A stretch of 64,000 nucleotides of DNA from Vicugna vicugna (GCA_013265495.1 MU058205.1:322312-386311); one strand, 5' to 3'. Counted from the stretch's first letter, positions 1-64,000 are shown. Program-made: numbers and translations. Notes: generated by a model from the sequence alone, not told the origin.

Positions 1-8
1 CCGTCCAT
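1..8 (-). CDS. Putative start of coding sequence (Met-Asp-Gly...) of an unidentified minus-strand gene continuing beyond the left edge
   Basis: Minus strand reads ggtgccATGGACGG, a strong Kozak context (gccATGG), 22 nt after a well-formed acceptor. Under 3 codons are visible, so the product cannot be named. Confidence 0.5.
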
Positions 9-30
9 GGCACCCACCCAGGGTGCCTGC
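1..30 (-). other. Exon 2 (5' part) of the minus-strand gene
   Basis: Minus strand shows a consensus-like branch point CACTAAC (65-71), pyrimidine tract ttccttctgcccccc and CAG|G acceptor (AG at 32-31). A second AG lies 4 nt downstream. Confidence 0.65.
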
Positions 31-574
31 CTGGCCGGGGGGCAGAAGGAACCAGTGAGTCTGAGTTAGTGCCGAGGGCAGCCAGTGAGAAGAGACAGCT
101 CATGGTCTCTGCTGTTCAGATAGGAAATTATTTTTCTGGTCTTTCTCCAAAGAACTGCACTGATAACAAACAGATTGATGCCAATTAAAACAAGAAGGGA
201 GAGCTGGCCCTGTCCCCAGTAGAGGAGCTGGTGGCAAGCATGTCCCAACTGGAAAGCGTTCTGCTTTCTTCTTCCCGCCAGCGCCGAGTGGGGAGGTGGG
301 AACTGGGGCCACCAGGACCCAGGCGGACAGGCCTGAGGGACTCCCGCGTGCCCAGAAGGACAGAGGGCTGAAAACATAATTGGAAGGATTTAGTCTAGGG
401 GCGCTGGGTTTCTGGAAAAGGCCTGGACGGCCTCATTTCCTTGAGGCTTCTAAGAAAAGGGAAGGTTTTCACTGCTTAGAAGGAGAGGAGATAAGATTTC
501 CTAAAGGCAAAGAAGGCGAGACTTGAGTTTCTCTGTGGTGATAATCATCGTGGTGTGGATGAAAGTTGCATCTC

Positions 575-740
575 TAATTTATTAAGAGTTCCCTCAGTGC
601 CAGGCCCCGAGCTAAATGTGTAAGCTCCACTTGACAGAGAAGGAAGCAAAGATTGGGCACAGTTGTGCCCAACACCTCCCAGCTGGGTTTGAACCCAGGT
701 CTCCAAATCTCATTTGCTAACACAGTGCGCTACACTGTCA
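575..740 (-). mobile_element. Degenerate MIR SINE fragment
   Basis: MIR-like motifs (ttgacagagaaggaagc, ctgggtttgaacccaggtctcc). Confidence 0.5.
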
Positions 741-759
741 CTGAACAGAGTGTGGTCTT

Positions 760-1190
760 GTAGCAGTCAGGGCTCCCCAGAGAAGCAGCAAGCTGCCCCA
801 GTATGTGCAGGGGGTGGTCTCCGGGAGAGAGATTGATTTATCTTAAGGAACTGGCTCACAGGATTGTGGACATGTGGTAAGCCCAAAGTTTGCAGGGCAG
901 GCCAGCATGAGGAGAACCAGGAGAGTCACAGTTCACATGCAAAGGCCCTCGCGTGGGCTGACAGAATTCCTTCCCCTTCCAGGAAGCTCAGTCTTTGGGC
1001 TCTGATGGTCTTCAACTGATTGGGTGAGGCCCACCACATTATGGAGGGTCATCTGCTTTACTTGATGTGTACACATTTCAATATCAATCTCATCTAAAAA
1101 ATACCTTCACAGAAACGTCTAGAATAGTATTTGACCACATATCTGGGTATTGTGGCCTGGCCAAGTTGACACATAAAATTAACCATCACA
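760..1190 (-). mobile_element. MLT2-type (ERVL) solo LTR
   Basis: Ends in ccaagttgacacataaaattaaccatcaca, the reverse complement of the MLT2 5' terminus; also aaggaactggctcac and ttcaactgattgggtgaggcccacc. Confidence 0.85.
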
Positions 1191-1197
1191 AGTCCCT

Positions 1198-1290
1198 TCA
1201 GCACCTGCATCACCTGGGAGCTGGTTAGAAACCCCAAATCAGCCCGACCAGACCTACTGAGTCAGCGTCTGCGTGGAGAGTGGGAAATGC
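1198..1290. mobile_element. MER5A-like hAT DNA transposon fragment
   Basis: gcatcacctgggagctggttagaaa...ccagacctactgagtcag core. Confidence 0.6.
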
Positions 1291-2123
1291 TGCCCAAGAC
1301 CGCTGCTCTCTGCTGCTTCTAAGACTTACTACCTGCCTCCCACCGACACCTACAACAACTCAGTGATTTCTCCGGTCGCTCCGATTCCACAGTGAGGGGA
1401 GGTAAAATCTGGATGTTCTGTGATGGGCTGCGCAGGGATTCCTGGTCCCCACTGTAGATCTCACCGCTTCACTCCCTCCACGTCTCCTGAACCCCTCCAG
1501 GTCTGATGCCCTGGGGTCCCAGAACACGCCCCCTTCCTGGTCCACAAGGCATGGAGGTGCCCGCCATCTTCCGTCCCCCACACTGGGGAGATGGCCCTGT
1601 GGGGGGGAGGACCCCAGGCTGTGAGTCAGGAGAACTGGGTTCTGCGTGGATTTCTGACTCTGTGTGACGACAACCCATCACTAGCTACCTTCTCTGGTCC
1701 ATCATTGTCTTAGGTGTAAAAATGAAGGCTTTGTCCCACATCAGTGGCTTTCAAGCCACTCTCTCCCTGCCAGTGGAATCCTTTTGGGTAACTGAAATAT
1801 TACATACAACCCCAAAATGCACAACAGGTGAGACTGGAGAGTGATAAATAAAGGAGAGGAGGGTAGATAACCTTGGCCGAGCCCTACCCAGGCTCCCCCT
1901 TCCCTCCCTCATACCTGCAGGCCACTCCTGAATGTGAGTTTACAGGGAGCAACCTGAACCCCACTGCCAGGTCCCAGGAGGTGGGGGCCTCTTCCAGCCG
2001 CTAAATTCCTCTGCTGAGTCCAAGAGGCCAGGCCCTCCTGAGGCGGCAGGGCGGGTGGGGCAGCGTGGGCTTGACCACCAAGCAGTCGGGATTCACAGCC
2101 CCAGCCTCATGCCTCCTCAGCCT

Positions 2124-2486
2124 TGTTAGTCCCCTCGGGCTGCGATGACAAAGTACACAGGCCGGGAGGCTCCAACAACGGACAGTATTGTCTCTGGACG
2201 TCCAAGATCAAGCTGTCGGCAGGGGTGGTCCCTTCTGAAGTCCGTCTCCTTGGTGTGTAGATGACCGTCTTGTCCCTGTGTCCTCACACGGTCCTCCCTC
2301 CGCGTGGGTCTGTGTTCTAACCTCCTCTTATAAGGACACAGTCAGATTGGATTAGAGATCACACTCATGAGCTCACTTTAATTTAATCCCCTTTCAAAGA
2401 CCCCATCTCCCAATACAGTCCCACCCTGAGGTATGGGGGCTAGGACCCCAACATAGGGATTTGGGGGACACAGAACCCATCATAGC
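2124..2486 (-). mobile_element. MLT1 (MaLR) solo LTR
   Basis: gtccaagatcaag, cctcctcttataaggacac, aaagaccccatctccaatacagtc, gggggacaca motifs. Confidence 0.85.
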
Positions 2487-2656
2487 CCCTCTGGCACTGA
2501 TTTCCTGTGCAGACACCGCTGCAGGGTTCAGGGCTAACCCCAGGCCACTGTCTCAGACACTTCTTCCCCTACTGCCCTCCCCCAGCCCCTCTGGTCGCCC
2601 TCTCACCTGTGCCCACCTGCGGAGGGCTGGGGGGACAAGGACTGGGCCTGACTCAC

Positions 2657-2970
2657 AGAGTGGACAGCAAGACATGAGCAGGGCTTCTGCGGCCTCAGCC
2701 ATTCGAGCTGCTGGAGCAGGGCCCGTGCAGGGGCTCGGCTGCTGGTCCTCGAGGCTCAGGCAGGCGGCTAGCCGCTGGGAGTAGGGTCCACAGCTCCGCT
2801 AAGTCACCCAGAGCAGAAACCAAAGTAGCAGGCCAGCCTCCCAATCAGGACGTGGCAGGGAGGGGACTGACTCCGGCTCAGAGACTGAGACGCAGGAGCA
2901 CTGGGGACAGTGCAGGAGCCCAGGATTTGGTGTTCTGGGCTGTGTCCAGTCAACCCAGGTGGGAGGGTGT
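2657..2970 (-). other. Putative first (mostly 5'UTR) exon of the minus-strand gene
   Basis: Starts ~25-30 nt downstream of the TATA box and ends at donor TCT|GTGAGT (GT at 2656-2655). It pairs with the acceptor at 31 (intron 31-2656). The TSS position is inferred. Confidence 0.55.
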
Positions 2971-2990
2971 GCCAAAGCCTGCCCACTCAT

Positions 2991-2999
2991 CTTTATATA
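2991..2999 (-). promoter_or_regulatory. TATA box (TATATAAAG)
   Basis: Match to TATAWAWR in GC-rich unique sequence, correctly oriented relative to the donor/acceptor pair. Confidence 0.65.
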
Positions 3000-5629
3000 G
3001 AAGGGGGTTTTAGCATGCGCATCACTGCCCGGCCAGAGGCTAGATTTCCTGATCTCCCCAGAGGCCATGTGTGGCATCAGCCATGGGGTCGAAGTAGGAG
3101 TGGAGAGGGCACCGTGTCTTATAAAGAAATCCAAGGCTCCTCTTCCTTACCTGCGCCCCCAGGCTATAGTGCAGACTAGACCACAGGCAGACAACAGCAG
3201 GATAGCCACTGTGAAGGATGTCATGGAGCCAGCCACCTGCTGGACCCCGCCTCTGGAGGCTGCTTCCCACTTCCTTTGTAGTCTGGGAACAGGAGCTGGA
3301 AAATGACTCCCGCTGGGATGGCAGGGGACAAAGAGTGAGGCTGGGAGGACCACTCCTACTGGCCAGCACCCTGGCATATCCTTTAGACACCCAGGAGCCT
3401 CTGGGAGCCTGCAGTCTGCTCACCCAAGGCCCGCTCCCTGTCCACCTGTCCTGTTCCCTCCTGCTTCCCTCTCCACTAGCTTTCCCGACCTCAGACTTCA
3501 AAAGCGCCAAGGTGTCAGCTGTCTGATTTGATCAGTTACTCTGTGCCAGTGACAAAGGGCCCAGGGAATGAAGCTCCTTCTGATTTCAAGTTTTCTAATA
3601 ATTATTTAGGACACATTGATGTGAAATGTTTTCATTTTTTTCTGCGTGTAAGAAAATGATGATTTTCTACTTCCATCTATTAATATAATAAACTATATAA
3701 TTTAGGTTTTGTTAATATTATATTCACTTAGTTTTACTTGATCTCAAGGTATCTTTAGAAAGGAGGGGAAAAGGGAAAGTCCACGGTCGAAGCTCAGATC
3801 TGGAGGCCTGGGCGGTGACGTGTGTATGCTGTGACCACATAAAAGGTGAAATCTAAGGTTGTCAGCATTTTAAGAGTACATTTTTATACAATTTGGACAA
3901 GTAAATAATTTTTAAGAACAGATCACCTGGATCAAATGGGCGATTTCCTGGAGAGCAAGAAGTCTTCTCTAGTAAGATCCCGCGTTATCCCCTTTGTAAG
4001 GAAATTTACTCTCACACAGGGGCTTTGGCGAACTAGCAAAATATCATTGTCTTGGAGACACAAGAGATTGTTCAGTTTACCAATAAAAGATCAAGATCTC
4101 GGATTTTTTTTCTGGACAATAGAGCACTATAAAATACCCGGAGACCTGTGTCCCCAGAATGTGCTGGTGAATGTGTTCCAAACACCCCAGTGATGACCGC
4201 ATCAGGACCAGAATCCTGCTGGGCAAGAGTGGGGCATCAATTTGTGCCTCCCTTGATCCAGGGGTCTATCTGAGGGCTCCATAGAAGCCTGGAAATGGTG
4301 ATCAATGGTATCTGGTTTCATGTTTAAGGAAAAGGATGGCGTGGCAGGGCTTCCTGGGGAGTTTGGTGTGGTGCACGTCACCCCTTCCCTTGGAGAAGAG
4401 GGCAGGAGTGAGGAAGGGTCCTTCACCTCCCCTGATGCCACTGCCCGGCCTGGTGAGTCAAGGAGGGTGGGCGGCAGCAGAGCACGTGCTGAGACGCCTG
4501 GGGTGAGCCGGGGAGGGAAGCAGGGAGAAGGGTGAAGGCAGGAATTCGGTCACCATCAGGGAGGCGTGGCCCCTCTGAAAACCCATTCTGGATGGGCTGT
4601 GGGGGCGGGAGGATAAACAGAACATTCTGGGGCTCTGCTCTGCCTTTTTTGGTGCCACTTAAGCTGAGCAGCATATGGAAGAGATTTTATTTCTTCTCAA
4701 ATGTTGATGCTAATTTTGAAATCTTCTATTCGAACAAGACATCAAACCAAATCATAGGAGAACACACAGATTGTTACCCAAGTGACAGCTCTCCGAAGAC
4801 AAGCCCACATGCTCTGTTCACTTGTTCCAGACCCTGGGCCACCTCGGCAGGGCCCCCACCCACCCCTGATGCTGAGATGGGAGGCGGGCGGCTCCACATG
4901 TCCTGCCCCCAGGATTGCCACACCCTTCATACTTGTTCCCAGACATTTTGTGGGCTTAAATGTCATTCCAGACTAGGGAACAACGCCCACCAGTGGCACC
5001 TCTTGAGAAGCGGGACCCTAGCAAGGCTGTTTCCTGGCAAGACACGGCTTCCAAATTTTTACCCAATGAAAGGACTTTCCTCCTTCAGTTACAGGGTAGC
5101 CGCCTCGTTGGTTCAAAAAAGTCTCCCGGACATTGCTCTCAGCCACCGATGGTGGGCGATGCGTGGCCCTGCCTTGTCCAGGTGGGGAGGGACGATGGAT
5201 CGGGCCGGCGCCCTCCCTGCGGCCAGCCCCCAGCCCCACCCTGCCCTTTCCCATCCACCCTTCCCGCCAGCGCTTCACCCGCATTCACGGCACTCCTGTC
5301 ATGCTACTGGGCATGGCCCACTTGACTGCAGCAAACGTTTTCAAGATAATCATCCTGGAAAAACAGTCTTTGAATCGGACAGGACACAAACATCTGGACT
5401 CCAGAGGCTGATCTAGAAAGGAAACGTGCTCCAGCCCCCATCTGCCCCTCGGAGTGACAGACCCTCCTCTCAGACTGCAGTAAGGGGTCTGGGGTGTGCT
5501 TCCCGGCTTCGGCCGGGTGAAGGGTCTCTCAGTCTTGAGGGCAGCCAGTGGGTTCTTTATCCTGACCCAGATCTTGTGTGGGGAACGATGCACACCCTTC
5601 CAGCTTCCGTTGATTGCCTGTGCAGCCTG

Positions 5630-5890
5630 TGAAAGAGTAATGATGGTCACCAGAACTCAGATGTGTCGGTCACCTGCTACACACCCCACCCTGTCCTAAG
5701 CCTTTTATGTGGCTTATCTGATTTGAACCCTCATCACCACCCTATGCAATGATTATTGCTGTCCCCATCTTATAGAGAAGGAACTGAAGCCTCAAGGACT
5801 TAATAACTTCCGAGATGTCACAGCCCAAAGATGGACAGAAAGCTTTCCAAAGCCAATTCCCTGAATTGTCACATAATCCAGTCTCCCCGA
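5630..5890 (-). mobile_element. MIR SINE
   Basis: attattgctgtccccatcttatagagaaggaactgaagcctcaagg...gtcacagc MIR core. Confidence 0.75.
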
Positions 5891-6399
5891 ACCCACACCA
5901 ACAACCACCTGCTCACAGAGAAGCAGCGAGCCTCCCGACTTCCTGGACTCGACCTCTGGGACATGCTCCTGGCCTTCCCAGCGATGCTCTAGGCCACAGG
6001 GTGGGCCTTGGGTGATGAGTGTTGCAGAAGCTCTTCCTTCAAGCAGGCGGCCTTCCTTCTGCAGCTGCTTTGCTTTCTTGCCTAGGGCTCTGCTCTCGGC
6101 CAGTCCTGCCGCCCGAGTGCCTCCCCGGTCAGCTGTGTGTGTGCCTCTCTGTGCACCCCAACTCAGCACGCTTCCTCCCTGCTCTTGACTCCAAGGCTTT
6201 GAGTGGGGTTCCTCTGGGTCCTCCAGGCTCAGCCTCGGGACAGCAGTGGCCCCTCGCTGGCCCCGCATCTGCCCTGCGCCGGGGGGGCCGCGGATACACC
6301 AGCACAGCCGCAGCACCGTGCTGCCACCAGCTCCCGGCAGCTGAGCCCGACTTGCTGACACTTGGAAGGGGCTTTATAAGCTTCCACGCACACTCATTC

Positions 6400-6560
6400 A
6401 TATTCATGACCAGTGTCCTTTCCTCCTCCTGACAGTCCTGGGAAACCAGCGTTATGATTCCCATTTTATGGTAAAGAAATGACAGCTCAGAGACACTGAG
6501 TAACATGTCCTGGGTCCTATAGCCCCTGTAGGGCCCAGTTTGTCCTGGAGCCCAGGTCCC
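6400..6560 (-). mobile_element. MIR SINE fragment
   Basis: attcccattttatggtaaagaaatgacagctcagaga core. Confidence 0.6.
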
Positions 6561-7392
6561 CGATCCAGTAGTACCGGGCTTCCTCCAGTGTTTATTTGCT
6601 TCAGTGCTGGCCTCTTCGCTGGCCGGCAGGGTGAGGCTGGTGGAAGGAGGCACCAAGGCAGATTCAGACAGGTGGCCCCTCAGACGCTGCTGAATGCTCT
6701 GGGGTCCAGGGGGTCCGGCAGAGAACTCCCTGAGAGGTAAGTTGTGAGCCTGATGCCGAGAGAGCTAAGGGACGTGGGCTGGGGGACACACATCCAGGAG
6801 GGAGGAAGTTGTGCTGGTGAGGAGATGCATTGTCCTGACCCAGCAAGGGCAGCAGCCTGGCCAAGGTGGACCCCACCTCAGGCTGGGGGAGGAGCTGAGT
6901 CAGAGGGGACCTGGGGATCAAAGAGGGGTGGGCAGTCAGTTGTGTGACCAGCGCTGCAGCGGAGGAAAGTCTGGGGATGGGAGAGGAGGAAGGGGTTCGG
7001 TGCAATATTCCAACCTCCGTGCACACCAAACCTTTGACCCGGTAGGGAAACACCAAATCTTCCCCCTAGTCTGCCACGTGGCTTCGCCACTCCAAAAGGC
7101 TGGGCCACAGCTGGGGCCTCAGCAGCCAGCCCCGCCCTGCACGGGCCCCCAGGCCGGGGGCATGGCCACCTCAGCGGTGGGGCCGGCAGAGGGGACCTTC
7201 ACCTGCAGCCCTCTTTCAGCCTCCGCCAGCTGCCGGAAGGAGCTGGGCGGCTTTGCTCCTCTGAGCATGACCCACATATTCTGACATCACAGGACATGGA
7301 AAGTTTTCAAAGTGTGGATTTCTAGGCCCAGCTCGCCAGTGCGGCTGAATCAGTCTCTTCTGATTGGGTGAGTGGATCTCAGTGATCTGGAC

Positions 7393-8260
7393 TTTTTTTT
7401 TTAAATAGACTTTATCTTTCTAGAGCAATTTTAGGTTCACAGGAAAATTGTGTGGAGAGCACGGATTCCCCATAAACCCCCTTTTCCTATACACCTGCAC
7501 AGCTTCTCCCACTGTTAACATCCCCCACCAGACCGGTAGGTTTGTTACAGTGGATGAACCTGCATTAATGCATAATTATCGCCCAAAGCCCAGAGTTTGC
7601 CTTCAGGTTCACTCCTGGTGTTGTACACTCTATGGGTCTGGACCAATGTACACTGAATGATGTGTATCCACCAGTACAGGATCATACAAAGTCGTTTCAC
7701 TGCCCTGGAAATCCTCTGTGCCCCACCTGTTCAAGACTCCCTCCCCCAGCCTCTGACAACCACTGATCTCTTCACTGTCTCCATGACTCTGCCTTTCCCA
7801 GAATGTCATATAGTTGGAATCATATAGCATGTAGCCTTTTCAGACCGGCTTCTTTCACTTAGTCATATGCATTGAACATTAGTGTGTGTCTTTTCGTGGC
7901 TTGATAGGTCATTTCTTTTTAGCACTCACTAATATTCCATTGGATGTACCACAGTTTATCCATTCACCATGAACATCTTGGCTATTTGCAAGTTTGGGCA
8001 ATTATGTATAAGGTTGCTGTTGACATTGGTGTGCAGGTTTTCATGTGGACATATGTCTTCAGCTCCTTTGCTTTGGGTGAACACAAAGAAGCACGATTGC
8101 TAAAGCATACGGTAAAAGTAGATTTAGTTTTGGAAGAGATCGCCAAACTGCCTTCCAAAGTGGCTGTGCCATTTTGTATCCCGCCAGCAGTGAGTGGAGC
8201 TCCTGTTGCTCCACGTCCTCACCAGCATTTGGTGTGGTCAGTGTTCTGGGTTTACACCTC
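7393..8260 (-). mobile_element. Old L1 3' end (L1MC-like)
   Basis: Poly(T) then aaatagactttat...ttttaggttcacag; ccttttccagaatgtcatatagttggaatcata; ccaaagtggctgtgccattttg. Confidence 0.85.
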
Positions 8261-8568
8261 TCTCATCGCGATCTGTAATCTGAACTTTTAACAAGACTGA
8301 GAGCCACTCTCTGGAGGGGCGTCCCTGTCTGAGACATCGGGAGCAGCAAACTGTGTTGCAGGCACTGGGGGAATTTGAGAAAAGCAGCCCCAGGACCTCT
8401 GGAATGCCAGCTGGGGTCCCAAGGCCGGGTCTGCACTTAGTGTAGCTGCACTGGATTAACAGCCGTTGGGTGATGCCTTAGCTGGGGGTTTCTGAACTCC
8501 TAGAACCTTCTAGAAGTTTTGTGAAGAATCCTCAGGTAATGGTGGAGGTTTGCTTTATTTAGCTGTTT

Positions 8569-8572
8569 TCTG

Positions 8573-8603
<31 letters not shown>

Positions 8604-8604
8604 T
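8569..8604. repeat. (TTTTG)n microsatellite
   Basis: Direct reading. Confidence 0.9.
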
Positions 8605-10039
8605 AAGGGGCCAAATTCAAACCTCCAAATGTGTGTTCCAACCCGCGCTGGCTCACAGCAGCCCTGTTTGGCCTCGGTCCCGGTTAGTTATTGCTGGAAC
8701 ACAGAGCAGCAGTCACGCTCGGCGAACTTGCCAGGGCCAGGATCCCCGACCACCCCCGAGGGCCCCGTGACGCAGGGGGCTCTGTCAGCAGTTTCCAGCA
8801 CTGAGGAGGCCTTGGCCTTGAGCCAGCCCAGACACGTGGGGGCTGGGCTGCCCTGCACACACCGCCTCCCTGCCCCAGGCCTACGCTCAGGGCTTCCCAG
8901 CCATCAGGACCAGTCTCATTAAACTTGCAGAGCGAGCCTGGTGGGTGTTCAGCTTGCTCAGAGAGCCTTCCAGAATCTTCCAGCAGAGCCTGGCCCACTT
9001 CCGGATGTAAGCCACAGGAACTCAGCAGCCCCAGATCTCAGCACTGCTGTCTGCAGCCGTGGCCCTTTCTGGCCCCGGCCCTGCCCGGTGTGGGTGTGGA
9101 GGGGAAGGGGCGGGGAGGGAGAGAGCCGTCTGAGGCGGGATGATGGGATCCGATCTTGCTCTTTGGGTGGGACCTGTCTCCGTTCATTCAGTGCATTTAG
9201 AAAATGGGACTGAGACACCTGCATCCTCTTCCCGCTGGGGCACTGAATCCCTGATGCTCTCCCCACTCCCTCGGGAGAGCAAGGTCAAACAGTCCCTCTC
9301 GGGGGGCCCCGCTTCACGTTCCTGGGGCCTCCACACACCTCTGTGGATTTGTAAGGTCACCTCCGCAACAGAGCCCGGCTCAGCAGATTTAATCCAAAAC
9401 AAGCTCCTTCAGGCACCCCATTGGAGAGACTCCGTCAGGCAGACTTACACTGGGGGGAGCGATTTGAAGGAGAGGCAACTAAAATGCCCCTGGGGCTTGG
9501 GGAGGAGAGTCGCCTTTTTCCCCAGATTCTGCCTCTCACAGTGGAAAAGACGCATAGCCTCAGACACCGCCCAGATGTGAGCCCCCAGGCAAGGCCCGGG
9601 CCCCCGCTGATGGCAGGGCACGCCTTAGTCACTCCATCAGCTTCAACTGCTCCTTCTACTTTCTCCAGAGAATCATCCTGCTGCCAAAATCTAACCCCAG
9701 GACGATGGTGATGTCAGCGACGCTCTCGGGAACTGTGCCAGCAGGACGCCCGGAAAGCCGGGCCCTCGGCTGCAGTCACCAGGGGTCTTCGGTGTTTGTC
9801 TTGACTCCACCACCTGCAAATCCACCACCAGGGGTGGCTCTGCCCGGGCCTGGGGAAAGGAGAGTCCCCTGTGGACAAGGAGAGTTTTTCTGGTGATGTG
9901 AGCTCCATGAGCGACCACAGTTCAGTTACTAACGCACCCCCTGTGAATGTCGTTCAAAGCGAAAACTCGGGCCTGGGGCCGGCAGGACGCCTGCAGACAG
10001 AACAGAGACCAGGTGGATCCGCCTGCTGGGGCCGGAACG

Positions 10040-10350
10040 GGGAGCCCCAGACCCCGCAGCTTAAACAACCGATGCCTGTTTTCTCCCAGTTCCGGAGACG
10101 GGAAGCCCCAGGTCACAGTGTCGCCAGGGCTGGTTTCTCCTGAGGCCTCTCTCCTTGGCTTGTGGGTGGTCACCATCTCCCTGTGTCCCAAAGGACCAGT
10201 CACACTGGACCAGGCCCAACCTGATGACTTCATACAACTTAATCTTCTCTTTTAAGTCCCTGTCTCCCAATACTGTCACATTCTGAGGTTCTGGGGGCTA
10301 GAAATTCAACACAGTGGGGAGGAGGAGGGGACACAATTCACCTGATAACA
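10040..10350 (-). mobile_element. MLT1 (MaLR) solo LTR
   Basis: gcttaaacaac, ctgaggcctctctccttggcttg, gtcacattctgagg, ggggacacaattca. Confidence 0.8.
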
Positions 10351-12392
10351 CCTGGGAGCCTCTTCTGTCCCCGCCAGTGTTTCCCCCGCCGCCCCTCCCT
10401 GGCCTTGGCCTCCCCGGGACTAGAGCCGGGGCGGGCAGAGCCTTGGTGGGAGGGAAGGGTTCTCTCTGTCTGGCTTTGGAGCCCTGTGGCCACAGTGCAC
10501 GTGGAAAACTGGCCTTTCTCTTGGGAGTGTCTACTTGGGTCCTTCGGGGGCCCTCTCCTGGGGTTCCCGGGGCCCTTCCACCTCCAGTTCTCCTGACAAG
10601 GGTGACGCTCTGCCCAGCTGGCCACAGCAGCTCGCCTTCAGTCCCTGGCTTTTGGAGGTTCATCTGCACACAGGAGGTGGGGGCACCCTCTTTTGGGGTG
10701 TCGAGGACAGAGGCCCCAGGCCTGATCTCTCAGGAGAGACCCGTTCCCCTTCTGGTGCAGCCTTTGGCAGACTGACAACCTCCCACCCGCAGCCAGTGTC
10801 TCAGCTCCTCCAGCCGCCTCACCAGTCCCTCACCCTCTGACTCTCGGGCCAATGTCAGACCTGTGTCCCCCTGTCAGCACCTCAATGTGTCTGCTTAAAG
10901 CCCCCTGCCCTAAACTGGAAGTGTGGGGACAGACCCCCACTCCTTCCCCACAGAAGGGGAAGGACTTACTGCACACCCAGCGTTAAGAATCCTCTCTTGA
11001 ACCACTCACCTGTCTCCATCTCTTTTATCGGCAGCCAGACACTGCCCAGAGACCTGTGACAGGTCAGCCAGGGGGGCTGGGGCCCATCCTGGGAACACGG
11101 GGCTACTGGCCACTTACTGACTGGAGCCTTGAGTGAAAATCAGGCAGAGGCCCGTCTAATCACCCCTTACAAAGTGCAGCGTCAATCAGGGGCGGACGCT
11201 GGGGGCTGTGGATGGGACGGCGGGAGCGACACTCACCACCAGCTGGAAGCAGCCTTTTCCTCCCAGCCTCGGGCTGTGGGTTCAGACAGACCAGCGCCTC
11301 GGGCTTTGGGCTTTGGGGTCTGAATTAACCCCTTCCAGAGGCACCTTAACTGAGTGGTGGTGTTTTTCTAGCAATGTGCTCGCCCCGTTCAAAGACAGAC
11401 CAGTTAAGACAGCAAAATATCATGATAACCTTAGCATATTTTTTTAAATATGATGCAACTTAGATAAAGTTCAAAGAAACACAAGCAGACCTGGAGGGGA
11501 GAGAGAGCAAGCGTGGAAAAGAAAGTGAGGAGATGGGTGAGGACCCAGCCGGGGCCAGCGGAGGCCTTGGTCTGGGATTTCGCCTGAGGGGTCAGCGATC
11601 GGGCCCTCCTATCACCAGCTTCAAAGGGTCAGAATCTTTTTTTGACATTGGGTTAAAAATACCAGATCTGAGTCTCACTTACAAAGTCGTGACATTCAAT
11701 GCTCCTCAGTTTTGTAAACATTCCTGGTGTTCAGAGCTGGAGACCCTTGGCGGCTTGTTTGTTCTGTTACAGAGGACGTGGCTGTATATCTTTCCTCATC
11801 CCAGAAAAAAGATGAGACTGTTTTTCCCTGCACCACTGCTCAGAGTTTCTTCTTTCTTCTTCTTTCCCTCTGTGGACTGATGCACTGACAACACAGACCT
11901 CTCCCCAGGCCCCTGCTCTCCCCTTCCCTGACTCTGCCCTGGGGACCTCAGTGCCACGTCTACAGATAATGCACCTTGAGCTGTGTGCTTTTCCCTCTGG
12001 GGCTGCAGTTGAACAATTCAGCTACCAGTTCCTCAGCTGGTGGCCCGACACCATCCTCTGGCTCCGTGAGGCTGCTCAACACACAGTCATTCAGTCCTCA
12101 TGTCCCTTTATCCCCAGCTCCTGCCATGCCTCTCCTCCGCACAGCCTCGTGGTACCACGGCCTCCTCCCAGCCCTCCTCCCACACTGGTTCCTGTAGGGT
12201 TCCTTTAAGTGTGATGTCAGCTGTGGATATTTTGTAGATGTCCTCCACCTAACTGAGGACATTACCCTCTATTCCTAGTTTGGTGAGTTTTTTAAAATCA
12301 TGAATGGGTATTGGATTTTGCCAAAATTTTGTCTACATTTATTGATATGATCATGTAATTTTTGTTCTTCAGTCTATCGATATGATGGATTA

Positions 12393-12823
12393 TGTAATGG
12401 ACTGAATGTTTAACCCCTGTCCCAGATTCATATGTTAAAACCGTAACCCCCAATAGAGCTCTGTTTGGAGATGGGACCTCTAAGGAAGTGATCAAGGTTA
12501 AATGAGATTGTAAGCATGGAGCCTTGATCCAACAGAATTGGTGTCCTTATAGGAAGGACTTCCTTATATTAGTGCCCTATACAAGAGACACTGGAGAGCT
12601 CACCCTCTCTTTTTCCATGTGCAGGTACCAAGGAAGGCCGTGGGAGGACCCAGTGAGAAGGTGGCCATCTACAAGCCAGGAAAAAAGTTCCCACCAGAAA
12701 CCAGATTCCCTAGCACCTTGATCTTGGACTTGCAGTCTCCAAAACTTGGAGGAAATACATTTCTGTTGTTCAAGCTACCCAGCCTGTGGTGTTTTGTTAT
12801 AGCAGCCTGAGCAGACTAAGACA
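12393..12823 (+). mobile_element. MLT1A-like MaLR solo LTR nested in L1
   Basis: tgtaatggactgaatg 5' end; gtgagaaggtggccatctacaagccagg; ttatagcagcctgagcagactaagaca 3' end. Confidence 0.9.
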
Positions 12824-14679
12824 AATTACATTAGTTGATTTTCAAATATTGAGCTGGCCTTGCATACCTGGAATAAATCCAGTCATGGGGTATAATTCTA
12901 CTTGTGCATTGTTGGATTCAATTTGCTAGTAATTTGTTGAGGATTTTGCATCTGCGTTCATGAGAAATATTCACCTAAAGTTTTCCTTTCTCGTGATGTC
13001 TTTCTCTGATTTGGGTATTGGAGTAACGCTGGCCTCGTGGAGTAAGTGTTCCCTCTGTTTCTATTTTCTGAATGATTGAAACAAACAATACAATAGTGTC
13101 CTCCTTTATTGTTTGGTAAAATCCACCACTAAACCCAACCTGATTCTTTGTGTTTTAGAAAATTATTAATTATTGATTCAATTTTTAAATAGATATGGAT
13201 CTGTTCAGGTTACATATTTCCCCTTGTGTGAGTTTTGTGTGCATTTTAGTAGGTTGTGACTTTCAAGGAGTTAGTCCATTTCATCTAGGTTACCAGATTT
13301 GTGGGCATATATTTGTTCATAATATGCCTTTATTACCCTTTTAATGTCAGTGGGAGTAGCAGTGGTGGCCCCTGTTTCATTTCTGATACTATTAATTTGT
13401 GTCTTCTCTCTTTTTTTCTTAGGTATCCGAGCTAGAGAGTTACCAATTTTTTGATCTTCTCAAAGGACCAACTTCGATTTCATCGGTTTTCACTATTGTC
13501 CTAAATTTTATTTATTTCTACTCTAGTTTTTCTTATTTCTTTTCTTCTGCTTGCCTTGGACTTAATTTGGTCTTATTTTTCTAGTTTCCCAAAGTAGAAG
13601 CTTAGATGATTGATTTTAGATCTTTCTTCTTTTCTAATATGTGCATTCAATGCTATAAGTTTCCCTGTGAGCAGTGTTTTCACTGCATTTCGCACATTTT
13701 GATAGGTTGTATTTTTGTTTTCACTTAGTTCAAACTATTTTTAAATTTCTTCCTAGAATGTTTTTTGACTCCTGTGTTATTTAGAAGTGTACTGTTACAT
13801 CTCCGAGTATTTTGGGCCTTTCCCATTATCTTTCTGTTATGATTTCTAGTTTGATTCTATTGTTATCTGAGAGCAAATTTTGTATGATTTCTATTCTTTT
13901 AAATATGTTAAGGTGTGTTTTATGATCCAGAATATGGTTTACCTTGGGAAATGTTCTGTGTGCCCTTGCAAAGGATGTGTATTCCGCTACTGTTGGCTGA
14001 AGTAGCCTATAAATGTCAATTAGATCCAGTTGATTGATGGTGGTGTTCAGTTCAGCTGTACCCCACCGGCTTCCTGCCTGCTGGATCTGTTCATTTTTGA
14101 GAGAGGGGTGTTGAAGCCTCCAACTATAATACTAGATTTGTGTATATTGCCTTGTTTTCTATTGGTTTTTGTCTCGTGTATTTTGAAGATCTGTTGCTGG
14201 GTGTGTACACATTAGGAACTGTTATGTCTTCTTGGAGAATTGACCTCTTTGCCATTAGCTAACATTTCTCTTTATCTCTGAAAAGTTATTTCTTTGCTCT
14301 GATTTCTGCTGTGTTCGAAGTTAATGTAGCTACTCCAACTTTCTTCTGGTTATTGTTAGCATGATGTATCTTTCCGCATGCACTTACTTTCAATCTGTCT
14401 GTGTTTATATTTAAAGTAGATTTCTTGTGGACAACATGTGATTGGGTCTTGGACTTGGTTTCTAGTTTGTTTGCTTTTTCACCTACACTGCAATAGGTGA
14501 CATATCAGTTACTTGACATTTAAAGTGATTGTTGACATAGTTGGATTAATATCTGCCTATGTTACTGTGTCCTAGTCATTGCTTTTGTTCTTTGTTTCTT
14601 TTCTTTCTTTTTTTCCCCTTTCTGGTTTTAACTGAGCATTTTATGTGATTCCATTTTCTTTCCTCTCTTAGCAAATCAA

Positions 14680-15120
14680 TGTTGATGGTTAAATTTTATG
14701 TGTCAAGTTGACTGGGCCACATGGTGTCCAGATATTTGGTGAAAGATGATTCTGGGTGTGTTTGTGGGAGTGTTTCTGGATGAAATTAACATTTAGATAG
14801 TAGAATGAGTAAAACAGATTGCCTTCTTCAGCGTGGGCAGGATTCATTCAACCTGTTGGAAGCCTGAGTAGAACCAAAGATTGAGCAAGAGAGAAGCCAC
14901 TCTCTCTACTTGATGGTCTTGAGTTGGGACACTGGCCTTCTGCATTTGGATCAGTTGGAACTTGTATCATTGGCTCTCCGGGTCTCCAGATTGCAGATCT
15001 TGGGACTTCTCCATCTTGCATGAGCCAATTCCTTATTTACACACAGACACATTCACGCATATGCACACACACATGCACACGCACACACACATATCCTAAT
15101 GGAGAACTCTGACTAATACA
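14680..15120 (+). mobile_element. MLT2-type solo LTR nested in L1
   Basis: tgttgatggttaaattttatgtgtcaagttgactggg 5' end, internal CA-rich tract, ggagaactctgactaataca 3' end. Confidence 0.9.
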
Positions 15121-16274
15121 TCAATTATAGTCCTTTTTAAAATCTTTATTAGTGATTTCCCTAGCGGTTGCATCATACATGTACAACTAGTCCAAGTCTA
15201 CTTTCAAATAACACTACACCACTTCACATGTAACACAGACACCCTAGAACAGAATACCCTCAATTTCTCTCTCCCATTCCTTATCCCACTGCTGTCATTC
15301 ATTTCAATTATCCATAACCTATAATTACCAAACACATTGTTCTTCTTATTATTCTGAACAAACTATTTCTGTTAGAATATTCAACACTGTGTGTGACAAG
15401 CTGAAAAATGAACAACTTGGTATGAAGGGTTTCTGTCAGCAATGACAGTGTGTGAGCCAGAAATACTTGCACTAACATGGATAAATCCCAAAGACGGGTA
15501 AGTTCAAAAAGCAAGTTGCATGCCCCACATATAAAAACTAATTCAAAATGAACTACAGATCGAAACATAAGACCTGAAACTATAAAAGTCCCAGAAGAAA
15601 ACGGGGGGAAAGCTTCATGACCCTGGATTTGTCAAGGATTTCTTGGATATGACACTGAAAAAAAACAAAGGCAACAAAAGCAAAAATAGACAAATGGGAC
15701 CAACATCAAACTTAAAAATATTTGCAAACCATATATCTAATAAGGGGTTAATATCTAGAATATAAAAAGAGCTCCCACATTTAGTAACAGCAAAAAATAA
15801 CCAAATAACCCAATTTAAAAATGGGCAAAGGACTTGAATAGACATTTCTCCAAAGAAGACATACACATGAAAATGTGCTCAGTGTCACTGATCGGGGCAA
15901 TGCAAACCAAAACCACAATGAGACATCACCTTGCACCCATCAGGATGGCCACTGTTAGACAAAAATAAAAATATAAAACAACAGGTGTCGGTGAGGATAA
16001 GGAGAAATTGTAACCCTTGTGCCCTGTTGGTGGGAACATAAAATGATACAGCCACTATGGAAAACAGTAAAGAGTTTCCTTAAAAAACTAAAAAATAGAA
16101 TTATCATATGACCCAACAACCCTACTTTTGGGTATACGCCCAAAAGAATTGAAACCAGGATGCACACCTTACAGCAGCATCATTTACAATAGCCAAGATG
16201 TGGAGGCAACCTAAATGTCCATCGATGGATAAAAGGATAAACAAAATGTGGTCTACCCATGCAACAGGATATTA

Positions 16275-17500
16275 AGTTTGGTGCAGCCATGATGGAAAAC
16301 AGTATGGAGACTCCTCAAAAAACTAAAAATAGACTTACTATGTGATCCAGAAATCCCACTCCTGTGCATGTATATGGAGGGAACTCTAATTCAAAAAGAC
16401 ACATGCACTCCAATGATAGCAGCACTATATACAATAGCCAAGACATGGAAGCAACTTAAATGTCCATCGACAGATGACTGGATAAAGAAATTGTGGTATG
16501 CCTATATAATGGAATATTACTCAGACATAAAAAATAATAAAATAATGCCATTTGCAGCAACATGGATGGACCTAGAGATCATCATTCTAAGTGAAGAAGC
16601 CAGAAGGAGAAATAAAAATACCATATATCACTTATATGTGGAATATTAAAAAGAAAGACAAGTGAACTTATTTATGAAACAGAAACAGACTCACAGACAT
16701 GGTAAACAATCTTGTGGTTACTGGGGGGAAAAGGGGTGGGAAGGGATGAATTTGGGCGTTTGAGGTTTACAAATGTTAGCCACGATATATAAAAATAGAT
16801 AAAAAACAAATTTCTTTTGCATAGTACAGGGAACTATATTCAATATCTTGTAATAACCTTTAATGAAAAAGAATATGAAAATGAATATGTGTATATATAC
16901 ATATGTATGACTGAAACATTATGCTATACACCAGAAATTGACACATTGTAACTGACTGTACTTCAATTTAAAAAAAAAAAAAGGAACGACAGATGACTGG
17001 ATAAAGAAATTGTGGTATGCCTATATAATGGAATATTACTCAGACATAAAAAATAATAAAATAATGCCATTTGCAGCAACATGGATGGACCTAGAGATCA
17101 TCATTCTAAGTGAAGAAGCCAGAAGGAGAAATAAAAATACCATATATCACTTATATGTGGAATATTAAAAAGAAAGACAAGTGAACTTATTTATGAAACA
17201 GAAACAGACTCACAGACATGGTAAACAATCTTGTGGTTACTGGGGGGAAAAGGGGTGGGAAGGGATAAATTTGGGCGTTTGAGATTTGCAAATGTTAACC
17301 ATGATATATAAAAATAGATAAAAAACAAATTTCTTTTGCATAGTACAAGGAACTATATTCAATATCTTGTAATAACCTTTAATGAAAAGGAATATGAAAA
17401 TGAATATGTGTATATATAAATATGTATGACTGAAACATTATGCTATACACCAGAAATTGACACATTGTAACTGACTGTACTTCAATTTAAAAAAAAAAAA
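16275..17500 (+). mobile_element. Young 5'-truncated L1 with poly(A); its last 519 bp are present twice
   Basis: ORF2 C-terminal remnant (KDTCTPM...IAKTWKQLKCPSTDDWIKKLW...MPFAATWMDLE) and poly(A) at ~16970 and ~17489. Confidence 0.9.
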
Positions 17501-17505
17501 AGGAA
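16468..17505 (+). repeat. Tandem duplication, 2 x 519 bp (16468-16986 / 16987-17505)
   Basis: Manual alignment; about 8 substitutions, clustered centrally. Confidence 0.95.
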
Positions 17506-18739
17506 GGAGAGTCTGACATGTTCCACAACACAGATGAACCTTGAGGACATCATGCTCAGTGAAATAAGTCAGTCACAAAAAGACAAGTAGTCGATGGTTC
17601 CATTGATGTATCTATTCATAGAATGTTGAAAGGTGGCTGCCAGGAGTTGGAAGAGGAGGAGGTGGGGAGTTGCTAGGTGGGTATAGAGTTTCAGTCATTC
17701 AGGATGAGGGGATTCTGGGGATCTGTCATCCAACGATGTGCATGTGGTTGGTAACATTGTACTGTATTCTTGGCAATTGTTGGGAGGATAAATTTTATGT
17801 TGTGTTTTTTGGCCACAGGTATTCTTAAAAAGCAAGTTGCAGTGCATGTACAGTAGAAAATCACTGAAAAAAATCGTAGAAGTGCAGTTGTTTTTATAGA
17901 TGCACACACATGCCATAAAGATATTAAAGCAAGCATGGAAAAGATAAACATAAACTGATGGTAGCAATGAGCTCTGGGAAGAGAATTATAGCCTATGGTT
18001 TCTAGTGGAGCAAGAGCATTTTATTTCTGTTTCTTAAGATCGGGAGTGAACTAAGCAAAATTAGTGGAGTTGTTTTTAAAATTGCTCTATCTTTTGTTTG
18101 AGAAAATCTAGCCCCTCCTTCCTGTTCTTTTTCTCCAGAATTGCCGGTCTGGAGCCCTGACAATCCTGCCGGCTTCCCCACCATGAGCAGTGGCCTTTCT
18201 GGGCAGGCTGGGCTGGTTTCCTTCTGCCCCTGTCAGTGTGATCGCCAGCTGGCATGCACTTGTGATTATTGGAGCTGGTTTCTGGGTTTATTTATGCCAT
18301 GAGCAAAAACAATTATTCCTTCTTGAGAAACACATCACGGCTCTGGAATGTCTTGGGGAGAGCATGTCTTGGGAAGAGCGAGATGGAGAATAAGCCTCTT
18401 GGGAGCCAAGACCAAGCACACAGGGCCCTGCTCACCTGGGCAGCCCCTGGGCACCAGCCTTCACCAGCGGAAGACACACCAAGGAATACTCCATCCCTGG
18501 GGCACTCTTTTTCCTGCAGAGCCAAGTTGGAGCTGGATAACCCTTTGTCAGAGTCCAAATAAATCCCAGATACACATCCAACCTGTCCACCTCTGTTTCC
18601 CCAAGGACCCCTTGGTTGTTAGTTGCGGTTACTCCAGGGCAAGCCCAGGATCGGGGTATCACTGAGAAAGAGTCGCCTCCAGTGCCAGGACCAGCCCCTG
18701 ACGTTCCGTTCTCCTCAGTGCTCCTCTATGACTTAATTT

Positions 18740-19060
18740 CGCATGCCTGTGTGAACGTGGTGAGGCCTCCGGGAAAATCCCAAAGGACGGGGTTTCTACA
18801 AATTAATCAAACTCGAGGAGTGGTTCATTGGAACCTCCAATTGGTAGCCCGTTGGTCTGAAGCCCGGGTGACAACCTGGAGTTGTGACTGGTGTCTGAAG
18901 AGGGTGGGTGCAGTCTTCTAAGACTGAGCCCTCAGCCTGCGGGATCTGATGCCACCTCCGTAGACAGCGTCAGAGCCGAGCTGACCTGGAGGGCACCCAG
19001 CTGCTGTGGGAGAACTGCTGGGGATGTGGGCAAACTCCCGCAACACACACTGAAACTGGG
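18740..19060 (+). mobile_element. MER21-like LTR fragment
   Basis: caaattaatcaaac, gtgacaacctgga, gactgagccctcagcctgcgggatctga, gacagcgtcaga. Confidence 0.7.
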
Positions 19061-21363
19061 CACAGAAACGATGTCGCTCAGTCAAACTTTAAAAACAAAC
19101 ATTGTGCTATACTGTTTATATGTTGAAATGCCCATAAATAATATACTGAAAATGCTAAAAAATCGAGGACAAAGTGACACAAATTCATAACAAGTTGCCT
19201 TTGGGGAGATGGAGGGGGGAGGAGAACAATGAAGGAATTAATTAAAGGGTTAACAGGGCCTTGAGCTTTGTGTGCACAGATTTATCCCGGAGGGATAGGA
19301 AGCAAATGGAACAGATCCTTAACATCAGTCACTCTGAGGGGTGAGTACCTCAGCATTTGTCATTTATTCTTTGTACAGTCCTTTGTTTAATTTTTTTTTT
19401 CCAAATGGCAGATCAGGGAGAATGCCTCCCACTGCAGATGGCTTGGTTCCCTGAACACTTCCTTACACAACTTTATGCTCCTCAGGCAGGACAGGTGGAA
19501 CACCATCCTGCTTGTGTCACAGGTGAGGGAAAGGGCTTGCGGAAGCGGATGACTCAGCCAAGTCTGTGGCAGGTAAACTTAAGATGACTGGAGCTGGCCT
19601 CCCTGACTCCAGGTTGAGAGCTCCTGGCTCTGCCTCACTTGTCCCTGAGGTCCAGGGGTCACCTTGGCCTCCTGGAGGAAGATGCTGCAGATTTTAGGGG
19701 AGGCCAGACAGAGGGACGCCCACATCTCCCATGGGCTTTCGTGCCCAGCAGGGAGGGATCCCAGAGCTGGGCCATCCATGGGCTTTTGATGAATCCACTC
19801 ACTCACTCAACAGTCGTCTAGCAAACTTGCATTGTGATCCAAGCCCCTGCTAGGCACTAGAGATATAACCCATAAGCCAAACAGATGGACAGAATCCCCT
19901 TACCTTCTAGGGGTAAACGTGGGATGCTCTCGCACTCTCTGTGGGGGAAGACAGAGACTCCTCCCTGGTGGGGAGTCCTCACCCCTCTCTAGAGCGTGAT
20001 TCCTCCTCGGTTCTTGGACCAGGCCCTCCTGCAGAGCATGCCTGGGCAGCTCAAGCCGCCCCCCTCCCCGCCCCGCCCCAGTGGGGAGGCACTGAGCACT
20101 CCAGAGGGTCCCACGCTGCTCATGCATCTTCTTGGTATCTTCCCCTGGGCGTCTGGGCGGGGCTTCCTCCTGTCACCGCCACAGTTTTAGTCTCTCCATT
20201 TACTCTGCTCCCCATTTGTAAGATTTGCTTTAAAAGCTTGCATAATTAATATCCAAAATCAATTCCTGACATTCCCCAGCATCCTGTGCCCTGAACTGCT
20301 TCCCCTTCCCTTCTCCCTCTTGGTAAAGGTGACTGTGCAGCCACCCTGCACTCCCGTCTGTTCCACGGCTGCATCCATCCTTCCTTAAGTGCCATTGGCT
20401 CTCCCTTGTAGAGGAGGCTCACCCTGACCACCCCTTTTCCATGTCAACCGCTCCCCACCAACCCCAGATCCTCCTCATCTTGCTCTGTTTTCATCCAAAG
20501 CACAGTGCCTTCTAATGCAACACTTGATTATGTTTGCTGTTTGTCTGCCCCACCTCCCACCTCAGAGTAAGCTCCATGGAGCCGGAGTTGTATCTATTTT
20601 GCTCCAAGTGTGTGGCCATAGAGGTCTGGGCAGCAGGTGGATGGTGCCGGGACAGACAGGCCCAGGTGTGTAGAAATGAAGGGCTCCTTGAGAGCCTCAC
20701 GTGTCCTTTGAGCAAGTTGGATCAAGATGCAGAGCACCCGCGGGGTAAGGTGTCTGCTGGGAACAACAGCCCCTGGGAGCCTGCAGAGGAAAAGCCGGGC
20801 TTGTCCCCATTACCAAGACTGACTCTGCCAGGCTCTCAGGTCTCAGGCTGATGGTGCTATTCCCGCAGCACTGAGGACAATTCAGGCCCGTTTATCTCAA
20901 GGTAGCAGGTGATGAAGCCAATGCAAGTAAGGCTTTTAGGATGAAAACTGCCTCTTTTAAAAAACCTCACTCCACAGCTCACGCAGAATGCGGGGTATAC
21001 ACTGAGCACAATCTCTTGGGGGCGGGGGTCACTGAAGAAACCAGCTCTTAAATGCAATTCAATACCAGTATTTATGGTGCCCCCACTGTGTACAAGGCTG
21101 TCTTTGCGGCTGTGGGCAGGAGTTATTACATGTCACAAGAGCACTGACAGCCCTTCCGGAGGGGAGGGGGAAAGAGGCCTCAATCCATTTAACATGCAAA
21201 TGGGATCAGTACTCCTCTCCAGGCAAAGCTCCATGGCTCGCGTTTTGTTACGGAGTCTTCTTTCCAGTGAATGGAGCATCCCAAGGGAAAAACCCATTTT
21301 CTGTCTGCATTGTTGATTTTTCATGGTCTCCCCACCCCCACCAGCTCCTTCTTTGCGAGACTG

Positions 21364-21523
21364 TTTTTTTCAAATTGAAATCTAGTCGATCTACTATGTT
21401 GTGTTAATTTCTGGTATAACGCACAGTGATTCATTTATATGTGTGTGTGTGTGTGTGTATTCCTTTTCATATTCTTTTTCATTATAGGCCATTACAAGGT
21501 ATTGAATATAGTTCCCTGTGCTG
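21364..21523 (-). mobile_element. Short L1 3' end fragment with internal (TG)n
   Basis: Reverse complement of the L1 tail seen at 16820-16980 and 23050-23200. Confidence 0.85.
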
Positions 21524-22289
21524 CAGGACTCACTTGTCATAGCTGGTTCCCACCCCAACTCCAGTCCCATCCACAGGATTTCACATGATTCACCTCCAAG
21601 CCTCATTTCATCTTATAGTCACTGTTTTCTGCCTTTTCTATCAGCAGATGTGGCCGAAGCAGCCGTTTCTCAGGTCGGATCACCCAGGAAGGATCTCTGA
21701 CATCCAAAGAGCTATTTGTTTTCTTCAACACTGCACATGTGGGGTTCACACTAAGCCCTTGTATTTTATGCATTAAGTTTAGACTTAAAAATTCTGATGT
21801 CAGCTCAGGCAGTAGGTCTGACACCATATGACTCTCTTATTTCCCACCTGGGAGTTGGCGCTCCACATGCAGTCACCAGGTGAGGATCTGCGTCTTCTCT
21901 GCAAGCCATCTCTGTGCGCTGCACTGACACCCTTAGCATATTGGGATGGTGAGAACAGGTGGTCCTTCTGGGGAAGTCACAAGGGGGTTTCTGGTGTCCT
22001 GTCCTGAGTCATAAATGCTGAGTTACCTGTGCGTCATGGAGTGGCCTTACCCTTAGCTGAGCCATCCTGACTCCTTAATTCCTGACTGGCTGGGCACCAT
22101 CCAAGTCCACTCTCTCACCCTCCTGGAGGGGCTTCCAACTCCCTAGGACAATGCAGGAATTCCTCCCGACTTAAACTAGACAGATGGGACTGTTGGGACA
22201 GAGGGGAAAAGTCTATGAATTCCAGAGTCAAATCATTTAATAATTGTTCCTAAAAGCAATGGACAATATTTCATTTGAAAAGGACCTTG

Positions 22290-23223
22290 AGGAGACCTAA
22301 ATAGCCATCTTTCCTAAAAAGGTATCCAGATGGTCAACAGGTGCATGAAAAGATGCTCAACATCACTAATTATTAGAGAAATGCAAATCAAAACTGCAAT
22401 GAGGTATCACCTCACACCCGTCAGAATGGCCATCATCAAAAAGTCTATGAAAAAATGCTGGAGAAGGTGTGGAGAAAATGGAACCCTTCTACACTGTTGG
22501 TGGGAATGTAAATTTGTGCAGCCACTATGGAGGAGATTATGGAGGGTCCTTTAAAAACTAAAAATAGACTTACCATATGATTTAGCAATCCTACTCCTGG
22601 GTGTATATCCAGAAAACACTAATTTGAAAAGACACATACACCCTAGTGTTCACTATTTACAATAACCAAGACATGGAAACAACCTAAATGGCCATTGGCA
22701 GATGACTGGATAAAGAAGATGTAGTGTATATATACAAAGGAATATTACTCAGCCATAAAAAAGAATGAAATAATGCCATTTGCAGCAACATGGATGGATC
22801 TGGAGATGGTCATTCTAACTGAAGCAAGCCAGAAAGAGAAAGAAAAATACCATATATCACTTATACATGGAATATTAAAAAGAAAGACAAATGAACTTAT
22901 TTATGAAATAGAAAGACTCACAGATATAGAAAACAAACTTATGGTTACCAGGGTGTAAAAGGGGTGGGAAGGGATAAATTGGGAGATTGAGATTTGCAGA
23001 TAATAACTACTATCAATAAAATAGATAAACAACAAGTTTATACTGTTTATGCAGGGATCTATATTCAATATCTTATAGTAGCCTGTAATGAAAAAGAATA
23101 TGAAAAGGAATATATGTATGGAACATATATGACTGAAAGATTCTGCTGTACACCAGAAATTGACACAACATTGTAAACTGACTATACCCCAGTTTTAAAA
23201 AGGTTAAAAAAATAAAAATAAAA
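22290..23223 (+). mobile_element. 5'-truncated L1 (ORF2 C-terminus, 3'UTR, A-rich tail)
   Basis: ORF track [33 protein letters not shown] and MPFAATWMDLE are L1 ORF2-end hallmarks. Confidence 0.92.
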
Positions 23224-24544
23224 GGGACACTGCAAAAATTGGCAATGTGTTTTTCCAGTTTGAGATTTTTGGTTTCAGCCTGGATATTATTTGAAAATCT
23301 CTAATGCATCATTTATTATATTTAGATCTTAAAAAAAAAACTTTGCACATAAAACTAAGAGAAAGCATCCAGGTAGGAGGGTGTGAAGGGGCAGTTGTGG
23401 GAGTAAATCACCTCTGACCTGCCTCCCCTTTTAAAGTACCTCATATCGCTTAAAAACCAAAACTAAGCAAGACAGTGGCTCGTTTGTAGGCCTCTGGAAC
23501 TGCCCAGCGCTGCGTCCCTGGTCTTTGCTCACACAGAAGCAGACTGCCCATCAGGGTGGGTGCAGCCATGGATGCCTGCTGGACGCTGCGGGGCTGGAGG
23601 CAGGAAGCCCTGAGCGGCACTGCTCAGACCCACAGGAACCTGAGCTAAGACCTGCCATCCAGCCCACCCGTGCCTCTGGCTCCCCTGCAGCTCCTTCTTC
23701 TCTAAGCTTTACCTCCCCACCACCTCCCTGCCTCGGCCCTGCAAACAGAGATGCGGGTTCCCTTCAAATGAACATCACTTCCCTGCATCTCCGCCCACAT
23801 CCCAAGACACGCATCCATGCGGACAGATGCAGCTGGGGGCTCATCCATCATGCACATGGGACGCGTGTCAAGTGTGGGGTCACAGGCCTGGGCTGAGCCT
23901 GCCAACGTCTGGCCCGCTGCGTTTAAGAGCGAGGGCACCAGAGAGGAGCGCAGGGGAGGCTCCTCTCCCTTCAAGGAGATCCAGTGTCCCAATGCCCCGG
24001 GACTTCAGGGACAGAGAGGGTGGGCAGCAGGGGTGGGCGTGAAGAAAGATAATAATCTGCTTCACAAAAATGTCCAAGGGGCTTTATATAAACAGCTAAT
24101 CTGCTGCATTTTCAGTGCAGTTTAATCTACTGAAACTTCATTTATACACAACTTTTCTGGAATACATTTATTAATAGGAGGCGTAACTGTATATATACGC
24201 AAATAATTCCTAAATGAAAGCAATTAATCATGGGCTTTGTGATCCTTACAAGGAATCTGTAGGCTTGATTTTGCAGAGAATGTGGGAATTCTGGGGGCCA
24301 GAACCACTGAGAGAATGGGGCTTTTGCAAGAACCCTGCTCCCTGGGGCCTTACAGGAAGCCCGGCCTGTCATTCAGTGACCTCACCAGTCAGGTAAGTGA
24401 GCATATCTGAGTCCCCTGAACCTCTTTCTAAGAACATTTTAAAATTATGTTTTGTCAAAGTAATACATATTCATTAATTCATTGATAACTGGAAAATAGA
24501 GAAAAACACAAGAAAATCAATTCCATTATTCTAAGGTAACCATG

Positions 24545-24665
24545 AGTAATATATCATATATATATATTTAATATATGTGATATTTATTTAATATGTTAAG
24601 TGATACATTTAATTAATTGATATATTTAATTAATATTAATATATCTAATATACATATTTAAAGAC
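24545..24665. repeat. AT-rich low-complexity tract
   Basis: Direct reading. Confidence 0.8.
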
Positions 24666-24668
24666 ATG

Positions 24669-24877
24669 CACTGTCGCCCCTCAGTATCCAGGGAAGACTG
24701 GTTCCAGGATCCGCCTTGGATACCAAAATCCACAGATGCTCAGGTCCCACAGGCAGCCCTCCATACCCTCAGCTGCAAATTCTCAAATTCAGCCAACCTT
24801 GATTCATATAGCACTGTATGTATTTACTGAAAAAAAAATGTGTAAGTTGACCCATGTTGTTCAAGAGTCAACTGTAT
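24669..24877. mobile_element. MER2-like TcMar-Tigger DNA transposon
   Basis: ccctcagtatcc...ggttccaggatc...ggataccaaaatccacagatgctca and terminal tgttgttcaagagtcaactgta. Confidence 0.75.
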
Positions 24878-25007
24878 ATACATATTTTAAGGTTATTTTT
24901 TGTCTGATAATATAGCATAATTCTTATTGGATATCACTGATCATTTTTCTATAATGACATCTGTAATATTTATGGCACCTTCACTCCGTCACTTAAGAGC
25001 TATATCA

Positions 25008-25420
25008 CTGTATGCATTGGAGTCGTAGGGCTGCTGTAACAGATTACTACAAACTGGGTGTCTTAGAACACAGAAATTATTCTCTCAGCCATGGAAATCG
25101 GGTTCAAGGTGCCAGCAGGGCTGCGCTCCCTCCGCAGGCTCCAGGGGAGGGTACTCCCTTGCTTCTTCCGGCTTCTGTGGCTCCGGGCACTTCTTGGCTC
25201 TTGGCTGCATCACTCCAAACTGCGTCTCCATCTTTCCCTTCTCTTCCTCTATTATAAGGAAAATTGTCATTGGATTTAGGGCTTATCTTGGTAATCCAGG
25301 ATAATCTCATCTCAAAATCCTTAAATATATCGGAAAAGACTCTATTCCAAATAATGTCTCATTCACAGGTCCCAAGAATTTAGATGTATCTTTTGGGGGC
25401 CACCATTCAACCCACTACAA
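25008..25420 (-). mobile_element. MLT1C-like MaLR solo LTR
   Basis: agggctgctgtaacagattactacaaactgg, taatccaggataatctcatctcaa, gggggccaccattcaacccactaca. Confidence 0.88.
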
Positions 25421-25449
25421 TGACTTTGGGGGAAAAAAATCTAACCAAA

Positions 25450-25585
25450 ATTTCAGTTTTCTCATCCATAAAATGGGAGATTAGTAATCGCTCTCCCAAA
25501 CAGCTGTGAGGATTGAATGAGTTACTCCAGCAGAAGTACTCGCCTGGTATATGCCAAACACTCAGCGATGGTTAACTAGTTGTTA
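25450..25585 (+). mobile_element. MIR fragment
   Basis: tcagttttctcatccataaaatggg, gtgaggattgaatgag. Confidence 0.7.
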
Positions 25586-26537
25586 TTTTATTCTTCTTCC
25601 AGTTTTATTGAGACATAATTGACCTACAGCACTGTATATGTTTCAGGTGTCCAGAGAAATGACTTGACTTACATACATCATGAAATGACTATCACAATAA
25701 GTTAAGTAAACAGCCATCATCTCACAGAGATACAAAATTAAAGAAATAGAAAAAAACTGTTTTCCTTGTGATGAGAGCTCTTAGGATTTACTCTACACAA
25801 TTTTCATATGTAGCACACGACTTGTTAATTTTATTTATGATGCTGTACATTACATCCCCAGTACTTACTTCTCTTATAACTGGAGTTTGCACCTTTTAAT
25901 CACCTTCATCCAACTCCCTCTCCCCTCAAGTCCTGCCTCTGGTGATCACAAATCTGATCTCTTTTTCTATGAGCTTGTTTGTTTCCGAAGTATAATTGAC
26001 CGACAACACCGTCATGGTCCCTGGTACACAACATAGTGATTAGATATTTCTATACATTACAAAATGATCACGATGATAAATCTGGTTACCATCTGTCACC
26101 ATACACAAATATTACATAATTATTGACTATATTCCCCATGCTGTACATGTCATACTTGTGACCCACTTATTTTGTAACTGGAAGTTTGTACCTATTACTC
26201 TCCCTCACCTATTTCTCTCCTCCCTCCACTACCCTCCCCTCTGGAAACCACCTGTTTGCTCTCTGTATCTATGAATCTGTTGCTGTTTTATTATGTTTGT
26301 TCCTTTGTTTTGTTTTTTAGATTCCATGTATAAGGAAAATCTTACAATCTTTGTCTTTCTCTGTCTGATTTACTTCATTTAACATAATACCCTCTCAGTC
26401 CATCCATGTTACCACAAATGGCAAGATGTCTTCCTTTTTATAGCAGGTAATATTCCATTGTGTGCATGTATTGCACATCTTAATCCATTCATCAGTCGGT
26501 GGACATTTAGGTTGATTCCGTGTCTTGGCTATTGTAA

Positions 26538-27509
26538 ATAATGCTGCAGTGAACATAAGGGTATATATATTTTTTCAAATGAGTTTTTTCATTTTCTTTG
26601 GACAATACCCAGGAATGGAATTTCTGAATCGTATGTAGTTCTATTTTTAACTTTCTCAGTAAACTCCATCCTGTTTTCCATGGCGGCTGTACCACTTTAC
26701 ATTCCCACCAACAATGCACAAGGGTTCCCTTTTCTCTGCATCCTCACCAACACTTGTTATTTGTTGTCTTTTTGACATTCGTCATTTTGACAGGTGTGAG
26801 GTAGTATCTCACTGTGGTTTAATATGCATTTCCCTGATAATTAGTGCTGTAAGCAACTTTTCTGTCTGTTGGCCATCTGTATGTCTTCTTTGGGAAAATG
26901 TCTGTTAAGGTTGTCTGCCCATTTTTTAAGTCAGATTGTTTTTTGATGTTGAGTTGTATGAGTTCTTTGTATATTTTAGATATTAATATAGGTAATAAAA
27001 TATATTTTGTATATTTTAGATTATAATGCTGCAGTGAACATAAGGGTATATATATTTTTTCAAATGAGTTTTTTCATTTTCTTTGGACAATACCCAGGAA
27101 TGGAATTTCTGAATCGTATGTAGTTCTATTTTTAACTTTCTCAGTAAACTCCATCCTGTTTTCCATGGCGGCTGTACCACTTTACATTCCCACCAACAAT
27201 GCACAAGGGTTCCCTTTTCTCTGCATCCTCACCAACACTTGTTATTTGTTGTCTTTTTGACATTCGTCATTTTTAACAGGTGTGAGGTAGTATCTCACTG
27301 TGGTTTGATATGCATTTCCCTGATAATTAGTGCTGTTAAGCAACTTTTCTGTCTGTTGGCCACCTGTATGTCTTCTTTGGGAAAATGTCTGTTAAGGTTG
27401 TCTGCCCATTTTTTAAGTCAGATTGTTTTTTGATGTTGAGTTGTATGAGTTCTTTGTATATTTTAGATATTAATATAAGTAATAAAATATATTTTGTATA
27501 TTTTAGATT
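26538..27509 (+). repeat. Tandem duplication, 2 x ~486 bp (26538-27022 / 27023-27509)
   Basis: Manual alignment; about 5-6 differences. Confidence 0.95.
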
Positions 27510-27731
27510 ATCCCCTTATCTGATACGTCATTTGTGAGTATCTTCTCCCATTTAGTAGGTGGCCTTTTTTTTTTTAAGTCAGATTGTTTTTTGATGTTGA
27601 GTTGTATGAGTTCTTTGTATATTTTAGATATTAATATAAGTAATAAAATATATTTTGTATATTTTAGATTATCCCCTTATCTGATACGTCATTTGTGAGT
27701 ATCTTCTCCCATTTAGTAGGTGGCCTTTTTT
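27409..27731 (+). repeat. Tandem duplication, 2 x ~161 bp joined in a T-tract
   Basis: ttttttaagtcagattg...taggtggcctttttt repeated with no difference seen. Confidence 0.95.
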
Positions 27732-27884
27732 GTTGTGTTGATAGTTTTGTTCACCGTTCAAAGCTTTTTAGTTTGTTTATTTTTGCTTTTGTTTCCCTTG
27801 CCTAAGGAAACATATCCAAAAAATCACCATGAAGACTGATGTCAAAGAGTGTGCTGCCTGTTTTCTTCTAGGAGTTTTGCAGTT

Positions 27885-30800
27885 TCAGGCATTACATTCA
27901 AGTCTTTAACTCATTTTGGGTTAATTTTTGTGCATGGTGTAAGACAGTGATTCAGTTTCATTCTTTTGCGTGCAGCTGTCCAGTTTTCCCAGCACCATTT
28001 ATTGAAGAGATTGGTCTTTCCCCATTGCATACTCTTGGCCCCTTTGTCATAAATTAACTGACCATATATGCGTGGATTTATTTCTGGGCTCTTGACTCTG
28101 TTCCACTGACCTATGTGTCTGTTTTTATGCCAATATCATACGGTTTTGATTATCCAGCTTTCATTCTTCATGACAGTGCTGTGAGTAGGGAGAGATAGAA
28201 ATCTTGAGGAAAAAAATCACCAGGTACCAGTCCTTAATATACCTCCAGACGTGGGATCTAGTCTGAGCTTAAGTCTCCAAATGTCCACAGTTTCCTGAAA
28301 ATTAAGAAAAAGCCATGTGCTCAAGATTTCTAAAGGTTTCCCCACTCTGTCCTGTGAACTCAGCTTGAGAAGAGAGAAAGAGGGGGTGGCCGGGGGAGAC
28401 CAGCCAATTTCCCAGCCTATGTATTTGTTCTACTCTATTTCCTGCAAACTTCTGAAAACCCACCCCAGGGAGCAATATTGTGTGCATTGCACAGCCCACG
28501 AGTTTTGATCAGGGAAACTGTTGCCTCCAACTGAAAAACAGCCAAAGTTTGGAAACGAATCTCAGAGCAAGAGAGTGGGGGAGAGAATGTCAGAGCTGCC
28601 AGAGGGGGGGAGCAGGAAGGGGTCCCGAGCCCCGCTGTCCATCCCCGGGTCAGTGACCCGCAGGGCGCCTCCCTGTTCCTTCATTTCTTTATGAAGATGA
28701 CTTCACACTGGCTCTTCTCAGAGGCCATTACAGCCCCAGTTCCATCGCACAAGGGGAGGAATCACGAACTTGCTGTAGGAGAGTTTGAACCTCCCAGCCT
28801 TCCGCCCAGCTCCAACGTGTGACTTTTGGCGAAGCTCAGGCTGCCTGCCGTCCGCTTTGGCCCTGCTCTGAGTCCCACCCCCACCCCCATTCAGCTGGGA
28901 GGAAATGCAATCCATGTGTCTGGGACAGAGTCCTCCTGACTCATCACAATGTGTCTTTGTCACGGAGGGTTGAGCTGGCTTCTCCTTGCATCCCCTCAGA
29001 CTCGGGAAGCGCGGGGCCAGCCTCGGGCTCAGAGGAATTGAGGACCCCGTGGGCTCTGACCTTGCAGAAGCCCTAGCTGGGGTCCACCAGCTTCTTGGCT
29101 CTACCTTGGTCTTAACCCATCTCCCATCTCCAGCTACTTGGCCTTCAGCCCCCGAAATCTCCAATGACTCCCTTATGGCCAGTGGTTTAAATGCTAAACA
29201 CCCTTTGCATACATGTCAAGATGACCCACGTGCTGCAAACTGACCAGAAGGTACGGGTAGCGGCTTCCCTCCTCGTCAACTACGAATGTCATGGTGAGCA
29301 CAACACGAATGAGACAGTTGTCAGCAGGTGTGAAAACAGCCACTGCCTCCGGCCCTAGCTCCTTGGCGAGGTCCTGCTCTGTGTCCGTTTGGGCTCCCCT
29401 ACAAGCATCTTGCCTGCAAGGTGTGCTGCGAGCCCGACCCTGTGAGCGCCTCGGCATCGAGCCTTCTGTTCAGTCAGGTGACATGTCCCCCGCAGGGAGG
29501 GGCGGGGCTGAGGGCCCAGCAGGGGCCACACTGAAAGCTCGGCTGGAGGGGAGGGCTTCCGAGACCCCCGTCCTCACACCTCATCATGTAGGTGCTCATG
29601 CCGTCCTTCTAGCAACCACGTGTCCTAAAGACCACTTATTCCACCAATGAAAAATTATTTCTGATACCTCATAGGCTAGCAGGCTCTCTGTGCAGATTTA
29701 TACAATGACATCTTAAGCACTTGCTAAAGCTGCCTGTTGAGTGTTCGTGATCGCTTATTAACCACTCTTAGGGTGTAAAGTTAACGTCTCACTTTTCTAA
29801 ACACGTCACAGGGTCACACGGCAGTATTTTGAAATCTATGGCAAACAGTATTATAGAGTGTTCTGGCCCTAACCAACTTCTTCCAGCTTCTCTCTGATTA
29901 CTTCTCTATACAGACCCCCAAACTCTGGTTAGACTGTCCATTGTCACAAGAATAGAAGAGGTTATTTTTTCTCTGAATTCATTTATTTAAAGATAGAACA
30001 CAGCCATTCAACATCACGGAACACAATATCAACACACGGAATAAATCTGGAGAATTAAATTGAATTGGTGTATTTCATACATTAGTAAATATCTTAAAAG
30101 AAGCAAACAGAGATTTTAAGATCCATTAAGACATGAATGACACAAGTAACTAAGAGTTTCTCCCTAAGTTAACAGTGGAACCACCCGATGTTCAGGTTGA
30201 AAGATTCCCCATCCAGGTAACTTGAATATTTGGCCCAACCCACATGTCCTGCGGGACTGGGGATGCCTCGTGCCTTCCCAGGACTGCCTGGTACTGCCAG
30301 GTGCCTGCCACCATCAGGCATTACATTCAAGTCTTTAACTCATTTTGGGTTAATTTTTGTGCATGGTGTAAGACAGTGATTCAGTTTCATTCTTTTGCGT
30401 GCAGCTGTCCAGTTTTCCCAGCACCATTTATTGAAGAGATTGGTCTTTCCCCATTGCATACTCTTGGCCCCTTTGTCATAAATTAACTGACCATATATGC
30501 GTGGATTTATTTCTGGGCTCTTGACTCTGTTCCACTGACCTATGTGTCTGTTTTTATGCCAATATCATACGGTTTTGATTATCCAGCTTTCATTCTTCAT
30601 GACAGTGCTGTGAGTAGGGAGAGATAGAAATCTTGAGGAAAAAAATCACCAGGTACCAGTCCTTAATATACCTCCAGACGTGGGATCTAGTCTGAGCTTA
30701 AGTCTCCAAATGTCCACAGTTTCCTGAAAATTAAGAAAAAGCCATGTGCTCAAGATTTCTAAAGGTTTCCCCACTCTGTCCTGTGAACTCAGCTTGAGAA

Positions 30801-32742
30801 GAGAGAAAGAGGGGGTGGCCGGGGGAGACCAGCCAATTTCCCAGCCTATGTATTTGTTCTACTCTATTTCCTGCAAACTTCTGAAAACCCACCCCAGGGA
30901 GCAATATTGTGTGCATTGCACAGCCCACGAGTTTTGATCAGGGAAACTGTTGCCTCCAACTGAAAAACAGCCAAAGTTTGGAAACGAATCTCAGAGCAAG
31001 AGAGTGGGGGAGAGAATGTCAGAGCTGCCAGAGGGGGGAGCAGGAAGGGGTCCCGAGCCCCGCAGTCCATCCCCGGGTCAGTGACCCGCAGGGCGCCTCC
31101 CTGTTCCTTCATTTCTTTATGAAGATGACTTCACACTGGCTCTTCTCAGAGGCCATTACAGCCCCAGTTCCATCGCACAAGGGGAGGAATCACGAACTTG
31201 CTGTAGGAGAGTTTGAACCTCCCAGCCTTCCGCCCAGCTCCAACGTGTGACTTTTGGCGAAGCTCAGGCTGCCTGCCGTCTGCTTTGGCCCTGCTCTGAG
31301 TCCCACCCCCACCCCCATTCAGCTGGGAGGAAATGCAATCCATGTGTCTGGGACAGAGTCCTCCTGACTCATCACAATGTGTCTTTGTCACGGAGGGTTG
31401 AGCTGGCTTCTCCTTGCATCCCCTCAGACTCGGGAAGCGCGGGGCCAGCCTCGGGCTCAGAGGAATTGAGGACCCCGTGGGCTCTGACCTTGCAGAAGCC
31501 CTAGCTGGGGTCCACCAGCTTCTTGGCTCTACCTTGGTCTTAACCCATCTCCCCTCTCCAGCTACTTGGCCTTCAGCCCCCGAAATCTCCAATGACTCCC
31601 TTATGGCCAGTGGTTTAAATGCTAAACACCATTTGCATACATGTCAAGATGACCCACGTGCTGCAAACTGACCAGACGGTGCGAGCAGCAGCTTCCCTTC
31701 TCGTCAACCGCGAATGTCACTGTGAGCACAACACGAACAAGACAGTTGTCAGCAGGTATGAAAACAGCCACTGCCCCCGGCCCTAGCGCCTTGGCAAAGT
31801 CCTGCTCTGTGTCCTTTCAGGCTCCCCTACGAGCATCTTGCCCGCAAGGTCCGCTGTGAGCCCGACCCTGTGAGCGCCTCTGCATCAAGCCTTCTGCTCA
31901 GTCAGGAGAGAGCGTCCCCCACAGGGAGGGGCGGAGCTGAGGACCCAGCAGAGGCCGCACTGAAAGCTCGGCTGGAGGGGAGGGCTTCTGAGACCCCCAT
32001 CCTCACACCTCATCATGTAGGTGCTCATGCAGTCTTTCTAGCAACCACGTGTCCTAAAGACCACTTATTCCACCAATGAAAAATTATTTCTGATACCTCA
32101 TAGGCTAGCAGGCTCTCTGTGCAGATTTATACAATGACATCTTAAGCACTTGCTAAAGCTGCCTGTTGAGTGTTCGTGATCGCTTATTAACCACTCTTAG
32201 GGTGTAAAGTTAACGTCTCACTTTTCTAAACACGTCACAGGGTCACATGGCAGTATTTTGAAATCTATGGCAAACAGTATTATAGAGTGTTCTGGCCCTA
32301 ACCAACTTCTTCCAGCTTCTCTCTGATTACTTCTCTATACAGACCCCCAAACTCTGGTTAGACTGTCCATTGTCACAAGAATAGAAGAGGTTATTTTTTC
32401 TCTGAATTCATTTATTTAAAGATAGAACACAGCCATTCAACATCACGGAACACAATATCAACACACGGAATAAATCTGGAGAATTAAATTGAATTGGTGT
32501 ATTTCATACATTAGTAAATATCTTAAAAGAAGCAAACAGAGATTTTAAGATCCATTAAGACATGAATGACACAAGTAACTAAGAGTTTCTCCCTAAGTTA
32601 ACAGTGGAACCACCCGATGTTCAGGTTGAAAGATTCCCCATCCAGGTAACTTGAATATTTGGCCCAACCCACATGTCCTGCGGGACTGGGGATGCCTCGT
32701 GCCTTCCCAGGACTGCCTGGTACTGCCAGGTGCCTGCCACCA
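27885..32742 (+). repeat. Tandem duplication, 2 x 2429 bp (27885-30313 / 30314-32742)
   Basis: Junction ...gtgcctgccacca|tcaggcattacattc...; the ORF track shows paired near-identical ORFs offset by ~2428-2429. Confidence 0.97.
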
Positions 32743-33659
32743 GACTCCCACTTCAAACTCCTGCTCTTACCTGATCTCTCAGCCCCTCCTGCCTCATCCC
32801 TGCAGCTGCACAGCCCCCCTCCCCACCAACCTCCCTTCCCCCTCCCCTCCAACACCCCCCTCCCCAGACCCCAGCTTTCTCCTCCTTCCTCCAGAGAGCA
32901 TGCAGCCTCTTACTCTTTCTTCTCCAAGCACAGCTCACAGCATGCTATTGGATCCAACCTTCTGTGCCTGATGTTTTGGGGTTAGGAAGAGCTGAGCCCA
33001 AACGTTGGATTCATTAATTCATCAGTTCCTCTCCTGGGCACTGTAAACCCTGCCTCTTCTCCTGGGTGCCAGCCTGTGGCCATATTGCTGGGACTCATTC
33101 CTCCCCTCTGCGGGGAAGCTGCTCCCTTTCCCCATTTACTGATCCCAAGGTCAAACCCTCCGTCCCTCCAGGACCACCAAGGAATGTCTGCCGTAACCTC
33201 TCCCACTCAGGTTAATTTTTATATAACCAAAGAGCCACTGAGGTGTTCCACAGACCCAGGAGACTTTTCCTCCCTTAGAGGAATTTTGCTAGACCAAATT
33301 GTCCTAGAATTTGGCATTGGACTAGACCACAATGCCTCCGTTTCCCCATTGCTGAGGCTCTGTGTGTGTACGCTCACAGGGGCGCTGGGTAAAGACAATT
33401 TCTTAATTATTTTATTTTCACTGCAATAATCTAGGAATTCAAACTAAACATATTCCAGATCACCTGGGTGACCTAGGAGATTTTAGTAGCCCCGCTGATA
33501 TTTCATGGTTATATTTATTTATGATCAGGTTGGCACAAGTGATTGCCTAAATCCCTTAACTAACCATACAGAGTTTTGCACACATGACCTCAAACCCTGA
33601 AGCTTGAAGGACTAGTTCCAGAATCTGAAACAGTTTTCTTTAAAAGGACAACACAGTAC

Positions 33660-33910
33660 TTAATGGTAGAATATATATATATTGTAGTGAATATATAGTG
33701 ACTACATATATATGCTATAAATAATGACTAAATATATATATGCGATATGCTACATATTTCATATATGTGGGTATGTGTGTGAGTGTGTGTGTGTGTGTAT
33801 AAAATACTATAATATATATAATAACTAATTTCCAGATCCTGAAGCTGGTCACTATGGGGGAGGTGTGGTTCTCTATATAAATGTTATTCCATTTGGCATA
33901 TATATAGGCG
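33660..33910. repeat. (TA)n/(TG)n-rich low-complexity tract
   Basis: Direct reading. Confidence 0.8.
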
Positions 33911-34966
33911 TCATACATAAGTGGCCGGCTTCAGGGTGTGGGACCATAGGCCCCTCTCCCTCTCCACCATTGCCCACGTCTCTCTGCCAAGTCATCCCAC
34001 TCACTTCCCTTCTCTCCGCTTAGTCACGACGCAGATCATCTTGGATAAGCTGATTGGGTGACTCTTTCCAGTGTGAAGTCCGTGGCCCTCACGCAGGCTG
34101 CAGTAGCCTCTCCGCCCTCTGGTCACAGGCTGGTCTCACTCCCCGCACCAGGACCGGCACAGCCAGCCCCTGAGGACACTACTCCTAAGGGGGAGAAAAT
34201 GGAATTCCTCCGAATTCCTTAAATTGTCCCCCAAACAGCCTCATTTTCTCATTACAGTGGCCTCGTTTTCCCCTAGAACTTATTTTTATGTATTATTTAT
34301 CTGTCATTTGATTTATGCATTCATTAAAGGAAACTTGTGTTTCCCTGGCAAAGACTGATGAAAATCTACTCCTAGGGTATGAACTTGACTCTTTCTGGAC
34401 AGATTTTAAAAAGCATTTTTGGGGGCATTTTCAATCTTACTTACATTTTGAGCATTTTCACTCACTCCAGGCAAAGGGAACAGTGTGTTGAAAGGCGTGC
34501 AGGTGGGAGACAGTGTGTCTGCTTTATGCCATGGGGCCGGATGAGAAGCGGGATGGTAGGTCAGGATACATACAGGGATAGGAAAGAGGCTGGCGGCAGC
34601 TGGACCAACTTTATTAAAGGTTTATTTACAGGCAAAGTTCTCTGACCTTGGAGCCTGTGAGCAATTGTAAGCAGGGACTGGTGGGACTGGTGGGATGTCT
34701 TCTTTGGTGCCAGTAGGAGAAGGGTTGGGAAGTGCACAGGAGGCAGGCACCTGCACCCAAAAGGGACCCTGGTTCCTGGCTGGCCTGGACTTGGCTGATT
34801 TTAACACCTGTGAGGTTGACTCACTTTCCTGAGTGTTTCTGGCTCGTCTCCTGGCCGAGGTCCAAGCTCCTTGAGGACAAGCACTGCTCCTGCACTGCTC
34901 CTGGCTATGAGTCCCTCCCTGGGTCCCATAGCTGGTGTTCAAGAATGCTTTGGTCATTTCACTTAC

Positions 34967-35099
34967 TTTTCTTTTTAGGGGTGGAAGTAATTAGGTTTAT
35001 TTGCTTATTTATTGAATTGATTAATGGAGGGACTGAGAATTGAATCTAGGACCTCGTGCATGCTAAGCACAAGCTCTACCACTGAGCTACACCCTCCCC
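34967..35099 (-). mobile_element. tRNA-derived SINE (Vic-1-like)
   Basis: Reverse complement reads ggggagggtgtagctcagtggtagagcttgtgcttagcatgcacgaggtcctagattcaatt (A/B boxes) plus an A-rich tail; imperfect TSD tca(c/g)ttact. Confidence 0.88.
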
Positions 35100-36299
35100 T
35101 CAGTTACTATTTTTGCTTTTTAAAGAATCACAAGTCTGCTGAAAGTACCATTGACAGAGGTGTTGATGGTTATCTTTGATTTTGACTCTCAGTCTGGGCA
35201 TTTCCACACAAACAGGACCACAGATTATGACCCCAGACTAGCATGGGTATGCTAAGTGAGCTTGGAAAAGCACTGATTTCTCTAGGTCACCATTTCCTCC
35301 CTAAAGGATGAGACCGTACCCCCACCTCCCTCCCGCATTGTGGAGACAGACGGACAGAAAGGCATGTTAGAAGGATGTGGCAATCAGTGTTGAAAACGGA
35401 CCATTGACTCTTCTCCCAGGAGATGTGTTTTTCTCACCCCACCACTGCCACCCAGGCCCCCAGGGGCAGGCCAGCCTTTCCCAGAGCACCTGGCCCCTCC
35501 CCACCGCATCCCAAACCTCACCAGCCAGATGAGGCAGGTCGGAGGTCGTCATTCATTTCACAGGGATGTGTGTCAGTTGCGCATCATACGACTCCCCTCT
35601 CTCTGATCCCAGATCCTTGCACATTGCCCACCTGGGCTCAGTGGGCCCCCCAACACCCGCCTGATGGCAACTTCTTCAAGTTGACCTGCAGCAAGGATGC
35701 AAGGGTAGGGGCATTGCCCATCGGAGCTCCCATCTCTGCAAAGAGCAGTGGATTCATCATGAGGACACAGCTAGGGGTGACAGCCCAGAATTCCAAAGGA
35801 GCCCAGGGTCAGGCTCTGAGGACGAGCACCCTGTCCCGCTGGGTTTCCATGTGGACCCAGGATTCATGCCTAATGCCCAGGGCCTGGTGATAAACACAGG
35901 CAGGGGCCCCACCGCACACTCTTCCACCTCCTCCCAGCAGCCGACAGTCCTCCCCTACCTGCCAAGCACCCACAGGACCAGTCACCCACAAGTACTGCAC
36001 ACCTGGTGGCAGGTCTTTTCCCCTCTTAACACTCAGTGCTGAGCTCACCCACTAGGCTGAGCTTGGAAAGAGAACTAGCAATAAATTTCAAATGTGTTCC
36101 ACATAAATGAGAGTAGCAAACATGAGTTGTCCATTGAAAGAGCTAGCTTTTCTATAACCACGTTAGTGTTTTACTAGCAATGAAGTGTTTTACTTGGGAC
36201 TGGAGTGACATGAAAATCACTGTTGCCCAGAGATTTCTCCATTTTTGTTGTCAGGCTTCCACCATTTACCTCTGAACTGCTACCTAAGTCTAATAGTAT

Positions 36300-39200
36300 T
36301 TTCCCCCTTCAGAAAAATACCCGGAAGTGGAATGACTGGATGGTAGGTAGGTCTATTTTTAATTTGGGGGGGAAATTCTATACTGTTTTCCATAGTAGCT
36401 GCACCAATTTCCATTCCCATCAACAGCACACAGGCTTCCCTTTTCTCCACATCCTTACCAACACTTATTATCTGTTGTCTTTGCAGTAATAGCCATTCTG
36501 ACAGTTGTGCAGTGCTATGTCACAGTGGTTTTGATTTGGATTTCCCTGATGATTAGCAACGCTGAGCATCTTTCCATGTGTCTGTTGGTCATTTATATGT
36601 CTTCTTTGGAAAAACGTCTGTTCAGGTCCTCTGATCATTTTGTGATCGGGTTGTTTGTGGTTTGCCTTTGGTTTTGTTTCTGATGTTGAGTTGTATGACT
36701 CGTATGACTTGTCATACGACTTGTATGACATCTTTGTATATGTTAGATATTAGTCCCTTAGGAAAGACACCATTTGCAAATATCTTCTTTCATTCAGTAG
36801 ATGGCCTTTTCATTTTGTTAATTGTTTTCCTTTGCTTGTGAAAGCTTTTTAGTTTAATGCAGTCCCATTTGTTTATTTTTGTCTTTGCTTCCCTTACCTG
36901 AGAAGAAATGTTTTAAAATATTGCTAAGACCAATGTCAAAGAGCGTATTGTTCTTCTAGGAGTTTAAAAGTTTCAGGGTTTACATTTAAGTCTTTAATCC
37001 ATTTGAGTTTATTTTTGTATATAGTGTGAGAAAACAGTCCAGTCCAATTATTTTGCCTGTAACTGTCCAGTATTCCTAACACCATCTATTGAAGAGACTG
37101 TCTTTTCCCCATTGTATATTTTTGCCTCTTTTGTGGTAGATGGATTAACCATATAAATATGGGTTCATTTCTGCTCCATTGATCTATGTGTCTGTTTTTT
37201 TGCCAGTATCATATTTTTATTGCTATAACTTTAAAGTATAGTTTGAAGTCACGGAGTGTAATGCCTTCAGCTTTGTTCTTTCTCAAGATTGTTTTGGCTA
37301 TTTGGAGTCTTTTGTATTTCCAGATAAGTTTTAGAATTATTTGTCTTGGTTCTATAAAAAATGTCATTGGCATTTTGGTAGGGATTGCACTGAATGAGTA
37401 GTTTGCCTTGGGTAATATGGTCATTTTAACAATATTAATTCTTCCAGTGCATGAGCACAGCATATCTTCCCTGTGTCTGTGTCATTTTCAGTTTGTTTGT
37501 TCAGTCTATGTCTTTTACCTCCTGGGTTAGATTTATTCCATGATATTTTATTCTTTACAATGTAATTATAACTGGAATTATTTTCTTAATTTCGCTTTCT
37601 GATAGTTTGTTGTTGGCCAATAGAGGTGTAACAGATTTCTGAATATTAATTCTGAATTGTGAAACTTTACTGAATTCGTTTATCAGTTCTAATAGATTTT
37701 TGGTGGCATATTAGGATTTTCTCTGTTCCGTATCATTTTGTCTGCAGACAGTGACAATTATACTTCTTTCTTTCCAATTTGGATTATTTTTATTCCTTTT
37801 TCTTGAAATAGAAAGTGGCTAGGACTTCCAATACTAAGTAATAAAAGTGGTGAGAGTGGGCTTCCTTGTCTTGCTCCTGATCTTAGAGAAAATGCTTTCA
37901 GTTTTTCACCTCTGAGTATGATGTTGGCTGTAGGTTTGTCTATATGGCCTTTACTGTGTTAAGGTATGTTATCTCTCTCCCTAATTTGTTGAGTTTTATT
38001 CAAAAACGGATGTTGAATTTTGTCAAAAGCTTTTTCTACATCTATTGAGATGATTATATGATTTTTAGTCTTCAATTTGTTAATGTGGTGTATCACACTG
38101 ATGGATTTGTGGATGATGAACCATCCTTGCATTTCTGGAATATATTCCCTTGATAATGGTATATAATCCTTTTAATGCATTTTGCAATTTAGTTTACTAG
38201 TATTTATACTGAGTTGAAGATGTTTTTTGCATCTATGTTCATCAGGAATTGTTGGTGTAAGTTCCTTTTTTTGTAGTGTCTTTGTCTGGTTTTGGTATCA
38301 TAAAATGTGTTTGGATGCATTCTTTCCTCAATTTTTTTTTTTTGAGGATAATTGTTAAACCTTTAAATGTTTGGTAGAATTCACCTGTGAAGCTGTCCCA
38401 TCCAGAACTTTTGTTTCTTTGAAGTTTCTCTTATTATTGATTCAATTTCATACTGGTAATCAGCTAATTTATATTACCTATTTCTTCCTGATCCAATGTG
38501 GGAGATTGTACACTTCAAGGAAGAAATACTTCAGTCATCACTTTCATTCTGTGTGTGTCTTTAAATCTGTAGTGAGTCTTTTATAGGCAGCATGTCTATG
38601 GGTCTTTATTTTTTTTTTTTGATCAACTCAGCTGCTCTGTGTCTTTTGATTGGAGCATTTCTTCCATTTGCATTTAAAGTAATTATTGATAAGTATGTAC
38701 TAATTGCCATTTTATTAATTAGTTTTCAGTTGTTCTGTGATTCTTTTTTTCGTTCCTTTCTTCTTCTCTTGCTTTTCTCCCGTGTGATTTGATGTTTTTA
38801 ACTGCCTTTGGTGTTGTTTTTGGATTCCTTTTTCTTTTGTGTGTGTGTGTGTGTGAGTGTGTGGGTGTACCTGCCATGGATTATTTGTTTTTGGTTACTG
38901 TGAGGTTCAAATATAACTATATATATAGGTGTATATATAGTTACTTTGATGATCTCAAGTTTGAATGTGTTCTAACCACCCTACATTTTATGTACTCCTC
39001 ACGTTTAGTGTTTTGACATCATATTTCACATATTTTTGTTTTGTGTATCCCCTAAATACTTATTGTGGATAAAGATGATTTTACCACTTTGTCCTTTAAC
39101 CTTTATACTAGTTTATAAGTGTTTGATCAACTGCCTTTACTGTATGTTTGATGTTCCCAATGGGATTTTTCCTTTTGTATTTTCATATTTGTAGTGGTGG

Positions 39201-41170
39201 TCTTTTCCACTTAGAGGGAAGTCCCTGTAACATTTCTTGTAAAGCTGGTTCAGTGGTGCTGAAATCTTTTCACTTATACTTGTCTGTAAAACCCTTTCTC
39301 TCTCCTCCAAATCTGTATGATAGCCTTGCTGAGTAGAGTACTCTTGGTTGTAGATTTTTTTTCCTTTCACCACTTTAAATATACTATGCCACTCCCTTCT
39401 GGTCTGCATAGTTTCTGCTGAAAAGTCAGCCAAAAGTCTTATGGGAGTTCCCTGTACATAATTACTTGACTTTTCTCTTGTTGCTCTCTTGTTCTCTCTC
39501 TATCTTTAATTTTTGCCATTTTCATCATAATGTGTCAGTATACACTTCTTTGGTTTTATCTTATTTGGGGCTCTGTCCTTCCTGGACCTGGATATGTTTC
39601 CTTCCCCAAGTTAAGGATGTTCTCAGTTATTATTTCTCCATATAAGTTCTCTGCCCCTTTCTCTCTCTTCTCCTTCGGGAACCCCTTTAATTTGAATGTT
39701 AGTATGCTTACTGTTGTCCCAGAGGTCTCTGAAAATATCATCATTTTTAAATTTGTTTTCCTTTTTTGTTGTTGTTGTTGTTCAACTTTAGTGATTTCCA
39801 TTACTCTATCTTCCAGTTTATTGATCTGTTTCTATATATCATCTAACCTACTCTTGATTCCTTTCAGTGTATTTTTTATTTTATTTATTACATTCTTCAG
39901 GTCTGTTTGGTGTTTCTTTATATTTTCTAACTCTTTTGTTAAACTTCTCACTGTGTTCATTCATTCTTTTGAGTTCTTCAATCATCTTTATGATCATTAC
40001 CTTGAGCTCTTTATCAGGTAGATTGCCTATCTCCACTTCTCTTAGTTCTTCTTCTGGGGTTTTTGTCTTTTTCCTTCATCTGGAACATAGTCTTCTGTCT
40101 CATTTTGCCTAATTCTCTGTGCTTATATCTGTACAACAGGTATGTCAGTTACATTTGACCTTGGAGAAATGACCTCCTGTAGGAGACGTCCTATGCATTC
40201 CAGCAGCACACTCCCTGCTGGTCACCAGAGCTGTATGCTCTAGAGAGTGTCCCTTATGTGGGCTGCATGGAACCTTCTGTTGTGGTGGGCTGACTACTAG
40301 GGGCACCCTGGTAGGTGAGGCCAGTCCCTACCCCTGTTAACTGCCAGGCCCTGCCTTGTGCAGAGGCTGCTGGCCAGCTGGTGGGTGAGGCTGGGTCCTA
40401 GCATGGCTGGATGTGGGGCCCCTGAGGTCCCAGGGCTGATGCCGACCTGCTGGTGGGAAGGGTTGGGTCTCAGGGCAGCCAACTGATTGGCCTTGTGAGT
40501 CCTGCGACTGGTGCCCACTGGCTGGTGGACAGGCAGGCTCCCAGTGCTAATAGGCTAGGGAGAAGACTTCAAATGGCACTTGCTGGCACCTGGGTCGTGG
40601 TGGCAGAAAGCTCCCAGAACGGCCACCACCAGGGTCCATATTTTCAAGGACAGTCCCAGGTGCCTCTGCCTCTCTGGGAGGCTTCCCAAGATCAGCACGT
40701 GGGTCTGAGCAGCTCCTTTCACACTCCTGTCCCTGTGCTGAGACTGCGATTACGTGCGAGGCTGTGCCCCTAGACAGTGGCGTTTGCTTCTACAGCCTTT
40801 GACTCTCCTGCACGCAAGCCCTGCCGGCCTTCAAAGCCCAGCGTCCTGGGAACCCGCTTCCCGGGGCAGGACGCCTGGGCTGGGACGCCCAGTGTGGGGG
40901 TAAGGCCCTTCGCTCCTTGAGGAGGACCTCTGCGACTGTGACCACCCTCCTGTTTGTGGGGCGCCCACTTGAAGGTGTGGGTCTTTGTTAGACGACGTCC
41001 CCACCCCTCCCACTCATCTCACTGGGGCTCCTCCTTTACACCTGCAGTTGTAGATCTTTTCCATGTTTCCGCCTCAGCGTGTTCGCATTGATAGCTGCTC
41101 TGTAAATAGCTTTAATTTTCATGTGCCTGTGGGAGGAGGTGAGCTCAGGGTCTACCTCCTCTGCCATGTT
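36300..41170 (-). mobile_element. Long degraded L1 with 5'UTR, ORF1 and ORF2 remnants
   Basis: ORF1-like ADFSAETMQTRREWHSIFK (39137-39433) and EKGAENLYGEIITEN (39556-39801); ORF2-like [14 protein letters not shown] (37209-37463); GC-rich 5'UTR at ~40.2-41.2 kb; internally deleted. Confidence 0.9.
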
Positions 41171-43304
41171 GGCCACACTTCCCTCCAGGCTGGCTCTCTT
41201 GAAGCAAGAAGCCAGTCAAGGGAAGTGAGGCCTTGAGTCCATCCCATGAGCTCTCAGGAGGGACTTTGTGAGGCTGGAGGTTCAAGCAGCACCGTTTTGG
41301 GGCCCACAGGACCAAGTCAGCCCACAGCTGGGGAAGGGTTTGTGCCCCATCTTTTGTGTGAGCTCCGGGCCTGTGGGTGTCCAGCAACCCCTGGTGGGAA
41401 AGCATCAGTGTGTGGAGGGGGCAGGTTTACACATGAGCACACCTTAGACATCCTCTGGGGCCTTAAAGGAGTGAGTGGGAGGATGCTGTGGAGGTCCCCA
41501 GATCCTACATCAGTGACTGTTAATGTAGATGTGTTTTTCTGGGCCTTCTAGCCGGTGATGCCTGGGAATATTTGGGTTACAAATAGAAAACTGGTGACTA
41601 GCTGACAACACTCTACTGCGTAGTTGAAGTTTGCTAAGGAAGTGGAATATCAATATTCTCACCAAAAAAAAAAAAAGACAAATAAGAAAAAAGAAGAAAA
41701 CTGGTTAAGTCAGTAATTTGAACCATCAATCTGCTGAGGTTGTGGAAGAAACACTGGCTTTTCAGTTGGTCAGTTTTGGAAATAATTTTCCATACCCCCA
41801 ACTCTGACACTAACATTTCTTGGCAGCCCCCACCCCGTGACTGTTTTTCTTCACCAGGTGTTCTGGAGTGATCCCAAGTTTAGAAACAGGACAACATCCT
41901 CGCCATGTATTCTCTGTGTTATAAGATGTCTTTGCTGTACTGGTGTTTCAGACACCATTGTCAGTGTCCTCCAGCCAAAGGCCAGGAGGCCCCTGAGCTG
42001 AACAAGCTGAGTTTATGCCCTTTTGCACCGAGGGCAAACGCACACAAGGAACCCTCGTGGGCATCTCAGTGCAGGGGGTCCGAAAGCACCTGCAGGACTG
42101 GGCTGTGCTGGGTCAAGGCGGGAGGGCTGGAGGAAAGGGATCTGTATTGGATGCTGTCAGGCAGCAGGGCCGTTGATGACTGGGTATCTTAACCAATCTC
42201 ACACAGAATGACAGCAGGCGAGGCCCAGCTCCAGACTGGAATTGACAAAGAAGCAGCGGCCTCTCGCATCAGCCGAGGAGGGGCATGTTTGGTGTCTTGG
42301 TGTTGGAGGGTGCGCGTTGTCTGAGTTCAGACCTGATGGTAGAGGAGCCTTGTCTCTGTCTTCCCCATCACAGCCACACGCGGTCTTGTTGAACGCTGGT
42401 GTCCTGAGAAAATGTTTCTGTTCGGTAGGAGAGCAGCACCACCCGGCCGTGCGGACCCAGCCCGGAGGACCAGGCCACCCATGGCGGGGGGCTGCTGCTT
42501 TCGCCACCTGGAAATAAAACTCATTCTACTTTGAATTTATCTCTGTGGCTTTTTTTTTTTTAACCACCTGGTCTATTATCTAGGACACAGCTGTAAATCT
42601 GTCTGTTTACTTGAGAAAAAAAAGAAAAACCTTGTCTTTTGGAACTCGTCTGCATGGCTTCCTGAAATCCACAGGGCTCTTCAGTCAGGCAGAGGTCATG
42701 ACGGCAATGTCCTTGCCCAGGGCCCTGAGGTATCAGCCAGCCCTCAGGGGGACACCCTTCTCCTGCATCAACATTCTAAATCCAGGCTACATCTCAAACA
42801 CGGAAGAGAATAGGGTCGCAGGAACCCCTCTGTCACACTGGAGAGATCTGAAAGTGACTAGCTCAGAGGAGAGGGGCTGCGTGGGGGCACAAAGCAGCTG
42901 TCCTGGTTTAGAAAGGCCCTCGGCAGTACTGGGTGCCTGGGTCCGTTGCCTGGAAGGGAAGTGGCCTGGGCAGTGGGGTGGCTCTGGTCCTGTCGGAGAG
43001 TCTGCGGGTTCCGTTACCCTGCACCAGGTGAGCAGAGGGTGTGTTGATTTCACAACATATTGAGCTGTGTTCATCTACCCTCCCTCCATCCCCTGTCGCT
43101 ACTAAGCCAATAAGACAGGCAACGTGCTTCGTGCTGCAGAAATTGACTTCGGCAGGTGGCCTTTCCAGGCCAAGGGGATGCAAAATGTCCACTGTGAAAA
43201 TCTCAAAAACTGACTGAAAAGGGATCCAAGTGCCCGCCAACCCAGACCACCTTGCTCCCTTTGCCTCAACATGGGGCTGGAGACTGGCCAGGGATCTCTC
43301 CACG

Positions 43305-43490
43305 CAGGGATCCCCAAAGCTGCACTGAGTATGCAGACGCCACAGGAGACACGATAAAATACAGATTCCTGGGTCCTGTCCCAGGGGTTCCAACTGAGTG
43401 TGTCTGAGGAGGGGTCGAGGAATCTGAGTTCTTAAGCCTTCTGGCCCGAGGTGTTCTTATAGACCACTGGAAGCTTGGGAACCACTAATC
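43305..43490. mobile_element. MER5A-like hAT transposon
   Basis: aaaatacagattcctggg, ggaatctg, aagcttgggaaccact. Confidence 0.7.
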
Positions 43491-43715
43491 TGGTTCAGTG
43501 CTTTGCAGCTAAAGAAGGGGATAGCCAGGCTACGGAGCTTTATTTTCCTCCAAAAAAAAAAAAATCGTGTGTGTGTGATTTCTTTCCATCTCCTTTCTCC
43601 TTCCCCATATGCTGAAATGCTCTCTAGAGAGAAAAACAACGTGAGAATTTTGAAAAAGCTCCGAGTGATTCTAATATCTTCCCTCGCACCCTCCCTTCCT
43701 GCTTTGGAAACCACA

Positions 43716-44241
43716 GAACAGGAGCAGAATATGATACCCCAAAATGTGCCTCTTTGGCATAAGGATTATTTTGAGCCGATTATTTTTAAAAGACAGCTTT
43801 CCCAGGAGAAGCTCTGAAATCCGAGTGGAAGTTACCCTTCAGTGAGCGATATTTACATTTAGAAAGGAAATCTGCATTGGTAAGGGTGTCACCCTCGCTG
43901 TACCAGGAAAAGGGGGGTGACTCTGAATCTCTGGGAACTCTCATCTGTGGAGAAGGCAATAACCTAAATCTGCATAACAGTTCACTGGCCTTTGTCTGGA
44001 CATCTCCCATAGCTGGCTCCCCACCCTTCACCTTCTTTTGTCTTAGATGGAGGTGTTGGAGGCCGCGGCTGGGTCTTTTGGGGGGTTACTCATTTTCCTG
44101 GGCATCTCCCTTGTATACAGGAGGTCATATGTTATTAAACTTGTGTCTGTTTTCATCCTGTTAATCTGCCCTTTTATTACAGGGAGGGTCTCAGCCAAGA
44201 ACCGGGAAGGGTAGAGGGGAAATTATTTTTCCTCCCCTACC
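43716..44241 (+). mobile_element. ERV1-class solo LTR (MER34/MER39-like)
   Basis: cagaatatgataccccaaaatgtgcctctttggcataaggattattttgag 5' end; attaaa signal; aattatttttcctcccctac 3' end. Confidence 0.75.
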
Positions 44242-44299
44242 CAGGAGCAAGAGCGGGTTCGCAGAGGCAGCCCTGAGGTCTAGGAGGGAGGCCGCCTGC

Positions 44300-45130
44300 C
44301 CACAGGATCAGTTAGTGAGGGAGCCAGGCCAACCGTTCCGGCAACTTGGTGAAACTTGCCCCACGCAGCTCACAGGCCAGGAGCCCCCCCGCCCCCCGCG
44401 CCCCAGTGCTCTGGGGACGCGCCCCGCCCAGCAGGCGAGAGGCAGGCGGGGCCCGGGAGGCAGAGGAGCACGCATGCGCACCTCCACCGAGCCAAAAAAA
44501 AAGCCTGCAGTGAGGTCCCACCTTGGTCACCCAGCCCTGGAGGGGGAGGGACGGTGACATCTGAGCCTCACCCCTGACACACTGCGCACTCTCAGCCAGC
44601 CCAGCGAAGCGACACTGAGCTCCCCGTACAGGGCGCGCAGGGCCTGGCTGGCCTGGGAGGCTGGGGTTTCGAGAACAGTGACCGGGGGCGTGGAGCGGAG
44701 GGCCGAGTCAGGAGGGGACCGAGGGGCAGCGCCTCCGCCGCGCGAGCGTCTCAGGAGCCTAAAAGGCTGAAAAGCCAGCGGGGCTTGGGTGGAGTCGGCC
44801 CTCAGAGGGAGGGGCCAAGCTGCCTGCAAGACAGGGCCCTGCGAGGCCCTCTGAGCGCATTAGCTTGTACAGCGGGTTTCGCCCCTTATCTGTTCCCGGC
44901 ACCTTTCCCGGGGCCGCCTGGGGGGTCGGCCGCAGACCCTGCTGCTGCCTCAGTGACTCAGTCACCCTGAGAAGCCGCTGGCGCGCGCAGCCAGTGATAC
45001 GAGGCCCCTCGACTGTGAGCGCCTCCCAGCACCCAGAGGGCCCTCAGCGCCCGAAAAGGAAGTGCAGCTTCCAGAGGCGCCCGGCCCACTGGGCACCGGG
45101 GTTTGGCGGCTGACCCTGCCCCGGGCCTGT
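44300..45130. promoter_or_regulatory. CpG-rich island / candidate promoter or enhancer
   Basis: Visibly the densest CpG stretch in the window; NRF1-like CGCATGCGCA (44471-44480), GC boxes, AP-1 TGACTCA (44954-44960). Confidence 0.6.
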
Positions 45131-45984
45131 CCACTGAACGTTCTGGCTCAGCATGCACCCAGCTGGCTGTTCCCAGTGCAAAAAGATTTATTCCAGGCCC
45201 TCTTTGGGTGTAAACCACAGAAAAGTGGGGCAAATTGCGTTTACAGACTTGTTAATCAGCCAGTTAGACAAGGTTTGGTTCCATTATAGGGCTTTCCTGT
45301 TCCTCTTCGTTTCTCCACTCAGTCAGCCTTTGGCCGCGTGGTTGCACAGAAACAACCCTGATTTCTCAGGTTTGGTCCAGCTCAGCCACTGAGCCGTGAG
45401 CCTGGGTCTGCTCAGCCTTTGTTCATCATGTAAGTATTTCCGCTATGAAACTTGTCCTCCCTTCTAATGCCAGCATTTGGCAACTGAACACAGAGAAAAG
45501 GCCTTAAGGATGCACTGGAACTGGGAGGTGGTGGGGGTGAGGGCGGGAGAGGGAACCGGGTCCCCTCTTGGGAATCAGCTTCTAGCATCTCAACTGTTTC
45601 TGAAGCCGCTTTTATAAGCTTCTCGGTTACTTCTAAAAACCAGACATTCTATTGCTTGAAATTTTCATGGGATTCAAGGAAAAGATTTACCAGAGTCCTT
45701 AGCTTCAGGCAACTGGAATCTACACTGGCTCAACAGAGATCTAGATAATTCACAGAATTCTCAGGAGGGCTGAAAACAAAACAGACTGTAGGCAGAGCTT
45801 CCAGAATAGGGCTTCTCTCCCAGCGTCACCAAGAGGTCACCCCCTCTGCAGTCACATGCAGTGGATGGGACTTTTAAAATAACAAGAGATAAATTTCTCT
45901 CCCAAGCCATCATTCTTTGAGGCTTTCGGTCACTCTCAGCTAAACATATTTGTGACTAATTAACAGTACATTTGATTTCATCAA

Positions 45985-46444
45985 GTACTTGCCAACTGAA
46001 GAGTGCTGCTCACCACCCAGCTCTGCCAGGACTGAGTCATTCACTACTGCGCTACTGACCTTCAGCACGGCCCTAAGGGAGCTCAGGGACGAGGCACTCT
46101 GTGCTCTGGGAAGATGGGCAGAACAAGTCTTCAGATACATATTTTCAGGAGAAAACTTTATGAACCTGAATTCTTGCATCTTCCCATACTTAGAAAAGAA
46201 CTAAAACCATTAACTAAGGTGTCTTTTCCTTGTGACCAGCTGCAACCTTCTACTAAGATGTGTGCTTACCCCCTTCTTGCATGTACCCCCTTCTCCAAAA
46301 TCATATGTCTACTGACCTCCCCTGATACCTCTTCAGAGCAATTTCTCATCTGAGAGGCTGTCTCCCAGGCTATGGTCCTCAATAGAAACTGAATAAACTC
46401 AATTCACAGCTTTTACTCTGTGTGTGTGTGTGTGTGTGCTGACA
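45985..46444 (+). mobile_element. ERV1-like solo LTR
   Basis: gagaggctgtctcccaggctatggtcctcaata, AATAAA at ~46392, terminal ...gctgaca. Confidence 0.65.
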
Positions 46445-48229
46445 ACACCAAACCCTAATCACTTATTTCTTCTCATTTTTCCAATTCAAATTCATTATTC
46501 ACGTAATACACACTGACTGGCTGCCTTCTGTGTGCTTTGCTCCGTACATCTGGTGCCCTCACGGGAAGACCCAGTGAAGAGCCGTGGTCCTCTGAGACAG
46601 GTTCCCGCAGAGGGGTGTCCCGATGCACCGTGGGAGTGTGTCAGCCGGGCGCCTCTCCAGCCATGCAAGGGGTGGGGAAGGCTTCCCGGGGCTGTCCTCT
46701 GCCGCCTGGGTGCGGGAGGGGAGAAAGGAGTTAGTGCTGAGAGCTCAGCAGGGGCCTGAGCATGGGAAGCCCTGGGAGCCATGGGAGGAGATTTGGGTTT
46801 TATCCTGAGGTTAACGAAGAGCCATTGTCTGAGCTGGGGAAATTGATCAGGTTTGCAGTTAGGAAGCCCCAGCGGGCCGAGCGGTGGCGAGTGGACTGAC
46901 AAGGGCAAGGGCACTCAGGTGAAAGGCTATCTTGGTGTTTTCAGCGGGAGAGGAGCTGGTTTCCGTGTGAAGGCTGCCGGTACCCAGGGCCAGCCGGGGA
47001 AGGGAGAGCCTCAAGGACCACGCACTCAGTCCCCACCCACCCCTCAGTGAACAATCCAGCAGGACAGAGCTGATTGGAGATGAGGGGCTTTTTCTGGGGT
47101 AACTGGTTTTCTCTCATTGTTCCACTTGTGAGTGACTCATAGAATGACAGACCTGGACCCAAGCTTAGAGCCCCCAGTTTTACAGATGAGGACACAGATG
47201 AGCCCAGGGATGCAGCCAAAGTCCTACAGGAGAAGTCGTCCAGCGTGGACCCCGGCCCCCGCCCCCAGCCCTCCGCACCTTGCAGGCAGGCTGCGTGCTA
47301 CTGGAACACGACTTTCTGCTCACACCTCCTGGCATTCGCATCTGCCCTCCTCTCACAGGAATGCCTCTTCCTTTTTCCCTGGTCACCCCCAAGGTTCCTT
47401 CATAGACTGGCTCCAATGCCACACCACCCAGGGCCCCACTGCCCGACCCCTTCTCATGTGGACAGATGCAGACTGGAGGCTTCCAGCACAGAGCTGTTCC
47501 AGCTGCTTTTCTGCCGGGAACACCCTCATGCCCATCGCCTCTCCAGTTTCCAAGACGGCTCCCCCTTGGCCTCTGGTCCTGGCTCAGACGCCTTCTTCAA
47601 GTGCTTCCCTGTCTGTCTTCCACCGCGTTCTCTCTCCCAGTGAACTTGCTTGTTGTTTTCTCAGCACTCATCGCCGACCAGCATTTTATATTTAGTTTTG
47701 ATGTATTTAATTTATTGAAAAAGATGTATTGCCCTCCTACTACATGCCAGGCATGTGTGGATAGATCTGGATTAGTCCAAGATGATTCTGGTGGGAAAAC
47801 TCACCCGACCCGTGGCCAGTGTGGGCCAGCAGGTGGTTTAGGTGTGGACTTGTGGCCCAGCTCTGCTCAGGGTGATGGAGGGGCTGATGGGGAAGCTCCC
47901 TTTGCCCAAAAAGTTAAAAAAAGAAAAAGTGCACAGCAAATAATCATTGCCTTCTCCCTGGGGAAGTTTGTGTAGAGTCAGTGACCCTGAGGCTGCGTGT
48001 CCACCCTGCGGCAACGCGGTGGGCCTGGGGCAGAGGGGCACAATGGACATGAGCCCCACCATGGCAAGGCGCTTCCAAGCCCATCAGCCCACCAGCCATG
48101 TCCATCCTGTTGCTGGAGATCATGAGCTCTTTGGGGTTACTTTTTCTGCTACTGGATCAGGCAAGATGCATTTGGCTAAAAGTAATTAAAAATTTTTTTT
48201 AAAAACCCAACTAGCTAATGACTTAAATC

Positions 48230-48415
48230 AGGAGTCAGCAAACATTTTCTTCAAAGGGCTAGATAGTAAATATTGAGGCTTGTGGCCATGCGGTCCCTGT
48301 CACCACAGCTCAAAAGTGCCACCACCGCCACGTCAGCAGCTGAGCCTGGCCGTGTGCCAGGAAAACTCGGTTCACAAAATCAGGCAGCAGACTGGACACG
48401 GCCAAATGGTTGAAA
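48230..48415. mobile_element. MER58A-like hAT transposon
   Basis: caggagtcagcaaac...aagggctagatagtaaatatt...cacaaaatcaggc. Confidence 0.8.
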
Positions 48416-49646
48416 CTATAAAAGCATCCGTCACTGACCTGATGGCAAGACTGAGGAAGGTTCTGGGGCTGGTCCAAAACTGTCACGTGGCATCTCTGTG
48501 GTTCCCTGTCTTCCCACCCAAGGCTCCAAGTCGGCTTCCCCAGATCTGAGCTTTATGTGGTGCCACCCACAGGGGACAGCAGGGATGAGGAAGGGACCTC
48601 AGCATCCCCACACTGCCTGCACACTGGCCCCTCCGTTCCCCCAGGCCATGCTCAGCCAAGTGAGGAAATCTTTGGAGACTAAGACTGTCATGATGAGCTG
48701 TCAACGAGACAGAAGTTACAGTGACTCAGAGCAAGGGAGCACTGGGGAAGGAGCAAGATGGGCCAGCCTCCCTAGGCTGGGACAGTGGCTGCGGGGCACA
48801 TCTTTTGACATATTAAATGCAAATATCAATATTTAATTAAAATTAATTTGAAATTTAAATCTTAAAAAGATAATTGCAGATGTAAGAAGACCACTGAGGA
48901 AATTATTAGAAGACAACACCAAAGGGGTTGCATTTCTAACCTCATGTGTGTAATACTTTGCAAAATGCGTTTACATACATTTTCATTTCATACTCTTGAC
49001 AAGCTTGTGCAGAGGTTTGGGGCCCACGTTGCAGGTTAACCTGGTAGAGCTGGGGTTCAGATTTGAGTCTTCAAGGCCCTGAGCCCTGGCTTGCTCTCTC
49101 TACCGCACCCCGTGAAGACGAGGTGCAGATATCGCGAGAGAGCGGGGCTCTTGAACACGGGCTGGGGCCCAGGTGTCTGATCTGGGAAAGCAGGTGCAGG
49201 AGGGGCTGCAGAGGACCGAGACTGGCTCAGAAGATGCTCCGCCTGTTGTCTTTGTCTCTATGACAACACAGAGCTCAGCTCAAGGTAACTAACCTAACAG
49301 GCAGAACCCCTCCCTCCAGGGGGCCAGGCTGCCGGGGCGATGGGCATCAGACGTGCTAAGGAAGGGCCCTTGAGAGGAGCCGGTGGCCCCAGTCCAATAA
49401 CCCTAAGCCCCGCCAGCCATTTCCACCTGAAGTTTGAGGAGTGTGGACAAAGGAGCATCGAGGAGGTTGGGGGGTGGGGGAGGAGCCACTAAGGGGGGCC
49501 AGCAGGGCCTGTGGGTCAGACTGGGCTTGGGGCCCAGGCACAGGAGGGGCGGGGAACGATCCACGCAGTCAGAGAGGCCATGGGAACTGCTGCGTCACCT
49601 CTGAGACCTCAGGCGGCCTGGGCAGAAGGGGATGCCGCCTACTGTT

Positions 49647-50193
49647 TTTTTTCTTTTCTTTTCTTTTCTTTTTAAATTTTTTATTGAAATGTAGTTGATT
49701 TACAATGTTAGTTTCAGGTGTGCAGCAAAGTGATTCAGTTATACATACACATACATATATATTTTTTTTCTTTTCAGATTCTTTTCCATTAAAGGTTATT
49801 ACAAGAAATTAAATATAGTTCCCTGTGCTACACAGTAGGTCCTTGTTTTATCTCTTTTATATACAGTAGGGTGTGTCTGCTAATCCCAAACTCCTAATTT
49901 ATCGCTCCCTGTCCTTTCCCCTTTGGTAACCGTAGCTTGTTTTCTATGTCCGTGAGTCTGGTTTTGGTTTGTAAATAGAATTTGTATTTTTTTTGGATTC
50001 CACATATAAGTGATATCATATGATATTTGTCTTTCTTTATTTTACTTATTTCACTTAATACTATAATCTCCAAGTCCATCCATGTCACTGCAAATGGCAT
50101 TGTTTCGTTCTTTTTTATGGCTGAGTAATATTCCACTGTATATATGTGTGTATGTATATATATATTGATCACATCTTTATCCAGTCATCTGTT
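49647..50193 (-). mobile_element. Young 5'-truncated L1 with a 16-bp target-site duplication
   Basis: TSD gatgc(c/t)gcctactgtt at 49631-49646 and 50194-50209; T-rich tail; MPFAVTWMDLE remnant. Confidence 0.93.
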
Positions 50194-50364
50194 GATGCTG
50201 CCTACTGTTCTATCCTCTAAAACCTTTGATTGTAGAAGAACTCAGATCTGCCCGTCCTCTGCCCTGCAGAAGTTTCAGAGCTGAATTGAGCCTCATAAAT
50301 GGTTCTTACACATGCCTCCACACCCCCACACACAGCCACACACACGTGTGCATGTCCATCAATT

Positions 50365-50470
50365 CTGGATATTTCACAGATAAGAAAACTGAGGCTGAGT
50401 GATGCTCACAGTCACATGATGTGTATGGACATTGACCAGGTCCAGATCTGAGGGCTCGACACAGTCCACC
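50365..50470 (-). mobile_element. MIR fragment
   Basis: atttcacagataagaaaactgaggctgag. Confidence 0.65.
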
Positions 50471-53400
50471 TTCCTCCCTCTCCACCCTCAGCTGTCCCTG
50501 TCTCTGATCTGATGGGGGAGGAGAGGGGACAGGCTGGCCCCGTGGCCCAAGGACCCCACTGCCTACAACCGGCTGCCTTGGGATGGGCCAGATTATTAGG
50601 ACTCTGCCTGATGCAGCAGGAACCCTCTGAGGGGTGTACATCTAGAAAGAAAAGAGAAGAGGAGGGATGGGAACGGGCGCTTAGGTCCAGCCCATCTCCT
50701 GGGCAGCATCCCCCAGGAAGAATTGTTGAGGGTTATTAAGTGAAACCTAGTCAGAGAGAACAGCTCCCTGGGGCGCGGGCAGAGACTCGCTCTGTGGCTG
50801 TGGGCTAACGGCCGGCTGCCTCCCAGTCAGGGCACCTCGGGCTGGAGAAAGAGGCCTGCATGAAGCTGGTCTTGGCAAGGAGGGGACCAACGCCTCTGAG
50901 CCTAGAGTCTGTGTGTCATCTGGGATGCGTGTCTCCTGCTGTTAGCTGTCACCTCCAGTCCCCTGGCTTTGTCTCCAGGTGGGGAGGCCTTCCTGGGGAC
51001 CGAGCACGTCCCCCCCCCCCGCCCATGGGCCCTGGGATGCACTTCTGCAAGGGAAATCGAGGCCTCAAGGCCTCCCACACCATCTGTGCCTCGTCTTGGC
51101 CAGAGGACCCCTCTGCGATGGAAGAAGGGACAGCAGGCAGACCACCCACATCCTGCTGAGAAAAGTGAAATCTTTTTGAAGCGAGCGAGGGTGGAGAACA
51201 CAAAGAAACCTAACAGGACGAATAAACGTTTCCAGATTTAGAAAGAGACCCTCTCTCTGCTTGGAGTGGGTTTCTACAGGGGAGCGAAGCACTGGCTGGT
51301 GAGTGCTGGTCAGGTCGGTCTCGCAGACGTGAGGTCCAGGTGCAGCCCAAACGTGTCCAGGGAGCTCTTTAGTCCCTGCCAATCTCCCCTCCCTCTTGGG
51401 GACGTGGGAGGGCCACTGAGGAAAGTGGGACCAATCTTTCTGGAAGTGAAGAAACAGATTGTTTTTAACTCCCATGTACAGCAAACCAGCTACATTTTGC
51501 AGAGGCATTTAGAGAAAGGATTCCTAAAGTTGAACCAAACTGGTAACAAGGCCTCCAGATGAGAAAAACTTCCCATTTCATAGAAATCACATGTGAATTC
51601 TTTCCTTCTGACAGTGCCGACCCCAGCCAGCGCCTCAAAGCTGCATGTTCTTCCCAGGCCTGGTGCTCAGACACTGGGGGCCGTCCTTGGCATCCGAGGG
51701 AACATCACGGCAGGAGTTCACAGGTGGCCCCAGCCGAGCTGCCACTCGCGGCCCTGCCCCAGTGAGCTGGCCCTAAACCCAGGCCTCCCCGAGGCGGAGC
51801 CCCGAGTCTGGATGTCCCCAAGTCACTGTCTTCTGTCCTCACCCATCAAGCCCCTGCTTTGTGTGAGTCTAACCAAACGTCCCTGTGAGATATTACGCCT
51901 CACTTCCCTCAGATAACTCCAAACAGAAGATTTTCCACTTTTCAACTGATTTCCACACACGTGAGTCGTGCCTACTCTGTGCCCAGCACCCTGCGGTCAT
52001 AACGAGGGATAAGACAAAGTTCCTTTCCTGGAAGAGGAGCCAGTGAAGTCCGCCTGGACCACATTAAGGAAGGTCTGTGGATGGGGAGGGGCCTATGGCT
52101 ACTGAGCACGAACTCAGCACCCGGCTCCGGGGAAGTGGGAGGGAGTCTGCCTCGGAGCTGGAGGTGGGAGGGAGGTAAGTCTCCCACTGAAATAGGAGGA
52201 CGCAGACTGGAACAAAGATGGAGACGCCCCAGAGGAGTGGGTGGAGCCAGCCCTGTCTTTAAAACAGCATTTAAAGCAGGAAGGAGGTGGGAGGCTTCTG
52301 GGGGAGGGCAGGTGGGCCCTAGGAAAGCACAGGATGAGCCAGAAGGATGCCCCTTCCTCTGTTTCTGCTGCAGCATCCGGCCCTGCCTCTATATGTGTCC
52401 GGGCCTCGGTACTAAAAGTCCAGGGGCTCCTTGACAGTCACCTCCCTTGCTGCATCCCCAGGCCTCAATGCATGTCAGGTAAATGAATGAGTAGATGTCT
52501 TTTGTCTCATAAAGTCCATCAAAAGGAGCCGCAGGGGAATGGCGTGGTGGGATGGGATTTGAGGGAAGTACCTCTAGCAGCGAGGAGGGAGGGGGGATTC
52601 GGAGGCAGGATGTGGGTCACGCATCTATTATGATACTCCCCTGAGACGGGCCCCCCTGAACCCCTCCAGGGCTTCAGTGCTGCCCACCCTCAGCCCCCCA
52701 AACCTGGAGACCTGATCCCAAGCCCTGTCTCAGTGGCCCAGCCACGGCACCCCTCAAGGCCAGACTGGACCTTCCTGGCTGTCTTGGCCAGCTCCTCGGA
52801 TCCGGTCCTCAGACCCAGCTATCACCTGCTCAGCCCACGTGGATTCTGAGCACCACTGTGTGCCAGGTGGCCCGTCACTCACCAAGCCCTGAGAGGGCAT
52901 TCCCATTGTGCTTCTGATTGTCACTCCTGGTGACAGAAGTGCCTGGTCACCTGTCAGCTGTGTCCTGGGGGCATGTCCTGCTCCCTCACTCCCTGCAGGG
53001 TGAGACTCACAGTGAAAGCCCCCTTAGACAGCGAGCCTGAGCAGATAAGGGGCATGGGAGCCTTGGTGTCTACCTTTAAGCCTAGTTATGCGGTCCAGTC
53101 CTTTCCATCTGGGCGGCAGGACATGCAGGTAGGCTGGGGCTGGGCTCCTGCCCCTTCTGCAGGCTCTGACCTCAGCCCCCCCTTCTCCTCGGTGCCCCCT
53201 GTGCTGCTAGGGTGTGCTTCTGCCCAGGCCAGAGGCAGCCTCCCAGGCAGTGTCTGGAGCAGCAGCAGTGGTACCCCACTCCTCCCAAGAAATCCACCCA
53301 AGCGTCTCCTATTCTTTCCTCTCTCATGTCCCTTCCTCAGTGCCCCCCTCCCTGTTTGCTTTCTCTTCCCCACTGCGCAGGCCCCAGGTCCCCTGACAGT

Positions 53401-53829
53401 GCTGCCTGCCGCTGAGGGGCCGAGTCCAGGGAGCTTGCCCAGGCCTGCAAAGGGAAGCTCCTCCTTGCTCATCCAAACCCGCAGGTGAGCAAAAGCACAT
53501 GTCTGCCCACGTGGTCTGCAAGCTGACAAAAAGAGCAGGTGGGAAATCCCCTGTATTAAAAGCTCCAACCTTTAAAAATCACCTCCACTTAGAAGCAAAA
53601 AAAGGAACCATTAAAGGATCTTCACTGCTCCCTGACACACATCACCATCTCCCCTCATTGCTTGAGAAGAGCCATCACATCAGTAAAGGGTTCCAAGCAA
53701 ATGTCATGCTGGGGCCCTAACGGGCACCTGTCAGGTGGCCTGGACGCCACCCATGGGTGGGCTGGACCGTCAGCCAGAAGCGTGGCCGGGAAACCAGAGA
53801 GGCAGACGACGGCTTGTGACCAGCCCCCA

Positions 53830-54190
53830 CCCTCTGTACCCCTCTGCTCGGGCTTCTGTAACAAGTGCCACAGACTGGGGGACCTCTTAACACATGGGGA
53901 TTCACTTCTCCCAGTTCTGGAAGCTTAGAAGTCCAAGACCAAGGTGTGGGCCCATTCAGTTTCTGGCTCGCAAATGGCCACCTTGTTTCCATGTCCTCAC
54001 TGGCAGAGAGAGCAAGCGAGCTCTGGTGTCTTCCCTCTTCTCAAAGACATCCCATCACGGGCGCCCCACCCACATGACCTTATCAGAACCTAATGACCTC
54101 CCAAAGGCCATCTCCAAATACCATCTCACTGGGGGTTAAGGCATCAACATCTGAATTTGTAGAGGACGGGGCACAACTCAGTCCACAGCA
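53830..54190 (-). mobile_element. MLT1A/B-like MaLR solo LTR
   Basis: tgtaacaagtgccacagactggg, agttctggaagcttagaagtccaaga, cctcccaaaggccatctccaaataccatc. Confidence 0.85.
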
Positions 54191-56076
54191 CCCTCCTCAT
54201 CTCAGGGGCATCTCTCTGAGCAGATGACCACTCCAGGGCAGGGGCTTGCGGTCCACATTTTTAACCATCTTCCCATGGGACAGGGCCAGCCAGGTGGCAT
54301 TCAGAATCCCACCAACCTGCCGGTTGGAAAGGGCAGACCACCCAGAGGGAACCTCAGGGAAAACTGACCTTCCTGGACCAAAACTGCTCTTCTGTGCCCA
54401 GTCCCAGGGCATCCAGGGGCCCCTACAGCTGTCTGAGTGGGAATGGCTAATTCAGAAAGAGAGAAATGACAATAAAATGGTTGTTTCCATGTGATGACAG
54501 CCTTGATGCAAGAACAGGAGCTGAATGCCGACCCCACTGACCCCCCAGAATTGTCCTCCCACGAGCACACGTGAAGATGGTTGGGGTCTGGCTAATTCTG
54601 AACCATTTTATGGATTAGAGGGTTGGTTCCTTAATAATGAGCTGCTGTCCAACTTGCAATTCTCTTTGCTCAAGATAACATTTTTTAGGTCAGCTTTCTT
54701 TCTATTTCCACTAAGAAACTATTAATTGTGGTGATTTAGTGAGAAATTTTTAATAATTTCTTAATGAAATGTAGAGAAAGCTGACCTAAAAAAAATTGTC
54801 TTAAGCAACAGAATTGTGAATTAGTTATAGAGATAATCATTTTTTTTATTGTTAACTAAAATATGTATGATCATATAATAGGCATGTGGTTGATATGATT
54901 TTGAATCACACAGCTAAGTTTTTTAAAATGCTTCATCGTTCCCTCCCCAAATTCCTCAACTCCCTCAAATGTATGCTGGGAAAATCAACCTTCCCTACTT
55001 TGTTTCCTTAGGCCTCGAATGTAGATTTTGCTTCCTTTCCGGCCTCAGGAGGATGTGATCTGGCCCTTTTCCAAGCCCTCATTGTTCCTCAAAGAATCTC
55101 TGTCTTGGTAATTATATTCTTTTTGGAATATAATTATGTTCCAGGCTCTCACTCAATCGTTACTTCCTGAGGGTCACAAAGACTCGGGTAATGTTATGGT
55201 TTATCCACAATCTACTATAAATGTGTGCGAAATGCCTTAAAGAAAAACATGACAGGAAACTGGCCCACAGAGAAGCTACCCAGAGCACCCGAGACCTGAG
55301 CATTAAGTCCTCAAAGCGGAATCTTCATTTTACATCTCGTTCCCCTAAAGAAGCAAGGTTTTCCATCGATCGCTGTGCGCGCCTAGCGGTGGGAACCCAC
55401 ATTCTTCTTCCCGAACCCAAAATCTGGGTCAAGAATTGAAGCTCCTGTACCCAACACCGGCTTATCCTTTAAGCCAGCGTGTCCTGCTTAAATGGGTGGA
55501 CATCTTCAAAGGCCAAGTTTTCATGTTTCTGAGGGTTGTTTTCATGACAAATGGAGCTAGGAGATTTGGGAGGTGGAGAACAGAAAAAGGCTAGACAGAG
55601 AATCAGTGTGACTATAAAAAAAATCAAATAAAGAAAGAACCATGTGGTGTTTTTAAAGATGAAGAAAAGACATGTATTCCATCTGCTCTTTGGCTCCACG
55701 TGTTGCAACTGGAGACGCAAGAATTCTTGAAGGAGCCTGAAAAGTGATTTTCAAATATTGTTTTGAGATCCATTACTTCACTCGATGGTATTTCAGGGAG
55801 CATGCGAGGGCCTGAGAATGCCAGAGTTCTTCGTAAATCAGGTGCAAGATGAGAAAGAAGTTCAGCAAGACGATGAGGGCAGAAGTCTCCCTTGGCTAAG
55901 AGCTCCGGGAGGAAGGAGTGGGTGGGGGATACCTAAGGGAACTCAGCAGAAGAGTGGGAAACAAGAGGAAAACTTTAACTGAAGAATATGTAGGAAAAGA
56001 AATGTAAAGATAGGGTATATTTAACTAAACAACTTAGACAACAAAGACAAATGTCCCCAGAAAGCTAATTCTAACA

Positions 56077-56205
56077 GGGAGGGGTGGTGTAGCTCAAGTG
56101 GTAGAACACATGCTTAGCACGCAGGAGGTCCTGGGTTCAATCCCCAGTCCCTCCTCTAAAAATAAGTAAGTAGAACTAATTATCTCCCCCTCAAAAAATT
56201 TTTAA
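56077..56205 (+). mobile_element. tRNA-derived SINE (Vic-1-like) with a 16-bp TSD
   Basis: A box tagctcaagtgg, B box ggttcaatccc; TSD aaagctaatt(ct/cc)aaca at 56061-56076 and 56206-56221. Confidence 0.92.
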
Positions 56206-57324
56206 AAAGCTAATTCCAACAAACATAATTCTTAATGACAGACGCCAGAGCTTAGAAATTTTCAGAAGAGGGGCAGAGGCAGAACATCTTAACATGAAAG
56301 GTTAAGAGCCACAAGGGGGTCCCTGGTGGGAAAGTCGAAGGGGGTGGGATAGCCCCAGAAGGCCTGGAGCCAGCCCTCCAACCCAAACCATAGCCAAGCT
56401 CACCATGGATGGTGACTGCTGCTGGGGTCCTCAAAGCCACACAACAGAGATCTAGTTTGAATGCACAGCCTCACCCCTATATGTTGATCTTCTCAATGAA
56501 GCCCACAGCAAACTTCTGATGGTTAAGAAAGCCTTCGATTAAACCTTTTAAGAGTTCTTCCTGAACTTCATTTCTGCACGTACTTCGTGTTGTGGGTACG
56601 TTGAGTTGGAGATTGTTGACGTCAGGGATGGATTCAATTTATTCAGATGAATTTACTCAAAAGTCTCATCCTAAAGATCAAATGTGAAGTGAGTGTGACT
56701 CAAGAGGTTGAGAAGACATTTACAGAAGAGGTTTAGATGGACAAACGTGTATTTCTTCCCCTCCTTTATATCACTCCATAGTTTTGGACAAAACTAAGAA
56801 AAACCTCCCCAGCCTTTAGTATCTGAGAGGCTATGTAATCACAGGGCAAAGGGGATTGTCCTCGCCTCTGATGGACCAAGGAGAACCTTTGACACCCAAC
56901 TTAGGCCTTACCAGCTTGTGTCTAGCCTGATGATGAGTCTCTGTTAATAACACAGAATTTATTTATCTCAAAGAAGTCTCGTTTAACAGAAATAAAACAC
57001 ACACTAAGTGGAAGTCCCGGGACCCTACTTGCTGTTGGCTCCTTTGCTGAAGTCTGGCCATGGTGAGAGAGAATCCAGCACAATCCACCTGCCGTCGGGG
57101 GAAGAAGGCTCTGGAGAGGGGAGAGAGGCAGGTACAGACAGACCCACAGCCCTGCAAAGCCCCTGCTTCTTCCCTTCCTGAGCTGCTGCTCCCAGAATCC
57201 ACTCTGTCTCCTCCCCACCCCCACAGTGGGCTAATAAACCTGTTCTAGAGCCTGTTCTGTATTAGTTCATTTTTAGTGTTTTACTATTTGTTCCTTTAAC
57301 TGATGGGAAAAAAAAGGAGGCTAA

Positions 57325-57570
57325 TTACAATAAGAACTTTGATTCATTAGGTACTTCATAGTACCATGTGCTATTCAAATTTTTATCTGCATTATCTTAT
57401 TTGATATTTCATAACAGTCCAGTGAGCTGGGTGCCATTTCTACTACCAACCTGTAGATAAGAAAACTAAAGCTCAGAGAGGTTTAGTTACTTCTCCAGGG
57501 TCACACAGCTAGTGGGTGGTAGAGCCCAGATACAAAGCTGCTAAGTCTGATGCCAAAGCCCCCGCTTTCT
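57325..57570 (-). mobile_element. MIR SINE
   Basis: gtagataagaaaactaaagctcagagaggtttagttacttctccagggtcacacagctagt. Confidence 0.8.
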
Positions 57571-60500
57571 TATCTGTCCCCCATCCCCCAGTATCTCTAC
57601 TTAACCACAATGGGAAGTTAGTAATCCAAATAGACTTTTCAACATTTATATTTGCTCTTGGAGAAAACTGAAATCCAACACATGAGAGACATCAAAGCAC
57701 CAGACCCACCCTTGGATTGTTTTGGAAAATCAGTGTAAGAGAAAGCATAAAGGCTTTCATAGAACAATTTAGCTAAAAATAAAACACCAAACAGAGGGAA
57801 GATTCCCAGGCCCGGGGCAGGAGGGGGATCAGGACAGCAGAGGCAGAGAAAGGCACATGCCGAGCCGAGGGCCGTGTGTCACAGATCCTGGTTCGTAGGT
57901 GCTTCTCACCAGTGCCCCGCCTCTGCCGGTTGTATGTCAGCAACCAGGTTCCAGGGGGGACAAAGGGAGAAGGCAAAAGGAAAAAGACCAGGGGGCAGGC
58001 CAGCCACAACTGTCCCTGTGGCACTGTGGACGGAGTCCCATCACAAAGCCAGCCCTGGACGGAGTCAAACTTCTCACTGCTGCCACTAGATCAGTGGCTC
58101 CTAGGTGGCAGGCGGGGCTCAGGGCTCCGCTGCAGAGATGGTAGATGGTTGAGAGCAGAAAGGGGTGGCCGGGAGGGAATCCAGTGGCAGGATCCCGGGG
58201 AGGCCAGGCAGGGCCTCGGGTCCAGCTCCTGCAGCCACACCACGGGACCGGGCACCGAAGGCCTGCCTCCCTGCTATGATCAGGGACCTCCTGCCACGAA
58301 ATCAGAAAGCCAGGGCCATGACTCGGTGCTTTCTCTAGGAGCCCTGCCTGCGAAACCGTGCCTCCGTCCCAGCCTTCGTCTCCCCACTCAACTCCATTTC
58401 AGGTCAGTGTCATCACGTGCCTCTGGTCTGCAGCACAGACATCATGTCCAGAGCCCTCGCAGCGAGGGACTGGGAAGGACAGACTGGTCTCCCAGCGATG
58501 GCAGAACTGGAAGACCCGGCAGGAGGCCATCAGAGGGGAGGCTGAGTAAACTGATGGATGAGCCACACACTAGCAAAGAAGCGAAGTATTTTGGCTTCTG
58601 AGCTACTGGGGGGGGTGGTGGCAGCTTGGGGTAAGAAACACACCTTGTTTTCCAGTTTGGAGGACTCAGGACGCAGGCCCATTGTCTGGTGAGCATGGCA
58701 CGGGGTAGGTGAAGAAAAATTTTAAAAGAAACATGGCCCCGGGCTCCTGTCCTGAAGAGGGGGCTGCACTGTCCTCACTTACTTCACAGCTCCTCAGACC
58801 CAGGACCCACCAGAGAGTGCACACAGGCCTGGCCCCAGGTGCTGTCGGTCTAACAGGAACGCCAGGGCCAGACAGAGTGGGCAAGGCCACTTACAGATGG
58901 ACAAGCTGAGGCCCCCGGAGGCAGCTGGCCCTGCCCGGTGTCCTCTGGGGTAAAGCTGAGACCACCAGCACAGACCCCGCCCTCCCAGGAAGGGTGTCTC
59001 CTGCCAGCGACGAGCTCCCACAGTGTCCCCGGCTACGGAGCAGCTCCGATTTCCAGAGCCTTCATACTCCACGTGCCAATTCAAAGAAGGAGCCATTTGA
59101 CTAGAAATTTTAATTAAAAGCAGTTCAATACCTAGATTTTCAAGAGCACATAAGAGGATGGAGTTTCATGCACAACACAACTTTTCTTAAATCCTCTTTC
59201 CCCATCTCTTCCACTGACCCTCCAAAAACGTCTATCCAACGCTTTGCTCCTCTGTTCCCCAAAAAGCCTGTCCCCTTGTCTCCCCACGTGGATGCCTGTG
59301 TCTCCTTCCCTGCCTCCTTAATTCCTCTTCTCCTCTTCCGCCACATCCTCCAGCCATCCCCTGCTACCTGCCTCCTTAATCCCCCATCACAGTCCTTGGA
59401 CAGCGGCTAAGTCTTCAGAACGAGTCAGGACTTGCCCAGGCTCCAGGCAAAAGCGGATGTACACATACTTGGCAACTCCTGGCCCCCAGCTGCCCCACCT
59501 CCGCCCTGGCCTCTTTGCTGTCAAAATCCTTCAAGTGGTTTCATTACAAAATGTGATGATTTCTGGTGTTGGCCAGACTGGAAGCAGCAGGTGCCCACAC
59601 CTTAGACCCCTACTGCCCACAGCGATGCTCAAAGACTTGAGTTAATTAAATCTGTTTACTGCTTACTCTGCACCTCCACACAAACATTAGTTCACACCCC
59701 GCGCAGAGATCGAACCCAGGAAATATTTAAGTATGATCTCCTGCCCAACATGACACACAAATCATTTCCATCATGGAAAAAAAAAAAACAGGCAGGAAAA
59801 TAATAGCACATTGAAACCGGTTATGCAATAGAGCCCGCACGGCCAAAGTCCTGGCGCTCAGCTAACACAGGGCGTCCAGGGAAGGGGCCGCCGGCCTGGT
59901 GCTGGCTGATGGGTTATGATATGAAGAAGCCTTGCCTTCTCCCCGGGGCTCCCTGTCAGCTGGGGCCCCAGAAAGGAGACGCTGCCTCCAGCACCATCCT
60001 GCAAAGGCAGAGAACAGCCCGTTGGTTCGTGATCTCCTGGTGCCAGCGCCCCCACCTTACCCCCGGAACTTGGAGCGGGTGGAGGGAGGTGGTCCCTCCT
60101 TGCTTCGCCTCCATCTGCGACTGCTCCACTGTGTCCCATCCCCTCCCTCCTTTACTCTGGCCTCTGCCTTTGCCTCTCTCACCTGGGCAGTAACTCATCT
60201 TTCTGGATCTCAGACTGGATCCCCGTTACCCCACAACAAAAGCCCTTCTTTGGCCAATGAGATGTGATGGACATGAATTGTTTCCCCCCTGGGAGCCCCC
60301 AGGGCCTGCACCTGCCCTGCGGGGCTCCTCAGGGCCTCTGGCCACAGCGGCTGGCCATGTTCGAGCTTCTTTGTGAGACTGGGTCCCCACGTGAAGGCGC
60401 CAAGGAGCAGAGCAGCACCCACCCGCGAGGTCCCCACGGCGCCCATGCACAGTAGTGCTTTGTTCTGGTGAAGCCTCTGGACCTGGGAGCTCTCTGTTCC

Positions 60501-60644
60501 TGCGGTGTAACCTCATACGCCCCGAGTGATCGGGACATGCAAGCGGCTCTGGGTGTTTCCTTCTTTGGAGAATGTCACGACTTCCTCAACCTCATGGTTA
60601 ATGCGCACATTAGAATCCAGAAAATAAAACAGGAAGACTAAGGG

Positions 60645-61960
60645 CTAGTATCATATGATAAAGAATTTGACTAGCCGTTGTCCCAGGTCCCTGGGAGGGA
60701 GGCTGTATGTTTTTTAACTGAAGTATAGGTGGTTTACAGTGTGCTAATTTCTGGTGTACAGCAAGGTGATTCAGTTATCATGTACATCTATATTCCTTTT
60801 TATATCCTTTTTCATTACAGGCTATTACAAGTTATCGAATATAGTTCCCAGTGCTATACAGTAGGACCTTGTTGTTTATCTATTTTTTTTTAATTGAAGT
60901 ATAGTCAATTTACAATGTTGTGTCAACTTCTGGTGTACAGAATAATGTTTCAGTCACACATGTACATACGTATATCTCCGTGTTCATATTCTTTTTCATT
61001 ATAAGTTACTACAAGATATTGAATACAGTTCCCTGTGCTATACAGGAGGACCTTGTTGTTTATCTATTTCATAGGTAGTAGTTAGTATCTACAAATCCTG
61101 AACTCCCAATTTATTCCTCCACCCCTCCCTTCCCCTGTAACCATAAGCTTGTTTTCTGTGTCTGTGAGTCTGTTTCTGTTCTGTAAACAAATTCATTTGT
61201 GTCATTTTTTTAGATTCCACATATAAGTGATATAATGTGGTATTTTTCTTTCTCTTTCTGGCCTGCTTCACTTAGTATGTTGCTGCCAACAGACTCTATT
61301 CTATTCTAAATCTAAATTTCCCAGGGAATATGAGTGTCCTCATTATTCATGAGCTCCCTGATCACACCTGAGTTTATGCTAATGAGGTGACTCACGTGAC
61401 CCTCCCAGACAGTGTCAGGATGGGCTGGTCATGCTGAAAGACCAACCACGTGATTGATTAGAGGGCTGGGGACTCGAGCCTCTGTTATCAGCCTAACCTC
61501 CCGGCCCCCGGGGAGGGGCGGGGCCTGGATATGGAGTCGTCACACGGCCAGCGAGTCAGTCCATCAGGCAGTGAAACCCCAGTCCAGACTCTGGTCCCTG
61601 AAGCTGGGTGGGCTTCCTGGTTGGTGAATGTATCGATGAGCCTTGATTCCATGGGGAGAGAACACTTGGGGACCCTGCAGAACCTGCCCTAAGGACCTCT
61701 TCATTTGGCTGCTTCTGATTTGTATCTTTTATAATAAAACAGGAAACGTAAATTACAGCACATTCCTGAGTTCTTTGCCTCATTCTAGTGACTTATCACA
61801 CCCAAGGGGATCATGGGAACCGCCCAGATCAGCAGCTGGTCCGTCAGAAATGAGAGCAGTCTTGTTGGAGACCATGCCCTTTAGTGTATGGGGTCCACTC
61901 GGAATCCAGGTGGGTGGTGCTAGGAGTGAATTGCAGAAAACCAGTTGGTGTCAGGATCCA
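60645..61960 (+). mobile_element. MER21C-like LTR interrupted by an L1 insertion
   Basis: ataaagaatttgactag...ccctgggaggga; cacacctgagtttatgctaatgaggtgact; tttataataaaac; gtgaattgcag. Confidence 0.75.
60709..61280 (-). mobile_element. L1 3' end with a doubled terminal ~175-bp unit, nested in the LTR
   Basis: Two diverged tttaa(c/t)tgaagtatag...ccttgttgtttatcta units (60709-60882, 60884-61066). Confidence 0.85.
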
Positions 61961-63312
61961 TAGGAAAATTGGTCAAACAGTGCATCAAGCTGGGAGATCC
62001 AGCGGGAGTGAAGTCCCCTGATGATGAGGTGTGGATGGAGAGGATGAGACTCTGGAGGGGCAAGGGTGTCTCATTGAAACCCAAGCTAAGTCAGCTTCTT
62101 AAATCTCTCACAGTCCCATCTCCTTGCAGCCAGAGGAGACCCTATTTTTCCCCAGGGACTGGGCTCAGCCTGGCTTCAGTGGCTCTAACAGGGAAAGCCA
62201 CGGAACGTCTCACCTTCTGGAGGGTGTGGTGCACCTGCAGGGATGGTGAGACCAGCCCTCCCCTCGCCCCGGTCTACTCTGTTCCACCCACTTTCTTATT
62301 CAGTGCTCCTCGGGGGCCAGGTCACAAGCCACAGTTCCCAGGGACAGCAGGTCCCTCAAATCTCCTCTTAATTTACCTTCTAGGAAATACCAAAAGCTCA
62401 TTTGAACATCAGGACAGGCCGGGGAAATACGCATGCCCCCTAGGACAGTCCAGTTCTCCTCTGTAAGCTTCAAAAACTGTCTGCCCTAAAGGTGGCCCAG
62501 ACTGAAAGTGTATCCCCTCAAAAACAGAGCCAGGTGAGAGCACAGACACCACTCACAGTCTCAGTCCAGTGTGTGGTGAGCGGGGCCTCGAGCCTGGCCG
62601 AGGTCTAGAAAGAGGGGAGCAGGGTTGATGAAAGAAGCACAGCACGGCCCTTGGCCCCCAGACCTTGACCATCTATTTGCAGAAATAAAGTTTATAAATG
62701 GAAAAAGCACTGCAAGGCAGGCCATGATTACATTTCCAAGCGAGCTGGACAGATCGAAATCAGTCTGGGGAAGAATTTAAAGAAAGAATTGAGCCTTAAG
62801 TAAATGTCACAATTGATGCAGGTCTTGAATGCGCTCCTGCCAAAGAAAAAGATCTTTTTTTAATTAGTTATTTTCATTGCATATTCTTAACCTACTGAAA
62901 CTGCATCAAAGCCCACATCCCTGTGTTGTCACAAAACATGTGGACTCCATGGTCAGGATGGCTGGGGCCACCACACTGACCCAGAAGACAGGCTGGGTTC
63001 TGGAGGGCGACTTGCCTAAAAAGAAGGCGGACCAGCCAGTCCCCCTGCTATTCAACTCCCCTCCTCTTTGCTCCCTGAGAATCTGCCTTTGCCTCTTGTG
63101 TTAGCGCCTAGAAGGGTACACAAGTCACCCCCAAAACCAGCCCATCAGAGGTCAGGAGCAGAGCAGTACTAAGAGGACGCCACCAGCTCCAAAGTGAGTG
63201 GGCGGAAGTAAACTGAGGAGACATCCCAGAAATCAGTGCGACCAGGAACAGCGTAGAATTCTCCGGGTGCGGTGAGAACGGAAGTACCACCTGCGAACCT
63301 CCTGCCTTCATT

Positions 63313-63722
63313 TTGTAGGGAGGGAAATTTTTCCTCCCCTCTTCCAGGTTCTTTCTGCTGGGCTGGTAATTAAATTGACATAAGACAGATTAACGAGAGA
63401 AAAACAAATTTAATTCTGCATATGCAGGAGCCCCACAAAGACCATGAGAGGCTCCCTAACAGGCAGGCAATTGAAGCTTCCAGGCCATGCTGAGCGGAGA
63501 AGAAGGAGCTAGGGGTCGGGGGCTCCAAAGGGAAGGAAGGCAATTCACAGGAACGTGGGAACAACAGATGTTCACCAGGCCAAGCAGAGGCCAAGGGACA
63601 CAGAGAGGACTTTGAACAAACAGGCCTTGCCAGGTTCTCACCATGAAGGGTCAAAATCCACAAAGGGACCAGCAAGACCGCCCAGGCAGGGCCATCGCCT
63701 TCCTGCTTTTGCACTTCTGTAA
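63313..63722 (-). mobile_element. ERV1-class solo LTR
   Basis: tgtagggagggaaatttttcctc terminus; aaattgacataagacagattaac. Confidence 0.7.
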
Positions 63723-64000
63723 AACTGCTTGCTTCTAGGAAAACGAAACTTAGCCCTAAAATTCCATTGATCACTTTCTGTTCCCTCCATCACTAGATCA
63801 GGGCTCTCTGCTAAAGGCATCAGCAGGGCTCTGTTTCCATCTCTTCCTGTATTACCTGCACTGGAGTGCTCCATTTTCCATCTATCTCCCCAGCTAGAAT
63901 GGGTGTACCTTGGGGACAGTGTCTGTGACTGCCTCATTTTTATAACCAGCGAACAATGTCTGACAGTTGACAAGTGCTCAGAAAACATTGGTTGCTGCTG

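What the first reader, a model, noticed from the sequence alone, without database searches (positions are those of the whole stretch)
29249..32035. Hyper-divergent ~360-bp core inside an otherwise near-identical 2.43-kb tandem duplication
Seen: aligning 27885-30313 with 30314-32742 by eye gives about 6 differences in ~2070 bp of flank (~0.3%). Between 29249-29606 and 31677-32035 there are about 41 differences (~11%), with sharp edges. At some sites one copy has TG and the other CA (gaaTGag/gaaCAag, ttTGgg/ttCAgg), consistent with independent decay of an ancestral CpG and therefore long separate evolution, not random base-call error. Inference, three options: (a) a real duplication whose flanks are homogenised by gene conversion while the core escapes; (b) ectopic conversion of one core by a paralogue elsewhere, implying a dispersed family I do not recognise; (c) two haplotypes concatenated by the assembler, which would still mean an ~11% divergent allelic island. 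None is ordinary for unique-looking intergenic DNA.
Basis: partly seen in the sequence, partly recalled or inferred. Interest (0 to 1): 0.75.

Follow-up and report, generated by a model that had tools for sequence, protein, structure and literature searches.

The report
Probable false duplication with foreign patch
Two side-by-side copies of a non-coding stretch in a camel-family genome do differ sharply in one 360-base patch, but neighbouring repeats show the same pattern, so this is most likely a genome-assembly error that stitched in a piece of an older related sequence, not a new kind of element; reads could not be checked.

Summary
Observation confirmed: 41 differences in a 359-bp core against 6 in 2,071 bp of flank, with natural CpG decay in both copies. 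No gene, RNA family or third copy in the window explains it. Two new facts. (1) A spurious ORF from other public runs (P0001) matches core 2 (3 of 47 codons differ, against 12 for core 1) and runs into the left flank, so core 2 is native and core 1 is an older homologue, 5.7% diverged outside CpG. (2) The window holds four young tandem duplications within 16 kb; the three with differences all have identical ends and a divergent centre of similar depth (3-6%). One repeated process is likelier than three coincidences: an assembler placing both branches of a bubble in tandem (about 0.7). The foreign branch is most likely a paralogue or carried-over camelid sequence (0.5), less likely a true allele (0.2). 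A real duplication plus gene conversion stays possible (about 0.25). Against the artefact: no N at the junction. Reads were not obtained, so depth, junction and genotype are untested. Interest 0.2.

The parts
27885..30313 (+). Copy 1 of the 2,429-bp tandem unit; begins inside an old L1-like repeat
   Evidence: 98.07% to copy 2; its left part and upstream DNA match 36733-37213 at 70%
30314..32742 (+). Copy 2 of the unit; continuous with unique DNA downstream; native version
   Evidence: P0001 matches its core and adjoining left flank
29249..29606 (.). Core 1: the foreign patch, from a homologue about 5.7% diverged outside CpG; non-coding; donor not found
   Evidence: no third copy in the window
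31677..32035 (.). Core 2: native sequence, also present in other public runs joined to at least 51 bp of left flank
   Evidence: P0001/P0004; covers 141 bp of the core only
30313..30314 (.). Blunt junction between the copies: no microhomology, no insert, no N
27885..28603 (.). 719-bp left end, identical in both copies
29820..30313 (.). 494-bp right end, identical in both copies
16468..17505 (+). Duplication A, period 519: 8 differences all within 153 bp (16748-16900), identical ends of 280 and 86 bp, blunt junction
   Evidence: range p 0.001
26538..27511 (+). Duplication B, period 485-487: 5 of 6 differences within 93 bp (26784-26876), identical left end 246 bp, 2-bp microhomology
   Evidence: p 0.026 for 5 of 6; range p 0.055
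27409..27731 (+). Duplication C, period 161: no differences

Best explanation
The locus is single-copy non-coding DNA (flank-core 2-flank). A second version of this neighbourhood exists, about 4-6% diverged outside CpG (roughly 13-19 My at a recalled rate of 1.5-2.2e-9 per site per year): most likely an old segmental-duplication paralogue elsewhere in the genome, possibly carried-over sequence of another camelid. Where the two versions share exact words an assembly graph forms a bubble. The assembler laid both branches in tandem and gap closing extended each branch into native flank until the extensions were joined bluntly. The result is left flank-FOREIGN core-right flank | left flank-native core-right flank. 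The same happened at duplications A and B. Shown: the architecture, its recurrence, the native status of core 2, the natural and older origin of core 1. Inferred: the assembly step, the donor and its age.
For: All 4 young tandem duplications of the 64 kb start within 11.4 kb (p 0.02, window not chosen at random). 3 of 3 that have differences have identical ends and a clustered centre (A p 0.001, B p 0.026-0.055; D flank-only p 0.048). Centre depths 7/149, 3/96, 17/300 are compatible with one value (chi-square p 0.60). Derived states split between copies in A (3 vs 3 polarised by other L1 copies) and B, so these are two lineages, not one decaying copy. Core 2 differs from P0001 at 3 of 47 codons, core 1 at 12 (p 0.02); core 1 shares none of core 2's 3 differences from P0001. 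Junctions of A and D are blunt. Periods 161, 485, 519, 2429 lie near common library inserts (170, 500, 800 bp, 2 kb as listed for camelid short-read assemblies in PMC7331169, passage; no claim that the window comes from these): suggestive only. False duplications at divergent sites, some joined by wrongly filled gaps, are documented (PMC9516828, passages).
Against: [quoted passage not shown] No read depth, junction read or genotype was obtained (one search gave no data). No donor was found: no genome is held, none in the window, none in two metagenome scans. No core-1-type ORF was returned among 53 candidates or by exact look-up (0 of 5 core-1 ORFs), though a fixed paralogue might have shown; the locus is on only about 5 contigs there, so this is weak. 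B and C have 2 and 1 bp of microhomology. An old real tandem repeat (184 bp, 80%) exists at 60710, so this DNA does duplicate naturally. The clustering tests are post hoc, and cluster edges set by first and last difference inflate the depths of A and B. The species behind P0001 is unknown.
Confidence: 0.5

Rival explanations
1. Heterotype false duplication around a genuine allele: the animal is heterozygous for a 360-bp divergent patch (from an earlier ectopic conversion or a deep haplotype), and the assembler concatenated both haplotypes.
For: Explains why the patch sits in the middle of the unit and why flanks differ at an allele-like 0.3%. Conversion polymorphisms with tracts up to 450 bp (upper bound) are known among human LTRs (PMC4921805, passage). 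Same assembly evidence as the best explanation.
Against: Needs three separate 100-360-bp patches of similar depth on one animal's haplotypes within 13 kb, separated by near-identical DNA. Donor identity of 89% is low for conversion (recalled threshold about 92-95%). X-to-Y tracts were at most 163 bp (PMC5413550, passage).
Confidence: 0.2
2. A real, young tandem duplication whose copy-1 core was then overwritten by non-allelic gene conversion from an old paralogue (option b).
For: No N at the junction. Sharp edges and even spread of differences look like one conversion tract. Core 1 is the foreign one. Earlier unchecked notes report old duplication patchworks in this genome.
Against: The same coincidence of young duplication and central foreign tract would be needed at A and B. 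Blunt junction; low donor identity; no donor found.
Confidence: 0.15
3. An old tandem duplication (13-19 My) whose flanks were recently homogenised while the core escaped, perhaps by selection (option a).
For: Needs no outside donor, and none was found. Both cores are CpG-rich (o/e about 0.5), so a regulatory role is conceivable.
Against: Homogenisation would have to reach both ends of the unit exactly (719 and 494 identical bp) and recur at A and B. No reading frame is open across the core in both copies and no frame shows a synonymous excess (best 11 synonymous to 14 non-synonymous).
Confidence: 0.08
4. Exon-limited conversion (or mis-polishing) from a processed copy: the core is an exon of a minus-strand non-coding transcript and was replaced from a retrocopy or cDNA, which would give both sharp edges at once.
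For: The differences stop 3 bases inside an AG ending at 29609 and 5 bases before CTG|GTCAGT at 29244 on the minus strand; a donor this good occurs at 0.0022 per base (rough recalled matrix).
Against: The acceptor has no pyrimidine tract; the donor is only in the top 4.4% of GT sites; found post hoc. P0001 reads through the donor unspliced. It does not explain A and B.
Confidence: 0.04
5. In-place hypermutation of core 1 in a young duplicate (APOBEC-like or recombination-linked).
For: Strand asymmetry: T/C 10 and G/A 13 against C/T 4 and A/G 4 (Fisher p 0.012, post hoc).
Against: 10 CpGs survive only in core 1 and 8 only in core 2; core 1 keeps ancestral residues where core 2 is derived; weak/strong changes are balanced, 21 vs 16 (counted).
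Confidence: 0.02

Closest known systems
False duplications in vertebrate assemblies, heterotype and homotype (Ko et al. 2022, PMC9516828; passages seen)
   Same: Adjacent near-identical copies at a site of raised divergence; can be joined by wrongly filled gaps.
   Different: No assembly gap here; depth, pairs and k-mer copy number untested; the divergent branch looks paralogous or foreign (5.7% non-CpG), deeper than ordinary heterozygosity.
Non-allelic gene conversion tracts (human LTRs, PMC4921805; X-to-Y hotspots, PMC5413550; passages seen)
   Same: Short sharp-edged cluster of differences in near-identical surroundings; these papers note that such tracts and mis-assigned reads are easily confused.
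   Different: A 358-bp minimum tract with 41 differences is longer and denser than those reported there (minimum 1-86 bp, maximum up to 163 or 450 bp); no donor identified; the core is not a recognisable LTR.
Old camelid segmental-duplication patchworks (pseudogene-rich blocks in PMC13751797, passages; earlier scan notes e1-8043316, e1-7855986, unchecked)
   Same: A plausible source of a paralogue about 5% diverged.
   Different: No gene fragment was recognised in this window, and no paralogue of it was seen.

Membership tests
False duplication (PMC9516828) | Half (or very low) read depth over each copy | not testable with these tools
   No read data obtained
False duplication (PMC9516828) | Assembly gap between the copies (usual, not universal) | tested here: not met
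   0 N in 64,000 bases; the paper also reports joins by incorrect gap filling. So not filed as a proven member.
False duplication (PMC9516828) | Discordant or spanning read pairs; no junction reads | not testable with these tools
   No read data obtained
False duplication (PMC9516828) | One-copy, haplotype-specific k-mers | tested here: inconclusive
   Best runs hold 0.59-0.72 of sampled words (14 runs); a single-copy allele could reach 0.83-0.88 before polymorphism, both copies 1.0; background recall unknown
Non-allelic gene conversion tract | Sharp-edged cluster of differences in near-identical flanks | tested here: met
Non-allelic gene conversion tract | A donor identical to the derived state exists elsewhere | tested here: inconclusive
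   None in the window; genome not held; 0 matches in 2 metagenome scans
Non-allelic gene conversion tract | One copy native, the other foreign | tested here: met
   P0001 differs from core 2 at 3 and from core 1 at 12 of 47 codons; 141 of 358 bp covered
Non-allelic gene conversion tract | The converted molecule exists in vivo (reads join core 1 to native flanks) | not testable with these tools
   No read data obtained
Coding exon or recognisable pseudogene | Frame open in both copies with synonymous excess | tested here: not met
   Stops in all six frames over the longer segment; best frame 11 synonymous to 14 non-synonymous
Coding exon or recognisable pseudogene | Similarity to a known protein | tested here: not met
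   Pfam 0 of 14 ORFs and 0 of 12 read-through frames; PDB no hit below E 1.3; protein searches on 3 of 6 frames gave only the spurious ORF P0001 and two unrelated weak hits
Laminin-type EGF / netrin-G relic (resemblance recalled from memory) | Significant match to LE-domain proteins | tested here: not met
Dispersed repeat or structured RNA | Rfam match, further copies, or target-site duplication with poly-A or LTR ends | tested here: inconclusive
   No Rfam hit in the core; no third copy in the window; only a 7-bp direct repeat near both edges; no mammalian repeat library was available

The most novel reading that the evidence does not exclude
Core 1 and the divergent centres of duplications A and B are real, segregating relics of one deeply diverged haplotype (about 5% outside CpG, near the depth of the split between Old and New World camels), i.e. 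islands of ancient ghost introgression or long-term balanced variation eroded to 100-360 bp across 13 kb, exposed because they broke the assembly.
Probability: 0.05. Interest if true: 0.7.

Novelty: not a real feature. Interest (0 to 1): 0.2.

Why it matters
If the best explanation holds, it matters only as a warning: gap-free tandem duplications with a divergent centre in this assembly should not be read as biology, and 'identical ends plus divergent middle' is a cheap flag for them. If the duplication is real, it is one more case of ectopic conversion, unusual for its low donor identity (89%) and dense 358-bp tract, in non-coding DNA with no known function. Only the allelic deep-haplotype reading would surprise a specialist, because it would point to very old foreign ancestry or balanced variation in camelids.

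Tried and rejected
Reads: one search returned no data, so depth, junction and genotype are open. The small shares happen to equal the word share of one or two cores (0.078 each), but any 350-650 bp would give this. Whole-genome search: no genome held. Metagenome scans with a motif shared by both cores and one specific to core 1: 0 matches each. Coding origin: Pfam on 14 ORFs of the unit and 12 read-through frames, and on 221 of the 227 window ORFs of 80 aa or more (4 of the other 6 were scanned and 2 overlapping junction-side or unit ORFs are counted among these calls as listed there), gave nothing but an L1 ORF1 remnant below cut-off and four chance-level hits. PDB, protein searches and ESM Atlas (unnamed bacterial and PAS-like clusters at 0.89-0.94 with low shared-feature counts, treated as chance; none) gave nothing. 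By-eye likenesses to GPCRs, PADI and laminin EGF domains (recalled) were not supported. P0002 and P0003 (E about 1e-4) are unrelated repeat proteins. Exact look-up of 10 core ORFs: 0 of 10. Only 3 of 6 frames of the core went to the large protein collections. APOBEC context and GC-biased conversion were considered from the list and not supported. Exon prediction with rough recalled splice matrices gave 11 candidates, none convincing, not followed. Earlier findings: nothing near this place, by sequence or in relatives. Literature: 8 searches; none gave a paper on this locus, a measured genome-wide camel-alpaca divergence, or a direct description of gap-closing duplicates matching insert sizes; that step is my inference. 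Supplements were not read.

Full report
Observation. The unit 27885-30313 is repeated at 30314-32742 with 47 differences: 41 in the core (29249-29606 / 31677-32035; 11.4%) and 6 in 2,071 bp of flank (0.29%; Fisher p 5e-29). Random placement never put more than 20 of 47 in such a window in 20,000 trials. The changes look like real evolution: 31 transitions to 9 transversions, two TG/CA pairs, 10 CpGs kept only in core 1 and 8 only in core 2. Outside CpG-class sites the divergence is 17 of 300, 5.7% (CI 3.3-8.9%), so the headline 11% is about half CpG decay. The junction is blunt and the window has no N.

What the core is. Non-coding, GC- and CpG-rich DNA (o/e about 0.5). No frame stays open across it in both copies and none shows a synonymous excess. 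Pfam, PDB, Rfam, ESM Atlas and two large protein collections name nothing (three of six frames went to the large collections). There is no third copy in the window. The window as a whole showed no convincing gene. That the organism is a South American camelid comes from earlier unchecked scan notes, not from a test of mine.

Which core is native. The HMMER search returned P0001, a 64-aa gene-caller ORF from public run contigs (4 contigs; its cluster mate P0004 on 1), 95% identical to a minus-strand frame of core 2. It is useful as a tracer of DNA, not as a protein. Over 47 core codons it differs from core 2 at 3 and from core 1 at 12; the cores differ at 14. It runs on for 17 codons into the left flank and carries copy 2's letter at 29203/31631. 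Core 1 agrees with P0001 at 2 codons where core 2 differs and shares none of core 2's 3 differences. So core 2 with its flank exists outside this assembly, and core 1 branched off earlier than the source of P0001: it is a foreign homologue, not a hypermutated young copy. Inference: if P0001 were as distant as the Old/New World camel split (11-25 My, PMC13751797 passage), core 1 would be over 50 My old, too old for 5.7%; so P0001 is probably a close relative and core 1 is about 13-19 My old at a recalled neutral rate. No core-1-type ORF was found, but the locus is on only about five contigs there, so this says little. The test covers 141 of 358 bp.

The neighbourhood. An exact 24-mer scan finds four young tandem duplications in 64 kb, periods 519, 485-487, 161 and 2429, all between 16468 and 32742 (p 0.02 for such grouping, with the caveat that the window was selected). 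The three that have differences share one architecture: identical ends and a clustered centre. A: 8 differences in 153 of 519 bp (p 0.001). B: 5 of 6 in 93 of 487 bp (p 0.026; range test 0.055). D: ends of 719 and 494 identical bp. Their centres differ at 7/149, 3/96 and 17/300 non-CpG sites, compatible with one depth (p 0.60; A and B are inflated by how their edges are set). Other L1 copies in the window show derived letters in both copies of A and of B. A duplication that simply ages gathers differences evenly; these do not.

How it most likely arose. One repeated process explains this best. Two versions of this region exist, about 4-6% apart. In an assembly graph they form short bubbles; if both branches are laid in tandem and each is extended into native flank, the product is identical ends, a foreign centre in one copy and a blunt join. 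False duplications at divergent sites, usually across a gap but sometimes joined by wrong gap filling, are documented (PMC9516828, passages). The periods lie near common short-read insert sizes (PMC7331169, passage); this is suggestive only and I do not assign the window to any assembly. I give the tandem arrangement about 0.7 of being an artefact: 0.5 with a non-allelic branch (paralogue, or carried-over sequence of another camelid; I cannot separate these), 0.2 with a true allele.

Against this reading. There is no gap at any junction. No reads were obtained, so three of the four published marks of a false duplication are untested or inconclusive and the fourth (a gap) is not met. No donor was seen. 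B and C have 1-2 bp of microhomology, and an old real tandem repeat lies at 60710-61069. The clustering tests are post hoc. A real young duplication with ectopic conversion (0.15) fits the core alone well; conversion tracts up to a few hundred bases are known (PMC4921805, PMC5413550, passages), but it needs the same coincidence at A and B. An old duplication with homogenised flanks (0.08) needs no donor but needs both ends of three units reset. The near match of the core's edges to minus-strand AG and GTCAGT sites keeps a retrocopy- or cDNA-templated version alive at 0.04; P0001 reads through that donor unspliced.

Unexplained. The strand asymmetry of transitions (core 1 richer in G and T, core 2 in A and C; p 0.012, post hoc) would fit long evolution of the two cores in opposite orientations relative to transcription or replication, i.e. 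a donor at another locus, but may be chance.

Papers. Passages found by term: PMC9516828, PMC7331169, PMC6598621 (methods only, not used as evidence), PMC5413550, PMC4921805, PMC13751797. Others were seen only as search listings. No supplements were read. The conversion identity threshold, mutation rates, splice matrices and repeat names are recalled.

Verdict. The pattern is in the assembly, and core 1 is real DNA from somewhere, but the tandem arrangement is probably not real and no function is indicated. Interest 0.2. The boldest reading left open, allelic islands of a deeply diverged camelid haplotype, has probability about 0.05 and would deserve 0.7.

Noticed in passing
window 16468-17505, 26538-27511, 27409-27731: Three more young tandem duplications, all in L1-like 3' ends; A and B have identical ends and clustered central differences.
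   Followed up: yes
window 29245-29608 vs 31673-32037: Opposite strand asymmetry of transitions between the cores (T/C 10, G/A 13 vs C/T 4, A/G 4; p 0.012 post hoc).
   Followed up: partly
window 29244 and 29609 (minus strand); 29225-29231 and 29616-29622: Core edges fall just inside a GTCAGT donor-like and a weak AG acceptor-like site; a 7-bp direct repeat CCACGTG lies near both edges.
   Followed up: partly
window 28604-29203: Five of the six flank differences lie in the 645 bp left of the core; none in the first 719 bp.
   Followed up: partly
window 60710-61069: Older 184-bp tandem repeat at 80% identity in an L1-like 3' end: probably a real duplication.
   Followed up: no
window 44001-45000: CpG-island-like stretch (GC 0.64; o/e 0.47-0.59) with no gene recognised nearby.
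   Followed up: no
window 39140-39499 (-) and about 40200-41130: L1 ORF1 remnant (Pfam PF17490, E 4.5e-4, below cut-off) next to a GC-rich stretch that looks like an L1 5' end (by eye, recalled).
   Followed up: no
window 35026-35096 (-) and 56083-56155 (+): Weak tRNA matches (34 and 36 bits), probably heads of tRNA-derived SINEs (recalled).
   Followed up: no
window about 43690-44240 and 45950-46450; 25020-25420: Stretches that look by eye like solo LTRs (names recalled, not tested).
   Followed up: no
window 35620-35900 (-): A frame with a faint by-eye likeness to a GPCR helix; no Pfam hit on overlapping ORFs.
   Followed up: partly
   Followed up: no
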